A stretch of DNA of 32,000 nt. Origin: Candidatus Saccharimonadota bacterium (lineage in GTDB: Bacteria > Patescibacteriota > Microgenomatia > UBA1406 > GWC2-37-13). The stretch lies in assembly GCA_001790095.1 (NCBI GenBank), contig MGBH01000001.1, forward strand, positions 1,050,001 through 1,082,000, in the 5' to 3' direction. This document shows, one piece after another, positions 1 to 32,000 of the stretch. The number at the start of each line of letters is the position of its first letter. Within the stretch, counting starts at the first letter, position 1. The notes beneath the pieces were generated by a model. The model had not been told where the DNA came from. It did no database searches and saw only the letters and a list, made by a program, of their open reading frames with translations. Both the position numbers and the translations under genes were made by a program.

Positions 1-447
1 GGAATCAGAAAGGAAGTTTATGATTTTGTAAAAAATCGAAGCGGTAGTCTTTTTGAAAAACGAATCTACGTCTCTTTTTTCACGGCGTGCATATACGATT
101 TTGGATCCTTTTTCCCATTCCTCAACCATCTGGGGAATGATCTCAGGCGGGTCTTGCAGGTCAGAATCGATTGTGACCACGCAGTTGCCATGAGCGTGTT
201 TATAACCGGCAGACAATGCCATCTGATGACCAAAGTTGCGGTAAAAAGAGATGAGCTTAATGTTTTTATCATTTTCACCCGCTTCTTTTATAGTCTTTGC
301 CGTTTTATCTGATGATCCATCATTTACAAAGATGATTTCGAAGTTGTATGTGCGGACAATGGGAAGAACGCGGTCAAGAAGAGGTTTTATGTTTTTTTCC
401 TCGTTAAAAACAGGAATGATGACAGAAAGTAAAAAATTATTTTGCAT
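1..447 (-). CDS. Family 2 glycosyltransferase (polyprenyl-phosphate sugar transferase-like), C-terminus off the left edge
   Basis: Absent from the ORF track because it runs off the window. My translation from ATG at 447 gives MQNNFLLSVIIPVFNEEKNIKPLLDRV..IIFVNDGSSDKT..NFGHQMALSAGY..VTIDSDLQDPPE..KIVYARR, a typical GT-A/GT2 N-terminal half with a DxD-type DSD motif. Confidence 0.85.
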   Translation of the reverse strand, partial: MQNNFLLSVIIPVFNEEKNIKPLLDRVLPIVRTYNFEIIFVNDGSSDKTAKTIKEAGENDKNIKLISFYRNFGHQMALSAGYKHAHGNCVVTIDSDLQDPPEIIPQMVEEWEKGSKIVYARREKRDVDSFFKKTTASIFYKIINFLSDS

Positions 448-485
448 TTCTAATAGCTAAAAGCTAACGATTTAAAACCAATTTG

Positions 486-556
486 TTACGGGGCCAGGAG
501 TCGAACCATGGTCTAGGAGATTATGAGCCTCCTGTGCAGCCGTACACTACCCCGTA
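486..556 (-). tRNA. tRNA with CAT anticodon (elongator Met or Ile2, not initiator-like)
   Basis: Reverse strand reads TACGGGG-TA-GTGT-ACGGCT-GCAC-A-GGAGG-CTCATAA-TCTCC-TAGAC-CATGG-TTCGACT-CCTGG-CCCCGTA-A. It has a perfect 7-bp acceptor, a CUCAUAA anticodon loop and a TTCGACT T-loop. No CCA is encoded. The T-stem is imperfect (see findings). It lacks the three G-C pairs at the base of the anticodon stem expected of an initiator. Confidence 0.75.
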
Positions 557-590
557 TTTAAGCTATCTTATTATACTCAGTTCAAAGAAG

Positions 591-932
591 CTAATCAACC
601 TGAAAAAATACATTCAACCATTGGCGATAGACAGGCAGGGCTGGGGTGATGATGGGTGTTGGTGAGGGTGAGGGAAGGGGGATTATGATTGCGATTTCAT
701 CGGGTCTAAGGAGTCCTAATTTGTTTCGAATTGTTTTTTCTACCTCATAGACGCTTGTTTTACGAAGTTTTTGGGTTTTAAGAGCTATGTTTTTTTTCTC
801 TTCTGAGGCGACTTCTTCTTTATAGCTTTTATAAAAGGATAGGTTTTTTCGAAAGCCGGTCAAATTTTTATAAAGAGAAAGCATAAGAAATAAAAAAAGA
901 AAAGCAAAGAATAAGCGCTTTAGTAGCCACAT
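591..932 (-). CDS. Small membrane-anchored coiled-coil protein, septum-formation-initiator (FtsB/DivIC)-like
   Basis: 113 aa with an N-terminal TM helix (LFFAFLFLFLMLSLY), a charged coiled-coil stretch and a Pro-rich tail. Size and layout fit FtsB/DivIC. No diagnostic motif. Confidence 0.45.
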   Translation of the reverse strand: MWLLKRLFFAFLFLFLMLSLYKNLTGFRKNLSFYKSYKEEVASEEKKNIALKTQKLRKTSVYEVEKTIRNKLGLLRPDEIAIIIPLPSPSPTPIITPALPVYRQWLNVFFQVD

Positions 933-948
933 AATAGAAAGTATAACA

Positions 949-1392
949 TCATTCCCTCTTCATGTTTTGCAGCGTCTTTATGATGCGAGAAGAGTCGGCC
1001 TTTGTTTTAAGTTCTTTTATACATATACCAATGAGAGCTTTGGGGCTAGTCGCATAGAGATCTTTATTTTTCTCAACGACCGTTTCAACTTCTTTTTTCA
1101 ACTCCTCATCTGTCAGCTCAAGGGGAAGATAGGTAAGGACGATCGCAAGCTGTTTTTGATACTCTGTCACAAGATCGAGTCTTTTGCCCTGTGCAAAAGA
1201 CTGTATTGATTCGTTAAGCTCTTTCTTTATTTTTTGAAGAACAGATATGGCTTCTTCATCGGTCAGTTCGCGCTGGAGTGCTATTTCTTTATTCTTAACC
1301 TGTGATACAATGTATCTGATCGTATCAAGCTTGATTTGGTCTTTTGCTTTTTGAGCAGTTAACTGATCAGCTTGTAATTTTTGTTTTATCAT
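949..1392 (-). CDS. GatB/YqeY domain-containing protein
   Basis: 147 aa. LKxAxKxxDxxxLxTIRxIxSQVKNKEI .. EEAISVLQK .. ELxxYLP fits the YqeY family pattern as I know it. Confidence 0.8.
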   Translation of the reverse strand: MIKQKLQADQLTAQKAKDQIKLDTIRYIVSQVKNKEIALQRELTDEEAISVLQKIKKELNESIQSFAQGKRLDLVTEYQKQLAIVLTYLPLELTDEELKKEVETVVEKNKDLYATSPKALIGICIKELKTKADSSRIIKTLQNMKRE

Positions 1393-1408
1393 TCCATAAT
1401 TATATCCT

Positions 1409-1813
1409 ATGAAAAAAAAGATTCAACGAGACGCACTTGTGCTTCTGGGGATGTTCCAAAAAGATGTTCTGTTGAAAAAACCAGACATTAAGGAAATGAT
1501 AGCTGAGATACACATGATGAGGTTTAGGGTTAAACCGCTTCAGGGAGACCTCTCTGGTATCAATTTTTATAACAGCCTGTTTATAGAGACCTTGTGGAGT
1601 CTGGGTAAGCTTGATGAGTTTTTTCAGGCACAGTATCGGCAGTTAAGCGAAAAAGAGAGGGCGTCTTTTTATAGCTATTTTGATTCATTGCATAAGAAGT
1701 TCCAGGAAGACCTAAACAGGCTCAATTTAAAACAAGAGCGTCGTGAAGGGAAAGCTCCAGTATTGGAGATGGAGATCTACAAAGACAGGCAGAAAAAGAA
1801 AAAACTTAATTAA
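1409..1813 (+). CDS. Hypothetical protein
   Basis: 134-aa ORF, Lys-rich C-terminus, no motif recognised. It is only 16 nt from the divergent YqeY start. Confidence 0.55.
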   Translation: MKKKIQRDALVLLGMFQKDVLLKKPDIKEMIAEIHMMRFRVKPLQGDLSGINFYNSLFIETLWSLGKLDEFFQAQYRQLSEKERASFYSYFDSLHKKFQEDLNRLNLKQERREGKAPVLEMEIYKDRQKKKKLN

Positions 1814-1830
1814 TAATTAGCCAAACATAC

Positions 1831-2409
1831 GTGAAAAAATTTCCTGTTGTATTTGATTTGGAAACAAAATATACATTTCGCGAATACGCCGAACCGAAAA
1901 AACTGGGAATAACCGTCCTGTCTGTCTATGATTATGCTACAGGAGTAGGTAAAACATATACGGAGGGGGAGCTCGCCATGGTGTTTCCGGTATTTGAGAA
2001 GGCATCGTACCTCATCGGATACAACATAGATAGCTTTGATCTGCCTGTTTTACAGGCATATTATCCCGGTGATATCACCCACTTTGCCACTTTAGACATA
2101 CTAGGATATATAAAGGATAAAATAGGCCGAAGACTTGCTCTAAATGATGTTGCAAGCACCACTCTTGGCGTAAAGAAATCAGGACACGGTCTTATGGCGA
2201 TAGAATACTATAAAGAAGGCAAATGGGAGGAACTGAAAAAATATTGCCTTGATGACACCATGATCACCAAACAGCTCTTTGAATATGGTCTAAAATACAA
2301 GGAGATAAACTATCTAACAGAAAACGGAAAAGCTGTCATACGGGTTGACTGGGGCAAGTATATGGAGGATCAGGGAAAAAACGAAACCGCCATGACCCTG
2401 CCGTTTTAA
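1831..2409 (+). CDS. DEDD-type 3'-5' exonuclease-like (RNase H fold) protein
   Basis: GTG start. Exo motifs VVFDLET (ExoI), GYNIDSFDLPVL (ExoII) and YCLDDT (ExoIII). Confidence 0.65.
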   Translation: MKKFPVVFDLETKYTFREYAEPKKLGITVLSVYDYATGVGKTYTEGELAMVFPVFEKASYLIGYNIDSFDLPVLQAYYPGDITHFATLDILGYIKDKIGRRLALNDVASTTLGVKKSGHGLMAIEYYKEGKWEELKKYCLDDTMITKQLFEYGLKYKEINYLTENGKAVIRVDWGKYMEDQGKNETAMTLPF

Positions 2410-2459
2410 GACCGTTTTTTACGCATTGAAATCCTTGGTTTGATGAGATACCATAAAGT

Positions 2460-3131
2460 ATGGGATACTCAGGTAAACTATTTCTTCATGAAAAAGCGAG
2501 GGAACTTCGACTAAAAGGATACTCAGTCCGCACAATTCAAAAAAAACTTGGTGTAGCAAAATCTTCTGTTTCGCTTTGGGTTCGCAACATTATGTTAAGC
2601 GATAAGCAAACCCAACAGCTCTTAAATAGTAAAAGGGCAGGAGGGAAAAAAGGATCGATCCTTGCTGCAAAAAGAAAAATAATAAATAAGGAAAAGCAGA
2701 TTAAAGAAATAACCCTTAAAGCGAATAAAGAAATTGGGACATTAACACAGAAAGAGAAGTTTTTCTTCGGGCTTGCCCTATATTTTGCAGAAGGCGATAA
2801 AAAAGGTCACAATGTGGCATTTACCAATTCTGACCCAGAAGCTATTAAATTTATGGCAAACTGGTTTAGAGATTTTTGCAAAGTTAAGAGCGATAAAATG
2901 AGGTGTTATATATATTTACACGAGAATTTGGATGAAAAAAACGCAAGGAATTATTGGCTCAAAACAACAAAGATTCCTCTCGATCAGTTTAGAAAAACAT
3001 ATAGAGTTTCAAATACAAAAAAAACATTTCGAAAAACAAAATATATATATGGAATTTGTCGAATTTCAATAAGTGATGTTAATCTATTGAGGCGTATTTT
3101 AGGTTGGATATCCGGAGTCTTTAATGTATAA
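2460..3131 (+). CDS. HTH domain plus LAGLIDADG-like (single-motif) homing-endonuclease-like protein
   Basis: 223 aa. N-terminal helix-turn-helix GYSVRTIQKKLGVAKSSVSLWV. The central GLALYFAEGDKKG..VAFTNSDPEAIKFMANWF resembles a LAGLIDADG motif followed by the usual beta strand and helix. It ends 12 nt before the intron-containing tRNA. Confidence 0.45.
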   Translation: MGYSGKLFLHEKARELRLKGYSVRTIQKKLGVAKSSVSLWVRNIMLSDKQTQQLLNSKRAGGKKGSILAAKRKIINKEKQIKEITLKANKEIGTLTQKEKFFFGLALYFAEGDKKGHNVAFTNSDPEAIKFMANWFRDFCKVKSDKMRCYIYLHENLDEKNARNYWLKTTKIPLDQFRKTYRVSNTKKTFRKTKYIYGICRISISDVNLLRRILGWISGVFNV

Positions 3132-3142
3132 TAATTAACGTT

Positions 3143-3429
3143 TCCCCTGTAGCTCAATTGGTAGAGCAGGTCGCTGTGAAAAGACGCAGCCCTTAGTAGA
3201 AATATTAAGGTGAAAATCGGGCTAATTCGAGGAAGACCTCCGAATCGGAGGTTAATCTCGAGCTAAATTTCGACTAATATCGACTAAACGTGTAGAGACT
3301 ATACACCCGACCCCTCAAGAGTCCTCCGAGTCGGAGGATGAAGTGGGGAAGAAATAGTCCATTCCTTAAAGTAATTTAGGGGTTAATGTAACGACAAGGT
3401 TACTGGTCCGAGTCCAGTCGGGGGAGCCA
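3143..3429 (+). tRNA. tRNA-Asn(GTT) interrupted by a group I intron; CCA encoded
   Basis: Exon 1 is 3143-3177 (TCCCCTG TA GCTC AATTGGTA GAGC A GGTCG CTGT). Exon 2 is 3389-3429 (TAA CGACA AGGTT ACTGG TCCGAGT CCAGT CGGGGGA G CCA). The joined anticodon loop is CU-GUU-AA with discriminator G. The sequence is very close to E. coli tRNA-Asn as I recall it. Confidence 0.85.
3178..3388 (+). ncRNA. Group I (IC3-like) self-splicing intron in the tRNA-Asn anticodon
   Basis: P1: exon GCUGU pairs with GCAGC (3186-3190), giving a U-G wobble at the splice site. The terminal G is at 3388. P2 is CCTTA/TAAGG (3191-3210). P3 is TCGGG (3217-3221) with CCCGA (3306-3310). The core is GTAGAGACT (3292-3300) and ATAGTCCATTCCTTAAAG (3354-3371), like cyanobacterial tRNA-Leu introns. 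No internal ORF. Confidence 0.8.
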
Positions 3430-3433
3430 TAAC

Positions 3434-3452
3434 GTACTTAATATAACCAAAA
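3434..3452 (+). repeat. R-motif copy 1 (GTACTTAATATAACCAAAA), 4 nt after the tRNA-Asn 3' end
   Basis: 18/18 identical to 4474-4491 and 17/18 to 5465-5482. The core TTAATATA.CAAA also occurs at 3998-4016. Inverted copies lie at 5429-5448 and 5874-5893. Confidence 0.85.
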
Positions 3453-3465
3453 TTTATAACGTAAC

Positions 3466-3930
3466 ATGAACTGGAGTTTGATAAGTAATATTATTACTGC
3501 CCTTGGTTTATTTGAAATTATCAAAAGGATTCTATTATATGCAATTGATAATAATCTAATAAAAAGGAATTTGGAAGTAAGAGGTATTGCAGAAAGAGTC
3601 CTAACATGGAGCAGTTGGTTAAAATTAAGAAACTTCGAACGACCCTTACCACCTGCCATTGCCAATCAACTTTATCTTGACATTTTTAAAATAGAAGACG
3701 TAGATAAAGAACTATCACAGGATATCATGCGACTAATTAATTATCCTCAGATGAACTCATTCTTACACAAATCTTTGGACAAACAACCTCAAAACATGGA
3801 CATTATCCAAGACAACTGTGAAAAATGTCATGATATGACCGATAAATTAAATAAGAAATGTAATAAACTGCGCTATCAACCTATTATTGATATTAAAAAA
3901 ATCGTTAAATCACTTAGCTTCAAAACCTAA
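3466..3930 (+). CDS. Hypothetical protein with N-terminal hydrophobic helix (island module A)
   Basis: 154-aa ORF. The ATG is 32 nt after the start of R copy 1. The N-terminus LISNIITALGLF resembles ILTNIITWLLT of the next ORF. Confidence 0.55.
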   Translation: MNWSLISNIITALGLFEIIKRILLYAIDNNLIKRNLEVRGIAERVLTWSSWLKLRNFERPLPPAIANQLYLDIFKIEDVDKELSQDIMRLINYPQMNSFLHKSLDKQPQNMDIIQDNCEKCHDMTDKLNKKCNKLRYQPIIDIKKIVKSLSFKT

Positions 3931-3997
3931 TGCAAATATGGACATAAAAATATTAAAGCAGTTCTGATTTAAGTTATAAGCTCAAAGTTAGAGAAAA

Positions 3998-4016
3998 TTA
4001 ATATACGCAAATTATG
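3998..4016 (+). repeat. R-motif core copy (TTAATATACGCAAATTATG) ending in the start codon of CDS 4014
   Basis: 18/19 identical to 5469-5487 (TTAATATACCCAAATTATG). Confidence 0.75.
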
Positions 4017-4436
4017 ATAAAGCAAATTCTCACAAACATTATTACCTGGCTACTTACAACAGGAGTGTCTAAATTTCTTGGATTGGACAAATTCGCAAAT
4101 CAACGAGGGATGGGTGGGAAAGGAGGTAATGCGTTAGGTATCAAGGGAGGACAAGCTATTGGAGGACGCGGCGGAAGAGGTGGTATAGGTAAGGGCGGTG
4201 ATGGAGGTGGCGCTACATCAATAGGCGAGGGTAGTTTTTCTATGGGTGGAGAGGGGGGCGAGGCAGGACAGAAAAAGCGAGGGGGTAAGGGTGGACGTGG
4301 ACCATTGCACGTTCTTATGGAGGAATATCCTGAGAAATTCAAAGAGATTTCTGAAAAATTTGGAATCACGGAGGATATGGCTAAGAGAGTTGGAAAAGGT
4401 GGAGACGGAGGGGGTCCATCGAAAAAAATTAAATAA
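4014..4436 (+). CDS. Glycine-rich repeat protein with N-terminal hydrophobic helix (island module B)
   Basis: 140 aa. After MIKQILTNIITWLLTTGVSKFLGL comes about 75 aa of GG[KRQD]GG-type repeats (GGKGGNALGIKGGQAIGGRGGRGGIGKGGDGGG..GGEGGEAG..GGKGGRG). A charged helical tail follows, ending in KGGDGGGPSKK. Confidence 0.6.
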   Translation: MIKQILTNIITWLLTTGVSKFLGLDKFANQRGMGGKGGNALGIKGGQAIGGRGGRGGIGKGGDGGGATSIGEGSFSMGGEGGEAGQKKRGGKGGRGPLHVLMEEYPEKFKEISEKFGITEDMAKRVGKGGDGGGPSKKIK

Positions 4437-4473
4437 TAGAGCCCCCTATTTGATCTAACGTGGAAGCAATAAT

Positions 4474-4491
4474 GTACTTAATATAACCAAA
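4474..4491 (+). repeat. R-motif copy 2 (GTACTTAATATAACCAAA)
   Basis: Exact 18-nt repeat of 3434-3451, and the preceding ATAA(C/T) is also shared. It lies 31 nt before the ATG of CDS 4505. Confidence 0.85.
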
Positions 4492-4504
4492 GTCCACTTT
4501 CACT

Positions 4505-5335
4505 ATGAATGCTACTCAAAAAGGTCAATACATAAATAGAGTTGAAGATACTAGTCACATTATAAATGAAATAGACAGCTTACTTCATAATTTATTAAAT
4601 AAGAATAGGCTCAAAGAAGAGTGGCAAAGAATTGAGAAGGGCGATTCTAAGAATATACATCCGTTCGTTATGGCGGCATATAAAGCCCATAAACAAATAC
4701 AGAGTTTTATTGAAAAAAAAGTTTTTGCAGTTACTCCTGAAATACTTGAATTGTATGAACTCGCTGTTAAAGCAAACCGATTAAAAAAAGCCAACGTTAA
4801 GGGATTAGATAGTAGGTTAAACACTCTTATCTCTCAGGATTTAAATAAATACTACGAATCTAAATATCAACTTCAGGTAGGTGAAATGTTGTTAAATAAA
4901 GGTTACAAAATTAATTTTATCGAGGAAGAAATAAAGCAGACACCTGACATACTTGTGACTCAATTTAACGAAAGCTGTGAGATAGAGTGTAAACACAAGA
5001 ATCCAAATGAAATATCAAAAGACTATGTTAAAAGTATTTATAATAGCACTCAAATTGCTCGTAAACAGTTTTCAAAATCATATGCGGGACTTATTACTAT
5101 TGATACAAGCGAAGAGCAGCTAAAAAAATGTTCTCTTGAAGATTTAAAAAAAGTAATAGATATTGCAATGAAAAATAGTAAATCAATTTCTGGTGTTTTA
5201 CTGACTTTCAAGAGTATTGAAGAAGACCAAGATGATTTTATATATAGACACAGAGTTGGAGGTTTTTTTAATAATCCAAATGCACGATACAAAATACCAG
5301 AATGGCTATTTAAAAACCTAATCAACGTTGACTAA
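4505..5335 (+). CDS. Hypothetical protein with C-terminal PD-(D/E)xK nuclease-like motif (island module C)
   Basis: 276 aa. ..YESKYQLQVGEMLL..TPDILVTQFNESCEIECKHK.. gives D-x12-E-x-K in the beta-strand context typical of the restriction-endonuclease fold. The N-terminal half is helical and unassigned. Confidence 0.5.
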   Translation: MNATQKGQYINRVEDTSHIINEIDSLLHNLLNKNRLKEEWQRIEKGDSKNIHPFVMAAYKAHKQIQSFIEKKVFAVTPEILELYELAVKANRLKKANVKGLDSRLNTLISQDLNKYYESKYQLQVGEMLLNKGYKINFIEEEIKQTPDILVTQFNESCEIECKHKNPNEISKDYVKSIYNSTQIARKQFSKSYAGLITIDTSEEQLKKCSLEDLKKVIDIAMKNSKSISGVLLTFKSIEEDQDDFIYRHRVGGFFNNPNARYKIPEWLFKNLINVD

Positions 5336-5364
5336 TTAAATGAACAAACATTCACTTTCTCCAC

Positions 5365-5482
5365 CTCTTCTCGTATCTGCTGAACAAGTTTGAAATCTTC
5401 AAATACCTTAATGATATGCCCTAAATACTTGGTTATATTAAAGCTACGCTTCTCGAGCCAGTTGGTACTTAATATACCCAAA
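5365..5482 (+). repeat. Composite inter-module repeat U3-L3-R3
   Basis: U3 (TTCTCGTATCTGCTGAACAAGTTTGAAATCTTCAAATA) is about 75% identical by eye to 8965-9003. L3 is TTGGTTATATTAAAGCTACG (5429-5448), an inverted copy of R. CTCGAGCCAGTTGG resembles the tRNA-Asn segment TCCGAGTCCAGTCGG. R3 is GTACTTAATATACCCAAA (5465-5482). L3 and R3 can form an imperfect hairpin of about 17 bp. Confidence 0.75.
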
Positions 5483-5516
5483 TTATGTTATTATATTTAT
5501 TGGAGGTGATAATATC

Positions 5517-5774
5517 ATGACAGAAGAAAATGTTGCCATTGGTAAAAAAGAATTGAGGTGTTTGTATTGCGGGAACAATACATTTATCAAAGCAAAAACG
5601 CTCTTAAATAGAAGATTCTTCGCAATATTTGATTTAGAAGTATTTAATATGATGACAAAAAGAGGCTTAGGGATAGCTTATATTTGTACTAAATGTGGTT
5701 ATAAGCATGAATTTTTTAAAGACATGCCAAAAGATAGAGGGGAAAGAGTGAAAGAAATGTTTCAAATTCCATAA
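5517..5774 (+). CDS. Small zinc-ribbon protein (island module D)
   Basis: 85 aa with a strong GGAGGTGAT SD. It has two CxxC pairs (CLYCG .. CTKCG). It is preceded by an 11-codon uORF (5485-5520, MLLYLLEVIIS) whose TGA overlaps this ATG (ATGA). Confidence 0.6.
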   Translation: MTEENVAIGKKELRCLYCGNNTFIKAKTLLNRRFFAIFDLEVFNMMTKRGLGIAYICTKCGYKHEFFKDMPKDRGERVKEMFQIP

Positions 5775-5807
5775 GTAGTAATTAACAGAATTGGTTTAAC
5801 TTTTTCT

Positions 5808-5903
5808 ATTTCATCCCTGATTTGAGCTACAAGCCTAAAGCCGGAGAAAGCCTTGATAATATGTGATTAACTCATGGTTATATTATAGTTACGATTCTCG
5901 AGC
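5808..5903 (+). repeat. Composite inter-module repeat U4-L4
   Basis: TTTGAGCTACAAGCCTAAAGCC (5821-5842) matches TTTGAGCTACAAGACTAAAATC (7052-7073). It ends in L4 ATGGTTATATTATAGTTACG (5874-5893, inverted R) plus TTCTCGAGC, as in U3-L3. Confidence 0.7.
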
Positions 5904-5977
5904 TGCACTAGATTAAGAGCCTCACAGGATTCTATTTTCATGGTTGTGGTAAAATATATTAATATTAATTTAAAACT

Positions 5978-6982
5978 ATGTTTTTAAAACTTCTTAAACT
6001 TGGTGCTTTGCTTTTAGTATTTACCATCATGGTAATTGCTGTTGTCAAAAAGAACTCTGTTCGTACTGTTTCTGCCAAAGAGTTCATGGAACAAACCAAC
6101 AACGATTTAAATAGCATTGTTGGCAAAATTCATTTTTACCAAAACAGCTTTGCAAAAGTTGGAAAGTTATTTGGTGAGACACAAACGGCCTTTTATGAAA
6201 TAACTACCAGTCGCACTTACTTTGAATCTGTTAAGGACACAAAAAAAGACATACGAGATATACAAAACCTTCTTCATCAAATTGAGCAGCTTCAGTCCAA
6301 ACGCAAGCAGGTAAATCCACCTAAAGAACTTGAGGTTTTGGCCCAAAACCTTGACGAATATCATATTACCATTCATTCCGCACTTGAAAAACTCCTTATT
6401 CACGAGCAGACACAGGAAAAGCTGCTTGGATTATCTACAGAGAGATATAATCAATTATTAGATCGACTCTCCAGCGTTAAAGATGGTGCGGAATTTGTCA
6501 ATCTAATTCTAGAAATAAATCCTCTAGCACAAAAAGTAATACGAGATATGGATTCTTATTCCCTTCCAGAAGCCGAAAAAGCCATTTTTGCCAATGTTAT
6601 TAAACAACACAGGCTTCAAGCTGATACATTTGCTACTTTAGCACAGCTTATTCAATCTCAAGATCCAAACATGAAAGCAAAATTCGATTCTATCATAAAT
6701 GATTTTTCGTCAAAAATGGATACTTTAAAAAAATCTGATGCGGCGGAGATTTATGTAAAAATTTCTCCTATAGGATCAGAATTTAAAACGGCCTTAAGCT
6801 TAGAGAAAAAAATATATGATTATATTAATAACCTTAACATGTTAAATGTTACCAGTAGTCCCAGTGTATCAGTTATTATCCCTAGTGTAACATCTAACTT
6901 TTCTGTTTCACCAACATTAACTCAACCACCACAAAACCAACTAAACAATCCAGGGCAAGGTAAAGGTAAAAACAAAAAGTGA
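5978..6982 (+). CDS. Membrane-anchored coiled-coil protein with Ser/Thr/Pro-rich basic tail (island module E)
   Basis: 334 aa with an N-terminal TM helix (LGALLLVFTIMVIAVV), a long helical region and a tail SSPSVSVIIPSVTSNFSVSPTLTQPP..GQGKGKNKK. No enzymatic motif. Confidence 0.55.
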   Translation: MFLKLLKLGALLLVFTIMVIAVVKKNSVRTVSAKEFMEQTNNDLNSIVGKIHFYQNSFAKVGKLFGETQTAFYEITTSRTYFESVKDTKKDIRDIQNLLHQIEQLQSKRKQVNPPKELEVLAQNLDEYHITIHSALEKLLIHEQTQEKLLGLSTERYNQLLDRLSSVKDGAEFVNLILEINPLAQKVIRDMDSYSLPEAEKAIFANVIKQHRLQADTFATLAQLIQSQDPNMKAKFDSIINDFSSKMDTLKKSDAAEIYVKISPIGSEFKTALSLEKKIYDYINNLNMLNVTSSPSVSVIIPSVTSNFSVSPTLTQPPQNQLNNPGQGKGKNKK

Positions 6983-7039
6983 TAAAAATGACCATTCCAT
7001 TGCCAAGAAAGAGTTAGTATTAAGCACTTCTTTTCTTTA

Positions 7040-7116
7040 ATTAGGAGAGCTTTTGAGCTACAAGACTAAAATCAGATTATCCTTTGCTATAGCCATCTTG
7101 CGCATGCTTCGAGGGA
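7040..7116 (+). repeat. Inter-module repeat U5 (degenerate)
   Basis: It shares TTTGAGCTACAAG.CTAAA with U4. Its end GCATGCTTCGAGGGA (7102-7116) recurs as GCATGAGCTTGAGGGA at 8107-8122. Confidence 0.55.
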
Positions 7117-7146
7117 CAAGGAGGAGAGATAAGTGATACAAGCAAA

Positions 7147-7476
7147 TTAAGGCAAATTAAAACCATAACACCAATCTTCCATTTTTCCTCCTGTTTTGTA
7201 ATAAACATCACAATGAAACTTTCTCCATATTGGAATTGACCAGCTTAAATTTAGACATCTTTTGAAATCTTTAAGACGTAAAACTTTTTGATGATCTGTT
7301 TCATTGGGGGTAATTTTTTGTTTATTATTTATACGACATTCTACTATTTGGGGATTATTCTCAGGATTTGAAGGTGGTATTCCTTCGACAATGAATACCA
7401 ATACAATGACAACGACTAATACCAATAGGAATACAATTAAAAATATTTTACGAAATATTACGGAACGATATCTCAC
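7147..7476 (-). CDS. Small membrane-anchored Cys-containing protein
   Basis: 109 aa with a TM helix (IFLIVFLLVLVVVIVLVFIV) and an extracytoplasmic domain with 4 Cys. It is the only minus-strand ORF in the island. Confidence 0.45.
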   Translation of the reverse strand: MRYRSVIFRKIFLIVFLLVLVVVIVLVFIVEGIPPSNPENNPQIVECRINNKQKITPNETDHQKVLRLKDFKRCLNLSWSIPIWRKFHCDVYYKTGGKMEDWCYGFNLP

Positions 7477-7582
7477 AGATGTATTTTAACAAACAACTTC
7501 GGGGGTTCGACAGACAATTCAAAACAATAATTAAGTTAATTCAAGGATTGAATTTTCATCTTAAAACAACACGATGTTCGCT

Positions 7583-7591
7583 TGATATAAT
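7583..7591 (+). promoter_or_regulatory. Extended -10 (TGATATAAT), 6 nt before ATG 7598
   Basis: TGnTATAAT consensus. With this spacing the ATG falls at the expected transcription start. Confidence 0.55.
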
Positions 7592-7597
7592 TTTCAT

Positions 7598-8092
7598 ATG
7601 GATATAAAAATAAGAGAATATACAGAAAAAGATTTGTTGTTTGTTAAGTCTTCATTTGAAAACCTTCATGATTATGTAGTTTCAATAGACCCGATAAAAA
7701 GGATACGGAAAATGCCCGGATATCTCGAAGTTTTTTTTGGAAAGTTTGTCAACAATATTAAAAACAACCAAGGCAAAATCTATATCTCTGAATTTGAAGG
7801 AAAACCGATAGGTTTTGTTGGAGGTTTTGTTGCCGATAAACAGTCCGAGGAAAATTTGTTGGAAGTTATTCCATCACAGTTAGGAATTATTAGTGACATC
7901 TACACTATTCCGGAATATAGGGGAAAAAAAATTGGAGGGCGATTGATAAAACAAATAGAAGAATATTTAGTGTCTAAAAATTGTGATGCAATATGGATAA
8001 ATACAAATGGCTTTAATACTTCAGCGCTTCGACTATATAAATCAATTGGATTTTCAGAAAGAGAAATTGGACTCATGAAAAAAATTAAATAA
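7598..8092 (+). CDS. GNAT family N-acetyltransferase (paralog 1)
   Basis: 164 aa. Acetyl-CoA motif A IPEYRGKKIGGRLI, then AIWINT..NTSALRLYKSIGF. It is about 88% aa identical to CDS 9582..10076. Confidence 0.8.
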   Translation: MDIKIREYTEKDLLFVKSSFENLHDYVVSIDPIKRIRKMPGYLEVFFGKFVNNIKNNQGKIYISEFEGKPIGFVGGFVADKQSEENLLEVIPSQLGIISDIYTIPEYRGKKIGGRLIKQIEEYLVSKNCDAIWINTNGFNTSALRLYKSIGFSEREIGLMKKIK

Positions 8093-8260
8093 AACACTTT
8101 CTAATTGCATGAGCTTGAGGGAGTTTGGAGAATGTTATTATAACCTACTTAATTACAGGATTAAACGGTTCTAAACGGACACGCTTAAACAAGGTGGTCA
8201 TTGTTCTAACGAAATAATTATACTTGTTGTAGATTTCCATTAATGGTAATCTTATAGAAG

Positions 8261-8881
8261 ATGTCTAAAGAATTTTTCATTGCTAGACGACCATCGCACT
8301 TCAGCGTTAATCCTTTAGTAAAAGCGTTTATTCTTTCTGAAATGTTTTTATGGTCTGCGTGGAATTTTGTTATTCCAATTTTTGCAATTTTTGCAACAAA
8401 TGAAATACAGGGTGGCAATGTCAAAATTGCTGCTTCCGCTTATAGTACCTACTTAATTGTTAGGGTTATCACTGAATTAATAGCGGGTAAATATTTATTA
8501 GACAAGAAGGATGCTGAGAAAATAATAGACACAGTTATTGGGACTTTTATCATAGCGGTTTCTTTTATTGGTTTTAGTTTATCCAATACAGTTTTACCAT
8601 TATTTATATTTTTCGGAACGATTGGAATAGGTATGGGGATGAGTGCTCCAGCCAAATATTCTCTTTTTTCTTGTCATTTAGACAAAGGAAAAGAAGCACT
8701 CGAATGGAGTTTTCATGACGCAATAAGTTTTACAGGGATGGCATTATCTGCAACCTTGGGTGGCTTTATTGCCGCTGAATATGGATTTAAGTTATTATTT
8801 TTCTTAGCATCTTTAGTCAACCTTATTGCAATCGTTCCTTATCTTGTATATTTACGACTTAATCATTCAAACGAACATTGA
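8261..8881 (+). CDS. Six-TM half-size MFS-like membrane protein (possibly 5'-truncated transporter)
   Basis: 206 aa with about 6 hydrophobic helices. It looks like the C-terminal half of a 12-TM MFS, and no N-terminal half is present upstream. Confidence 0.45.
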   Translation: MSKEFFIARRPSHFSVNPLVKAFILSEMFLWSAWNFVIPIFAIFATNEIQGGNVKIAASAYSTYLIVRVITELIAGKYLLDKKDAEKIIDTVIGTFIIAVSFIGFSLSNTVLPLFIFFGTIGIGMGMSAPAKYSLFSCHLDKGKEALEWSFHDAISFTGMALSATLGGFIAAEYGFKLLFFLASLVNLIAIVPYLVYLRLNHSNEH

Positions 8882-8959
8882 GACAAATAACACAAAAATG
8901 CTCGCGAAATCTTCCATTCATTAACTTTTATCACTTGAGAATCAGGCTACATTTTTCAA

Positions 8960-9046
8960 CCTATTTTCGTATTTGCTGAACGAGCCTAAAACCTTCAAAT
9001 ATTTTATAATATACGATAGCTTAATAAACAAACCCCCGAGGTTGTT
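8960..9046 (+). repeat. Inter-module repeat U6
   Basis: TTTTCGTATTTGCTGAACGAGCCTAAAACCTTCAAATA (8965-9002) matches U3. Its 3' part CAAACCCCCGAGGTTGT (9029-9045) is the inverted complement (15/17) of ACAACTTCGGGGGTTCG at 7493-7509. Confidence 0.65.
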
Positions 9047-9073
9047 CAAAACATCTTCTTATTGCCTCTGCTT

Positions 9074-9084
9074 GGGGGAGCCAT
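9074..9084 (+). repeat. 11-bp direct repeat of the tRNA-Asn 3' end (GGGGGAGCCAT)
   Basis: Identical to 3420-3430 (acceptor 3' strand, discriminator, CCA and 1 nt). Candidate distal att scar. Confidence 0.6.
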
Positions 9085-9132
9085 CCTCATTCTATGCTGT
9101 CACATAAGCCTACTTCAATAAATATCCCACGG

Positions 9133-9141
9133 TGTTATAAT
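9133..9141 (+). promoter_or_regulatory. Extended -10 (TGTTATAAT), 6 nt before ATG 9148
   Basis: Same geometry as the other leaderless-type starts. It argues for start 9148 rather than 9094. Confidence 0.5.
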
Positions 9142-9147
9142 TACTTC

Positions 9148-9480
9148 ATGAACACAATTACCTATAAAATTGTAGTTGGAGTTCCTGAAAGTCATACGAG
9201 GAAGGTATTGGATGTGCTCGGAAGCGCGGGAGCTGGTAAGATTGGCAACTACTCACACTGTAGTTCAGTAACCAAAACCGTTGGTCACTTTAAACCATTA
9301 TCAGGGGCCCATCCGACAATCGGAGAGATAGGAAAAATTGAAAGCGTGATAGAAGATAGAATTGAAACATGGTGTTATAAAAAAGATCTTAAAAAAATAA
9401 TCCAAGCGATAAAGAGCGTTCATCCTTACGAAGAACCAGTAATTAATGTTTATAAGCTTGAAAAACTACCTGCGACATAA
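9148..9480 (+). CDS. Small NIF3/YqfO C-terminal-like (PII-fold) protein
   Basis: 110 aa from the internal Met. YKIVVGVPESHTRKVLDVLGSAGAGKIGNYSHCS .. HPYEEPVINVYKLE resembles the insert/cap domain of NIF3-family proteins as I recall it. Confidence 0.5.
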   Translation: MNTITYKIVVGVPESHTRKVLDVLGSAGAGKIGNYSHCSSVTKTVGHFKPLSGAHPTIGEIGKIESVIEDRIETWCYKKDLKKIIQAIKSVHPYEEPVINVYKLEKLPAT

Positions 9481-9566
9481 CCATACGCTCCTTATTACTT
9501 CGGTTATGGGGAAGCTAATAGATCACCATTACTTTATTTTCAACTTCAAACAGCGTTCGGTACTCT

Positions 9567-9575
9567 TGATATAAT
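9567..9575 (+). promoter_or_regulatory. Extended -10 (TGATATAAT), 6 nt before ATG 9582
   Basis: Same element as 7583-7591. Confidence 0.55.
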
Positions 9576-9581
9576 CACCAT

Positions 9582-10076
9582 ATGGATATAGACATAAGAG
9601 AATATACAGAAAAAGATTTGTTGTTTGTTAAGTCTTCATTTGAAAACCTTCATGATTATGTAGTTTCAATAGACCCGATAAAAAGGATACGGAAAATGCC
9701 CGGATATCTCGAAGTTTTTTTTGAAAAGTTTGTCAACAATATTAAAAACAACCAAGGCAAAATCTATATCTCTGAATTTGAAGGAAAACCAATAGGCTTT
9801 ATCGGAGGTTTTGTTGCTGATAAACAGTCTACGGAAAATCTGTTAGAGGTTGTTCCGTCTAAACTCGGAATTATCAGCGATATTTATCTTATTCCGGAAT
9901 ATAGGGGTAAAAAGATAGGAGAAAAACTCATGAAACGCATGGAAGAATATCTTATTTCTAATAATTGTGATGCGATATGGGTAGATACAAATAGCTTTAA
10001 TAAACCAGCACTTCGATTATATAAATCAATTGGATTTTCTGAAAGAGAAATTGGGCTCATGAAGAAAATTAAATAA
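9582..10076 (+). CDS. GNAT family N-acetyltransferase (paralog 2)
   Basis: 164 aa with IPEYRGKKIGEKLM and ALRLYKSIGF. Paralog of 7598..8092. Confidence 0.8.
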   Translation: MDIDIREYTEKDLLFVKSSFENLHDYVVSIDPIKRIRKMPGYLEVFFEKFVNNIKNNQGKIYISEFEGKPIGFIGGFVADKQSTENLLEVVPSKLGIISDIYLIPEYRGKKIGEKLMKRMEEYLISNNCDAIWVDTNSFNKPALRLYKSIGFSEREIGLMKKIK

Positions 10077-10182
10077 AACATTACTGGGAAATATAGTGAA
10101 AAACCCCTTAACTATTTAATAAAATTGAATACAGAACTACTCTGATAAAAGTTTTATATTAGTATAATAAAGGTGATAAATA

Positions 10183-10905
10183 ATGCAAAAGAATAAGATT
10201 CAAACTCTTCCTATTATATTGATAATATTGGTAATCGTTTTGATAATAAGTGGTTTTTTTGTGTTTAAAAATTATAACAAGAAGGAAAGAAATCAAGTAA
10301 ACGATGCCCATATAAGCTATATTCCTTTTGGCGACTCATTTACTATCGGTTTAGGGGTACCAGAATCTCATCGCCTGCCAAACCTTATGGTTGAGCATTT
10401 TGCCAAAGAAGGAATTAATATTGGGATTCTTGAAAATCCCGCGGTGTCCGGTTATACCGTTGACGATGTGATTCAATTTGAACTGCCGGTATTAGAGACC
10501 TTAAAACCTGATTTTGTCACAGTTTTTATCGGTACAAATGATAGTTTTTCCCGTACAGATGTTAAGCTTTTTGAGTCTGATTATAAAAAACTTCTTGATA
10601 AGCTCCAAAAACTGCTAGTAAACCCAAAAAAAATTGTGTTGATTACTATCCCCGATTATTCGCAATTTCCTGGTTTAAAACAGTATAAAAACAACAATCT
10701 TCCTCATCTTATTTCCTCATACAACGAGATAATAAAACAAGAATCTATAAAACGAGATTTATTTCTGGCAGATATTTATCCGGTTAGCCAAACTATGACC
10801 GAAGAGAAAGATTTTATATCAGACGGAATTCATCCTTCTAAAGCAGGGTATATGAAATGGGAAAAAGTAATTTATCCAAAAGTCAAAAAGTTGTTACTTA
10901 ACTAA
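10183..10905 (+). CDS. SGNH/GDSL hydrolase family protein with N-terminal signal anchor
   Basis: FGDSFTIG (block I Ser), GTNDS (block III) and DGIHPS (block V Asp/His). AAGGTGAT SD. Confidence 0.8.
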   Translation: MQKNKIQTLPIILIILVIVLIISGFFVFKNYNKKERNQVNDAHISYIPFGDSFTIGLGVPESHRLPNLMVEHFAKEGINIGILENPAVSGYTVDDVIQFELPVLETLKPDFVTVFIGTNDSFSRTDVKLFESDYKKLLDKLQKLLVNPKKIVLITIPDYSQFPGLKQYKNNNLPHLISSYNEIIKQESIKRDLFLADIYPVSQTMTEEKDFISDGIHPSKAGYMKWEKVIYPKVKKLLLN

Positions 10906-10931
10906 TCTCTATCGTAATATAAAAACGCGAA

Positions 10932-11477
10932 TTAGCCAACCTGTTTTTTAAGTGTTTGTTGTATGTTCTCTGTGTTTGTTGGCTCCAACATTTGTTTAAG
11001 CTCGAGATCTTTTGAAACATCAATATTGTTTTTTTTGAGTAACAAAATTAACAACTCAATAGTTTTTGTGATTTCTTCTTCAGCTATTGTGTTTATATGT
11101 AAGTCAATTTCATCCCGTAAGTCATCGATCTTTGCAGCACGATTTTGAGATATTAATACGATAATGGCTAAAAAAATCGCCTCGAGTGAAACAATCATTG
11201 TCAATAAACCAAATGGAAAGGGGTCAAAGATACGAATACTTGGAACATGCCCGGTGTTGATTAGTATCCAACTAGAAAACCATATTACATTGATGATAAG
11301 AAATCCCATGCTTCCCAAGCGGGATGTCATCAAATCAGCAAGTTTTTCAGTCGGCGACCTGTCAATGTTGGCATGTGCTTCAAAACTTTCAATTGTTCTT
11401 TTTCTACTCTTGAATCGGCGTCGAAATGCTACTGGGTCGTGGAGAGGTATGAGGTTTTGATCGTTAAACTTGGACAT
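10932..11477 (-). CDS. DUF1003 family membrane protein
   Basis: 181 aa. LADLMTSRLGSMGFLIINVIWF..FDPFPFGLLTMIVSLEAIFLAIIVLISQNR is the conserved DUF1003 core. Confidence 0.7.
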   Translation of the reverse strand: MSKFNDQNLIPLHDPVAFRRRFKSRKRTIESFEAHANIDRSPTEKLADLMTSRLGSMGFLIINVIWFSSWILINTGHVPSIRIFDPFPFGLLTMIVSLEAIFLAIIVLISQNRAAKIDDLRDEIDLHINTIAEEEITKTIELLILLLKKNNIDVSKDLELKQMLEPTNTENIQQTLKKQVG

Positions 11478-11540
11478 AAGAATAGTTTAATTATATATCA
11501 AGTAGTTGTAAACAAACCCCTAGGGTTCTCCAGCGAGACC

Positions 11541-12887
11541 TTAATGAATAAATACTAAAGAGATGAGGCTTGCTATGATAATAGCAATTGAAGCTAGAAA
11601 AAATTTAAAAGCGAATAGTCTACTTCCTTGAATAAAACTGTAAAAAGTTTTTGCCAAAAGATTAATCGCGTTGGCAAAAATGAGAGTTAAAACCCCGGTT
11701 TTATAACTAATGAGTTTACCAGCAATCTCGCCAACGTTTAAAGTAACAACATCAAGACCGGTAAAAGAAGCAATTGCAGACGTTATCAGAAAACCACCTT
11801 GTCCAAAAAAGACAAGCGAAACTTTAGAGAAAATTTTAATAATAGTAAAAACAAGAGCAAACTGAATAGCGGGTTTTAAACTGAAAATCTTAATTGCTCT
11901 CATTTCTTTCTTCGTTTCATTTATTTCCCTCCCAACAAGTTTCTTACTCTTTACATAAAATAGTAATCCAACCACCAATCCTGACATAATGATTGAAAAT
12001 AGATATGGGATTCCAGCGATAAGGAGAGTCGTGTTGATTGCAGCAATAAGAAGAAAATGTTGTATAAAGCTTGAAAAATTGGCAAATATTGCAGCTGCGA
12101 CAAGACCGTTAATATTCTTTGACTTTTTACTACGGATAGCTAAAGACTGCGTGGTTGAGGTTGAGGAAATGAATCCGCCAGCAATACTCGTTAAAAGCCA
12201 GCTACTTTTTTGTCCTATAGCCTTTTCAAAAATATAACCGGCTACATCAATACCGGTAATAATTACGACAATCTTCCATAGGTTAAATGGATTAACAATT
12301 TCAATATTAATAAAACTGTTCATGTGCCAGTTTAAAGATTTAAAAAGAGAAACAATTCCTGGAAAAGATGAGAGGCTAATTGCTTTATTAGGAAGAAATG
12401 GTAAGATTACTAATGCGATTAAAGCATATGCGATAAACGCATCTACTTCATAATGTTTAATGTTGGCGATAAATACTTTAATTTCTGATTTCAAAGACAT
12501 GATTAATATCAAAACAATAGTTAGGGCAATAATTAGTTGTATGGGAAAAAGACCAAGTCCAATAAATACACTAAAAAGAAAGTTTAAAAGAATTGCCATT
12601 TCCGTGGTTAATCCGGCATCTTTGTGAAACAATGAGGTAAAAATGTAATAACCAAAAAGCAGTAATATAAATACTAAACCAATAAACAAAAACAAAAAGA
12701 CATGTGTTTTATAAAGCAATCCTGATAAAACACCAAGAAGAGAGATAAGAGCATAACTGCGAACGCCTAAATTTCCCCGCCCTGACAGAGTTTTATTGTT
12801 TTGAGAGATATAAGATTCACGTTCAAAGCCAACGGCTGTACCCAAAAGGATAGCAATAATAATTTTTGTCAGATATGTAAACTGCAT
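11541..12887 (-). CDS. MgtC/SapB family plus DUF4010 membrane protein
   Basis: 448 aa, polytopic. The N-terminal IIAILLGTAVGFERE is the MgtC signature. Confidence 0.7.
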   Translation of the reverse strand: MQFTYLTKIIIAILLGTAVGFERESYISQNNKTLSGRGNLGVRSYALISLLGVLSGLLYKTHVFLFLFIGLVFILLLFGYYIFTSLFHKDAGLTTEMAILLNFLFSVFIGLGLFPIQLIIALTIVLILIMSLKSEIKVFIANIKHYEVDAFIAYALIALVILPFLPNKAISLSSFPGIVSLFKSLNWHMNSFINIEIVNPFNLWKIVVIITGIDVAGYIFEKAIGQKSSWLLTSIAGGFISSTSTTQSLAIRSKKSKNINGLVAAAIFANFSSFIQHFLLIAAINTTLLIAGIPYLFSIIMSGLVVGLLFYVKSKKLVGREINETKKEMRAIKIFSLKPAIQFALVFTIIKIFSKVSLVFFGQGGFLITSAIASFTGLDVVTLNVGEIAGKLISYKTGVLTLIFANAINLLAKTFYSFIQGSRLFAFKFFLASIAIIIASLISLVFIH

Positions 12888-12956
12888 TGATGTGTCTAGT
12901 ATAACATACTATAGGTTTAATTACAATATTGTTACTTGGGAGAGGGGAGCAGGTTA

Positions 12957-13211
12957 TTATTTACTTTGACAACCACAGCCGATACTGTCTTGGAATAGTT
13001 CCTCATTCTTACCGCAACCATAATCTATAAGCGCACATGTTTTAAGAGATTTACTAATGTATCTTTTATGCTTTTTATTGGTTTGTTTTTTTATTACCCG
13101 TGGATTAGGATTCTGTCTTTGTATATACACATAAGCAAAAACAACAAACGCACAACCTACGACCATATTCAGCCCGATTTGTATGACATATCTCTTAGCT
13201 TTCATCTTCAT
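12957..13211 (-). CDS. Small membrane-anchored Cys-rich protein
   Basis: 84 aa with one TM helix, a basic linker and a C-terminal CALIDYGCGKNEELFQDSIGCGC. Confidence 0.4.
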   Translation of the reverse strand: MKMKAKRYVIQIGLNMVVGCAFVVFAYVYIQRQNPNPRVIKKQTNKKHKRYISKSLKTCALIDYGCGKNEELFQDSIGCGCQSK

Positions 13212-13342
13212 CTTAATATATCAGAAAAGACCTCTCTGGATTATCAATTAATAATAGCATTTAAAACAATTTAGCCTTCAGGGGTTTATGTTTGTATTTC
13301 CAATATATTGTTTTAACCTAAAAGAATGGGTATTATTTGCAC

Positions 13343-13371
13343 TTGACAAGTACTACAACTAGTTGTATCAT
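13343..13371 (+). promoter_or_regulatory. Sigma70-type promoter TTGACA-17-TGTATCAT with a palindromic operator in the spacer
   Basis: TTGACA at 13343-13348. The 17-nt spacer contains the perfect 12-bp palindrome ACAACTAGTTGT (13354-13365). TATCAT at 13366-13371 is preceded by TG. The ATG of the RHH gene lies 7 nt downstream. Confidence 0.65.
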
Positions 13372-13378
13372 ATGAAGT

Positions 13379-13546
13379 ATGATAACTATAGGTAAGCAAC
13401 GAGTTACTTTATTTCTTCGGCCCGACTTATTGACACATGCAAAAGCACAGGCAGTAGTTGAGGATAGAACACTGACAGAACTTGTGGAAAAAGCATTGAT
13501 AAAATATCTACCGATCGAAACAATAATCAAGAAAATCAAAACATAA
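13379..13546 (+). CDS. Ribbon-helix-helix (CopG/Arc-like) DNA-binding protein
   Basis: 55 aa, below the ORF-track cutoff. My translation is MITIGKQRVTLFLRPDLLTHAKAQAVVEDRTLTELVEKALIKYLPIETIIKKIKT. The beta strand (RVTLFL) followed by two helices is typical RHH. Confidence 0.7.
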   Translation: MITIGKQRVTLFLRPDLLTHAKAQAVVEDRTLTELVEKALIKYLPIETIIKKIKT

Positions 13547-13623
13547 CCATAAAACCATAACGCTACTTATAAAAAGCAGAATTATCTTCGGTATTCAGAT
13601 CAGATTGAAGGAGGTGAGAACAT

Positions 13624-13839
13624 ATGACAACAGTAGTAAACAATCCAGCTCCAGTAGCTGCAGAAAAAGAAGGAAATAGTTTTTTAATAGGCATAATAAT
13701 CTTGGTGGGATTTGTTGCAGTGCTTTTGTATTTTGGTATTCCTGCTATCAAACAGATGGGGCCAGTTAAAGTAAATGTACCAGCTCCTCAAGTAGTTATA
13801 CCAGACAAGATCAACGTCAATGTAAATCAAGATAAGTGA
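13624..13839 (+). CDS. Small single-TM membrane protein
   Basis: 71 aa with a strong GGAGGTGA SD and TM helix FLIGIIILVGFVAVLLYFGI. Confidence 0.6.
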   Translation: MTTVVNNPAPVAAEKEGNSFLIGIIILVGFVAVLLYFGIPAIKQMGPVKVNVPAPQVVIPDKINVNVNQDK

Positions 13840-13868
13840 TCAAATTATAAATTTTAGACATATTAATT

Positions 13869-14120
13869 ATGGAAATTTTACTCTGGATAATATTTGGAGC
13901 ACTCGCTGGATGGATTGCTTCAATAATTATGAAAACAAACGGTAGTCAGGGCACTATCTCAGATATCATTATGGGGGTGATTGGTGCTATTGTCGGAGGC
14001 TTTATTATGAATCTCTTTGGTCAGTCAGGGGTTACGGGATTTAATCTCTATAGTCTTGTGGTAGCTGTGATTGGTGCAGTTGTTGTTATATACATTGGTC
14101 GTATTATACGAAACAAATAA
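13869..14120 (+). CDS. GlsB/YeaQ/YmgE family (transglycosylase-associated) stress membrane protein
   Basis: 83 aa. WIIFGALAGWIASIIM..GVIGAIVGGFI..AVIGAVV is the family pattern. Confidence 0.75.
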   Translation: MEILLWIIFGALAGWIASIIMKTNGSQGTISDIIMGVIGAIVGGFIMNLFGQSGVTGFNLYSLVVAVIGAVVVIYIGRIIRNK

Positions 14121-14121
14121 T

Positions 14122-14265
14122 ATGAATATTTCCACATCAAACCTAAGTCCTTTAGCGTCACTAATATTTGGTATACTTATTTTAGTATTTCCAAAATTCC
14201 TCAACTATCTCATCGCGGGATATCTTATCGTTGTAGGGATACTAGGATTAGGTTTAATAAGATAA
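14122..14265 (+). CDS. DUF3096-like small membrane protein
   Basis: 47 aa from the internal ATG, directly after the stop of the previous gene. LASLIFGILILVFPKFLNYLIAGYLIVVGILGL. Confidence 0.55.
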   Translation: MNISTSNLSPLASLIFGILILVFPKFLNYLIAGYLIVVGILGLGLIR

Positions 14266-14307
14266 CTCTGGCCTTTTGCATGTATTAATAATTAATATAA
14301 ATCTTTT

Positions 14308-14652
14308 ATGTTAGTAATAATATTACTATTAATATTAGGATCCATATTAGTATATGTCTCAAGGTTTAACTTCCAACCGGTTTCAGTGAATCTGGGGTTT
14401 ACGGTTTTTCAGGGGATTCCTCTTTTTTATGTTATGGTTGGATCTTTATTGATAGGGTTAGTATTATCGTATCTTGTCTATTTGGTAAATGCAATTTCCA
14501 ATTCCTTTGTACTTCGAGGTAAAAATAATGAAATTAAAAAAAATAAAGAAGAAATCTTAGAATTAACCAAGAGAGTTCATCAGCTTGAAATAGAAAAAGA
14601 AAAACTTAAGAAAGACTCAGGTATTGAACCAAGAGACTCCAATGCCTTATGA
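14308..14652 (+). CDS. LapA/DUF1049-like membrane protein with coiled-coil tail
   Basis: 114 aa with two TM helices followed by KNNEIKKNKEEILELTKRVHQLEIEKEKLKK. Confidence 0.55.
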   Translation: MLVIILLLILGSILVYVSRFNFQPVSVNLGFTVFQGIPLFYVMVGSLLIGLVLSYLVYLVNAISNSFVLRGKNNEIKKNKEEILELTKRVHQLEIEKEKLKKDSGIEPRDSNAL

Positions 14653-15119
14653 AAACCATACTTGTAAAAATTTGGAAAACACTCCGTCTTCCTAAAGGAA
14701 TCCAATTATTTCTCATGCGTTTCTTCCAAGATCAATTTTTAGTTGGTGTAACTGGCATCATTTTAAATGAACGTAAAGAAATACTACTTTTTAAACATAC
14801 ATATCGACCACATGCGTGGAGTCTTCCGGGTGGTTATTTAAAATCCGGCGAACACCCGCGAGAAGCCCTGGAAAGAGAGATCAAAGAAGAATCGGGCTTA
14901 GTAGTAAGTGTTGATGAATCGCTTAAAACCCGTACTGATCGTGAGACGGCGCGTTTGGATCTGTGTTATACCGGAATATTCATAGGTGGTGATTTTGCGC
15001 CAACACATGAAGTATCAGAGTATGGTTTTTTTGCTCAAGACAAACTTCCTTTACTAAGAAAGAACCAAGTGTTTTTGATTAATGAAGTATTAAAGGGAAA
15101 CGCAAAACAAGACTCCTAA
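14649..15119 (+). CDS. NUDIX hydrolase
   Basis: Nudix box GGYLKSGEHPREALEREIKEESGLV. ATGA overlap with the upstream stop. Confidence 0.85.
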   Translation: MKTILVKIWKTLRLPKGIQLFLMRFFQDQFLVGVTGIILNERKEILLFKHTYRPHAWSLPGGYLKSGEHPREALEREIKEESGLVVSVDESLKTRTDRETARLDLCYTGIFIGGDFAPTHEVSEYGFFAQDKLPLLRKNQVFLINEVLKGNAKQDS

Positions 15120-15154
15120 AATAGCTCCAAATCGCCTCATTCTCGGGAGGTTGG

Positions 15155-15520
15155 TTATTCTTCAAGCCAATCAGTATCATCGGAGTCTTCTGGATAATTA
15201 ATCTTAAAAACAAGGAGCTTAAAATCCCTATCAGACTTATTCCATAAGTAGTGTCTGTCATCAGGATGTGTCATAAAAGCATCGCCGGGTTTTGCGACAT
15301 GTTCTTTACCATCGATACTAACCAACGTTTCTCCCTCTAAAACATAATAGACCTCTGTTTGGACATGATGAGCGTGGAGTCTTTGTCTTGTATGAGGAGG
15401 AATGGTAACCACCTGCATCAAGTGTCCTTTTTCTCTGAAATCTTTCAGAGAAAATATGACTTGTTTTGAATAATCTTTTTTGATAATCAGATTGCTTTCC
15501 GATGATTTTTTATGGTGCAT
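15155..15520 (-). CDS. Cupin domain protein
   Basis: 121 aa with HAHHVQTEVYYVLEGE .. KPGDAF..H, the two cupin motifs. Confidence 0.75.
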   Translation of the reverse strand: MHHKKSSESNLIIKKDYSKQVIFSLKDFREKGHLMQVVTIPPHTRQRLHAHHVQTEVYYVLEGETLVSIDGKEHVAKPGDAFMTHPDDRHYLWNKSDRDFKLLVFKINYPEDSDDTDWLEE

Positions 15521-15581
15521 ATAATATTATAACCTTATCGTATGTTTGTGTATAACCCAGTTATGATAATCCGTTTTATTA

Positions 15582-16118
15582 CTACCAAAGATTTTGTGTA
15601 GGAATTAACACCTCCTTTTTTGTATTGAATAGGAATTTTTTCATAAAGCCATCAGAGGAATCTTGATAAAAGATAATTTGTCCATCTTGATTGGTGATTC
15701 TTTTGGTTCCTTTTCTATAGACAAACCGTTGAGTAGATGAAGTGTTTATGTTAAATCCACACTTTTCGTAAAATCTCTTATTCTTTAGCATACAAAATCC
15801 CAATCCAGTTTTATCATGAATGGTTAGAGACTCCTTCATTGCTTGAACAACTTGTCTACCATATCCTTTGCCTTTTTCCTTCGCTACAACATTCACGAAC
15901 CCATATATGGTATATTCTTTCCCATCAAAAACTACATGTTTAACTTCCAACAATGCACCCATTGCAAATATCACATCATCATTTTTTAGGAGAAAGAATA
16001 ATTTATTGTTTAATTGGTTCTTTGAGGGTAACAAAACCTTAAACTCTCTGAATAATGCTGTGTTTATTTGGACCAATTCATTATCTGTTAAGTCAGAACC
16101 TTCTTTCATCACTATCAT
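15582..16118 (-). CDS. GNAT family N-acetyltransferase
   Basis: 178 aa with VVAKEKGKGYGRQVVQAM .. FYEKCGF. Confidence 0.7.
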   Translation of the reverse strand: MIVMKEGSDLTDNELVQINTALFREFKVLLPSKNQLNNKLFFLLKNDDVIFAMGALLEVKHVVFDGKEYTIYGFVNVVAKEKGKGYGRQVVQAMKESLTIHDKTGLGFCMLKNKRFYEKCGFNINTSSTQRFVYRKGTKRITNQDGQIIFYQDSSDGFMKKFLFNTKKEVLIPTQNLW

Positions 16119-16155
16119 TATTTATTATTATAATAAAATCACTTAAAGCCTTCTA

Positions 16156-17265
16156 ATGTATAATATGGTTAGGTACGTCGAGTATGTATCTATGAAAAAT
16201 ACCATATTGATATTTATCTTATCTTTTGCATATATCGCATGCAGAATTGGTATAAACTATCAGACGCATGGATATATTCAAAACATTGGAGACATCTTTA
16301 TCTTACCTGCGTTCATGAGTCCGGCCCTATTAGTTTTCTTTTCACATCGTTCAAAGATTAAAAGCATAACGACTGCTGGTTTATTTGTAATACTTCTGAC
16401 CGTCTCTGTAGGGCTATATTGGAATTATATGGACAAACCATGGTTTTCACCGCCTGAAACAAATACTTGTGATGGTCCGTGTTATCATTGGTTTTCTTTT
16501 GAAAATGATCCGCCCTTATTTCAGGTTTTGTTTGGTGGCTCACTTTCTTTGATTGGTGCAAGTTTGATTATAATTGTTATTACCGGTTTATCAAAAATCC
16601 AGCACCATAAAAGGGTATTATATTTACTCCTATTCTTTAGTATTATTGCTGTTTCTTTGGTCGCATACAAATATCGATACTTAAATAACTATAGCCTAAG
16701 ACGCCAAACACCTAATCAAACCAAACAAAATAGTATTACAGAGTCTCCAAAAAACTACATCAACGAATTATCTCACTATACCTTAACACTTTCCTCGTCG
16801 TGGAGGGTATATGATGCCTCAGTTGATGATGTAAAACCTATATTCAAGTCAAGCTCTACCGCAGTCCAAGTACAGGGTTTTCAAGATCATGAGGTTAGGA
16901 TAGATCAGGAGCCGATGGGTAAGAATGATGACTTAGAAGCTTATATAAAAAGCAAATATAATATAGTAGGTAATAGAATTGAACCTATTTATGACCCATA
17001 CGGATACGGCGGAGATATAAGATATGACATCATTTTATATAAGAAGATTGAGGTGAGTGGGAAACCAGGTATTCGATTTGTCGCGCATGTTTCAAAAGAT
17101 CAACTGCCCGGTATTCAGGTCGGGGAAAGTTCAAACATCGACGAAGTTTTTGTACAGATAGATGACAAATATATACTGTATATATTTGGAAATCCGGGAT
17201 TTTATTCTGATAAAAAAGGGTCAGTAGATGAGGTAATCTCACATTTAATCTTCAATAATAAATAA
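16156..17265 (+). CDS. Hypothetical polytopic membrane protein with C-terminal soluble domain
   Basis: 369-aa ORF with about 6 TM helices in the first half. The start is uncertain (Met at 16156, 16165 or 16192). Confidence 0.55.
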   Translation: MYNMVRYVEYVSMKNTILIFILSFAYIACRIGINYQTHGYIQNIGDIFILPAFMSPALLVFFSHRSKIKSITTAGLFVILLTVSVGLYWNYMDKPWFSPPETNTCDGPCYHWFSFENDPPLFQVLFGGSLSLIGASLIIIVITGLSKIQHHKRVLYLLLFFSIIAVSLVAYKYRYLNNYSLRRQTPNQTKQNSITESPKNYINELSHYTLTLSSSWRVYDASVDDVKPIFKSSSTAVQVQGFQDHEVRIDQEPMGKNDDLEAYIKSKYNIVGNRIEPIYDPYGYGGDIRYDIILYKKIEVSGKPGIRFVAHVSKDQLPGIQVGESSNIDEVFVQIDDKYILYIFGNPGFYSDKKGSVDEVISHLIFNNK

Positions 17266-17303
17266 CACCTCTCGGAGTAGTATTATATTCAACATACACT
17301 GTC

Positions 17304-17312
17304 TGATATAAT
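17304..17312 (+). promoter_or_regulatory. Extended -10 (TGATATAAT), 6 nt before ATG 17319
   Basis: Same element and spacing as at 7583 and 9567. Confidence 0.55.
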
Positions 17313-17318
17313 TTTTTC

Positions 17319-18329
17319 ATGGAAATAAAAGCCTGGGCGATAAAACAATACAAACAAGGGTTAACAAAGTATACGTATGAAAAAAATGTGGGCGAGAATG
17401 ACGTATTGATTCAAATAAAGTACTGCAGTCTATTAAAAGCAGACATATTTTTTATTGATAATTTTTGGGGTGATACAAAGTACCCATTAGTTCCAAGTTC
17501 CGAGATGTTTGGTGTTGTCGTAAAGAAAGGTAAAAAAGTAAATAATATTAAAATAGGAGATTATGTTGGAGTAGGCTATCAAACGGATGCTTGTTTGAAA
17601 TGTACATCATGCAGAGAAGGAAAAGAACAGTTTTGTAACAAACAAAGAGTAATCGCTATTCATGAAAATGGCGGTTTAGCTAAACACATTATTGTAAATA
17701 GCAACTTTGTTTATCTTATCCCTTCAAATCTTCAAAAACCAGAGTATGTTTCACTTCTAGGATACGGCTTGACTTCATATTCTGCCATAAAACACGCAAA
17801 TCTTAAAAAAGGAATGGCAGTTGGTGTCGTTGGTTTGGGTAATCTTGGACATATTGCAGCTCAAATACTGGTTAGTAAAAACCATACAGTGACTGCCTTT
17901 ACTCATACAGAAGAGAAAACCACTCAACTTAAAAAAATTGGTATTCGTCGCTTTATAAATCCATTAAATGAAAAGGATCTAGATAAAAATAAAGGTACAT
18001 TTGATTATATTTTAGTTACTACTTATCATGATTATGATTGGTCAAAATTTATTGAACTTCTAAAGCCAGAAGGCAATCTCCACTTTATTGGATTACCCAA
18101 TAAAAACATTTCTTTCCCAGCGATTTTACTTGCCGACTATGCACGGAGAACTGTTTCTGGTAGCTATATAGGAAGCAGAAAAGAGATGAAAGAATTATTA
18201 TTATTTGCTGAAAAGAAAAATATTAGAGCATTAACACAAGTTTTTTCCATAAGTGAAGTGAGTAAAGCAATCTCTATATTACGAAACAACAAGGGTCCGT
18301 TTAATATAGTTATTAAGATCAGCGTCTAA
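17319..18329 (+). CDS. MDR-superfamily (cinnamyl-alcohol-dehydrogenase-like) oxidoreductase
   Basis: 336 aa. Structural zinc lobe CLKCTSCREGKEQFC and Rossmann motif GVVGLGNLGH. The usual GHE catalytic-zinc motif reads SSE (PSSEMFG), so the catalytic zinc site may be atypical. Confidence 0.7.
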   Translation: MEIKAWAIKQYKQGLTKYTYEKNVGENDVLIQIKYCSLLKADIFFIDNFWGDTKYPLVPSSEMFGVVVKKGKKVNNIKIGDYVGVGYQTDACLKCTSCREGKEQFCNKQRVIAIHENGGLAKHIIVNSNFVYLIPSNLQKPEYVSLLGYGLTSYSAIKHANLKKGMAVGVVGLGNLGHIAAQILVSKNHTVTAFTHTEEKTTQLKKIGIRRFINPLNEKDLDKNKGTFDYILVTTYHDYDWSKFIELLKPEGNLHFIGLPNKNISFPAILLADYARRTVSGSYIGSRKEMKELLLFAEKKNIRALTQVFSISEVSKAISILRNNKGPFNIVIKISV

Positions 18330-18538
18330 GCCTGATCTTTGTGTTCAACTCTTATGATCAAATGGGGTTTTACACCTGCCAATGCTGGTAAAAGATGATT
18401 AAGTACTTGTTCTGCTGTCATGCGGAATCTTTTGCCTTTTGCAGAAATCTTTAACCATCCCTTCTTGTCTTTGTAGTACTTTTCTGTGAAATTCTTTGTA
18501 CCGATAAAAATTACAAAGCTGTCATTTTTAAGATTCAT
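18326..18538 (-). CDS. Hypothetical small protein
   Basis: 70-aa ORF, convergent with CDS 17319 and overlapping it by 4 nt. TGATAATAT lies 7 nt before the ATG. Confidence 0.4.
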   Translation of the reverse strand: MNLKNDSFVIFIGTKNFTEKYYKDKKGWLKISAKGKRFRMTAEQVLNHLLPALAGVKPHLIIRVEHKDQA

Positions 18539-18717
18539 CCTTTAAATATTATCATATAACATAAGGACCCCAGTACAAAGCATCTATATATAACAAGCTG
18601 CATTTTAGTATCATATATTTGATGGGTGTAATCAAAAAGCTAACAAAGTATTTATTGTCTTTGACAACCGCTTCTATTTTAGTTAGCATGAATTATTAAT
18701 ATTTATAATTCTTTTTT

Positions 18718-20253
18718 GTGAAAGAAAAATTTTGTATTAAAAAAAATCTATTGGTTGTTGCTCTTGTGATACTGGCAATTTTAGTTTACTTTACCTATTC
18801 TAGTAAATCCGCAAATATACGTACTTCTCTTTCTTCTTTTGCTCGCGTCGTCATCACAAAAGCTCCCGCTAGATTTTTAAAAAATAGAGGATATGATACG
18901 AGTTTAAATCCTCAGGCACCCAGTCCAATTCCAGCTCCAGTTAGCCCAGTTGTTGGTGCTTGGGGTTGTATTGAATTTACTGAAGATGAAAAAAGACAGA
19001 TTTTAAGCAATCAAAGCGTAATAGACGAAACTAATAAAGCAATCATTTCTTTTATATGGGGAGAGACAAACTATTTAAGAGAGCTGCAATGTGGACTTGA
19101 TTATTGTAACCAAGGTGGTGGATCAGCAGATCGTCAAAAATGCATTGATGCGACTATTGAAGGTTTATCTTTAGCTACACTTCCCCTAGGGGCTTCAGGG
19201 CTTGAGCGCATTGTTCAAACTGCAATAGCAAGTGGTCCTATTAGTTACGTAAGCTTGAGAAACGCCGCTGCTGTAAATACCGATATAGCGGTCGCAGATA
19301 TATTAAGCAGTTTACAGAGTAATCCCGTAGCTAATAAATTGCTTCTATTTTTAAATAGATACGGTAATCTTATCTTTACTTTAGGAGGAGGCGCATCGTG
19401 TATAGACAATCCGCAGTCAGATATGTGTATCTTTTTTATTGCTAGCACCCAGATACCCGTTATTAATCTGCCTGAAGCGACCGCGCAAAGAGTTTCCCCA
19501 AATTATATAGATGATTTTTCTGGTTTTGAAAATGAAATTATTAATAATAGAGGGCCTAGCAGGGTATTGGAATACAAAGGTCAAAGAATACCGCTTTGGA
19601 CCGTAGATGAAGCTCTCTCTCTTGAGGATCTTCCAGAATATAATCGACAAATGGGATTAGTATATGGCTGGCTAAAAAACAGATTCCAGCGTGATCCTAC
19701 TTCCCCAGTGTATTTTACTACCAATATGGGGAGGATTTCTGATGTTGGAGTTGATGACCTTGGTGTATATCTCACCTCAGTTAATATAAGAATTGTTGCA
19801 TATTCTCAAGATTTTAAAGTTATTAACTATACACGCACCTCAACTCATGAATTTATTCATGAAATCCAGCAAATGAATGGTTGGAGTGATGGTCTGTTTA
19901 TTTCTCGTCCAGCGAGAACAGGGAATGAGATAAATGATTTAACAGCAGATCTTCAATATCTTTTAACAAACGACACACTCTTGCTATTTAGAGAAGGAAC
20001 TACAGACTTAATAACAAGAGATGCGTTTTGGGGAAACGGCATTGAATTGCCGGCAGATCTTGCTGATAATAAACTTATAAGGCTTACTTTATTAGCAACA
20101 GATGCGAGAACAGTAGGAGGCGAGAAAGGAATAGATGTTTTATATAGCAGTATAGCAAGCGGAAACAGCCCATTATTTTTTAATAATGCATGGACTGACA
20201 TTAACATCTTTACATCTTGGTTTATAGGTCAGATGAGTTCACTCCTAAAATAA
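18718..20253 (+). CDS. Signal-anchored hypothetical protein with HExxH zinc-metallopeptidase motif
   Basis: 511 aa with a GTG start, an N-terminal TM helix (LLVVALVILAILVYF) and STHEFIHEIQQMNGW (HExxH). Confidence 0.45.
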   Translation: MKEKFCIKKNLLVVALVILAILVYFTYSSKSANIRTSLSSFARVVITKAPARFLKNRGYDTSLNPQAPSPIPAPVSPVVGAWGCIEFTEDEKRQILSNQSVIDETNKAIISFIWGETNYLRELQCGLDYCNQGGGSADRQKCIDATIEGLSLATLPLGASGLERIVQTAIASGPISYVSLRNAAAVNTDIAVADILSSLQSNPVANKLLLFLNRYGNLIFTLGGGASCIDNPQSDMCIFFIASTQIPVINLPEATAQRVSPNYIDDFSGFENEIINNRGPSRVLEYKGQRIPLWTVDEALSLEDLPEYNRQMGLVYGWLKNRFQRDPTSPVYFTTNMGRISDVGVDDLGVYLTSVNIRIVAYSQDFKVINYTRTSTHEFIHEIQQMNGWSDGLFISRPARTGNEINDLTADLQYLLTNDTLLLFREGTTDLITRDAFWGNGIELPADLADNKLIRLTLLATDARTVGGEKGIDVLYSSIASGNSPLFFNNAWTDINIFTSWFIGQMSSLLK

Positions 20254-20282
20254 TGCATCCGGTAGCAAACGAGTTAAGGATA

Positions 20283-20438
20283 TCAGTTCTTTTTTAGCAA
20301 AAGGCTTACACCAAAGATAATAAATACTCCATAGACTATGAGGTCTAGAAGTTTGAAACTGTCAGTTAATTCGTGACCAAACAGCATTGATCCAAGAATG
20401 ACAAGAATTATCCCGGTGGGTTTTCCTAAATATTTCAT
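20283..20438 (-). CDS. Possible 51-aa two-TM membrane peptide
   Basis: My translation is MKYLGKPTGIILVILGSMLFGHELTDSFKLLDLIVYGVFIIFGVSLLLKKN. Below the ORF-track cutoff. Confidence 0.35.
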   Translation of the reverse strand: MKYLGKPTGIILVILGSMLFGHELTDSFKLLDLIVYGVFIIFGVSLLLKKN

Positions 20439-20529
20439 AAAAATATATTAACAAATAATCACTATATATTTTAAAATATAATCTTTATTTTTAATATCGC
20501 ATATCCAAATCAGAGATGTTATTAGTCTT

Positions 20530-20538
20530 TGATATAAT
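20530..20538 (+). promoter_or_regulatory. Extended -10 (TGATATAAT), 9 nt before ATG 20548
   Basis: Same element. The context CTTTGATATAATTTTCAT is nearly identical to that at 7581-7597. Confidence 0.5.
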
Positions 20539-20547
20539 TTTCATATT

Positions 20548-21135
20548 ATGACCACTTTCGTTCTTCATGGAGGAAGAACAAAAATAGATTCTGTAGATAA
20601 TAATTTATTCTTTAAACAATTCACGGATACCGTTTCAAAAAACCGTGTAAAAATCCTCCTTTGTTATTGGGCTAGAGAAAGAGGAAGATGGAATGAGTTA
20701 TTTGAAAAAGACAGGATCAGAATTCTAATGCAGACAAATAAAAAAACAGATATTGATTTAATTGAGACAATAGAAGCTTTACATGTGCAATTGAAAGAAG
20801 CAGACGTATTATATTTCTCCGGTGGAGAAGAGGAGCATATGGGGCCATACAAATTACAGTTACCGTTTTTAAAAGATGCACTAGATAACAAAGTATTTAT
20901 CGGAAGTTCAATGGGGGCATTTCTTGCCTCAAAACATTATGTTTTATCACTTGATAGTCAAAACACCGATGCAGTATATAGTGGATTGGGTTTAGTTCCA
21001 TATAACATACTTTGTCACTGGGATATAGAGACAAACAAAGATAAGAAGATAGCTATGTTAAAAGAAAAGGATCCTCAAACACCTCTTCTACTTATTGAAG
21101 AGGAAAAATTTGAAATACTAAAAGTATTGGTTTAA
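20548..21135 (+). CDS. Peptidase S51 (peptidase E-like) / type 1 glutamine-amidotransferase-like protein
   Basis: 195 aa with DVLYFSGGEE, the nucleophile elbow IGSSMGA, and LCHWD. Confidence 0.6.
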   Translation: MTTFVLHGGRTKIDSVDNNLFFKQFTDTVSKNRVKILLCYWARERGRWNELFEKDRIRILMQTNKKTDIDLIETIEALHVQLKEADVLYFSGGEEEHMGPYKLQLPFLKDALDNKVFIGSSMGAFLASKHYVLSLDSQNTDAVYSGLGLVPYNILCHWDIETNKDKKIAMLKEKDPQTPLLLIEEEKFEILKVLV

Positions 21136-21165
21136 TTTTCCTAAATTACCTATTAATATTTACTT

Positions 21166-21504
21166 ATGCAGTTTCTAGTCATTGGTAAAGATGGAACAGA
21201 TGAAAAAGCGACTGATCGCAGATTGGCTGCAAGAAAAGCGCACCTAGCACTGGGAGACAAGATGGAGGCGTCGGGAAATAGATGGTATGGATGTGTGATA
21301 TTGGATGATAATGGACAGATGATTGGATCGATGGCTGTTATGGATTTTCCATCTGAGAGTGAGTTTCAAACATGGTTAAAAAATGAGCCATATGTGAAGG
21401 GTAAAGTGTGGAAGACAATAGAAGTATATAAATGTAATGTAAAAAAACCATGGAAGTTTAACCGGCCACAGTCTTTTTATGAAGGAGGTGATAAACATGT
21501 ATAA
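21166..21504 (+). CDS. YciI family protein
   Basis: 112 aa with FLVIGKDG..RLAARKAHL..DFPSESEFQTWLKNEPY. TAATAT lies 6 nt before the ATG. Confidence 0.7.
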   Translation: MQFLVIGKDGTDEKATDRRLAARKAHLALGDKMEASGNRWYGCVILDDNGQMIGSMAVMDFPSESEFQTWLKNEPYVKGKVWKTIEVYKCNVKKPWKFNRPQSFYEGGDKHV

Positions 21505-22045
21505 AAAACCTACACTGGATCTAGGAGAAGAGCATGGCGGCATCATGCTTATGATGCAAATAATGAAAAAAATAGCTATAAGGTTACTTGATGGAAAGGA
21601 AGTAAGAAGAGAAGATCTCTCCAAGGTCGTTGAATTTTTGGTGAACTTTGCTGACAAGTGTCACCATGGCAAAGAGGAGGATATATTTTTCCCAAAATTA
21701 GTTAAAACAACGTCAAATAAAAAACTAGTCAACATGTTGGTAGGCGAACATAAGACAGGACGAGACTTTATCCGCGGTATTGTTGAGTCTTTTAAGAAAT
21801 ATAAGGCTGGTAACCCTGATGCGATCCATATAGCAGTAAACATAGAGGGCTATGTTCAACTTTTGACAGAACATATAAGAAAAGAGAATACCATACTTTT
21901 CCCTATAGCGGATAAAGAACTGCCCACAAAAATACAAGAAAAAATGGCAAAAGAGTTTGAGAGGTTTGAAAAAAATGTAATTGGAGCCGGAAAGCACGAA
22001 GAGTTCCATGGCTGGCTCAAAGAACTAAGCCAGACTTATCTCTAA
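21497..22045 (+). CDS. Hemerythrin HHE cation-binding domain protein
   Basis: Start chosen at the Met preceded by GGAGGTGATAAAC. EEHGGI..FADKCHHGKEEDIFFP..EH..H..KENTILFP show the hemerythrin-type His/Glu pattern. Confidence 0.7.
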   Translation: MYKKPTLDLGEEHGGIMLMMQIMKKIAIRLLDGKEVRREDLSKVVEFLVNFADKCHHGKEEDIFFPKLVKTTSNKKLVNMLVGEHKTGRDFIRGIVESFKKYKAGNPDAIHIAVNIEGYVQLLTEHIRKENTILFPIADKELPTKIQEKMAKEFERFEKNVIGAGKHEEFHGWLKELSQTYL

Positions 22046-22057
22046 TGTTAAAGGCGC

Positions 22058-23347
22058 TTACGCGCTTCTTTTCACCATTATTTTATCTACCCGATTGTGA
22101 TCCATATCAACAACTTCAAACCGATACTTATATTTTTCAAAGACGTCTCCGGTTTTTGGAATTTTCTCAAGATGAGAGATTACAAATCCGGCAGCGGTTT
22201 GATAAGTACTTAAGTCTCTATTGCTTAATTCATGCAAGTGAAGTCTTTTTTTTAAGTCGTATATGGACACTGTTCCATCGATAAGTAGCGATCCATCATC
22301 GCGAACTATAATCAGCGGTTCTTGAATAGATTGAGACTTGATCTCACCCACTAAAGCTTCAAGGATATCGTTTAGGGTGATGAGGCCTTGGATACTGCCA
22401 AACTCATCTAACACAAGGGCGATATGGACTGGGGAGTGTCGAAACATCTCAAGCACTTTTATAGCCTTCATTGACTCAGGTACAAGGTGCGGTTTGTCAG
22501 TTATGTGTTTAAGTTTTTCTATCTCAAACTTATCATCTTCAAAAGAATAACCAAGCAAATCCTTTACATGAATAACTCCAAATATTTTATCTTTTTTTTC
22601 CTCAGTAAGAATCAGGCGCGAATGTGGATAGTTTAATAAATATTGTTTTGGTTTTTCGACGAATTTTTCAATATCGACCACCGTCATTTTATGTTTTGGG
22701 GTCATAAGCATCCCAACTTTTAAGTCATCAAGCATAAAAGCCCTCTCTATAAGTTTTTTTTCGGTTTTACTAAAGATACCCATATCGGTTCCTTCACGTA
22801 TGAGGATGCGGATTTCATCCTCAGTCACTTGTGAGGGAACTCCTGATCTAAGTCCAATAAGCTTGAAGATAAACTCTGTTGAGATGCTAAGTAGTCGCAC
22901 AATGGGAGAGGTGATTTTGGAAAAAGTCAGCATAAACGGGGCAACCAGCGAAGCTATCCGTTCAGGATTGGAAAGTGCTATACGCTTTGGTACAAGTTCT
23001 CCCAGGACAACAGACAAATAGGTTATACAAATCACAACAATTACAAAAGAAATTTCTTCATAAAATGATCCGATAAAAGGCACGTTTTTAATAAATGGGG
23101 AGATCTTCGATACAAATCTGTCTTCCCCCAACGCTCCTGCCAGAATGGTGATGAGAGTGATACCAATCTGGACACTTGAGAGAAATGTATTGGGTTTTTC
23201 TGCCAAATGAAGAGCGGCTTTTCCTCTTTGATTACCGCCAAGCTCCATATTTTTTAGCTTGCTTTTTCTTGAAGAAATAATAGCGATCTCAGCCATGGCG
23301 AAAAAGCCATTTAAAGCAATAAGAGCAAATATTAGAACAACATCCAT
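22058..23347 (-). CDS. CNNM/DUF21-CBS-CorC_HlyC (TlyC/hemolysin-family) membrane protein
   Basis: 429 aa. N-terminal DUF21 (LNGFFAMAEIAIISSR), a CBS pair, and a C-terminal transporter-associated domain (YRFEVVDMDHNRVDKIMV). Confidence 0.85.
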   Translation of the reverse strand: MDVVLIFALIALNGFFAMAEIAIISSRKSKLKNMELGGNQRGKAALHLAEKPNTFLSSVQIGITLITILAGALGEDRFVSKISPFIKNVPFIGSFYEEISFVIVVICITYLSVVLGELVPKRIALSNPERIASLVAPFMLTFSKITSPIVRLLSISTEFIFKLIGLRSGVPSQVTEDEIRILIREGTDMGIFSKTEKKLIERAFMLDDLKVGMLMTPKHKMTVVDIEKFVEKPKQYLLNYPHSRLILTEEKKDKIFGVIHVKDLLGYSFEDDKFEIEKLKHITDKPHLVPESMKAIKVLEMFRHSPVHIALVLDEFGSIQGLITLNDILEALVGEIKSQSIQEPLIIVRDDGSLLIDGTVSIYDLKKRLHLHELSNRDLSTYQTAAGFVISHLEKIPKTGDVFEKYKYRFEVVDMDHNRVDKIMVKRSA

Positions 23348-23450
23348 ATTAAATAATTATATCAACTGTAGATGTTTTTTGTTTCACTCCTACTACTTTT
23401 CTACGCGTTCTCTAATTGGTTTAGTGTTGATTTCAGGCTCTTTTGACGCC

Positions 23451-24293
23451 TTAGTACACTTCGGAGGTGGTTTTGAAAGCATATTCAAACCTCGCCGGAT
23501 CATTTCCCTTGACCTTCACAATTATTTTTTTTATATCCAAGTCAACGACAGTATGGGCTTTTGATGCTAATCCGTCATTATTAGTATTTTCAATCAATGA
23601 AGTAAGGGTAAAATAGGGGATTCCCTGATGGATAAGCATTTTATTCCAGTGCTGATGAGCGGATATAACCGCCCTTACACGCCCCGACTTTTCAAGAATA
23701 TGTCGTATCTGTTTTCTATTACTTAACATCGCATGATATGGATCTTTTTCAAACCAAAAATTACCTTTCATATCATCATCAGCTAGTCCATAATGAGAAA
23801 ATACAATCGTTGGTTTATTAGTCTTTGACAGGTCAATCTTTAACCAGTCTATCTGATTATCAGGTATTTTCGCTGATATTGCGCTTAGATTATGAGTGTA
23901 ATCTTCGGTCATGACAAAACTCAAGGCGATAAAGTGAAAAAGTCCATAATCAAATGAATAATACATCTGTTTATACTTCAGTATTTTTGCGACCTCTTCA
24001 GGGTTTAGGGTGCGCACATCATGATTGCCTATAAGGTGATGTATTGGTATTTTTAAAGGAGAGAGAAGAGAAAGGAACTTTTTATAGGTTCGTATATCTA
24101 TCTCTCTACTGTTTACATCTTCGATAGAGTCGCCTAGATTTACAACAAATACCAAGCGTTTGTCCGTATTTATTTTTTTGACAAACTTGAGTATCAACTG
24201 CTCCGCCTGACCCATCAATTTCCTTTGAACACCATTTTTATATCCAACATCAAGAGGACCAAGATGAACGTCATTAATGATTGCAAACCTCAT
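23451..24293 (-). CDS. Calcineurin-like metallophosphoesterase
   Basis: NDVHLG, GDSIED, GNHD, FSHYG and SAHQH motifs in the canonical order. Confidence 0.8.
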   Translation of the reverse strand: MRFAIINDVHLGPLDVGYKNGVQRKLMGQAEQLILKFVKKINTDKRLVFVVNLGDSIEDVNSREIDIRTYKKFLSLLSPLKIPIHHLIGNHDVRTLNPEEVAKILKYKQMYYSFDYGLFHFIALSFVMTEDYTHNLSAISAKIPDNQIDWLKIDLSKTNKPTIVFSHYGLADDDMKGNFWFEKDPYHAMLSNRKQIRHILEKSGRVRAVISAHQHWNKMLIHQGIPYFTLTSLIENTNNDGLASKAHTVVDLDIKKIIVKVKGNDPARFEYAFKTTSEVY

Positions 24294-24322
24294 AATTGTA
24301 TAAGTGTATCAAAATCGATTTC

Positions 24323-25141
24323 TTATTTCTTTATTGAACCAATTGGGCCTTTGTATTTTTTAAGCCACTCTATAAAATCAACAAGAACATTGACCATATA
24401 GTCATGATATTCTTTTCCCTTTTCAGGCGACGCTTGTGAAGAGTTGGAAAAGGAACCGTCCGGTGCAAAGGCCTTTTGTTCATAGCTGTTCCACGGTATA
24501 TCAATTACCTCTTTTGATTTACCCAACAGATCGTACTGGGAATATTGAGAAAAGATCTTTTCATAGTCGATTCCCTTATTGGTCAATTTTTCTTTTTTAA
24601 TAAGGTGGGGATATTTATACCAAACATGTGACACCTCAAGCTCCCCTACATGATGCTCTACATTGACTTTTATCTTGGAGGCGACGCCTTTTGCTATCTT
24701 CATGGGGTCTGCAACAGCGAAAAATACTCCCGGCAATCTATATTCATGCAGATTCTTTACTGCAGATAAAATTGCAGGCAAATTAGCACTTTTATGGCCA
24801 TTTATGATAAGTATCTTTTTTACCCCGTTTCGTGCAAGGCTTTCGCTCATGTCTTCAATCACTGACACCAACGTTGAAGTCTTCAAAGATATAGTTCCGG
24901 CAAATCCCAGATGGTGACTTGAGTCGCCATACCATAATGGTGGAGCGACAAGTACCCCTGTTTTTTTAGCTACGTCTTCAGCTAGTGCAATTGCGGCATA
25001 ACTATCTAGCCCCAACGGTCCTGCCAACCCATGTTCTTCTGTGCTGCCAACAGGGATGATGACAATAGACTCCTTCTTTAAATACGTTTCTACATCTTTC
25101 CAGGATAACTCTTGTAACCAATACGATGATAATTTTTTCAT
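24323..25141 (-). CDS. Creatininase family amidohydrolase
   Basis: VIIPVGSTEEHG.., PLWYG.S.HH, ILIINGHKSN-type motifs. Confidence 0.8.
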   Translation of the reverse strand: MKKLSSYWLQELSWKDVETYLKKESIVIIPVGSTEEHGLAGPLGLDSYAAIALAEDVAKKTGVLVAPPLWYGDSSHHLGFAGTISLKTSTLVSVIEDMSESLARNGVKKILIINGHKSANLPAILSAVKNLHEYRLPGVFFAVADPMKIAKGVASKIKVNVEHHVGELEVSHVWYKYPHLIKKEKLTNKGIDYEKIFSQYSQYDLLGKSKEVIDIPWNSYEQKAFAPDGSFSNSSQASPEKGKEYHDYMVNVLVDFIEWLKKYKGPIGSIKK

Positions 25142-25156
25142 AGAAAATAATAATTA

Positions 25157-25942
25157 TTAATGAGCGCTTTGAAACCAAGGCGCATGTGCGTGCATGTACA
25201 TAATTGGCATGGTTTGTTTGGGAAGGAGCCATCCTCCGAGGTCTGGGCTTGTGTTGGCAAACAATATGGCATTTGGAAAGCTTGCGGAAAGCGGTTCTTT
25301 TTCTTGCATGCGCATAATAAAATACCAATAAGCTGCTTGTTCCGGACTTGCTCCGTTTCGGTGATGTTTTCCTGCTGACTCAACAAGTTGACTGTGTTGA
25401 CGGCTGTATCTTGGATCGTTCCACGCCTCATACATTTCTGAATACTCATCTATTTGTTCGTGTGTATCGGGCCTTTGAAGACTCCACTCTGTATATAGAT
25501 CGCTCAACATAAGTGTTGCAATCCCGCGCTGACTTGCCCTATATCCAATCTCTTGCAGGTAGTTATCTGCCTGGGTATACCCGTTAAAATCAGCATGAGT
25601 ATCTGCCAAAAGCAGGGTCGTTTCGATACCAGGACTATAAATGTTTCTTGTTGTGTCGTCTAATGCCTGAAGTTGGTCCAAAAAAACATCATCATATAAG
25701 TCAGGAACAGTTTTTCCTCCTGCTCCCCAAAAACCAACAAGTGGAATTCCTATACTGTTCTGTACTGCACTGGCAATCCTTTTCTCAGCCACAGAACCAA
25801 CATTGTGCCACGATTTGATAATCGTCTTTGGTGGCCATTCTCGGCCCTGCACTAAAGTGCCATCAATATTTATCCGTCGCCACAGATCAAACAAGGCTAT
25901 TCCTTTAACGCGTGATTCTTTCGAGACTACTTTTTCTGCCAT
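25157..25942 (-). CDS. Uncharacterised 261-aa protein (first gene after the attenuators)
   Basis: Start taken at the ATG 8 nt after GGAGG, not the upstream GTG at 25951. No family recognised. It is visibly more G+C-rich than its neighbours. Confidence 0.6.
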   Translation of the reverse strand: MAEKVVSKESRVKGIALFDLWRRINIDGTLVQGREWPPKTIIKSWHNVGSVAEKRIASAVQNSIGIPLVGFWGAGGKTVPDLYDDVFLDQLQALDDTTRNIYSPGIETTLLLADTHADFNGYTQADNYLQEIGYRASQRGIATLMLSDLYTEWSLQRPDTHEQIDEYSEMYEAWNDPRYSRQHSQLVESAGKHHRNGASPEQAAYWYFIMRMQEKEPLSASFPNAILFANTSPDLGGWLLPKQTMPIMYMHAHAPWFQSAH

Positions 25943-25961
25943 TTTTTTCACCTCCTTTCAT

Positions 25962-25993
25962 AAATAAAAGCAAAACCCCGCTCATGGGCGGGG
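25962..25993 (-). terminator. Intrinsic terminator of attenuator unit 2
   Basis: Minus strand reads CCCCGC-CCATGA-GCGGGG followed by TTTTGCTTTTATTT. It lies about 10 nt before the SD of CDS 25942. Confidence 0.75.
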
Positions 25994-26019
25994 TTTTAAT
26001 TGTTTAATACACAAATTAA

Positions 26020-26076
26020 CTACCGCCCATAAAAACGGGTGGTAGTACAGCATATATTAAGTATTATTTTTTTCAT
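26020..26076 (-). CDS. Leader mini-ORF 2 (MKKIILNICCTTTRFYGR)
   Basis: 18 codons with the block TGC TGT ACT ACC ACC. The Thr codons form segment 1 of the attenuator and the TAG stop lies in segment 2. No SD. Confidence 0.55.
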   Translation of the reverse strand: MKKIILNICCTTTRFYGR

Positions 26077-26091
26077 ATGTATGGGGTTCAC

Positions 26092-26116
26092 AAAAAAACC
26101 CTCCTGTTAGGAGGGG
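26092..26116 (-). terminator. Intrinsic terminator of attenuator unit 1
   Basis: Minus strand reads CCCTCCT-AAC-AGGAGGG followed by TTTTTTT. Confidence 0.8.
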
Positions 26117-26142
26117 TTTTAAAGTACAAGATTATACCCCTC

Positions 26143-26193
26143 CTAAAGAAAGGTGGTACAAGTGCAACTTAAAACGGCCATTTGCTTATTCAT
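26143..26193 (-). CDS. Leader mini-ORF 1 (MNKQMAVLSCTCTTFL)
   Basis: 16 codons with the block TGC ACT TGT ACC ACC. The TAG stop overlaps segment 2. The ATG is 8 nt after the TATACT -10 (leaderless-type). Confidence 0.55.
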   Translation of the reverse strand: MNKQMAVLSCTCTTFL

Positions 26194-26201
26194 GTAAATT
26201 A

Positions 26202-26229
26202 AGTATATAACAAATATCCTTTATATCAA
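26202..26229 (-). promoter_or_regulatory. Promoter-like TTGATA-16-TATACT driving the attenuator leader
   Basis: Minus strand reads ATTGATATAAAGGATATTTGTTATATACTTAATTTACATG. Confidence 0.5.
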
Positions 26230-26306
26230 TACGATTTATATACAAAAGATTTCAGCTTTTTTTCAGAAAGCACTGATAAAAAAAGAAACAGTTCTTTTTT
26301 TGTCCT

Positions 26307-27353
26307 ATGAACAAACGTTTAAGTCTAATCTCTATTATTGTTTTAGGAATAAGTATAGGTTTTATTATTTTTGTTTGGTTTAGATTCAAGGCTTTAGCCC
26401 CAAAGAAACAGGTAGAAGAAGGAGGCGGTTTGATAAAAGAACTTCACCCTCTTTCTATAGAGTATATGCGAAGTCAAGAATATCCCGGGAGCGATGTTGT
26501 GATTGAACAAACACTTCCGCAAGGGTCAAATTATGATAGATATATCACTTCATATAAATCAGACGGATTAAAAATTTTTGCGCTTTTGACCGTTCCACAA
26601 GGCGCAAAACCAAAGACCGGCTGGCCGGTTATTATCTTCAATCATGGCTATATTGCACCGGAGCAATATAGGACAACCGAGAAATATCTAGCATATATAG
26701 ACGCTTTTTCAAGAAATGGATACATTGTGTTCAAATCAGATTACCGTGGTCATGGTAGCTCTGAAGGAAAACCGGAGGGTGCATATTATTCCCCTGCCTA
26801 TACTATCGATATACTTAACGCTGTCTCTTCGATAAAAAAATATAAGGATGCCGATAAAAAACGTATCGGTATGTGGGGACATTCGATGGGGGGAATGATA
26901 ACGCTTCGTGCAATGGTGATAGCACAAGATATAAAAGCAGGTGATATTTGGGCAGGAGTTGTCGCGTCATATGAAGATCTGGCAAATAACTGGCATCACC
27001 CAGATCTCAACCCTCGGCCGTTTATACCATCCCAAAGAGAACAGGCAGCAAGGCGGCCAGGCAGACAATCATTTATTGACAAATATGGAAGCTTTGATAC
27101 AAATCCCACCTTTTGGATATCGGTCTCGCCTATATCTTTTGTCAAAGACATATCAGGCCCAATACAGCTTCAACATGGGACAGGAGACACAGAAGTTCCA
27201 CTTTTATTTAGTCAGAAGCTAGATGATGCCCTAAAGGGCGTTGACAAATCTGTTAAGCTTCATGCTTATGAAGGAGACGATCATAATCTTTCAAATAATC
27301 TAAATCTGGCGCTTCAACGATCAATTGAATTTTTTGATAAACATTTAAAGTAA
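26307..27353 (+). CDS. Alpha/beta hydrolase (S9 prolyl-oligopeptidase / dienelactone-hydrolase-like) with signal anchor
   Basis: Nucleophile elbow GHSMGG, C-terminal GTGD..VP and DDH, and an N-terminal TM helix. Confidence 0.75.
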   Translation: MNKRLSLISIIVLGISIGFIIFVWFRFKALAPKKQVEEGGGLIKELHPLSIEYMRSQEYPGSDVVIEQTLPQGSNYDRYITSYKSDGLKIFALLTVPQGAKPKTGWPVIIFNHGYIAPEQYRTTEKYLAYIDAFSRNGYIVFKSDYRGHGSSEGKPEGAYYSPAYTIDILNAVSSIKKYKDADKKRIGMWGHSMGGMITLRAMVIAQDIKAGDIWAGVVASYEDLANNWHHPDLNPRPFIPSQREQAARRPGRQSFIDKYGSFDTNPTFWISVSPISFVKDISGPIQLQHGTGDTEVPLLFSQKLDDALKGVDKSVKLHAYEGDDHNLSNNLNLALQRSIEFFDKHLK

Positions 27354-27356
27354 ATA

Positions 27357-27365
27357 TGATATCAT
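27357..27365 (+). promoter_or_regulatory. Extended -10 (TGATATCAT), 6 nt before ATG 27372
   Basis: Same geometry as the other leaderless-type starts. Confidence 0.45.
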
Positions 27366-27371
27366 TTTTTC

Positions 27372-27785
27372 ATGATCTCTCAAACACAAAAGGATGAACT
27401 TATCAAGGAAGCAAAAAAAGCTCTCTCAAATCCATATCCTAAAGACACAAAAACAGTCTATTCATGTGCGGTGCTTACAGATAAGGGAAATATCTACTCA
27501 TCGGCTCAGTATTTTTCAGACACTTATTCTCTTACTCTCCACGCAGAGCAAGCAGCTCTTGCTCATGCCGCATCCCACGGAGAGGGGAACATCATCGCAA
27601 TTGCAGCGACAAGCAACGAAGAAGGAAGAGGGGGAATATTTTGCAATCCGTGTCATATGTGCAAACAACTGCTCTATGAAAGCAGTCGTAGGTCAAAATT
27701 GCCGCTTTTGATTATACTTGTCAACGGATTTAATGAGACAAAAGAAGTAGAGCTGAACGATATAATTTCTTATCCTTGGCCATGA
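27372..27785 (+). CDS. cdd: Cytidine/deoxycytidylate deaminase family protein
   Basis: 137 aa with HAEQAAL and CNPCHMCKQL, the zinc-binding H(C)AE .. PCxxC signature. Confidence 0.75.
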   Translation: MISQTQKDELIKEAKKALSNPYPKDTKTVYSCAVLTDKGNIYSSAQYFSDTYSLTLHAEQAALAHAASHGEGNIIAIAATSNEEGRGGIFCNPCHMCKQLLYESSRRSKLPLLIILVNGFNETKEVELNDIISYPWP

Positions 27786-28636
27786 ACATCACCATACTTG
27801 GGCATGTGTGCATCGATCGTAATATCTCCGAGAATTCATCTTACACAGCGCCGGGAAGTCCCGCGATGTTTATGAATAAAATATTTAAACAGTTGCCAGA
27901 TGTAGAGGCGACTATCGTTGCATCCCATGGTACAGATTTTTTGGAACATAAAGGAAACGCTAAGCTATATCCGTATACTCCTCAAGGAAACAAAACACTT
28001 ATCTACGAAAATAAAACCCAGGGGGGAATGAGAAGTCAAAAAGCATTTAATCGAGAATTCGCAATACCTGTTGTCATAGATACAGGACTAGAAGAGATAC
28101 TTTCATCTTCCAATATTGTGTTTGTGGCGCCTATATTGCCTAATCTGTCTGGACCATATCTACGCAAATCTCTGTCTTTGACGGCCCCAAGTACATTAAA
28201 AGTACTTTTGCCTCAAGGGTATTATCGAAACTTTGACGCGGAAAACAACGTCTCAGCAAGGGAGTTTATGGAATCGGATGAGGTATTGTCACTTATAGAT
28301 ATCGTGATTGTCTCTGAACAGGATCATCCCAATATGCAAGACCTTGCCAGAAAATGGGCTCAAAGACACAAGATAATAGTACTTGTTACTTTGGGAGAAA
28401 AAGGTGCGGTTGCTATCAAAGAAAATGAGGAAATTCAGTTACCGACCAGTTCTGTCCCTGAGCATAAAATCATAGACTCAGTCGGTTCAGGAGATATTTT
28501 TAGCGCAGGATTTGCATATCGATACAAGGTGACACATGATATAAAAGAAGCCGGAAGATTTGCCAATGAACTGGCAAAACAATGTCTGTTTTACACACCG
28601 CATGAAATCAAGATCGATTACCGTGCTTTGCTCTGA
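27782..28636 (+). CDS. PfkB family carbohydrate/nucleoside kinase
   Basis: Start taken at the ATG that overlaps the cdd stop (ATGA). C-terminal DSVGSGDIFSAGF is the PfkB signature 2. Confidence 0.75.
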   Translation: MNITILGHVCIDRNISENSSYTAPGSPAMFMNKIFKQLPDVEATIVASHGTDFLEHKGNAKLYPYTPQGNKTLIYENKTQGGMRSQKAFNREFAIPVVIDTGLEEILSSSNIVFVAPILPNLSGPYLRKSLSLTAPSTLKVLLPQGYYRNFDAENNVSAREFMESDEVLSLIDIVIVSEQDHPNMQDLARKWAQRHKIIVLVTLGEKGAVAIKENEEIQLPTSSVPEHKIIDSVGSGDIFSAGFAYRYKVTHDIKEAGRFANELAKQCLFYTPHEIKIDYRALL

Positions 28637-29021
28637 ATTTTTCAAGCTTCATCATGACGATCCCCTGAACTACATCCAATACAGCCGCAAGAAGCACTAT
28701 TACCCACCAGGCCCTGACACCAAGACCAAACTGGGTTGGAAATCGGGATATAATCCATATTCCAACTCCGTTTAGTAGTAAATAATAGATCATCCATTGC
28801 TGAGTAGTAAAGACCTTACCCTTATTTTTCTCATACACCCTGACAAAGGGTATTGCAAACGTGTTTAAAAGGGCAAGTACTCCTGTGCTATGGGCAATCG
28901 CCCACAGTTTGGGGATATGTGAAGTACCCAGCACCACATAGTAGGGAAAAAGAAGATTTGATAAAAAAAAGATGAAGCTGTTTACCGCAAAAAGTACAAA
29001 GTAGGATACAACTAAGATCAT
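28608..29021 (-). CDS. Four-TM membrane protein, function unknown
   Basis: 137-aa ORF. Its 3' end overlaps the convergent PfkB gene by 29 nt. Confidence 0.5.
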   Translation of the reverse strand: MILVVSYFVLFAVNSFIFFLSNLLFPYYVVLGTSHIPKLWAIAHSTGVLALLNTFAIPFVRVYEKNKGKVFTTQQWMIYYLLLNGVGIWIISRFPTQFGLGVRAWWVIVLLAAVLDVVQGIVMMKLEKFRAKHGNRS

Positions 29022-29068
29022 AGGTTGATAATAATGTATAACTACAATTTAGTGTAACAAAAAATAGT

Positions 29069-30325
29069 TTATATTATCGCCAACTTTTTTCCTGACTTAG
29101 TTATAACTTTGACAAAATATTCGATATCTTTTACCTCATGGCTTGCACTTATTTGAACTCTTATCTCATCTTTTCCTTGAGGAACAACAGGATAATTGAT
29201 ATTGGTTACAAGAATCCCTTCTTTAAAGAGGTCTTCCGTTAGAGCCTTTGTTTTTTTCGTGTCACCAATCCATACTGGTTGGATTGGGTGTATAGAGTCT
29301 GCTGCAAACTGAAACCCTGCCTTTTTCATCAATTGTTTAAACAGCTTAATATTGTCTTTTGATTTACGCAGCAGCTTTTTACCTTTTGATGATTTGACCA
29401 AATTAACAGCACTCAAAGCAGCTCCAGCCACACCTGGAGAGATCGAGTTTGAATAGATATAACTTGCTGCAGACTCCCGAAGATAATCGATGACGATTTT
29501 GTCCGCTACCACATATCCGCCATCTGCACCAAATCCTTTTCCCATAGTACCGACAAGTATGTCTGCTTTTGCACGAGTAACCTCTTCTACACCCTGACCG
29601 TTTGCGCCAAGAGATGCAACTCCATGACTATCATCAACGACAAGATGGACGCCTTCTTCATACTTGCTTTCGTGAGTTTCGATAATCTTTCTTATTTTAT
29701 CCAGATTAACATACTCACCAAGCATGCTGAAAATCCCATCTGTTACGATAAGAACCCGTTTATATCTTGCTGTATTACTCACAATAATTTCTTTAAGGTT
29801 TGCATAATCAAGGTGCTTATAGATAAGTCTTTGTTCTTTGGGAAGGTTGGCTATTCGGATTCCGTCAATGATGCTTCTATGATTAAGGCTGTCTGAAACG
29901 ACTAACGTATCACCTGAGACAAGAGAATCCTTGCTTTGTCCCTTGATCATGCAAAAAAGAACAGCCAGATTAGCGGCAAAAGCTGAGGAAAAAATCATTG
30001 CATCTTCCCGTTTGTGAAATGTGGCCAAAGCTTTTTCAAGATCCTTGTACACTTTAAAAGTACCTGATATAAATCTAACAGCTCCTGGTCCAGTACCAAA
30101 TGTTTGAGAAGCGTTTTCCTCCCCTTTTCTTAAGGCACTCTCAAACCTCAGTCCGAGGTAATCGTTTGAGTTAAAGATAAGGTATCTCTTTTTTTTTATG
30201 ATCGCGCGCGGGGATGGATCATCTGTAAAACCTTCTATGATTTTTTCACCCCTTTTTGCCGTATGGGAATGGTCAATTCGTTCAATTTCTTTTTGTAAAA
30301 CCGAATGAAATAAATTTCTTTTCAT
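29069..30325 (-). CDS. kbl: 2-amino-3-ketobutyrate CoA ligase (glycine C-acetyltransferase), PLP-dependent
   Basis: 418 aa of the alpha-oxoamine synthase family with DDSHG and the PLP-Lys motif GTMGKGFG. It is adjacent to an SDR-type threonine dehydrogenase. Confidence 0.75.
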   Translation of the reverse strand: MKRNLFHSVLQKEIERIDHSHTAKRGEKIIEGFTDDPSPRAIIKKKRYLIFNSNDYLGLRFESALRKGEENASQTFGTGPGAVRFISGTFKVYKDLEKALATFHKREDAMIFSSAFAANLAVLFCMIKGQSKDSLVSGDTLVVSDSLNHRSIIDGIRIANLPKEQRLIYKHLDYANLKEIIVSNTARYKRVLIVTDGIFSMLGEYVNLDKIRKIIETHESKYEEGVHLVVDDSHGVASLGANGQGVEEVTRAKADILVGTMGKGFGADGGYVVADKIVIDYLRESAASYIYSNSISPGVAGAALSAVNLVKSSKGKKLLRKSKDNIKLFKQLMKKAGFQFAADSIHPIQPVWIGDTKKTKALTEDLFKEGILVTNINYPVVPQGKDEIRVQISASHEVKDIEYFVKVITKSGKKLAII

Positions 30326-30344
30326 AGGAAAAAATTATTTATAA

Positions 30345-31292
30345 CTATTTTGATTGTTCCAACTTTTTCTTTAACCCCTCATACATAACTTTTGTCATTT
30401 TTGATAAATTATATTTTGGTTTCCAGCCCCAGTCTTTTCTGGCTTCTCTGTCATCGATTGATCTGGGCCAACTATCGGCGATGCGCTGGCGATGATCCGG
30501 TTTGTAGTCATGGGTAAATCCAGGTACAAACTTAATGATTTCCTTTACCAATTCCTCAGGCGTGAAGCTGACGGCGGCGAAATTATAGCTTGTTCTAATG
30601 GTGATTTTTTTTGATGGCGCATTCATAAGGTTAATAGTGCCTTCTATCGCATCATCGATATACATCATGGGAAGGCGGGCATCTTTCTTTAAAAAAATAC
30701 TGTAGTTTTTATTCCGTATAGCTCCATAAAAAATATGAACAGAATATTCTGTAGTGCCATCGCCAGGAGGAGCATTATACCCGATAAGGCCAGGATATCG
30801 CAGACTTCTCACATCAAGCCCGTGTTTTAAAAAGTAATACTGACAAAGAAGCTCTCCAGCCACCTTATTGACTCCATACATGGTGGTTGGTTCTAAAATT
30901 GTGTGTTGAGGAGTATGGTCTTTAGGTGTTGATGGTCCAAATGCGGCAATTGAACTTGGCCAAAAGATTTTAATCTTATGCATTACTCCCAGATCAAGAA
31001 TGTTTTTTAAGCCGCCTAAGTTTACTTCCCATGCGAGGGATGGATTTTTCTCGCTTGAAACAGACAGAAGACCTGCCAGATGATAGATCTCAGTTACATG
31101 GTGCTTCTTTATTATTTTTGATAAAACATTTTTGTCCCTCACGTCACCATGTTCTACAATCTCTCCATAGTTTATTCCGGATGTCTTATGATTAAGAGCA
31201 ACGATTGCTTTTGATGAATACTTTTTTTGAAGAGCTTTTCTTAAATCTGTTCCAACCAAGCCAAAGGCACCTGTGATGAGGATTTTTTTCAT
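30345..31292 (-). CDS. tdh: NAD-dependent epimerase/dehydratase-fold L-threonine 3-dehydrogenase
   Basis: 315 aa with ILITGAFGLVG (GxxGxxG) and YGVNK (YxxxK). The TDH assignment rests on the pairing with kbl. Confidence 0.65.
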   Translation of the reverse strand: MKKILITGAFGLVGTDLRKALQKKYSSKAIVALNHKTSGINYGEIVEHGDVRDKNVLSKIIKKHHVTEIYHLAGLLSVSSEKNPSLAWEVNLGGLKNILDLGVMHKIKIFWPSSIAAFGPSTPKDHTPQHTILEPTTMYGVNKVAGELLCQYYFLKHGLDVRSLRYPGLIGYNAPPGDGTTEYSVHIFYGAIRNKNYSIFLKKDARLPMMYIDDAIEGTINLMNAPSKKITIRTSYNFAAVSFTPEELVKEIIKFVPGFTHDYKPDHRQRIADSWPRSIDDREARKDWGWKPKYNLSKMTKVMYEGLKKKLEQSK

Positions 31293-31363
31293 ATTTATTT
31301 TAATAAATATTAATAGGGCGGTTTTTCATTGTAGCACAAAAATAGTATCGTATAATGGATTAT

Positions 31364-32000
31364 ATGTATGATTTGTTAGTAAAACTGTGTCTCGGTGTTA
31401 TCGTTCTTCTTTTTTCTACTCAAGTGTTTATTCAGATAGCTAAAAAAATGTCACATATCGTTAAAATCTCACCTCTGATAATCGGTGCAACTTTCGTTGC
31501 AATAGGAACTTCTTTGCCAGAGCTTGTGGTGTCTATGACCGCGGTGTTACAGAAAGATACGGGTTTGGCCATGGGGAATATAATTGGTTCAAACATAGTA
31601 AATATTTTTTTGGTACTTCCTGTAGCTATTTTCACAGGAAAACTGCGCATTGGTACAAACAAGACCCAGCGTAACGCACTTATTATGGTTGGAATAACCC
31701 TTATCTTTATATTTATACAGTTTTTAAAACCTGTACCCATAGCTTCAGGTCTATTTCTTATCATCCTAGCTTTGCTTGTCACTGTTTTAGAGTTTGAACA
31801 AGGTGTGTTTGGGCGCAACCACGAAGACTCATTGCGGTTTAATAAAAAGAATCATAACAGAATAACAATTCTTGCGGTGATAATAGCTGTTTTGTCTATC
31901 GTTGGAATAATCATGGGAGGTATTCTGGTTGTTTCTTCCATAGAAAGTATTTCGAGAATCACGGGCTATTCAACCACCATACTGGGGTTGTCCTTGACTG
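31364..32000 (+). CDS. Ca2+/Na+ antiporter (CaCA/YrbG-like), C-terminus off the right edge
   Basis: Not in the ORF track (no stop in the window). My translation is MYDLLVKLCLGVIVLL..ISPLIIGATFVAIGTSLPELVVSM..GNIIGSNIVNIFLVL, the alpha-1 repeat signature. TATAAT at 31351-31356 lies 7 nt before the ATG. Confidence 0.75.
   Translation, partial: MYDLLVKLCLGVIVLLFSTQVFIQIAKKMSHIVKISPLIIGATFVAIGTSLPELVVSMTAVLQKDTGLAMGNIIGSNIVNIFLVLPVAIFTGKLRIGTNKTQRNALIMVGITLIFIFIQFLKPVPIASGLFLIILALLVTVLEFEQGVFGRNHEDSLRFNKKNHNRITILAVIIAVLSIVGIIMGGILVVSSIESISRITGYSTTILGLSLT

Follow-up and report, generated by a model that had tools for sequence, protein, structure and literature searches.

Our findings indicate that positions 3143-3429 of the window (the whole 32,000-nucleotide stretch of DNA analysed here) are very probably a functional tRNA-Asn(GUU) gene, interrupted within its anticodon, between U35 and U36, by a compact 211-nt IC3-like group I intron that carries no open reading frame (ORF). 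The group I assignment, already made by a sequence-only reading of this DNA, is supported because the intron matches the Rfam covariance model Intron_gpI (RF00028), because the spliced exons are called as a tRNA, and because the predicted helices covary over 34 homologues. From these sequence patterns we infer both the catalysis and its necessity for the cell; if this is the sole tRNA-Asn gene of the 1.2-Mb genome, all asparagine decoding would hang on a ribozyme. The main value of the locus lies in its association with a nuclease-like gene, a regular upstream pairing that merits following, and in the annotation blind spot that it exposes.

Over 13,131 compared bases the window shows no difference from contig MGBN01000001.1 (1,216,967 bp) of GCA_001790195.1, which is Candidatus Roizmanbacteria bacterium RIFOXYB2_FULL_38_10. 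The gene content, which includes YqeY, a DivIC-like protein and T4SS_pilin, fits a cell of the CPR/Patescibacteria rather than a phage.

The interrupted gene and its detection

When the two exons (Table 1) are joined they form a 76-nt molecule that ARAGORN calls as tRNA-Asn(gtt), with a cloverleaf, a 7-nt anticodon loop CU-GUU-AA, U1-A72 and G73 (T1, A72 and G73 were read from the sequence) and an encoded CCA, so that the exon boundaries and the tRNA of the sequence-only reading are reproduced. That reading had described the tRNA as canonical, which is true of the GUU cloverleaf, G73 and CCA and fails in the T-loop; this reads TCCGAGT, with T54-C55-C56 in place of the canonical T-T-C (T54-Psi55-C56). 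U55 is near-universal as a general feature of tRNAs, with no bearing on asparagine identity, and C55 could signal relaxed constraint. It seems to be tolerated, since it recurs in L072, L089 and L100, which represent at least three other lineages, and in further loci; the closest relatives, L063, L095 and L143, have T55. The tRNA and intron sequence, C55 included, is identical in four independent assemblies.

The splice junctions were set by enumerating sites with U at position -1 and a terminal omega-G and testing each spliced product with ARAGORN, and only Asn(gtt), split after the fourth nucleotide of the anticodon loop, yielded a 76-nt class-I tRNA. This upholds the junction between U35 and U36 proposed earlier. 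Run in its intron mode, ARAGORN had offered a tRNA-His(gtg) with a long variable arm, which we rejected for its wrong 3' junction.

Standard tools miss this gene. ARAGORN without the intron mode calls no tRNA here, and Rfam scans of the whole window, in gathering mode and in E-value mode alike, give no intron match and report only a tRNA-Met at 486-556 on the minus strand. A scan limited to positions 3050-3520 (471 nt) returns Intron_gpI at 3166-3381 on the plus strand with an E-value of 9.1e-17, a match that covers the full model (1-253) and exceeds the gathering score of 50; the RF00028 search that the sequence-only reading had proposed as a check is therefore significant when a short stretch is scanned. 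The whole-window scans are silent because their speed filters drop the match, not because its score is low. A search of the window for a second intron core found none. tRNAscan-SE 2.0 is, by its own account, not designed to detect group I introns in tRNAs. Annotation by such tools would thus make the genome seem to have no tRNA-Asn, should it contain no second copy.

Architecture, relatives and covariation

The intron has the P3-P4-P6-P7-P8 core of a group I ribozyme, in which P3 and P7 form a pseudoknot and P7 bears a bulged A (Table 1). P7 is the guanosine-binding helix, and here it agrees with the Rfam consensus AGACUA...AUAGUC. Folding for minimum free energy (MFE) recovers P1, P2, P4, P5, P6a, P8 and P9. 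The distal P8a hairpin is missing in most relatives.

Table 1. Features of the tRNA-Asn(GUU) locus, in window coordinates; alignment A1 is described in the text.
Feature	Position	Strand	Details and support
Upstream ORF, 223 aa	2460..3131	+	N-terminal HTH; C-terminal domain with LAGLIDADG-like motif LYFAEGDK
Promoter-like site TGGATA-16-TATAAT	3105..3132	+	consensus scan, 10/12 matches
5' exon of tRNA-Asn(GUU), nt 1-35	3143..3177	+	ARAGORN on spliced sequence; acceptor 5' strand, D arm, anticodon-stem 5' strand, C32 U33 G34 U35
Group I intron, 211 nt, no ORF	3178..3388	+	RF00028, 66.4 bits; A1 covariation; MFE -80.3 kcal/mol vs shuffles -54.9 ± 4.8, z = -5.35
P1	3174..3189	+	C32-U35 and intron G1 (3174-3178) with C-GCAG (3185-3189); loop 3179-3184
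P2, 8-bp hairpin	3191-3198 / 3203-3210	+	GAAA tetraloop 3199-3202; 8/8 pairs changed on both sides
P3, TCGGG / CCCGA	3217-3221 / 3306-3310	+	100% paired; 3/5 pairs changed on both sides
P4, enclosing P5	3227-3232 / 3256-3261	+	100% paired; one covarying pair (GC 28, AU 6)
P5, hairpin	3236-3242 / 3246-3252	+	4 covarying pairs
P6	3262-3263 / 3290-3291	+	invariant
P6a, hairpin	3270-3273 / 3280-3283	+	4/4 pairs covary; 93% paired
P7, 3' strand UAGUCC	3295, 3297-3301 / 3355-3360	+	bulged A3296; invariant 34/34; 99.5% paired
P7 5' strand, G-(A bulge)-GACUA	3295..3301	+	within GUAGAGACUA
J8/7, GAAGAAA			directly before the P7 3' strand (3355..3360)
P8	3311-3314 / 3345-3348	+	4/4 pairs covary; 96% paired
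P8a, extra distal hairpin	3322-3328 / 3332-3338	+	within 3322-3338; gapped in most A1 rows
P9, 7-bp hairpin	3364-3370 / 3375-3381	+	GUAA tetraloop 3371-3374; 7/7 pairs covary; 98% paired
omega-G	3388	+	followed by U36; TG/TAA invariant in A1
3' exon of tRNA-Asn, nt 36-76	3389..3429	+	ARAGORN; U36 A37 A38, anticodon-stem 3' strand, variable loop, T arm, acceptor 3' strand, G73, CCA
Predicted ligated junction			joined exons …GGTCGCTGT / TAACGACAAGG…; CUGU-UAA

The relatives of this intron were sought in several collections. A scan of species-representative genomes with a very specific pattern returned a single related intron (L001) from a different MAG; this intron is 517 nt long, occupies the same tRNA-Asn junction, has an HNH ORF inside its P1 loop, and lies in a gene that ARAGORN independently calls as a tRNA-Asn with an intron. 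Searching metagenomes with the subfamily core, GCAGN{20,45}CTAATTCGNGGAAN{40,70}GTAGAGACTA, gave at least 119 loci. A viral collection gave 12 matches to a broader core pattern that omits the GCAG guide, and a search of a phage database found no similar DNA. Among the matches listed, 110 of 139 sites give class-I tRNAs in which the split follows loop nucleotide 4; of these, 96 are tRNA-Asn(GUU) and 14 tRNA-Asp(GUC). The 96 include the window and its four duplicates, leaving at least about 90 further loci. A first enumeration had demanded five P1 pairs, with position 31 included, and under-called the set at 41 loci, and the relaxed version gave the 96 and 14. Both host tRNAs have C32-U33-G34-U35, the stretch that the guide GCAG reads.

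To these relatives belongs alignment A1, which holds 34 distinct Asn pre-tRNA segments onto all of which the window structure was projected. Sliding the 3' partners lowers the share of paired cells in A1 from 92.7% to 33.9-46.5%, and 41 pairs are changed on both sides; the observed values were reached by none of 500 shuffles. Covariation is found in the P1 extension, P2, P3, P5, P6a, P8, P9 and the anticodon stem, while P4 (apart from one covarying pair), P6, P7 and the joining-region core do not vary; none of the invariant bases is missing from the window. P3, the terminal G of the intron, and the hairpins that the sequence-only reading took for P2 and for P5-like and P8-like elements all find their confirmation here. 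Compensatory changes extend to all stems of the exons, with covariation in the acceptor, anticodon and T stems, and the 5' exon is conserved in 37 distinct loci, its stems changing in a compensatory way. The covariation and the at least about 90 loci therefore point to a tRNA gene that is functional and to a ribozyme conserved within it.

P1 required some revision. Its four pairs between C32-U35 and GCAG (3186-3189), among them the U35.G3186 wobble that marks the 5' splice site, are invariant in 34/34 sequences, and to that extent the helix GCUGU/GCAGC drawn earlier stands. Its fifth pair, G31-C3190, lacks conservation, since 26 of 34 relatives have C at position 31 and the opposing intron base is always C. 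The fifth pair that we assign spans the splice site, between intron nucleotide 1 and the nucleotide that precedes the guide G, and this pair (columns 10/20 of A1) covaries, with CG 12, GC 11, AU 8, UG 3 and none unpaired. A conserved P10 was rejected in turn. Since the base that would start it, and that was meant for U36, covaries with intron nucleotide 1 and does not match U36, P10 appears not to be conserved.

Splicing, function and the upstream nuclease-like gene

By the standard two-step pathway of group I introns, on which the following scheme is modelled, the pre-tRNA would be transcribed, possibly from the promoter-like site just upstream, and the guide GCAG would pair with C32-U35 to form P1, in which the U35.G3186 wobble identifies the 5' splice site. 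An exogenous guanosine held in P7 would attack this site, after U35. The terminal omega-G3388 would then move into the same P7 pocket and the 3'-OH of U35 would attack the 3' splice site, joining the exons into a mature tRNA-Asn. The exons are probably held together by the anticodon stem rather than by a P10 helix, by analogy with the Anabaena intron, in which, according to the title of Zaug et al. 1993 (cited in PMC3984707), the anticodon stem aligns the exons. The promoter-like site, which overlaps the upstream ORF at its stop codon, ends 10 nt before the start of the tRNA. Promoter-like sites are no more numerous in this region than in shuffles; most related loci have a TATAAT-like box, mostly TGnTATAAT, at 10-25 nt upstream of the tRNA.

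The upstream ORF ends 11 nt before the tRNA and its product is on record as hypothetical protein A2334_06210. It belongs to a family of more than 320 homologues annotated only as HTH or hypothetical. A profile of 48 family members matches the LAGLIDADG homing endonuclease I-DmoI (hmmsearch E 9e-4 over 62 residues), with the family motif LYFAEGsK aligned to LYVAEGDK of I-DmoI, and hhalign against a hand-entered I-DmoI sequence gives a probability of 50.7% and E 1.6e-4. The motif (L/M)Y(F/W/A)(A/G)(E/D)GxK is present in 48/48 homologues and its acidic residue is always kept. Searches of this ORF against Pfam and NCBIfam found the HTH and no LAGLIDADG match, and Foldseek searches with AF2 models (pLDDT 90 and 94) returned no LAGLIDADG structure. 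We regard the ORF, with moderate confidence, as a candidate free-standing homing endonuclease of LAGLIDADG type, a family that would be a candidate new group of tRNA-gene-specific endonucleases.

The tie between this ORF and the intron appears to be one of association. Among the matches listed, tblastn places homologues (33-50% identity) directly upstream of tRNA-Asn, with the same strand orientation, at about 20 intron loci; the position is taken by HNH ORFs at about 10 and by GIY-YIG ORFs (Pfam E 1.7e-13) at 4. Conservation between loci does not extend to the wider flanks. Presence varies between closely comparable places: of the syntenic Roizmanbacteria loci, the window and L143 have the ORF and L063 lacks it, and the order RpoD-ORF-tRNA-Asn in L137, L139 and L145 contrasts with RpoD-tRNA-Asn in L089 and L100. 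L001, L104 and L118 have the 5' exon duplicated, in full or in part, on the far side of the nuclease ORF; no such duplicate turned up when the window was searched for one. In a sample of eight homologues chosen from the protein and not from the intron, five adjoin intron-bearing tRNA-Asn genes, which represent three intron sequence subtypes, one adjoins an intronless tRNA-Asn (L142), and two lie in a tRNA-Val/Leu/Arg cluster, which puts upstream placement at tRNA-Asn at six of eight overall.

This association raises the question of whether the intron, though real, splices efficiently in the cell only with a protein helper, for example with the neighbouring LAGLIDADG-like protein in the role of a maturase. 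Some LAGLIDADG proteins are indeed splicing maturases (I-AniI, yeast bI3), these being organellar cases, and the same-strand placement directly upstream, in the window as in the related loci, is what such a helper would lead one to expect. We nevertheless consider it unlikely. The position is filled in other loci by HNH or GIY-YIG ORFs, families that, to our knowledge, are not known as maturases, and the same intron is found at many loci that lack an ORF of this kind, including L063, L089, L100 and, among the matches listed, the 14 tRNA-Asp loci with the same intron subfamily, upstream of which none of the three nuclease-like families was found. The homologues beside the intronless tRNA-Asn and beside other tRNAs in the protein-first sample also speak against it. 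Compact IC3 tRNA introns such as those of Azoarcus and Anabaena self-splice unaided, which counts further against the need for a helper.

Less probable still, and in our view very improbable, is that the locus is a decaying, intron-disrupted tRNA pseudogene and that another tRNA-Asn gene does the work. C55 in the T-loop and the lack of an ORF in the intron would suit such decay, and our scan covers the window, out of a genome of 1.2 Mb. Against it, the ribozyme core positions that are invariant across the 34 homologues are all intact in the window and its stems all pair, the tRNA stems are perfect save for a G27.A43 mismatch at a place where 33/34 relatives also have no standard 27-43 pair, the promoter-like TATAAT box is kept, and the gene has been maintained with compensatory changes over at least about 90 loci. 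Moreover, CPR tRNAs often have group I introns, and Lui et al. 2021 (PMC8172020) report that complete CPR genomes have a full tRNA set only if the tRNAs bearing such introns are counted. A chance likeness, in which an AT-rich spacer between tRNA-like halves happens to resemble a group I core, has nothing in its favour beyond the silence of the whole-window Rfam scans and is of negligible probability, being refuted by the RF00028 match (E 9e-17 in the local scan) and by the A1 covariation in every variable helix, and opposed by the at least about 90 homologous loci.

Comparison with catalogued introns and known homing systems

A functional tRNA-Asn(GUU) gene with an IC3-like intron is not novel as a class. 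Williams (bioRxiv 2020, doi 10.1101/2020.01.27.920355) scanned 80,413 bacterial assemblies, taken from GenBank as of January 2017, a set that may have contained the Roizmanbacteria genome of the window, and extended the tally of tRNA/intron settings from 4 to 21; the supplementary seed alignment of that work includes Pam37.Asn.4Ug and Wba81.Asp.4Ug. The window has the features of the setting Asn.4Ug, namely tRNA-Asn loop position 4, U-1 and omega-G. The sequence-only reading had taken tRNA-Asn to be an unusual host, a claim that is outdated because Asn.4Ug is already one of these seeds and because there are at least about 90 further loci. The intron is thus a well-supported additional example of a catalogued kind, sound but ordinary for that reason.

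The comparison with these seeds was made by pairwise alignment to their sequences, and on this basis the window intron scores 171.5 with Wba81.Asp.4Ug, 119 with Pam37.Asn.4Ug, 95.5 with tRNA-Leu and 87.5 with Azoarcus. Pam37.Asn.4Ug agrees with the window in host tRNA, insertion point, U-1/omega-G and kind of ribozyme, and differs in its long P2 region, its P7.1/7.2-like insert and its GUGAAUUC J3/4; introns of this type also occur in tRNA-Asn of other CPR lineages (L137, L139, L145). Wba81.Asp.4Ug, from tRNA-Asp(GUC), is the closest seed in sequence and architecture. It shares with the window CUAAUUCGRGGAA, GUAGAGACUAUA, simple hairpins at P2, P5, P8 and P9, the insertion point in the loop, and the P1 strands CUGU/…GCAG, whereas the host tRNA and the 3' exon differ.

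The classical IC3 set comprises the introns of Azoarcus tRNA-Ile(CAU), cyanobacterial and plastid tRNA-Leu(UAA), tRNA-fMet and Agrobacterium tRNA-Arg(CCU). In common with these, the window intron is about 200 nt long, sits in the anticodon loop, has the P7 AGACUA/UAGUC with GUAGAGACUA, has GNRA loops at L2 and L9, and has no P5abc. The core likeness to cyanobacterial tRNA-Leu introns that the earlier reading had pointed out is borne out, as GUAGAGACUA and AUAGUCC are common to the Leu, Ile2 and other Williams 2020 seeds. The classical introns differ from that of the window in host tRNA and in loop position (3, 2 or 5, against 4 in the window), in J3/4 (AAAUU, against CUAAUU) and in P6 (GCC…GGU, against GC…GU), and in pairwise alignment the window intron has no more than about 55% identity with the seeds from Azoarcus and Leu.

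The intron itself carries no mobility gene, and the pattern of ORFs suggests free-standing homing endonucleases that would work with an ORF-less intron; the upstream nuclease-like gene may supply intron mobility in trans. More broadly, it is possible, and we propose it tentatively, that CPR tRNA-Asn(GUU) is a hotspot at which free-standing endonucleases of the HTH + LAGLIDADG-like, HNH and GIY-YIG families cooperate with ORF-less introns, the nuclease cutting intronless genes, the intron protecting its carrier, and repair copying both. L001, L104 and L118, with their exon duplicates, look like intermediates in the movement of nuclease genes between flank and intron, and the intron-bearing tRNA-Asn genes with their three nuclease-like families form a natural series of loci for the assembly of mobile introns with homing endonucleases. 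The intronless L142 with its ORF homologue is awkward for a simple immunity model, which by itself it neither fits nor refutes.

Collaborative homing has its known cases in F-CphI and psbA of cyanophage S-PM2 and in mobE and I-TevIII of T4 (PMC3984707). The ground for comparison with the window is an adjacent nuclease gene that shows presence/absence polymorphism at the same spot; the relative L001, unlike the window, has its nuclease gene inside the intron. The known cases are phage protein-coding genes, whereas the present one is a bacterial chromosomal tRNA gene, next to an ORF whose assignment as an endonuclease has only moderate support. If the proposal is true, it would help to account for the intron richness of CPR tRNAs, and collaborative homing would extend from the protein-coding genes of phages to the chromosomal tRNA genes of bacteria.

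Nuclease-like ORFs beside and within the intron

The 223-aa ORF that ends just upstream of the intron-bearing tRNA-Asn in the window encodes an HTH and a second domain, the latter carrying the LAGLIDADG-like motif LYFAEGDK and matched by profile to I-DmoI (E 9e-4). Its homologues have a tRNA-Asn directly 3' of them in many unrelated contexts. Among related loci from other genomes and metagenomes (L numbers), the equivalent position upstream of intron-bearing tRNA-Asn genes is taken by HNH ORFs (L090, L105, L120, L029, L080 and L088) or GIY-YIG ORFs (L040, L095, L102 and L001), and this one spot is therefore occupied by three unrelated nuclease-like families. An HNH ORF in L001 lies within the P1 loop of the intron itself, with the 5' splice site on one side and the guide sequence on the other, and thus an ORF-containing form of the same intron subfamily exists. 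L087, where an HNH ORF ends 15 nt 5' of the intron core, may be a similar arrangement. In three loci (L104, L118 and L001) the tRNA-Asn 5' exon is duplicated, in full or in part, upstream of the nuclease-like ORF; these duplicates may be scars or intermediates of ORF movement between the flank and the intron.

Positions of features in the window and in related loci
Feature	Position	Compared with	Strand	Remark
Window 223-aa ORF	2460-3131		+	stop 11 nt 5' of tRNA
Window P5 hairpin	3234-3254
Window distal P8 hairpin	3320-3340
Window T-loop	3405-3411			TCCGAGT
Window tRNA-Met(CAT)	485-556		-	no intron
L063 tRNA-Met(CAT)	2530-2790		-	intron after C32-U33
L063 LAGLIDADG-like ORF	2888-3526			divergent
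L001 HNH ORF	about 1243-1566		-	in P1 loop
L104 5' exon duplicate	337-373	1117-1150		complete to U35 plus first intron base
L118 5' exon duplicate	about 277-293	1056-1090	-
L001 5' exon duplicate	1935-1890	1634-1601	-	16-nt palindrome in D loop
Window segment absent from L015	about 8200-10100			about 2 kb

Sequence details and strain variation in the window

The P5 hairpin, GACCTCCGAATCGGAGGTT, has a near-copy in an extra distal P8 hairpin, GTCCTCCGAGTCGGAGGAT. The P8 extension is missing from most relatives and may therefore represent a duplicated or inserted palindromic element. In the T-loop of the tRNA, C55 replaces the near-universal U55 (the Psi55 site), a substitution that is the same in four assemblies, is absent from the closest relatives and appears again in L072, L089 and L100. 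Some 2 kb of the window, with an MFS-like gene, a small ORF and one of the two GNAT genes, is missing from L015, which is a JGI assembly of the same population; the difference is a strain-level indel.

Detection by covariance model

Rfam detected the window intron only in a 471-nt scan, as the Infernal filters lose this 66-bit group I intron in the 32 kb search (window 1-32000) in both gathering and E-value modes. The L144 intron was likewise missed by an Rfam scan at E<=1e-3. This loss of group I introns in Rfam scans is a systematic annotation blind spot.

Other tRNA hosts and contigs classed as viral

The same intron subfamily splits tRNA-Asp(GUC) in at least 14 loci (including L023, L030, L041, L066, L096, L099, L112, L116, L119, L121, L126 and L136) with an identical P1 (exon CUGU, guide GCAG), and no HNH, GIY-YIG or LAGLIDADG-like ORF was found upstream of these tRNA-Asp loci (14 among the matches listed). 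The window tRNA-Met(CAT) is uninterrupted; its orthologue in L063, the syntenic relative, holds a group I intron (Rfam 61.1 bits), and upstream of that intron-bearing gene, in divergent orientation, is a LAGLIDADG-like ORF.

Three contigs classed as viral also carry tRNA-gene introns with the core pattern of the window intron, which the intron mode of ARAGORN assigns to tRNA-Leu(taa) for L005 (a 467 kb IMG/VR contig), to tRNA-Ser(aga) for L011 and to tRNA-Ser(tga) for L013 (a tRNA cluster). According to a 2014 review, every phage group I intron seen up to then lay in a protein-coding gene. The three contigs may instead be CPR DNA misclassified as viral.

Follow-up and report, generated by a model that had tools for sequence, protein, structure and literature searches.

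The SCC islands of staphylococci (SCCmec, ACME and pseudo-SCC) are moved by the large serine recombinases (LSRs) CcrAB and CcrC; they insert at the 3' end of rlmH/orfX, a conserved housekeeping gene. They are 3–60 kb in length and form tandem stacks split by short direct repeats, in which the recombinase-less units are thought to depend on enzymes acting in trans. In archaea, the SSV-type (fusellovirus) integrases are tyrosine recombinases with attP within the int gene; integration into a tRNA gene splits int, leaving substantial pieces at both ends of the element. Classic cases of CIMEs involve tyrosine integrases and longer identity segments, with no link to the integrase reading frame. In CIMEs and in the tandem accretion of ICEs and IMEs, non-autonomous remnants have kept both att sites and lost the recombination genes, and are found in tandem with related elements at one site, often the 3' end of a tRNA or other conserved gene (PMC5704250, PMC5812530).

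Here we investigate a 32-kb stretch of DNA, the window. One segment of it, the 5.6 kb that follow a tRNA-Asn gene, is very probably an array in which about six small integrative units are stacked in tandem at that gene's 3' end, built by and derived from an LSR family whose source elements are found in Roizmanbacteria-type CPR bacteria. Like the SCC islands, it combines LSR insertion at the 3' end of a conserved gene, tandem stacking and units without a recombinase. Unlike them, the target is the tRNA-Asn 3' end, the units are 0.4–2 kb and usually hold one gene, the hosts are CPR bacteria, and the attachment site is inside the recombinase gene, part of which is therefore present in every unit. 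The features are as follows, where U is an intergenic element of about 130 nt and the arm is the short sequence beside the tRNA end.

3143-3177, plus strand: tRNA-Asn(GUU) exon 1 (acceptor 5' strand, D arm, anticodon stem 5' strand, CTGT), by direct reading
3178-3388, plus strand: group I intron (RF00028) of 211 nt in the anticodon loop, between anticodon positions 35 and 36
3389-3429, plus strand: tRNA-Asn exon 2, ending in GGGGGAGCCA; attB side, core GAGC at 3424-3427
3430-3451, minus strand: arm P' no. 1, TAACGTACTTAATATAACCAAA, encoding LVILSTLW (repeat family D3, translation)
3466-3930, plus strand: o154, orphan with an N-terminal helix, no family match
3954-4010, minus strand: truncated U (3954-4008) fused to a partial arm (3998-4010); nhmmer E 0.002, motif TTAATATACGCAA
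4014-4436, plus strand: o140, Gly-rich
4459-4491, no strand: internal junction, a decayed half-site resembling the tRNA 3' end, CGTGGAAGCAATAATG, then arm P' no. 2
4505-5335, plus strand: o276, orphan, weak restriction-endonuclease-like match
5329-5458, minus strand: U copy, serine recombinase 3' tail (…NWLEKRSFNITKYLGHIIKVFEDFKLVQQIREEVEKV…), nhmmer E 3.9e-27
5429-5481, no strand: near-intact composite attP-like site, TTGGTTATATTAAAGCTACGCTTCTC joined to GAGCCAGTTGGTACTTAATATACCCAA, with outer inverted repeats and a CTCGAG centre
5517-5774, plus strand: o85, CxxC…CxxC zinc ribbon
5771-5903, minus strand: U copy, recombinase tail interrupted by a stop codon, ending in …ACGATTCTCGAGC with no arm after it; nhmmer E 2.9e-31
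5978-6982, plus strand: o334, membrane anchor and coiled coil
7026-7133, minus strand: U copy, partial and decayed, fragment …SDFSLVAQK…; nhmmer E 6e-12
7147-7476, minus strand: o109, in the last segment (7147-8881)
7598-8092: GNAT1 (Pfam), last segment
8261-8881: half-size MFS (Pfam), last segment
8939-9088, minus strand: degenerate U (…IFEGFRLVQQIRK, stop, VEK; stops and an insertion), ending in the GGGGGAGCCAT junction (nhmmer)

An intact tRNA-Asn is not called in the window by ARAGORN or by Rfam at gathering thresholds, because the intron splits the anticodon loop. The intron matches RF00028 with 66.4 bits (gathering score 50; E 1.6e-16) over the full model at 3166-3381. Its presence varies among relatives, the tRNA-Asn of contig L105 being intronless. 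Once joined, exons 1 and 2 are folded by ARAGORN as tRNA-Asn(gtt). The tRNA-Asn of the sequence-only reading is real, then, and its 3' end holds the first copy of the 11-mer GGGGGAGCCAT. Judged by its sequence, this 3' end is the putative bacterial attachment site and the anchor of the array. The junction is at the same tRNA-Asn position in L033, L076, L090, L105, L149, L154 and other contigs.

Sequences resembling the tRNA end had been proposed to reappear inside the array; they do, and are more extensive than was claimed. A 33-nt family made of the tRNA 3' end and its flank is present at 3419-3451, 4459-4491 (88% identical to the first, with the minus-strand translation LVILSTLLLPR) and 5450-5482 (70%), and U is found at five sites, all within 3950-9088. 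U is absent from the rest of the window and from the 8 kb upstream, and the arm motif is found solely within 3438-5481, being absent from the other 27 kb. Together, U and arm sequences are restricted within the window to 3430-9088. They are fragments of an integrase gene and not independent R and U repeats. Promoters, integron attC sites and RNAs were each considered for the intergenic repeats and rejected; the repeats are 3'-end fragments of an LSR gene. The U copies at 5329-5458 and 5771-5903 are 65% and 63% identical to residues 496-535 and 501-538, respectively, of the recombinase of contig L083 (tblastn), and the degenerate U has a tblastn match to the recombinase at 8940-9008 (translation WLPQAEA…). 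U shows coding constraint on the opposite strand, with codon-position entropies of 0.85/0.58/1.22 and a synonymous fraction of 0.62 versus 0.18 and 0.08; 71 of 82 copies are free of stop codons. Arm P' no. 1 is what is left of the recombinase codons immediately upstream of the crossover. The junction at 3954-4010 is dead because the middle of the site is deleted. The architecture of the composite site at 5429-5481 recurs at cassette-cassette junctions in other contigs.

Where is the recombinase? There is no recombinase gene anywhere in the 32-kb window, as the sequence-only reading had stated. The full-length U-type LSR is known from a single metagenome contig, L083, which encodes an intact LSR of 550 aa. 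The protein has the domains Resolvase (5e-30) and Recombinase (3e-10), as well as a zinc ribbon and the catalytic motif YIRVST. Its frame is open for 505 codons and the 550-aa product ends in the U peptide, the last ~45 codons being U. Inside the LSR gene is a dyad-symmetric site of ~52 bp with the centre CTCGAG and the core GAGC. Truncated versions of 168, 81, 78 and 60 codons form a decay series. The recombinase missing from the window is an LSR whose own gene carries the attachment site at its 3' end. Six LSR-bearing relatives have the left flank of the window in common with it. The LSR gene is directly downstream of tRNA-Asn in five of these (L016, L018, L021, L022 and L030); in L007 the two are 2.3 kb apart. 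All six proteins have Resolvase and Recombinase domains, and all except the frameshifted L022 have Zn_ribbon_recom; in L016, L018, L021 and L030 the frame runs into the tRNA (for example, …W/LPRLDSDQ and a stop). The LSRs adjacent to tRNA-Asn are only 24–34% identical to that of L083. Viral contigs gave no relatives of the LSRs, and nothing in the surroundings of the LSRs was recognised as a phage gene. Near the arrays there is no enrichment of any recombinase family.

These sequences show how the autonomous form is organised. Its LSR gene (~550 aa) reads toward the attachment site, a dyad-symmetric attP of ~52 bp lies within the last ~50 codons of the gene, and the crossover region, GAGC, is the antisense of the W and L codons. 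Recombination of attP with the tRNA-Asn 3' end (…GGAGC) makes the gene body abut the tRNA, with the frame ending in antisense tRNA; the detached 45-codon tail, U, goes to the distal end of the element, and the short arm remains beside the tRNA. Small cassettes may have arisen by deletion or replacement of the recombinase body with retention of both half-sites. An LSR encoded at another locus probably moves them in trans, and they may have been stacked through successive insertions.

As remnants that keep both att sites in tandem at one chromosomal site, the units resemble CIMEs and accreted ICEs and IMEs, but they involve a serine recombinase, have a core of only about 4 nt and match integron cassettes in size. 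As with SSV-type elements, the integrase gene is split by integration into a tRNA gene and its two pieces come to lie at opposite ends of the element, but this serine recombinase loses only its ~45-codon C-terminal tail and gains a short tRNA-antisense ending. The phage serine integrases (TP901-1, A118, Bxb1 and phiC31) have the same domain architecture and are the closest solved or annotated relatives; their att sites are likewise dyad-symmetric, 40–50 bp, with a minimal shared core. However, they are only 23–27% identical to the LSRs described here, which differ also in the att site inside the gene and the association with miniature cassettes.

LSR-less cassettes, each comprised of an arm, one or two cargo genes and U, are 0.4–2 kb, often tandem, and present in more than 119 metagenome contigs. 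The mapped order is tRNA-Asn, arm, cargo, U, in single or tandem units. The median unit is 820 bp and 33 of 50 units hold a single co-oriented ORF. Exact copies of the 29-nt U end are present in at least 119 metagenome stretches, and conservation drops abruptly past GAGC. Contig L033, with the same left flank as the window, has one complete unit: tRNA-Asn…GAGCCA and the arm, one gene, and U ending …CTCGAGC. Joining its ends recreates the composite site of window 5429-5481. The same end sequences surround unrelated cargo beside tRNA-Asn in metagenome contigs and relatives, and homologous cargo genes are found beside differing neighbours, such as a gene (93%) in L047 and L050 with different partners on both sides. 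Toxins, acetyltransferases and orphans are frequent in the cargo, as is typical of accessory genes, and no recombinase was found among it. Of the two readings that had been suggested, repeated integration or decay at a tRNA att site and an undescribed cassette-accumulating locus, both are supported, the same ends being present around unrelated cargo in more than 119 contigs.

Within the window, the enclosed genes are nearly all on the plus strand, as was claimed. The GNAT and half-size MFS identities stand on Pfam matches, the zinc ribbon and PD-(D/E)xK protein have weak matches alone, and the rest are orphans. The o140 protein is 92% identical over 132 aa to L105:279-674, the first gene past the intronless tRNA-Asn, where the partner gene differs. 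GNAT1 has a paralog, GNAT2, outside 9084 at 9582-10076; their 5' halves are ~99% identical and their 3' halves ~80%.

The 11-mer GGGGGAGCCAT is exact at 3420-3430 and 9074-9084, as first reported, and these are its only two copies on either strand of the window, even allowing one mismatch. Given the window base composition, 0.0013 further exact copies are expected on the same strand, rising to 0.025 if every 11-mer within the tRNA's final 27 nt counts; the earlier figure of 0.015 had the right order of magnitude. The tRNA and the common U-type end share no more conserved identity than GAGC (GAGCCA where the arm begins with CA); the 11-mer is a longer match specific to this lineage. The junction at 9074-9084 is attR-like, with a left half that mimics the tRNA end. 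It has GGGGG left of GAGC instead of the usual TTCTC, and is therefore no standard U end; analogous tRNA-like left halves are found in L007 and L016. Position 9084 is the last recognisable junction, but the claim that the island closes there is unproven: no homologs of the genes from 3.4 to 12.9 kb are present in the relatives' loci, and synteny with relatives does not fix the right limit of the inserted DNA.

According to PMC3783163, canonical LSRs recombine attP with attB only, with no other pairings, hybrid sites included. For stacking, then, either an attB-like site must be regenerated or homologous recombination must act through U. That only the first insertion was site-specific, and stacking came mainly from homologous recombination through U and arm (~130–200 bp) or from local duplication and gene conversion, seems to us improbable. 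The U copies are 75–95% identical over >100 bp, enough for RecA-type exchange, and in the window the GNAT paralogs show gene conversion and the junctions at 3954-4010 are fused by deletion. However, the junctions of many lineages fall at the identical nucleotide, after GAGC, which is the precision expected of site-specific exchange; arm-specific sequence is to the right of GAGC and the left halves differ. The tRNA-adjacent arms, at ~25–70 bp, are also short for homologous exchange.

It is less probable still that the ~70-aa frame across intact composite sites encodes a functional small coiled-coil protein in addition to being a recombinase remnant, such as a regulator or directionality factor conserved for its present role. 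Coding constraint is strong, gene callers give proteins of 40–81 aa in 159 clusters, some with an ATG and a conserved N-terminal extension, and the AlphaFold model is one long helix (pLDDT 80). Yet neither a start codon nor a ribosome-binding site is conserved, and many distal-end copies are without any upstream part. The extension aligns with the C-terminal region of full-length LSRs, therefore the small forms are truncations.

An integron-like system or CALIN, in which a tyrosine integron integrase acts on folded single-stranded attC hairpins, is very unlikely. The likeness to integron arrays is in the small, mostly single-gene, co-oriented tandem units, each closed by a conserved 3' element of ~130 nt, in the similar cargo and in a window without an integrase. 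However, U has no conserved hairpin (RNAalifold -2.06 kcal/mol, with 0 compensatory pairs among 52 copies), single-stranded folding of the composite site at 5429-5481 is weak (z about 0 to -2.7), and U is a coding fragment of a serine recombinase gene. The recombination site is double-stranded with dyad symmetry, the array is anchored on a tRNA end and not on an attI beside intI, and there is no tyrosine integrase in the window or among the top families of array-flanking ORFs. A chance 11-mer combined with a local promoter or leader reused by neighbouring genes can be dismissed as the least credible reading. The 11-mer by itself is only moderately improbable, and the arm has a -10-like TAATAT and is 0–35 nt upstream of four start codons. 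However, the remaining 27 kb of the window lack the motif, arm and U surround unrelated genes at tRNA-Asn in >100 contigs of different lineages, and both are pieces of a recombinase reading frame.

The LSR-built array remains the preferred reading. Are its units still mobile? No excised circle, empty-versus-filled polymorphism or read-level sign of movement was found, and no circular contigs were seen. All 24 contigs with an identical flank protein have the same gene order, and the array is therefore fixed in that species. Most junctions in the window are truncated or contain stop codons; given such decay and the lack of a recombinase, the array is therefore largely a fossil record of past insertions. 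It belongs to a cassette family that is widespread in CPR bacteria and apparently undescribed, and it now serves as accessory gene content.

The 11-mer GGGGGAGCCAT has two exact copies in the window, at 3420-3430 and 9074-9084, and allowing one mismatch adds no further site, so the exact repeat claimed in the sequence-only reading stands. Base composition predicts 0.0013 further same-strand copies of this 11-mer, or 0.025 when an 11-mer from anywhere in the final 27 nt of the tRNA is accepted. The first copy had been read as the acceptor 3' strand, discriminator, CCA and one more base of a tRNA-Asn, and the spliced exons, which form a canonical tRNA-Asn, agree with this. The tRNA gene at 3143-3429 was detected neither by ARAGORN nor by Rfam at gathering thresholds. 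A permissive Rfam scan gave a group I intron match at 3166-3381 (66.4 bits, E 1.6e-16), and the gene is organized as follows:

3143-3177: tRNA-Asn exon 1, read from the sequence
3178-3388: group I intron of 211 nt, between anticodon positions 35 and 36
3389-3429: tRNA-Asn exon 2, read from the sequence

Splicing of the exons in silico yields tRNA-Asn(gtt) with CCA encoded, and this product, together with the covariance-model match, identifies a group I intron tRNA gene. Among the comparison loci (relatives' loci or metagenome contigs, numbered L), L004, L018, L022 and L033 have orthologs that lack the intron and can be aligned through the splice site. The intron is carried in L005, L007 and L029 and, by sequence, also in L037, L066, L111 and L139. 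Directly upstream of the tRNA is a 223-aa ORF (2460-3131, +) with a weak N-terminal HTH match and a LAGLIDADG-like motif (FGLALYFAEGDK). Homologs that are 50-61% identical co-occur, in the same position, with an intron-containing tRNA in L005, L007, L013, L029 and L139; loci with an intron-less tRNA-Asn have none there, and in L004 a paralog with 34% identity lies some 1.9 kb upstream. The ORF is possibly a free-standing homing endonuclease; the LAGLIDADG assignment is unsupported by Pfam or PDB. A tRNA-Met(CAT) gene (485-556, -) lies 2.6 kb upstream of the tRNA-Asn, as a pairing also seen in L142, and is without associated repeats or cassettes.

As previously described, nearly all the genes enclosed by the 11-mers run on the plus strand, and the majority are orphans. 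The GNAT and half-size MFS genes were confirmed, and the proposed zinc-ribbon and nuclease-like proteins have weak matches only. The partial tRNA-derived sequences noticed inside the array belong to a 33-nt repeat family, made up of the tRNA 3' end and its downstream flank, with copies at 4459-4491 (88%) and 5450-5482 (70%). The flank motif TTAATATA(A/C)CCAA has five copies, against 0.3 expected; as all are confined to 3438-5481, the motif of the arm (P', the short half-site to the right of a GAGC core) is not a general promoter. Two further repeat families merge into one intergenic element of about 130 nt, here termed U, found after five successive genes. In the window and 8 kb upstream of it, an HMM of U matches these five sites only. 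The arm and the junctions that follow the cargo genes (o154 to o109 and GNAT1) are:

3430-3451: arm after tRNA-Asn
3954-4010: deletion-fused junction after o154
4459-4491: decayed tRNA-like half-site and arm after o140
5329-5481: U and intact composite site after o276
5771-5903: U after o85
7026-7133: partial U after o334
8939-9084: degenerate U ending in GGGGGAGCCAT, after o109, GNAT1 and the MFS half

Because most junctions are truncated or contain stops, the array is largely fossil. A second GNAT gene, GNAT2, lies outside the claimed island at 9582-10076. The two GNAT regions (7552-8096 and 9536-10080) are 1984 bp apart, each including some 45 nt ahead of the gene. Over the initial 250 bp or so the coding sequences are about 99% identical, and over the remainder about 80%, which suggests that recent gene conversion has homogenised the 5' halves of the paralogs.

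Does U occur elsewhere? A scan with the 29-nt U end found it in at least 119 metagenome stretches and on no viral contig; among the relatives the U model matched L033 alone. In L033 (a slash marks the junction here and below) an intron-less tRNA-Asn ending …GGGGGAGCCA is followed directly by GTTGGCACCTAATATACCCAAAA, then by one 258-aa gene and a U ending …TTGGTTATATTAGAGTTACGATTCTCGAGC/AATTTT. Joining its right end to its left end produces the composite site that is intact at 5429-5481 of the window. Across 128 instances, U is conserved for about 100 nt leftward and conservation stops abruptly after GAGC; the following base in 109 distinct ends is A (55), C (34), T (18) or G (2). The recurrent order is tRNA-Asn(…GGAGC), CA-N4-GGCACTTAATATACCAAG (arm P'), cargo and U…TTCTCGAGC, and the units are often in tandem, with U then abutting the next arm directly. 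Units have a median length of 820 bp, and 33 of 50 contain a single co-oriented ORF. The cargo includes Fic/DOC, AbiEii, GNAT, methyltransferases and many orphans; no recombinase is among it. The units have the CIME-like trait of carrying both half-sites, the arm (P') and U (P), without recombination genes. The o140 gene of the window has 92% identity with the gene that comes first after tRNA-Asn in L105, and a 176-aa gene common to L047 and L050 (93%) is joined to different partners in the two, on its left as on its right. Such changes of neighbour among homologous cargo genes would be indirect support for excision or mobilisation in trans by the cognate recombinase.

There is variation in the ends. 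The tRNA-Asn genes adjoining the common arm read GAGC/CA. Those followed by a second arm class, P'' (TGAATTTGTCTTAATCTAACCAT, encoding MVRLRQIQ), or by other sequence end …GGGGGAGC/TG and do not encode CCA, by comparison with window 3424-3429:

L004 10700-10720: CCA-less tRNA-Asn end
L005 11590-11600: CCA-less tRNA-Asn end
L022 8820-8830: CCA-less tRNA-Asn end

From these two kinds of end, the last two bases of the encoded CCA come from the inserted DNA. The right end of U also has a second allele (…AGATTAATCCTAGGATTACGGAGCCA), found in L045, L073, L077, L095, L109 and L156 (for example L156 reverse-complement 10840-10870). It has the length of the common 29-mer region, reads WLRNPRINLT… and resembles a tRNA T-arm and acceptor. 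The second U-end allele and the P'' arm indicate that several recombinase and site lineages coexist. In addition, some U copies contain an insertion of a short, GC-rich motif (…CCTTCGACAAGCTCAGGA… or a variant), which resembles a small repeat, mobile or palindromic, of these genomes:

L097 294-501, L133 571-805, L089 5325-5521 and L033 7342-7374: motif within U
Right flanks of L063, L066 and L138: motif just outside the U end

What is U? It could be a structured RNA or an attC site, and both are ruled out: RNAalifold found no structure in 52 copies (-2.06 kcal/mol, 0 compensatory pairs), thus no attC hairpin of the R''-L''…L'-R' type, and single-stranded folding of the composite site is weak or insignificant. 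Read on the opposite strand, U has codon-position entropies of 0.85/0.58/1.22 and a synonymous fraction of 0.62 in the coding frame, versus 0.18 and 0.08 in the other frames. Stops are absent from 71 of 82 copies, and the insertions in some copies are multiples of three (33 nt in L033). The U peptide matched only proteins of 27-136 aa in the databases, in 159 clusters. Some of these, located at cassette-cassette junctions, are extended at the N-terminus by residues that the arm and the sequence past it encode. The AlphaFold model of a 71-aa member is a single long helix, and a word-index search with the N-terminus of P0034 returned P0034 itself as the sole match.

The opposite-strand frames of U initially reached 65 codons at most. 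When the frame was followed past the junction in the upstream direction at all loci, U proved to belong to a long gene on the opposite strand: the frame stays open over 505 codons in L083 and over 168, 81, 78 and 60 codons elsewhere, a decay series from a 550-aa gene to its fragments. The L083 gene (2144-3796, -) encodes 550 aa with Resolvase (E 5e-30) and Recombinase (E 3e-10) domains, a CxxC…CxxC ribbon, a coiled coil and the catalytic motif YIRVST, and its product ends …RISSNW/LENRNSNITTQLACIFKTFEDFRLVRQIREEIEKV…. Since this frame ends in the U peptide, U is the 3' tail of a large serine recombinase (LSR) gene. The arm encodes the residues just upstream of U, and the predicted attachment site is inside the recombinase gene.

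The earlier reading saw no recombinase gene in the window, and indeed none is encoded anywhere in the 32 kb, nor is any Phage_integrase-type protein. Of the LSR domain set (Resolvase, Recombinase, zinc ribbon, coiled coil) the window has three C-terminal tail fragments only; the set is present in L083, L007, L016, L018, L021 and L030. Because the gene missing here is found in these related loci, the window array is a derivative of an LSR element and not an autonomous member. Full-length homologs of the L083 protein (24-34% identity, tblastn) are encoded on the opposite strand directly after tRNA-Asn in L016, L018, L021 and L030, with further copies that are frameshifted in L022 and 2.3 kb from the tRNA in L007. 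Resolvase, Recombinase and Zn_ribbon_recom are found together in five of these (L007, L016, L018, L021 and L030), and the L022 fragment keeps the first two. The catalytic-serine motif Y-x-R-V-S-T-x-x-Q is YIRVSTVEQ in L083 and YIRVSTVGQ, YARVSTEEQ and similar in L018, L016 and L022. Among solved structures the TP901-1 and A118 integrases are closest, and annotated phage serine integrases are 23-27% identical; a search of viral contigs found no relatives of the recombinase. Recombinases were not enriched near the arrays among the top 25 Pfam families of 150 flanking ORFs.

The L018 gene ends …QVIIREDW/LPRLDSDQ, its last eight codons and stop being the antisense of the tRNA 3' end, and the frames in L016, L021 and L030 also run into the tRNA. 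Decayed left halves resembling the tRNA 3' end are present at internal or distal junctions in L007 and L016 and are counterparts of those at 4459 and 9074 in the window. A direct-repeat search for the far ends of the integrase-bearing elements gave one candidate only, in L016.

The composite site spans about 52 bp; its outer inverted repeats are 12-13 nt long, its centre is CTCGAG, and at the sequence level it has the short dyad symmetry of an attP/attB site. It is identical to the tRNA end over GAGC(CA) only, with immediate divergence on both sides. Comparison of the loci establishes how this putative site is built, that the gene is split, which family the recombinase belongs to and that in relatives it is located at tRNA-Asn. 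We propose that the recombinase joins its own internal site of about 52 bp to the tRNA end, with crossover inside GAGC. The miniature units would have arisen through loss of the recombinase body, moved in trans and accumulated by successive events. A passage of PMC3783163 states that canonical serine integrases recombine attP with attB only. Stacking could follow either of two routes: homologous recombination through U, or regeneration of an attB-like site by the tRNA-like left half. For the latter, SCC islands provide a precedent.

How far does the element-derived region extend? An identical flank protein is present in 24 contigs, with the same gene order in 24 of 24, and in 33 Roizmanbacteria-type loci tRNA-Asn comes after the same left block, made up of YqeY, a 134-aa protein and an RNase-H-like protein of 192 aa. 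No gene to the right of the tRNA, as far as 12.9 kb, has a homolog in these 33 loci. The tRNA is therefore a synteny breakpoint, and an island end at 9084 is unsupported by synteny. The only right-side match is the S51 peptidase gene at 20.5 kb, which is 17 kb away from the tRNA and 74% identical to an L005 gene 1.3 kb from tRNA-Asn. Peptidase S51 genes recur near tRNA-Asn or U elements in several genomes:

Window 20548-21135: peptidase S51
L005 12947-13528: peptidase S51
L083 1533-2177: peptidase S51
L004 14017-14643: peptidase S51

This recurrence hints that the variable region may reach well past 9084. Three loci were considered as empty sites. L004 and L022 carry the P'' arm, and the L022 site also holds the frameshifted recombinase; L005 alone may be an empty tRNA-Asn site. 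No circular contigs were found.

SCC composite islands are alike in having serine recombinases, tandem units and recombinase-less members, and CIME/ICE accretion is among the closest analogues. Partition of the integrase gene is shared with the SSV-type integrase. The likeness to integron arrays is functional only, as the defining features tested are lacking: there is no attC hairpin, and in place of IntI, attI and a Pc promoter the anchor is a tRNA gene. Our literature search found nothing on such elements in CPR bacteria.

It is conceivable, if rather doubtful, that CPR bacteria have an integron-like gene-cassette economy run by a serine, not a tyrosine, recombinase, with enzyme tails exchanged at each integration. 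Because attP would be inside the recombinase gene, every integration may swap the C-terminal helix of the enzyme, the episomal form having the 45-aa U tail and the integrated form ending in 8 antisense-tRNA residues. Every cassette may keep a usable spare tail, and the codon-level conservation of U may reflect tails repeatedly re-joined to working recombinase bodies. The U tail may also be a built-in directionality switch, full length for integration and truncated for excision or silence. If true, this would account for stacking even though canonical serine integrases pair attP strictly with attB.

Integrase tails account for many of the 40-80-aa proteins annotated as "hypothetical" in CPR genomes, and annotation can also regain tRNA-Asn genes that contain an intron and are overlooked at present. 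There is a demand for natural attP/attB pairs from divergent serine integrases as orthogonal tools for genome engineering. The mobile elements of CPR/Patescibacteria are very poorly known, and a concrete, widespread family is now added, with defined ends, the tRNA-Asn 3' end as target and an identified recombinase, with members in at least 119 metagenome stretches and with tail fragments that form 159 protein clusters. A recombinase gene cut by its own reaction raises questions of directionality control. Integron-sized, single-gene cassettes can be built around serine-recombinase sites, a functional parallel to integrons by way of a different enzyme.

What the first reader, a model, noticed from the sequence alone, without database searches (positions are those of the whole stretch)
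3434..5893. R-motif (GTACTTAATATAACCAAA) repeated before four ORFs, with inverted copies bracketing single-gene segments
Direct copies lie at 3434-3452, 4474-4491 (18/18 identical) and 5465-5482 (17/18), with a core copy at 3998-4016. Inverted copies with small insertions lie at 5429-5448 (TTGGTTATATTAAAGCTACG) and 5874-5893 (ATGGTTATATTATAGTTACG). Two consequences follow. First, 4474-5448 (the PD-(D/E)xK-like gene) and 5465-5893 (the zinc-ribbon gene) are each bracketed by inverted repeats of about 18 bp. Second, L3 and R3 form an imperfect bulged hairpin of about 17 bp at the module junction (5429-5482). The motif contains TAATAT. In two copies it is followed 9 nt later by an ATG that is used: the start of CDS 4014, and an 11-codon uORF (5485-5520) whose stop overlaps the ATG of CDS 5517. 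In the other two copies the ORF starts 31-32 nt after the start of the motif. The motif could therefore be a portable promoter or leaderless-start module, a recombination site, or both. The arrangement resembles integron cassettes but lacks their sequence signatures.
Basis: seen in the sequence. Interest (0 to 1): 0.7.

Follow-up and report, generated by a model that had tools for sequence, protein, structure and literature searches.

The report
Serine-integrase attachment half-sites at tRNA-Asn
The repeated 18-base motif and its inverted copies are the two arms of the attachment site of a large serine integrase family from uncultivated (CPR) bacteria, and they mark a pile-up of integrase-less mobile-element remnants next to a tRNA-Asn gene.

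Summary
GTACTTAATATAACCAAA occurs three times, twice exactly and once with one mismatch.

The inverted copies are not free-standing. They lie in the last ~40 codons, on the minus strand, of a large serine recombinase (LSR) gene family of Microgenomates. The direct motif corresponds to the codons just upstream in that gene.

Together the two arms form a ~54-bp dyad centred on GA. R1 is fused at that centre to the 3' end of a tRNA-Asn gene, which carries a group I intron.

In a syntenic relative (L102) the same tRNA is followed by an intact LSR gene. That gene reads into the tRNA antisense (..WLPRLDSDQ*), and its displaced tail lies ~11 kb away. Of the 120 closest LSR homologues, at least 86 end this way and 9 keep the tail.

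The window therefore holds a decayed tandem array of integrase-less elements, each bounded by a P' arm on the left and a P arm plus tail remnant on the right.

- **Recombination-site reading:** supported.
- **Promoter reading for the motif itself:** not supported.
- **Kinship with integrons:** not supported.

The new features are a tRNA target for an LSR and an attP lying inside the integrase's own 3' coding end. All evidence is computational.

The parts
3143..3429 (+). tRNA-Asn(GUU) gene. The 5' exon is 3143-3177, the group I intron 3178-3388 and the 3' exon 3389-3429. Its 3' end supplies the chromosomal (B) arm of the attachment site.
   Evidence: Rfam Intron_gpI scores 66.4 bits at 3166-3381. 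The exons match the intron-less tRNA-Asn of L036, L075 and L097. ARAGORN and Rfam's default filters both miss the gene.
3405..3451 (.). attL-type hybrid junction. It joins the tRNA-Asn 3' end (B arm), the centre GA at 3424-3425, and the P' arm, which contains motif R1 (3434-3451).
   Evidence: The same tRNA-Asn|P' junction occurs in L036, L046, L055, L062, L075, L097, L101 and L102; L067 and L083 carry the same kind of junction to a tRNA-type 3' end cut at the contig edge. Synteny with L102 ends at window position 3448. The reverse complement reads VILSTLWLPRLDSDQ, like the C-terminus of the integrated integrase P0050.
3466..3930 (+). Cargo gene p154, function unknown. It forms the tRNA-proximal cassette.
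   Evidence: ORF list. No match in Pfam, PADLOC or PHROGs. It is absent from L075, where the p140 homologue directly follows tRNA-Asn|P'.
3968..4011 (.).
   Evidence: Repeat family D3. In L075 the p140 homologue is preceded by an intact tRNA-Asn|P' arm, GAGCTTAATATAACCAAA.
4014..4436 (+). Cargo gene p140, a Gly-rich protein.
   Evidence: The L075 homologue, 89% nt and 92% aa identical, is the first gene after tRNA-Asn|P'.
4445..4491 (.). A degenerate tRNA-3'-end-like arm joined to a P' arm (motif R2, 4474-4491). This is an internal attL-like remnant.
   Evidence: The 33-nt family D5 is 88% identical to the tRNA|R1 junction. The same class, TCTAAC...GGAGCC | R, recurs in L044, L053, L056, L065 and L077.
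4505..5335 (+). Cargo gene p276, function unknown.
   Evidence: ORF list. The only hit is a faint restriction-endonuclease PHROG (E = 0.008).
5335..5475 (-). Remnant of the integrase 3' end. It codes ..ILSTNW LEKRSFNITKYLGHIIKVFEDFKLVQQIREEVEKV.., which is the LSR C-terminal tail plus a few upstream codons.
   Evidence: - tblastn to full-length LSRs gives E = 8e-12 to 1e-8.
- The nhmmer unit hit has E = 2e-32.
- Codon-position entropy over 32 units is 0.40/0.24/0.84.
- The same tail ends a 531-aa LSR in L048.
5429..5482 (.). A complete attP-like site. The P arm is 5429-5454, the centre GA 5455-5456, and the P' arm 5457-5482 (contains motif R3).
   Evidence: The dyad has 13-nt arms, 92% complementary, 27 nt apart. 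The motif starts 13 nt after the centre in 14 independent units. Identity with the tRNA junction begins at the centre, GAGCCA.
5517..5774 (+). Cargo gene p85 (CxxC..CxxC zinc ribbon), preceded by a Shine-Dalgarno sequence and the uORF at 5485-5520.
5783..5941 (-). Second integrase 3' fragment, disrupted by a stop/frameshift. It reads MKIESCEALNLVQLENRNYNITMS*SHIIKAFSGFRLVAQIRDEIEKVKP.
   Evidence: tblastn to P0014 gives E = 1e-11 over integrase residues 480-532. nhmmer gives E = 7e-23.
5874..5925 (.). Second attP-like site.
   Evidence: The integrase homology is contiguous across the centre. No strict inverted repeat is detected, so the P' arm belongs to another integrase lineage or has decayed.
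5978..6982 (+). Cargo gene p334, a secreted or membrane-anchored protein of unknown function.
7052..7089 (-). A weak, heavily degraded integrase-tail fragment.
   Evidence: Repeat family D3, 74% identity. It is not significant by nhmmer.
8125..8240 (.). A further fragment of the family, made of P'-arm-equivalent sequence plus tRNA-3'-like sequence. It lies upstream of the MFS gene.
   Evidence: Local alignment to L037 scores 64 against a shuffle maximum of 35. In L044 a 94% identical MFS gene starts directly after a unit.
8942..9020 (-). Integrase-tail fragment with an internal stop (IFEGFRLVQQIRK*VEKC). This is the most distal recognisable remnant of the array.
   Evidence: nhmmer E = 2e-9. 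tblastn hits.

Best explanation
**What it is.** The R motif is the outer, conserved part of the P' arm of the attachment site of a family of large serine recombinases (LSRs) found in Microgenomates (CPR bacteria). The 'inverted copies' are the matching P arm.

**The site in autonomous elements.** The whole ~54-bp site has the form P arm - GA - P' arm. It lies inside the 3' end of the integrase gene itself, in the segment coding for the linker before a ~40-residue C-terminal tail.

**The reaction (inferred).**
1. The integrase recombines this attP with an attB formed by the extreme 3' end of tRNA-Asn (..GGGG GA GCCA).
2. The crossover falls within GAGC. The tRNA stays intact because the P' arm supplies GCCA.
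3. After integration the integrase gene, next to the P' arm, reads into the tRNA antisense and ends ..LPRLDSDQ*.
4. Its tail codons, with the P arm, are left at the far end of the element.

**What the window holds.** It carries no integrase. Over at least 3430-5930, and probably as far as ~9020, it holds several short integrase-less remnants stacked at tRNA-Asn. Each is bounded on the tRNA side by a P' arm (R1, the core copy, R2, R3, R4). On the far side each is bounded by a P arm plus a tail remnant; this holds for the p154, p276 and p85 segments, while for p140 the far boundary is the tRNA-like | R2 junction.

**Shown:**
- the homology of the repeats to LSR 3' ends;
- the tRNA junctions;
- complete elements in relatives;
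- the dyad geometry.

**Inferred:**
- that the LSR binds and cuts these arms;
- that the crossover dinucleotide is GA;
- how the tandem array arose;
- that the remnants are now immobile.
For: - **The unit is the end of an LSR gene.** It is the C-terminus of a 531-aa ORF in L048 carrying Resolvase, Recombinase and Zn_ribbon_recom domains. The AlphaFold model of homologue P0014 best matches the SPbeta, Bxb1, PhiC31 and LI serine integrases.
- **The unit evolves as coding sequence.** Codon-position entropies are 0.40/0.24/0.84 over 32 units.
- **The motif's reverse complement is integrase coding sequence.** It codes the residues just before the tail: NLGILSTNW-LEKRS in the window and ARLGILRTEM-LEKRS in L065.
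- **The tRNA-Asn|P' junction recurs.** It is found in at least nine loci with a recognisable tRNA-Asn: the window, L036, L046, L055, L062, L075, L097, L101 and L102; L067 and L083 show the same junction cut at the contig edge.
- **Complete elements exist in relatives.** In L097 and L102 the integrase reads into tRNA-Asn, and the displaced tail lies ~11 kb away beside GA GC(C)A...
- **L102 is syntenic with the window.** Homology runs over window 481-3448 and ends inside R1.
- **Most homologues look integrated.** Of the 120 best, 53 end in a tRNA-antisense peptide, 33 stop at the junction, and 9 keep the tail.
- **The arm geometry is fixed.** The motif starts 13 nt after the centre in 14 unique units. 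The dyad has 13-nt arms 27 nt apart. This gives a half-site of about 26 bp, against 25 bp for the A118/LI attP (PMC3783163).
- **B' arms fit attB geometry.** In L097, L102 and L036 a TTATA-type motif lies about 6 bp nearer the centre. That is the attB geometry described for LSRs (PMC3783163). This was judged by eye.
- **The recombination point falls in a linker.** It lies in a predicted unstructured stretch of the protein (pLDDT below 50 at residues 486-498), followed by two helices.
Against: - No LSR gene lies in the window, and I could not search the rest of the 1.2-Mb source genome.
- Nothing here shows binding or cleavage.
- The tRNA-side B arm shows no resemblance to the other three arms.
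- Internal complete P|P' sites and internal tRNA-like|P' junctions are not what strict attP x attB recombination predicts. The origin of the array is therefore unexplained.
- All 24 population contigs read show the same arrangement, so there is no sign of current mobility.
- Some 'same unit, different flank' pairs in metagenome contigs could be assembly chimeras at repeats.
- The B' motif shift was judged by eye on three or four sites. It did not stand out in the unbiased scan.
Confidence: 0.85

Rival explanations
1. The motif is a portable promoter or leaderless-start module that drives the gene downstream of each copy. This could hold instead of, or in addition to, its being a recombination arm.
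For: - In about 15 independent cassettes a plus-strand ORF starts 28-41 nt after the motif start. In the window the distances are 32 and 31 nt; in L036 the distance is 31 nt.
- About half of these ORFs have a -10-like hexamer, often preceded by TGn, 5-7 nt before the ATG. That arrangement suggests leaderless mRNAs. Examples are L030, L047, L049, L056, L070 and window R1 (TATAAC-GTAAC-ATG).
Against: - The -10-like hexamers lie 3-8 nt downstream of the conserved 18-mer, not inside it. R2 has none.
- The sigma-70 scan finds 9 sites against 11 expected. It places none on R1 or R2.
- In autonomous elements the motif is antisense to integrase coding sequence and is followed by the integrase, not by a plus-strand gene.
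- This reading does not explain the inverted copies, the tRNA junction or the tail remnants.
Confidence: 0.2
2. The array is an active gene-cassette platform that works like an integron. Integrase-less cassettes, each carrying one complete P|P' site when circular, would be excised and re-inserted at tRNA-Asn by an LSR supplied in trans.
For: - The architecture P' - gene(s) - tail - P recurs in arrays on one strand in many contigs. L065 has four units in 6.5 kb; see also L055, L062 and L064.
- The P' arm is retained at a uniform ~26 nt although the integrase body is gone.
- p140 is first after the tRNA in L075 but second in the window, behind an extra p154 cassette. This suggests insertion on the tRNA-proximal side.
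- In L099 and L100 a full-length, tail-bearing integrase lies next to a tRNA-like|P' remnant. That is the expected outcome if an incoming element recombined with an occupied site.
Against: - Canonical LSRs recombine only attP x attB, or attL x attR with an RDF (PMC3783163).
- Integrase fragments of many lengths (13, 20, 84 and 147 codons) adjoin the sites. This looks like progressive deletion rather than precise cassette formation.
- Many tail units carry stops, frameshifts or insertions.
- No population variant in cassette content is seen among the 24 contigs read.
Confidence: 0.2
3. The inverted copies are sites of a DNA inversion switch (a shufflon or invertase system) that flips the single-gene segments they bracket.
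For: Inverted 13-18-nt repeats bracket 4474-5448 and 5465-5893. Serine recombinases include invertases.
Against: - The left-hand members R1 and R2 are half-sites fused to tRNA or tRNA-like sequence, not complete sites.
- All contigs of the population show a single orientation.
- The same arms are explained by integration junctions in relatives.
- No recombinase is encoded in the window.
Confidence: 0.03
4. The repeats are terminal inverted repeats of miniature transposons (MITE or IS remnants) that carry passenger genes.
For: The unit is multi-copy, ~120 nt long and spread over many CPR contigs. There were 56 stretches from one exact 18-mer scan.
Against: - There are no target-site duplications.
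- Placement is tied to tRNA-Asn.
- The unit is the 3' end of an LSR gene, with protein-level conservation and no transposase.
- The motif itself gives only scattered single chance hits across 185,579 species genomes, apart from one Collierbacteria locus that has the same cassette layout.
Confidence: 0.03

Closest known systems
Large serine integrases of temperate phages and integrative elements (A118/LI, Bxb1, PhiC31, SPbeta) and their attP/attB/attL/attR sites
   Same: - The enzyme architecture is the same: Resolvase, Recombinase and zinc-ribbon domains, with a coiled coil inserted in the zinc-ribbon domain.
- The site is short and pseudo-palindromic, with half-sites of about 25-26 bp around a central dinucleotide.
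- Hybrid junctions flank the integrated element.
- The outer motif lies nearer the centre in the bacterial arm.
   Different: - The target is the 3' end of a tRNA gene. [quoted passage not shown]
- attP lies inside the integrase's own 3' coding region, so integration swaps the C-terminal ~40 residues for a short tRNA-antisense peptide.
- The hosts are CPR bacteria.
Staphylococcal cassette chromosome (SCC) composite islands, mobilised by the Ccr serine recombinases (from my own knowledge)
   Same: - An LSR-type recombinase integrates elements at the 3' end of one conserved gene.
- Several elements, including recombinase-less ones, stack in tandem.
- The elements are separated by repeats of the integration-site sequence and have inverted repeats at their ends.
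- This is the best analogue for the window's array.
   Different: - The target here is tRNA-Asn rather than rlmH (orfX).
- The repeats here carry integrase tail codons.
- No homology to Ccr was tested.
- Mobility of the remnants has not been shown.
Integration-dependent immunity of mycobacteriophages (BPs, Brujita), and the splitting of the integrase gene on integration in SSV1-type archaeal viruses
   Same: - attP lies inside a protein-coding gene of the element.
- attB overlaps a tRNA 3' end.
- Integration therefore replaces the 3' end of that gene and changes the protein's C-terminus (PMC9262239).
   Different: - Those systems use tyrosine integrases with a 35-bp or larger common core.
- The gene affected in the mycobacteriophages is the repressor.
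- In SSV1 the integrase is split in two.
- Here an LSR loses only its own C-terminal tail. The consequence of that loss is unknown.
Integron gene cassettes (IntI, attI, attC)
   Same: Arrays of short, mostly single-gene units on one strand. Each unit is followed by an imperfect-dyad recombination site, and there are signs that new units enter at the proximal end.
   Different: - The recombinase belongs to a different superfamily (serine rather than tyrosine).
- There is no attC structure or core sites.
- The inter-cassette repeat is a gene fragment.
- Cassette genes appear to bring their own promoters.

Membership tests
LSR attachment sites (attP, attL, attR) | Physical association with a gene for a large serine recombinase (Resolvase + Recombinase + Zn-ribbon/coiled coil) | tested here: met
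   Met in related loci. In L048 the unit is the gene's 3' end. In L097, L101 and L102 the integrase abuts the tRNA-Asn|P' junction. Within the window itself only 3' fragments of the gene remain.
LSR attachment sites (attP, attL, attR) | A site of about 40-55 bp with imperfect dyad symmetry around a central dinucleotide, and half-sites of about 20-25 bp | tested here: met
   The site at 5429-5482 has 13-nt arms, 92% complementary, 27 nt apart, with its centre at G5455/A5456. The motif sits at a fixed offset of +13 in 14 units. For comparison, the A118 half-site is 25 bp.
LSR attachment sites (attP, attL, attR) | The integrated element is flanked by hybrid sites whose breakpoints coincide with the centre of the dyad | tested here: met
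   L097 and L102 have attL (tRNA|P'-int) and attR (P-tail|GC(C)A..) about 11 kb apart. In the window, identity between tRNA|R1 and L3|R3 begins at GAGCCA, which is the dyad centre.
LSR attachment sites (attP, attL, attR) | attB half-sites carry the outer (ZD) motif about 5 bp nearer the centre than attP half-sites do | tested here: inconclusive
   A TTATA-type motif lies about 6 bp nearer the centre in the B' arms of L097, L102 and L036, judged by eye. It is not evident in the tRNA-side B arm, and there is no clear second peak in the unbiased scan.
LSR attachment sites (attP, attL, attR) | Recombination by the cognate integrase, with a 2-bp staggered cut at the central dinucleotide | not testable with these tools
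   This needs in vitro or in vivo recombination assays.
Integron (IntI / attI / attC cassettes) | An IntI-type tyrosine recombinase next to the array | tested here: not met
   There is no tyrosine recombinase in the window ORFs scanned. The associated enzyme family is an LSR.
Integron (IntI / attI / attC cassettes) | attC sites with 5'-RYYYAAC ... GTTRRRY-3' core sites, conserved in structure rather than in sequence | tested here: not met
   The arms read 5'-GGTTATAT...ATATAACC-3', the opposite order, and GTTATAT does not fit GTTRRRY. The repeat is conserved as protein-coding sequence.
Sigma-70 promoter | -35 and -10 hexamers with 16-18 nt spacing within the conserved motif | tested here: not met
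   No qualifying site lies on R1 or R2. Only R3 has a 9/12 match, TTAATA-17-TATATT. The region shows 9 sites against 11 expected.

The most novel reading that the evidence does not exclude
This LSR family may use the position of attP inside its own gene as a built-in switch. The circular element would make a full-length integrase with a two-helix C-terminal tail. The integrated element would make a tail-less enzyme ending in a tRNA-antisense peptide. The two forms would differ in directionality, stability or activity, acting like an RDF or a degradation tag.

A corollary follows. Each new integration at an occupied tRNA-Asn would restore a tail to the resident integrase and leave a P|P' junction. 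Over time this would build arrays whose integrase-less cassettes can still be moved in trans. That would amount to an integron-like gene-capture platform run by a serine recombinase in CPR bacteria.
Probability: 0.2. Interest if true: 0.8.

Novelty: new variant of a known kind. Interest (0 to 1): 0.6.

Why it matters
- **It explains a puzzling repeat.** The pattern is accounted for by known chemistry, namely serine-integrase attachment arms.
- **It exposes an abundant integrative-element family.** The family is apparently undescribed and is found in Microgenomates, with 827 homologues at E <= 1e-20.
- **The family has two unusual properties.** It targets a tRNA gene, which has been considered the province of tyrosine integrases. 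Its attP is embedded in its own 3' coding end, so integration remodels the enzyme's C-terminus.
- **It marks a hotspot of gene turnover.** In genomes of about 1 Mb, tRNA-Asn is the site where defence cargo arrives. Restriction-modification and toxin-antitoxin genes are carried by the elements in L097, L101 and L102.
- **It offers candidate tools.** The short, computationally defined attP/attB pairs are candidates for new orthogonal integrases and for genetic tools in CPR bacteria.
- **It raises an annotation problem.** Intron-bearing tRNAs are missed by standard tools. Integrase 'tails' get called as 40-80-aa hypothetical proteins. Integrase ORFs run through tRNA genes.

Tried and rejected
- **Phage origin.** There is no DNA similarity to 50,697 phage records. 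The gene content is that of a cellular CPR bacterium.
- **Motif scan of 185,579 species genomes.** This gave 24 single hits spread across unrelated phyla, which is chance level. Only the Collierbacteria locus L030 shares extended flanks and the cassette layout. The source genome is not in that collection.
- **Viral-contig scans.** The motif and the L arm gave only chance hits.
- **The unit as a small independent gene.** I first read the unit as an RHH-like or antitoxin gene of 43-83 aa, because eight such 'proteins' exist in the database. I rejected this for two reasons. The codon before LEKRS is variable and often not a start, and is sometimes a stop. The same sequence ends full-length LSRs.
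- **Pfam scan of the peptide.** It found nothing meaningful.
- **The L037 segment as a degenerate tRNA.** Rfam gave no support.
- **tRNA 3'-end duplication by a tyrosine-integrase island.** I rejected this because the enzyme found at the junction is an LSR, and the shared core is only 4-9 bp.
- **Hairpin or terminator function.** No terminator-like sites were found, and the fold is weak.
- **Delimiting the array's right end.** The far flanks of L102 and L097 show no homology to the window.
- **Function of the cargo.** PADLOC and PHROGs scans of the window's cargo were essentially empty.

Full report
**Observation**

The motif GTACTTAATATAACCAAA is exact at 3434-3451 and 4474-4491 and has one mismatch at 5465-5482. 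None of 100 shuffles gave three or more matches.

The 13-nt core is exact on the minus strand at 5429-5441. It has two mismatches at 5874-5886 (minus strand) and at 3998-4010 (plus strand). It is absent from the rest of the window and from the extra upstream sequence in L004-L007.

**Context**

The window is a stretch of a CPR (Microgenomates-type) chromosome. It is identical to NCBI GCA_001790195.1, contig MGBN01000001.1, and to several metagenome contigs. It carries ordinary cellular genes and has no phage similarity.

Four bases upstream of R1 a tRNA gene ends that ARAGORN and Rfam's default filters both miss. It is tRNA-Asn(GUU), interrupted in the anticodon loop by a group I intron (Rfam 66.4 bits). 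The exons are 3143-3177 and 3389-3429, defined by comparison with intron-less orthologues.

**What the inverted copies are**

They sit inside a ~120-nt unit that follows several plus-strand genes. On the minus strand the unit reads as protein: LEKRSFNITKYLGHIIKVFEDFKLVQQIREEVEKV.

An exact scan of metagenomes for the L arm (GGTTATATTAAAGCTACG) returned 56 stretches, many holding several units on one strand. Over 32 ungapped units the entropy by codon position is 0.40/0.24/0.84. That is the signature of coding sequence.

The codon before LEKRS is variable and often not a start. In L048, however, the unit is the C-terminus of a 531-aa ORF. That ORF has Resolvase, Recombinase and Zn_ribbon_recom domains. 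The unit is therefore the 3' end of a large serine recombinase (LSR) gene.

The AlphaFold model of homologue P0014 best matches the SPbeta, Bxb1, PhiC31 and LI integrases.

**What the direct motif is**

Its reverse complement codes the residues just upstream of LEKRS in these integrases:
- NLGILSTNW in the window;
- ARLGILRTEM in L065;
- LVILSTLW in L070.

So L3 and R3 are not two separate elements. Together they are one contiguous piece of integrase 3' coding sequence containing a dyad: TTGGTTATATTAA, then 27 nt, then TTAATATACCCAA, centred on G5455/A5456.

In 14 independent units the motif starts exactly 13 nt after that centre. Half-sites of about 26 bp around a central dinucleotide are what LSR attP sites look like. 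The A118/LI attP has 25-bp half-sites (PMC3783163).

**The tRNA junction**

Identity between tRNA|R1 (..GGGGGAGCCATAACGTAC..) and L3|R3 (..TTCTCGAGCCAGTTGGTAC..) begins at GAGCCA, which is the dyad centre.

The same junction, tRNA-Asn 3' end followed by the P' arm, occurs in L036, L046, L055, L062, L075, L097, L101 and L102; L067 and L083 show the same kind of junction cut at the contig edge. L046 also carries the intron (102 bits).

In L097 and L102 an intact integrase gene follows the P' arm on the opposite strand. It reads into the tRNA antisense (..QVIIREDWLPRLDSDQ*). Its missing tail is found about 11 kb away, next to GA GC(C)A... Examples of the displaced tail are LRKPKHIYNHSLDCIIKAFQNVVYMGELKQRW.. 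and ..DQLIKTFQNVAYMGEMKQRWLEIKKL.

L102 is syntenic with the window. It has the same LAGLIDADG-like ORF, the same intron-bearing tRNA-Asn, and the RNase H-like and YqeY genes. Its homology with the window stops at position 3448, inside R1.

Among the 120 best of 827 homologues, 53 end in a tRNA-antisense peptide (..L[PR][RG]xDSN..). A further 33 stop right at the junction, and 9 keep the tail. The integrated, tail-less configuration is therefore the common state of this family.

**Mechanism**

Shown: attP lies in the integrase's own 3' end, and attB is the last bases of tRNA-Asn. The crossover falls inside the shared GAGC. The P' arm supplies GCCA, so the tRNA stays whole.

Inferred: integrase dimers bind the P, P', B and B' arms and exchange strands at GA.

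The recombination point is coded in a segment the model predicts to be unstructured (pLDDT below 50 at residues 486-498), ahead of two tail helices. This would tolerate the sequence constraint that the site imposes.

In three or four B' arms a TTATA-type motif lies about 6 bp nearer the centre. That fits the attB geometry described for LSRs. It was judged by eye and did not stand out in the unbiased scan.

**What the window holds**

No integrase body is present. From left to right the array reads:

| Position in array | Feature | Cargo that follows |
|---|---|---|
| 1 | tRNA-Asn \| P' (R1) | p154 |
| 2 | degraded tail + degenerate P' (the 'core copy') | p140 |
| 3 | tRNA-like remnant \| P' (R2) | p276 |
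| 4 | tail + complete P \| P' site (L3 \| R3) | p85 |
| 5 | frameshifted 55-codon integrase fragment with P \| diverged P' (L4 \| R4) | p334 |

Weaker fragments follow at 7052-7089, 8125-8240 and 8942-9020.

In L075 a p140 homologue (89% nt identity) is the first gene after tRNA-Asn|P'. So p154 is an extra, tRNA-proximal unit in the window, and the 'core copy' is a decayed P' arm.

The array is best read as stacked, largely decayed integrations. Integrase fragments of 13, 20, 84 and 147 codons adjoin such sites elsewhere, and many tails carry stops or insertions. This points to erosion by deletion.

Internal complete P|P' sites are not predicted by strict attP x attB recombination. One scenario consistent with L099/L100 is integration of a newcomer into an occupied B|P' site, which would also restore a tail to the resident integrase. 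That remains speculation.

**Promoter question**

The sigma-70 scan shows no enrichment and places nothing on R1 or R2. Even so, first cassette genes very often start 28-41 nt after the motif. About half of them have a -10-like hexamer 5-7 nt before the ATG, which suggests leaderless mRNAs. These hexamers lie outside the 18-mer.

**Comparison and novelty**

The system works like a serine-integrase element, and the stacked remnants resemble SCC composite islands. The remodelling of a gene's 3' end by integration at a tRNA recalls integration-dependent immunity, which uses tyrosine integrases and places attP in the repressor gene.

[quoted passage not shown] My literature searches found no description of an LSR with attP inside its own coding end, nor of this CPR family. 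The library searched is incomplete. I classify the finding as a new variant of a known kind.

**Caveats**

- Everything here is computational.
- Metagenome contigs can be chimeric at repeats.
- The classification of C-termini used regular expressions.
- The rest of the source genome could not be searched.

Noticed in passing
window 3143-3429: The tRNA-Asn(GUU) gene is interrupted after anticodon-loop position 35 by a 211-nt group I intron (3178-3388). ARAGORN and Rfam's default-filter scan both miss it. The intron is also present in L102 and L046, and probably in L099. It is absent from L036, L075, L097 and L101.
   Followed up: partly
window 2460-3131: A 223-aa ORF with an N-terminal HTH and a single LAGLIDADG-like motif (GLALYFAEGDK) lies directly upstream of the intron-bearing tRNA. 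A homologue sits in the same place in L102, which has the intron. It is missing in the intron-less L097 and L036. It may be a free-standing homing endonuclease for the tRNA intron, not a partner of the motif.
   Followed up: partly
window 7552-7851 and 9536-9835: A 1984-bp direct repeat, 92% identical over 300 nt, carries paralogous GNAT acetyltransferase genes. One population variant (L002/L005) lacks one repeat unit together with the MFS and 110-aa genes, which suggests repeat-mediated deletion.
   Followed up: no
L044, L049, L052, L056, L059, L062, L072, L073 (inside the integrase-tail units): A ~22-nt palindromic mini-insert, ATCCTTCGACTTCGCTCAGGAT and variants, interrupts the tail units at different positions in different contigs. 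It looks like a separate tiny mobile hairpin element of CPR genomes.
   Followed up: no
L097 1-11564; L102 555-11800; L101 1-11549: The intact ~11-kb elements at tRNA-Asn carry defence cargo.
- L097: Vsr + Dcm methylase + NgoFVII-like endonuclease, and SocA_Panacea.
- L102: N6/N4 methylase + DEAD/ResIII helicase + DUF6602, and an extra small resolvase.
- L101: type I hsdRMS.
   Followed up: no
window 3452-3468; L030, L046, L047, L049, L056, L070 (20 nt before the first cassette ATG): A -10-like hexamer, often with TGn, ends 5-7 nt before the ATG with no Shine-Dalgarno sequence. This suggests leaderless mRNAs for many first cassette genes. Other genes in the window use GGAGG.
   Followed up: partly
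window 5485-5520: An 11-codon uORF has a stop that overlaps the ATG of the zinc-ribbon gene (ATGA at 5517-5520). A Shine-Dalgarno sequence lies inside the uORF, so translational coupling is possible.
   Followed up: no
database proteins P0001-P0008 and P0009-P0128: Public gene calls contain two artefacts caused by this system. One is 43-83-aa 'hypothetical proteins' that are displaced integrase tails, some of which run through tRNA antisense (P0003). The other is integrase ORFs whose last 4-40 residues are translated tRNA antisense.
   Followed up: yes
L103 7509-9125 and 14213-15892: One 17.8-kb contig carries two LSR genes of this type. One of them is tail-bearing with an intact attP, and no tRNA is nearby. 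It may be an unintegrated or differently integrated element.
   Followed up: no
window 4014-4436: A 140-aa protein has an N-terminal hydrophobic helix and a long Gly-rich (GGxGG) middle region. It is 92% conserved in another genome (L075) as cassette cargo.
   Followed up: no

Follow-up and report, generated by a model that had tools for sequence, protein, structure and literature searches.

In the analysed window, a stretch of 32,000 nucleotides of the Candidatus Saccharimonadota bacterium assembly GCA_001790095.1 (contig MGBH01000001.1, positions 1,050,001 to 1,082,000), two genes for proteins of unknown function are preceded on the minus strand by a leader with two short open reading frames (sORFs), each followed by an intrinsic terminator (Table 1). 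The earlier note had described this leader as two tandem leader-peptide attenuators, each with a Cys2-Thr3 codon block, in front of an orphan operon. Every element was found on the minus strand where the note had placed it, and the observation was confirmed to the base.

Table 1 Features of the leader and of the downstream genes (all on the minus strand; positions are those of the window)
Feature	Position	Sequence and remarks
Promoter, sigma-70 type	26202..26229	TTGATA (26229..26224), 16 nt, TATACT (26207..26202); the -10 hexamer ends 8 nt before the ATG of sORF1
sORF1 (leader peptide 1)	26143..26193	MNKQMAVLSCTCTTFL*; control block Cys-Thr-Cys-Thr-Thr at 26166..26152; predicted to be leaderless or nearly so
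Unit 1, segment 1	26149..26161	overlaps the second Cys codon, the Thr codons and the following Phe codon; pairs with segment 2
Unit 1, segment 2	26132..26144	AGGAGGGGTATAA; starts inside the TAG stop codon; pairs with segment 1 or segment 3
Unit 1, segments 3 and 4 (terminator 1)	26099..26116	CCCCTCCT ... AGGAGGG; hairpin CCCTCCT-AAC-AGGAGGG at 26115..26099
T7 tract of terminator 1	26092..26098	predicted site of premature 3' ends
sORF2 (leader peptide 2)	26020..26076	MKKIILNICCTTTRFYGR*; control block Cys-Cys-Thr-Thr-Thr at 26052..26038; no Shine-Dalgarno sequence of its own
Unit 2, segment 1	26037..26045	CTACCACCC (the Thr codons)
Unit 2, segment 2	26020..26030	ATGGGCGGTAG; ends with the stop codon
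Unit 2, segments 3 and 4 (terminator 2)	25966..25998	AAAACCCCGC-CCATGA-GCGGGGTTTT (25998..25971) plus the tail TTTTGCTTTT; the part of segment 3 pairing with segment 2 is 25991..25984
Shine-Dalgarno sequence of gene 1	25948..25955	GGAGGTGA
Regulated gene 1	25157..25942	261-aa protein; ATG at 25942; distant PvcA/isonitrile-synthase-like fold; no cysteine
Regulated gene 2	24323..25141	272-aa protein; creatininase-family (PF02633) metal-dependent hydrolase; no cysteine
Metallophosphoesterase gene	23451..24293	possibly co-transcribed; gap of 29 nt without terminator; not conserved at this position in other loci

The promoter matches 10 of 12 positions and is the best promoter-like site in 24000..27000. 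The minimum-free-energy fold of 25940..26200 forms the 1:2 and 3:4 hairpins in both units, with an energy of -81.4 kcal/mol (z = -5.4 against 200 shuffles). The alternative 2:3 pairings are perfect complements of 8 bp, AGGAGGGG/CCCCTCCT in unit 1 and ATGGGCGG/CCGCCCAT in unit 2. Their duplex energies of -20.8 (z = -6.8) and -20.4 kcal/mol are stronger than those of the terminators with -10.6 and -16.7 kcal/mol. Both strands of the window and of 32 collected loci were scanned for a sORF with a Cys/Thr block followed by a T-run, and these leaders were the only hits. Thus, the pattern is not due to chance.

Orthologous leaders were examined regarding the conservation of this design. From Roizmanbacteria-type genomes and metagenomes 22 distinct leaders with 40 units of sORF plus terminator were recovered, located upstream of orthologues sharing 27-60% protein identity. 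The design recurs upstream of every orthologous gene whose 5' flank is available. All leaders keep an ATG-initiated sORF of 13-25 codons with at least one Cys codon, usually followed by a Thr run. Each sORF holds 1-5 Cys and 0-5 Thr codons, and Thr and Cys account for 18% and 10.8% of the sORF residues. The blocks of first-unit orthologues read NCTCTT, NCTTT(T), CINC and CC, those of second-unit orthologues NNCCTTTT, VCTTTT, CCCACC and CCCAC. In two loci (L005 and L010; L numbers denote the collected loci) pure Cys runs were found, whereas the leader of L036 has one Cys plus a Thr run. Hence, Cys and not the Cys2-Thr3 block as such is the invariant feature, which corrects the earlier note in this point. 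The stop codon lies 0-3 nt from the GGAG core of segment 2 in all first units, although UAG, UGA and UAA are all used. In the second units it lies at the 3' end of segment 2, with the exception of L025, where it is found 12 nt further on. An intrinsic terminator follows 20-35 nt after the stop codon and is present in all 40 units. The Shine-Dalgarno sequence of gene 1 is conserved as (A)GGAGGTGA in the orthologous loci and lies outside the hairpins in the window. A -10-like hexamer was detected 6-9 nt before the first ATG in 15 of 18 leaders; the leaderless start of sORF1 is predicted from this spacing alone. For sORF2 no -10-like hexamer at the right distance was found by inspection of the window and the orthologous leaders.

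A plain MAFFT alignment of 18 first units evaluated with RNAalifold recovered only four terminator pairs, because indels scramble segments 1 and 2. Therefore, alignment-free duplex energies and the better-aligned second units were used. The 2:3 duplex energies were between -13 and -22 kcal/mol in 33 of the 34 units measured (the second unit of L025 was mis-windowed in this calculation), and in 31 of the 34 units the duplex was at least as strong as the terminator. The z values against shuffles were about -2 to -7. Native pairs averaged -16.8 kcal/mol, whereas pairs swapped between loci averaged -12.8 kcal/mol. The 1:2 energies of the same calculation were based on a crude segment boundary and are not informative. 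On an unfitted MAFFT alignment of 15 second units, the 1:2 helix was 82.7% paired against at most 57% in slid controls, and none of 500 shuffles reached its score. The 2:3 helix was 74.6% paired against at most 54.5%, with 4 of 500 shuffles. Column 80 in segment 3 covaries with its partner in segment 2 (AU 8, GC 4) as well as with its partner in segment 4 (CG 6, UA 6, UG 2). A clear compensatory change was observed between L026 and L027, where ACA to AGA in the sORF (Thr to Arg) is matched by GUUGUAGUU to GUUCUAGUU in segment 2. Of 13 variable sites in the aligned codon blocks 12 are third positions, and all 12 are synonymous. The covariation and enrichment statistics were not corrected for phylogeny.

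The effect of a ribosome on the leader was investigated with a partition-function model, in which the RNA covered by the ribosome was occluded. The terminator probability was about 0.9 or more for the free RNA, for a ribosome on early codons and for a ribosome at the stop codon, but about 0 with the A site on the Cys/Thr block. In unit 1 of the window, occlusion of segment 1 abolishes the terminator in the model. The switch was observed in 20 of 21 first units and in 10 of 19 second units. The other nine second units stay terminated in this equilibrium model even with the ribosome on the block and would need the kinetic advantage of 2:3 forming first. The read-through window holds 83% of the Cys codons and 55% of the Thr codons, but only 16% of other codons. 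This agrees with the remark in the earlier note that the Cys codons and the first Thr codon are best placed for stalling.

The leader is not a member of an Rfam family. With gathering thresholds, Rfam gave only a tRNA in the whole window. With permissive E-values (up to 10) only sub-threshold hits driven by the terminator hairpin were obtained in 25800..26400. These included Thr_leader (RF00506; 22.4 bits against 55), Phe_leader (24.9 against 55), Leu_leader (21.7 against 50) and Trp_leader (21.7 against 41), besides stronger hits to rnk_pseudo and isrJ. No T-box hit was obtained in this region even at E up to 10, and a T-box reading of ACC plus UGGG was rejected, because the units are too short and give no model hit.

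The 261-aa protein matches no Pfam or NCBIfam family, a profile search against PDB sequences gave nothing significant, and all database names of the family are 'hypothetical protein'. It shows fold similarity to PvcA/isonitrile synthases with TM values of 0.51-0.58 at 12-16% identity, a Rossmann fold like that of class-I aaRS and cyclodipeptide synthases. Only remote fused relatives touch the PvcA/Dit1 family PF05141: P0042 with 29.8 bits is just above the cut-off of 26.4 bits, and P0043 with 22.9 bits is below it. The protein is thus a fold relative, whose membership and chemistry are unproven. The creatininase-family protein scores below the cut-offs of IolN, creatininase and MftE, and its gene always follows gene 1. 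A literature search linking isonitrile synthase with creatininase returned no paper. Together the two proteins contain one Cys in 8,544 residues across 16 loci, against 0.74% Cys in neighbouring ORFs, although Cys is rare in this organism's proteins anyway and 11 of 47 background ORFs have none. Thr amounts to 2.9% against 5.0%, and some orthologues have only 1-2 Thr in 250 residues. Proteins that must be made during starvation for an amino acid are known to be depleted of it (cognate bias).

In contrast to the description in the earlier note, the operon is not fully orphan. Besides the fold of its first gene product, the cassette is embedded in threonine and translation gene neighbourhoods. 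In 8 distinct loci it is followed by thrS, which in two of them heads thrS-infC-rpmI-rplT-pheST. A gene for a ThrRS editing domain is adjacent in one more locus. The genes tdh-kbl abut the leader in L024 and lie 3 kb away on the same strand in the window. In the window and several other loci thrS is absent, and where present it may also have its own promoter. Two-unit leaders with thrS downstream tend to have fewer Cys codons (2-4 against 4-7), but this trend has exceptions, is confounded by phylogeny and is reported only as a lead.

We consider it probable that the leader consists of two ribosome-mediated transcription attenuators in series, which switch on the operon when charged tRNA for Cys and Thr runs low. 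In this view transcription starts at about the AUG of sORF1, so that the first ribosome loads on a leaderless RNA. With plentiful Cys-tRNA and Thr-tRNA the ribosome would run to the stop codon and cover segment 2, segments 3 and 4 would form the terminator, and the transcript would end at the T tract. Without any ribosome 1:2 would form, with the same result. A ribosome stalled on the Cys/Thr codons would cover segment 1 only, segment 2 would pair with segment 3, and RNA polymerase would read through into unit 2, where the test is repeated. Only transcripts passing both units would reach the operon and, where thrS lies downstream, would continue into it. Two checkpoints in series should give low basal expression and a steep response. 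The presence and conservation of the structural parts, the covariation of the alternative pairings, the selection at the codon level and the depletion of Cys and Thr in the regulated proteins were shown by sequence analysis. In contrast, translation of the sORFs, the leaderless start, premature termination and its relief by stalling are inferred from sequence alone, as is the identity of the physiological signal, which we think is both amino acids, with Cys universal and Thr linked to thrS. Likewise, it is only a prediction that the two enzymes help to restore the supply or charging of Cys and Thr. Some points speak against the model. The absence of a Shine-Dalgarno sequence and of an own promoter leaves the initiation of sORF2 unexplained. 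The Thr codons are themselves segment 1, and part of their conservation could therefore be structural rather than sensory. Furthermore, a mixed Cys/Thr signal has no obvious single metabolic rationale as long as the function of the enzymes is unknown. On the whole, the interpretation given in the earlier note is supported: its sequence-based criteria, sORFs and a Cys (mostly also Thr) block in orthologous leaders and compensatory changes in the pairings, were examined and fulfilled.

Other readings appear unlikely. The sORFs could encode tiny RiPP-like precursors processed by the downstream enzymes, with the creatininase-family protein as MftE-like peptidase and the hairpins merely setting the ratio of precursor to enzyme transcript. 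The blocks consist of heterocyclisable or lanthionine-forming residues (CTCTT, CCTTTT, CCCACC, CTSTTST), CTCTT also occurs in the plantazolicin core, a precursor gene followed by a leaky terminator is common in RiPP clusters, and gene 2 shows weak similarity to MftE (82 bits against a cut-off of 172). However, Pfam and NCBIfam scans of the neighbours in the window and the loci detected no known RiPP enzyme class, with no YcaO, LanB/C/M, radical SAM or RRE. The N-terminal parts of the peptides of 13-25 aa run from 6 to 12 residues and are not conserved, so that there is no conserved leader region, a Thr to Arg change is tolerated where RNA pairing is restored, and the C-terminal residues (WEDL and similar) are dictated by segment 2. 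A terminator that only sets a ratio needs neither the pairing of segment 2 with both segments 1 and 3 nor a stop codon fixed against segment 2, and the Cys and Thr depletion of the enzymes fits starvation expression. Hence, this reading is disfavoured, as the earlier note had judged. Constitutive partial terminators or remnants with chance ORFs are even less likely. Beyond the existence of the terminators nothing supports them, and the conserved, covarying design and its absence elsewhere in the scanned window and 32 loci contradict them.

A stall caused by the nascent peptide sensing a small molecule or a ribosome-targeting antibiotic, as with TnaC, SpeFL or Erm leaders, would use the same RNA geometry. 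The motif N-C-T-(C/T)-T-T is conserved at the peptide level, and leader peptides of this size are typical of such systems (compare PMC4191407; PMC6851288). We regard this as unlikely, too, since the pure Cys runs in L005 and L010 fit codon or tRNA identity better than a tunnel-binding motif, the distance from the N-terminus to the block varies from 6 to 12 residues, and the regulated genes are not resistance- or catabolism-like. Moreover, the depletion of Cys and Thr and the thrS linkage point to these two amino acids themselves. Similarly, the hairpins and terminators alone would support a ribosome-independent riboswitch, T-box-like tRNA sensor or protein-binding leader with incidental ORFs, and the missing Shine-Dalgarno sequence of sORF2 would agree with this. 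Against it stand the lack of any Rfam hit at threshold, including T-box and all riboswitch classes, the size of only about 100 nt per unit without a conserved unpaired core resembling a ligand pocket, the three-base periodicity of variation, the conserved ATG, the conserved position of a changing stop codon and the distance of the -10 box to the first ATG.

The leader shares with the classical attenuators of Proteobacteria (trpL, thrL, hisL, pheL, leuL) the four-segment geometry, control codons on or just 5' of segment 1, the stop codon at segment 2 and the terminator with U tract. Of these, thrL also uses Thr runs and senses two amino acids, Thr and Ile. Different are the Cys control codons, the two complete attenuators in series, the predicted leaderless first sORF, the CPR host and regulated genes that are no recognised biosynthetic operon. 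In mycobacteria, polycysteine leaderless sORFs were described as attenuators (Canestrari et al., bioRxiv 10.1101/834739) and predicted earlier (PMC1262725). There, a leaderless sORF with Cys codons near its 3' end is the first cistron, as predicted here for sORF1, and ribosome stalling at Cys codons de-represses downstream genes, as proposed here. True Cys runs occur here only in L005 and L010, while the window has two Cys per sORF. Here each sORF is coupled to a canonical terminator and antiterminator, Thr accompanies Cys in most loci and the units are tandem. Leader peptides with cognate codons also precede aminoacyl-tRNA synthetase genes. Examples are pheM-pheST of E. coli, the His leader upstream of hisS paralogues in bacilli (PMC2965389) and trpS and leuS in Streptomyces (PMC1262725). 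In the 8 loci with thrS the Thr-rich leader likewise precedes a transcription unit that would run into thrS, but two unrelated enzyme genes lie between leader and thrS. The T-box control of thrS and thrZ in Bacillus has the same regulated function, a response to uncharged tRNA-Thr, and tandem riboswitches or T-boxes likewise place sensors in series to sharpen the response, but the sensor proposed here is a translating ribosome and not a tRNA-binding RNA.

A further-reaching reading, which we consider doubtful, takes the regulatory codons as a functional label. The enzyme pair would then be an unrecognised system restoring charged tRNA-Cys and tRNA-Thr in bacteria thought to lack amino-acid biosynthesis. 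It could be a new salvage or synthesis route for Cys and Thr, genomically tied to tdh-kbl, which can run in reverse to make Thr. More speculatively, it could supply the catalytic zinc on which, among aaRSs, ThrRS and CysRS specifically depend for amino-acid recognition, and the leader would be a proxy zinc sensor.

The depletion of the cognate amino acids in the regulated proteins offers an independent way, from sequence alone, to validate predicted attenuators elsewhere. The leader gives a testable functional handle on a conserved, unannotated enzyme pair, which should matter when Cys and/or Thr are short, in organisms whose way of obtaining amino acids is an open question. It combines a predicted leaderless initiation, a mixed Cys/Thr signal and two sensors in series, and appears to be the first Cys-sensing attenuator of the classical terminator type, since the mycobacterial ones act on translation. 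Leader-peptide attenuation is textbook for Proteobacteria and known in Actinobacteria and some Firmicutes, but no report for the Candidate Phyla Radiation was found in our literature search. If the proposed mechanism holds, this case would show that these ultra-small bacteria monitor tRNA charging with a translating ribosome.

The elements of the leader follow each other on the minus strand in the order listed at the top of the table. The promoter is the best promoter-like match in 24000..27000 and the first short open reading frame (sORF1) begins 8 nt further on. For the free RNA, pairing of segments 1:2 plus 3:4 was predicted in both units, with a folding energy of -81.4 kcal/mol and z = -5.4. 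The 2:3 duplexes described in the earlier note could be confirmed and are strong; with -20.8 and -20.4 kcal/mol they exceed the terminators at -10.6 and -16.7 kcal/mol. The observation of two sORF-plus-terminator units in front of this gene holds. No Rfam family reached its threshold for the leader, and the only Rfam match at threshold in the window was a tRNA gene. The weak hits include the Phe, Thr, Leu and Trp leader families, which were all far below the gathering score, together with stronger hits to rnk_pseudo and isrJ that align to the terminator hairpin.

Coordinates of the leader elements, the regulated genes and further features in the window and in orthologous loci (L numbers denote the collected loci)
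Sequence	Coordinates	Strand	Feature
Window	26229..26202	-	Promoter, TTGATA-16-TATACT
Window	26193..26143	-	sORF1, MNKQMAVLSCTCTTFL*
Window	26115..26099	-	Hairpin CCCTCCT-AAC-AGGAGGG, followed by T7
Window	26099..26144		Region of unit 1 with Shine-Dalgarno-like segments 2 and 4 (GGAGGGG, GGAGGG) and anti-SD-like segment 3 (CCCCUCC), also in orthologues
Window	26076..26020	-	sORF2, MKKIILNICCTTTRFYGR*
Window	25998..25971	-	11-bp GC-rich hairpin, followed by TTTTGCTTTT
Window	25942	-	ATG of the 261-aa protein, preceded by GGAGGTGA
Window	24323..25942	-	The two cassette genes
Window	23451..24293		Metallophosphoesterase, no Cys
Window	30345..31292	-	SDR-type L-threonine 3-dehydrogenase, E 1e-105 to PDB 2yy7
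Window	29069..30325	-	Glycine C-acetyltransferase (Kbl)-like gene
Window	486..556	-	tRNA gene, anticodon CAU, 42.3 bits against Rfam tRNA
L033	7608..9449		thrS following the cassette
L036	7593..9416		thrS following the cassette
L012	1240..1320		Extra hairpin with shared core GAAGCTTTAGCGAAG
L018	560..605		Extra hairpin with shared core GAAGCTTTAGCGAAG
L005	1021..1130		ATA instead of ATG at the conserved start of the predicted PvcA-fold gene
L017	2905..2945		In-frame TGA early in the predicted PvcA-fold gene
L030	526..3630		Distant relative of the 261-aa protein as C-terminal domain
L031	541..3627		Distant relative of the 261-aa protein as C-terminal domain
L010	4614..5396	-	PIG-L family deacetylase

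The 261-aa protein is 100% identical to a hypothetical protein of Candidatus Roizmanbacteria, a CPR bacterium, and matches no Pfam or NCBIfam family. An AlphaFold model with a mean pLDDT of 85 was compared with known structures. The best matches were the isonitrile synthases PIsnA and PvcA (TM 0.51-0.58, 12-16% identity), followed by TyrRS catalytic domains and cyclodipeptide synthases. In a profile search 378 relatives were found. Some of them are fused to AsnB-like and NMT1/THI5-like domains, and two of those touch PF05141, one just above its gathering score and one below. In L030 and L031 the relative forms the C-terminal domain of proteins of about 1,030 aa, which also carry an AsnB-type glutamine amidotransferase/synthetase and an NMT1/THI5-like domain; these loci have no leader sORFs. 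The next gene encodes a creatininase-family hydrolase, which scores below the cut-offs of IolN, creatininase and MftE. It follows the first gene in every locus whose sequence extends past gene 1. No minus-strand terminator was found before 22058, so the metallophosphoesterase and the CNNM gene may be co-transcribed here, but they are not conserved partners elsewhere.

For the comparison of the leader, loci were collected by exact look-up, a genome scan and a metagenome scan. This yielded 22 distinct leaders with 40 units. Every unit has an ATG sORF of 13-25 codons, at least one Cys codon and a terminator 20-35 nt after the stop codon. Typical first units read ..N-C-T-C-T-T.. or ..N-C-T-T-T(T).., typical second units ..N-C-C-T-T-T-T.. 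or ..V-C-T-T-T-T... In contrast, L005 and L010 have no Thr in the block; they carry C-I-N-C / C-C-C-A-C-C and C-C-P / C-C-C-A-C. Three leaders have a single unit. Cys is therefore the invariant feature and Thr the usual companion; Thr makes up 18% and Cys 10.8% of all sORF residues. In first units the stop codon (UAG, UGA or UAA) always sits 0-3 nt before the GGAG core of segment 2. In second units it sits at the 3' end of segment 2, except in L025, where it lies 12 nt further on. Its position is fixed while its identity varies. A Cys/Thr-block sORF followed by a T-run occurs nowhere else in the window or in the 32 loci collected at the time of the scan.

Some loci deviate in detail. The extra hairpin of L012 and L018 lies between terminator 2 and the Shine-Dalgarno sequence of the main gene, and L012 also has about 100 nt inserted between units 1 and 2; this could be a third regulatory element or a small insertion. 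Due to the ATA in L005, the gene caller extended the ORF upstream across sORF2, giving 299 aa. This is either a non-canonical start or a sequencing error. The gene with the in-frame TGA in L017, where the leader is intact, is either a pseudogene or the result of an assembly error. The MAG contigs of L010, L011 and L012 are titled 'uncultured Gammaproteobacteria bacterium', but carry the same cassette and leader as Roizmanbacteria genomes, so the label may be wrong.

The alternative pairings were examined by duplex energies and by covariation. The 2:3 duplexes have -13 to -22 kcal/mol in 33 of the 34 units measured and are at least as stable as the terminator in 31 of those 34, with z against shuffles of about -2 to -7. 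Native pairs average -16.8 kcal/mol against -12.8 kcal/mol for cross-locus swaps. On a plain MAFFT alignment of 15 second units, 1:2 is 82.7% paired against at most 57% in slid controls, and 0 of 500 shuffles reach its covariation score. For 2:3, 74.6% pairing was found against at most 54.5%, with 4 of 500 shuffles, and 3:4 is 78.3% paired; neither these nor the other statistics on the pairings are corrected for phylogeny. Column 80 in segment 3 covaries with its segment-2 partner (AU 8, GC 4) as well as with its segment-4 partner (CG 6, UA 6, UG 2), which is what mutually exclusive helices predict. A direct example is given by two loci: L026 has ACA in the sORF paired to GUUGUAGUU, whereas L027 has AGA (Thr to Arg) paired to GUUCUAGUU. 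RNA pairing is kept here at the cost of the peptide.

To investigate if this geometry makes a switch, a ribosome was modelled as an unpaired footprint running from A-site -15 to +12 (or +9) on an RNA ending at the 3' arm of the terminator, and the terminator probability was computed from the partition function at every codon. With no ribosome, with the ribosome on early codons or at the stop codon, the probability is about 0.9 or higher. With the A site on the Cys/Thr block it falls to about 0. In this model the switch appears in 20 of 21 first units and 10 of 19 second units; for the window the traces are 99710000000059999 and 9999999007189999999. In switching units, 45 of 54 Cys codons, 49 of 89 Thr codons and 54 of 336 other codons lie in the predicted read-through window (odds ratio 10). 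The nine second units that stay terminated at equilibrium have long terminator stems. They would need the kinetic head start of 2:3, a plausible assumption.

Furthermore, it was examined if the sORFs are read as codons. In three groups of aligned blocks, 12 of 13 variable sites are third positions and all 12 are synonymous (TGT/TGC and ACT/ACC/ACA). An RNA-only constraint would not give this periodicity. A -10-like hexamer lies 6-9 nt before the ATG of sORF1 in 15 of 18 leaders, which predicts a leaderless or near-leaderless sORF1. For sORF2 neither a Shine-Dalgarno sequence nor a promoter was found. The SD-like segment 4 lies 7-22 nt upstream of its ATG and would be single-stranded only after antitermination, so that it could serve as SD only then; this route to initiation is speculative. 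Segment 2 could hold the terminating ribosome.

Independent evidence was obtained from the regulated proteins. In the window and the orthologues of 15 further loci, the predicted PvcA-fold and the creatininase-family proteins contain 1 Cys in 8,544 residues (0.01%), compared with 0.74% in 47 neighbouring ORFs. Thr amounts to 2.9% against 5.0%, and several predicted PvcA-fold orthologues have only 1-2 Thr in about 250 residues. Proteins that must be made when an amino acid is scarce are known to be depleted of this amino acid. Cys is rare in these genomes and 11 of the 47 background ORFs have none, but its absence from all but one of 32 divergent proteins is still far from expectation.

The genomic context points to threonine and translation. 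The gene after the cassette is thrS in 8 distinct loci (L012, L013, L018/19, L024, L025, L026, L033 and L036). In L033 and L036, thrS heads the conserved thrS-infC-rpmI-rplT-pheS-pheT cluster. There it follows the cassette after a 57-60 nt AT-rich gap, which holds TATAAT 8-9 nt before the thrS ATG and no Shine-Dalgarno sequence; thrS may therefore also be made from its own promoter as a leaderless mRNA. A convergent free-standing ThrRS editing domain was found in L020/21. An SDR-type L-threonine dehydrogenase and a Kbl-like gene directly abut the leader in L024, and the same pair lies 3 kb upstream on the same strand in the window. This pair could degrade Thr or, run in reverse, make it. A Zn-type tdh-like gene lies next to L027. 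The loci with the fewest Thr codons in the leader (L005, L006, L010) have no thrS downstream, but this is a trend only. In L010, one of the two loci whose leaders have Cys codons only, the PIG-L family deacetylase (the MshB/BshB family used in Cys-containing thiol synthesis) converges on the cassette, which may be coincidence.

Taken together, the best explanation, held with good confidence, is two classical ribosome-mediated transcription attenuators in series that respond to slow decoding of Cys and Thr codons. The interpretation as leader-peptide attenuation in the earlier note is thus supported. The parts, their conservation, the covariation, the selection at the codon level and the amino acid depletion result from the sequence analysis itself. 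Translation of the sORFs, the leaderless start, ribosome stalling, which amino acid matters when, and the role of the enzymes are in contrast inferred.

Other readings were considered and are unlikely. For RiPP precursors, which the earlier note had rated as the weaker alternative, no enzymes of a known RiPP class are present in the neighbourhoods scanned with Pfam and NCBIfam and no leader region is conserved, and RNA wins over peptide where the two conflict. Sensing of a drug or metabolite by the nascent peptide is only slightly less doubtful, as it is hard to square with the pure Cys runs and with the Cys/Thr-depleted proteins. A ribosome-independent switch is contradicted by the codon periodicity and the placement of the stop codon, and the absence of any regulation is considered least likely.

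The element works like trpL and thrL, but is not a member of any Rfam leader family. Cys leader peptides are known in Actinobacteria. They lack terminators (PMC1262725) and were shown to act by unmasking a ribosome-binding site from a leaderless poly-Cys sORF (10.1101/834739). Leader peptides upstream of aaRS genes were described for hisS in bacilli (PMC2965389). The pheST genes of E. coli are also preceded by a leader peptide. No paper on leader-peptide attenuation in CPR or Patescibacteria was found in our literature search. While the mechanism is known, the combination of features is new: an inferred terminator-type Cys sensor with a mixed Cys/Thr signal, a tandem layout and a first sORF predicted to be leaderless, in a CPR host and with an unknown, almost Cys-free enzyme pair as the target.
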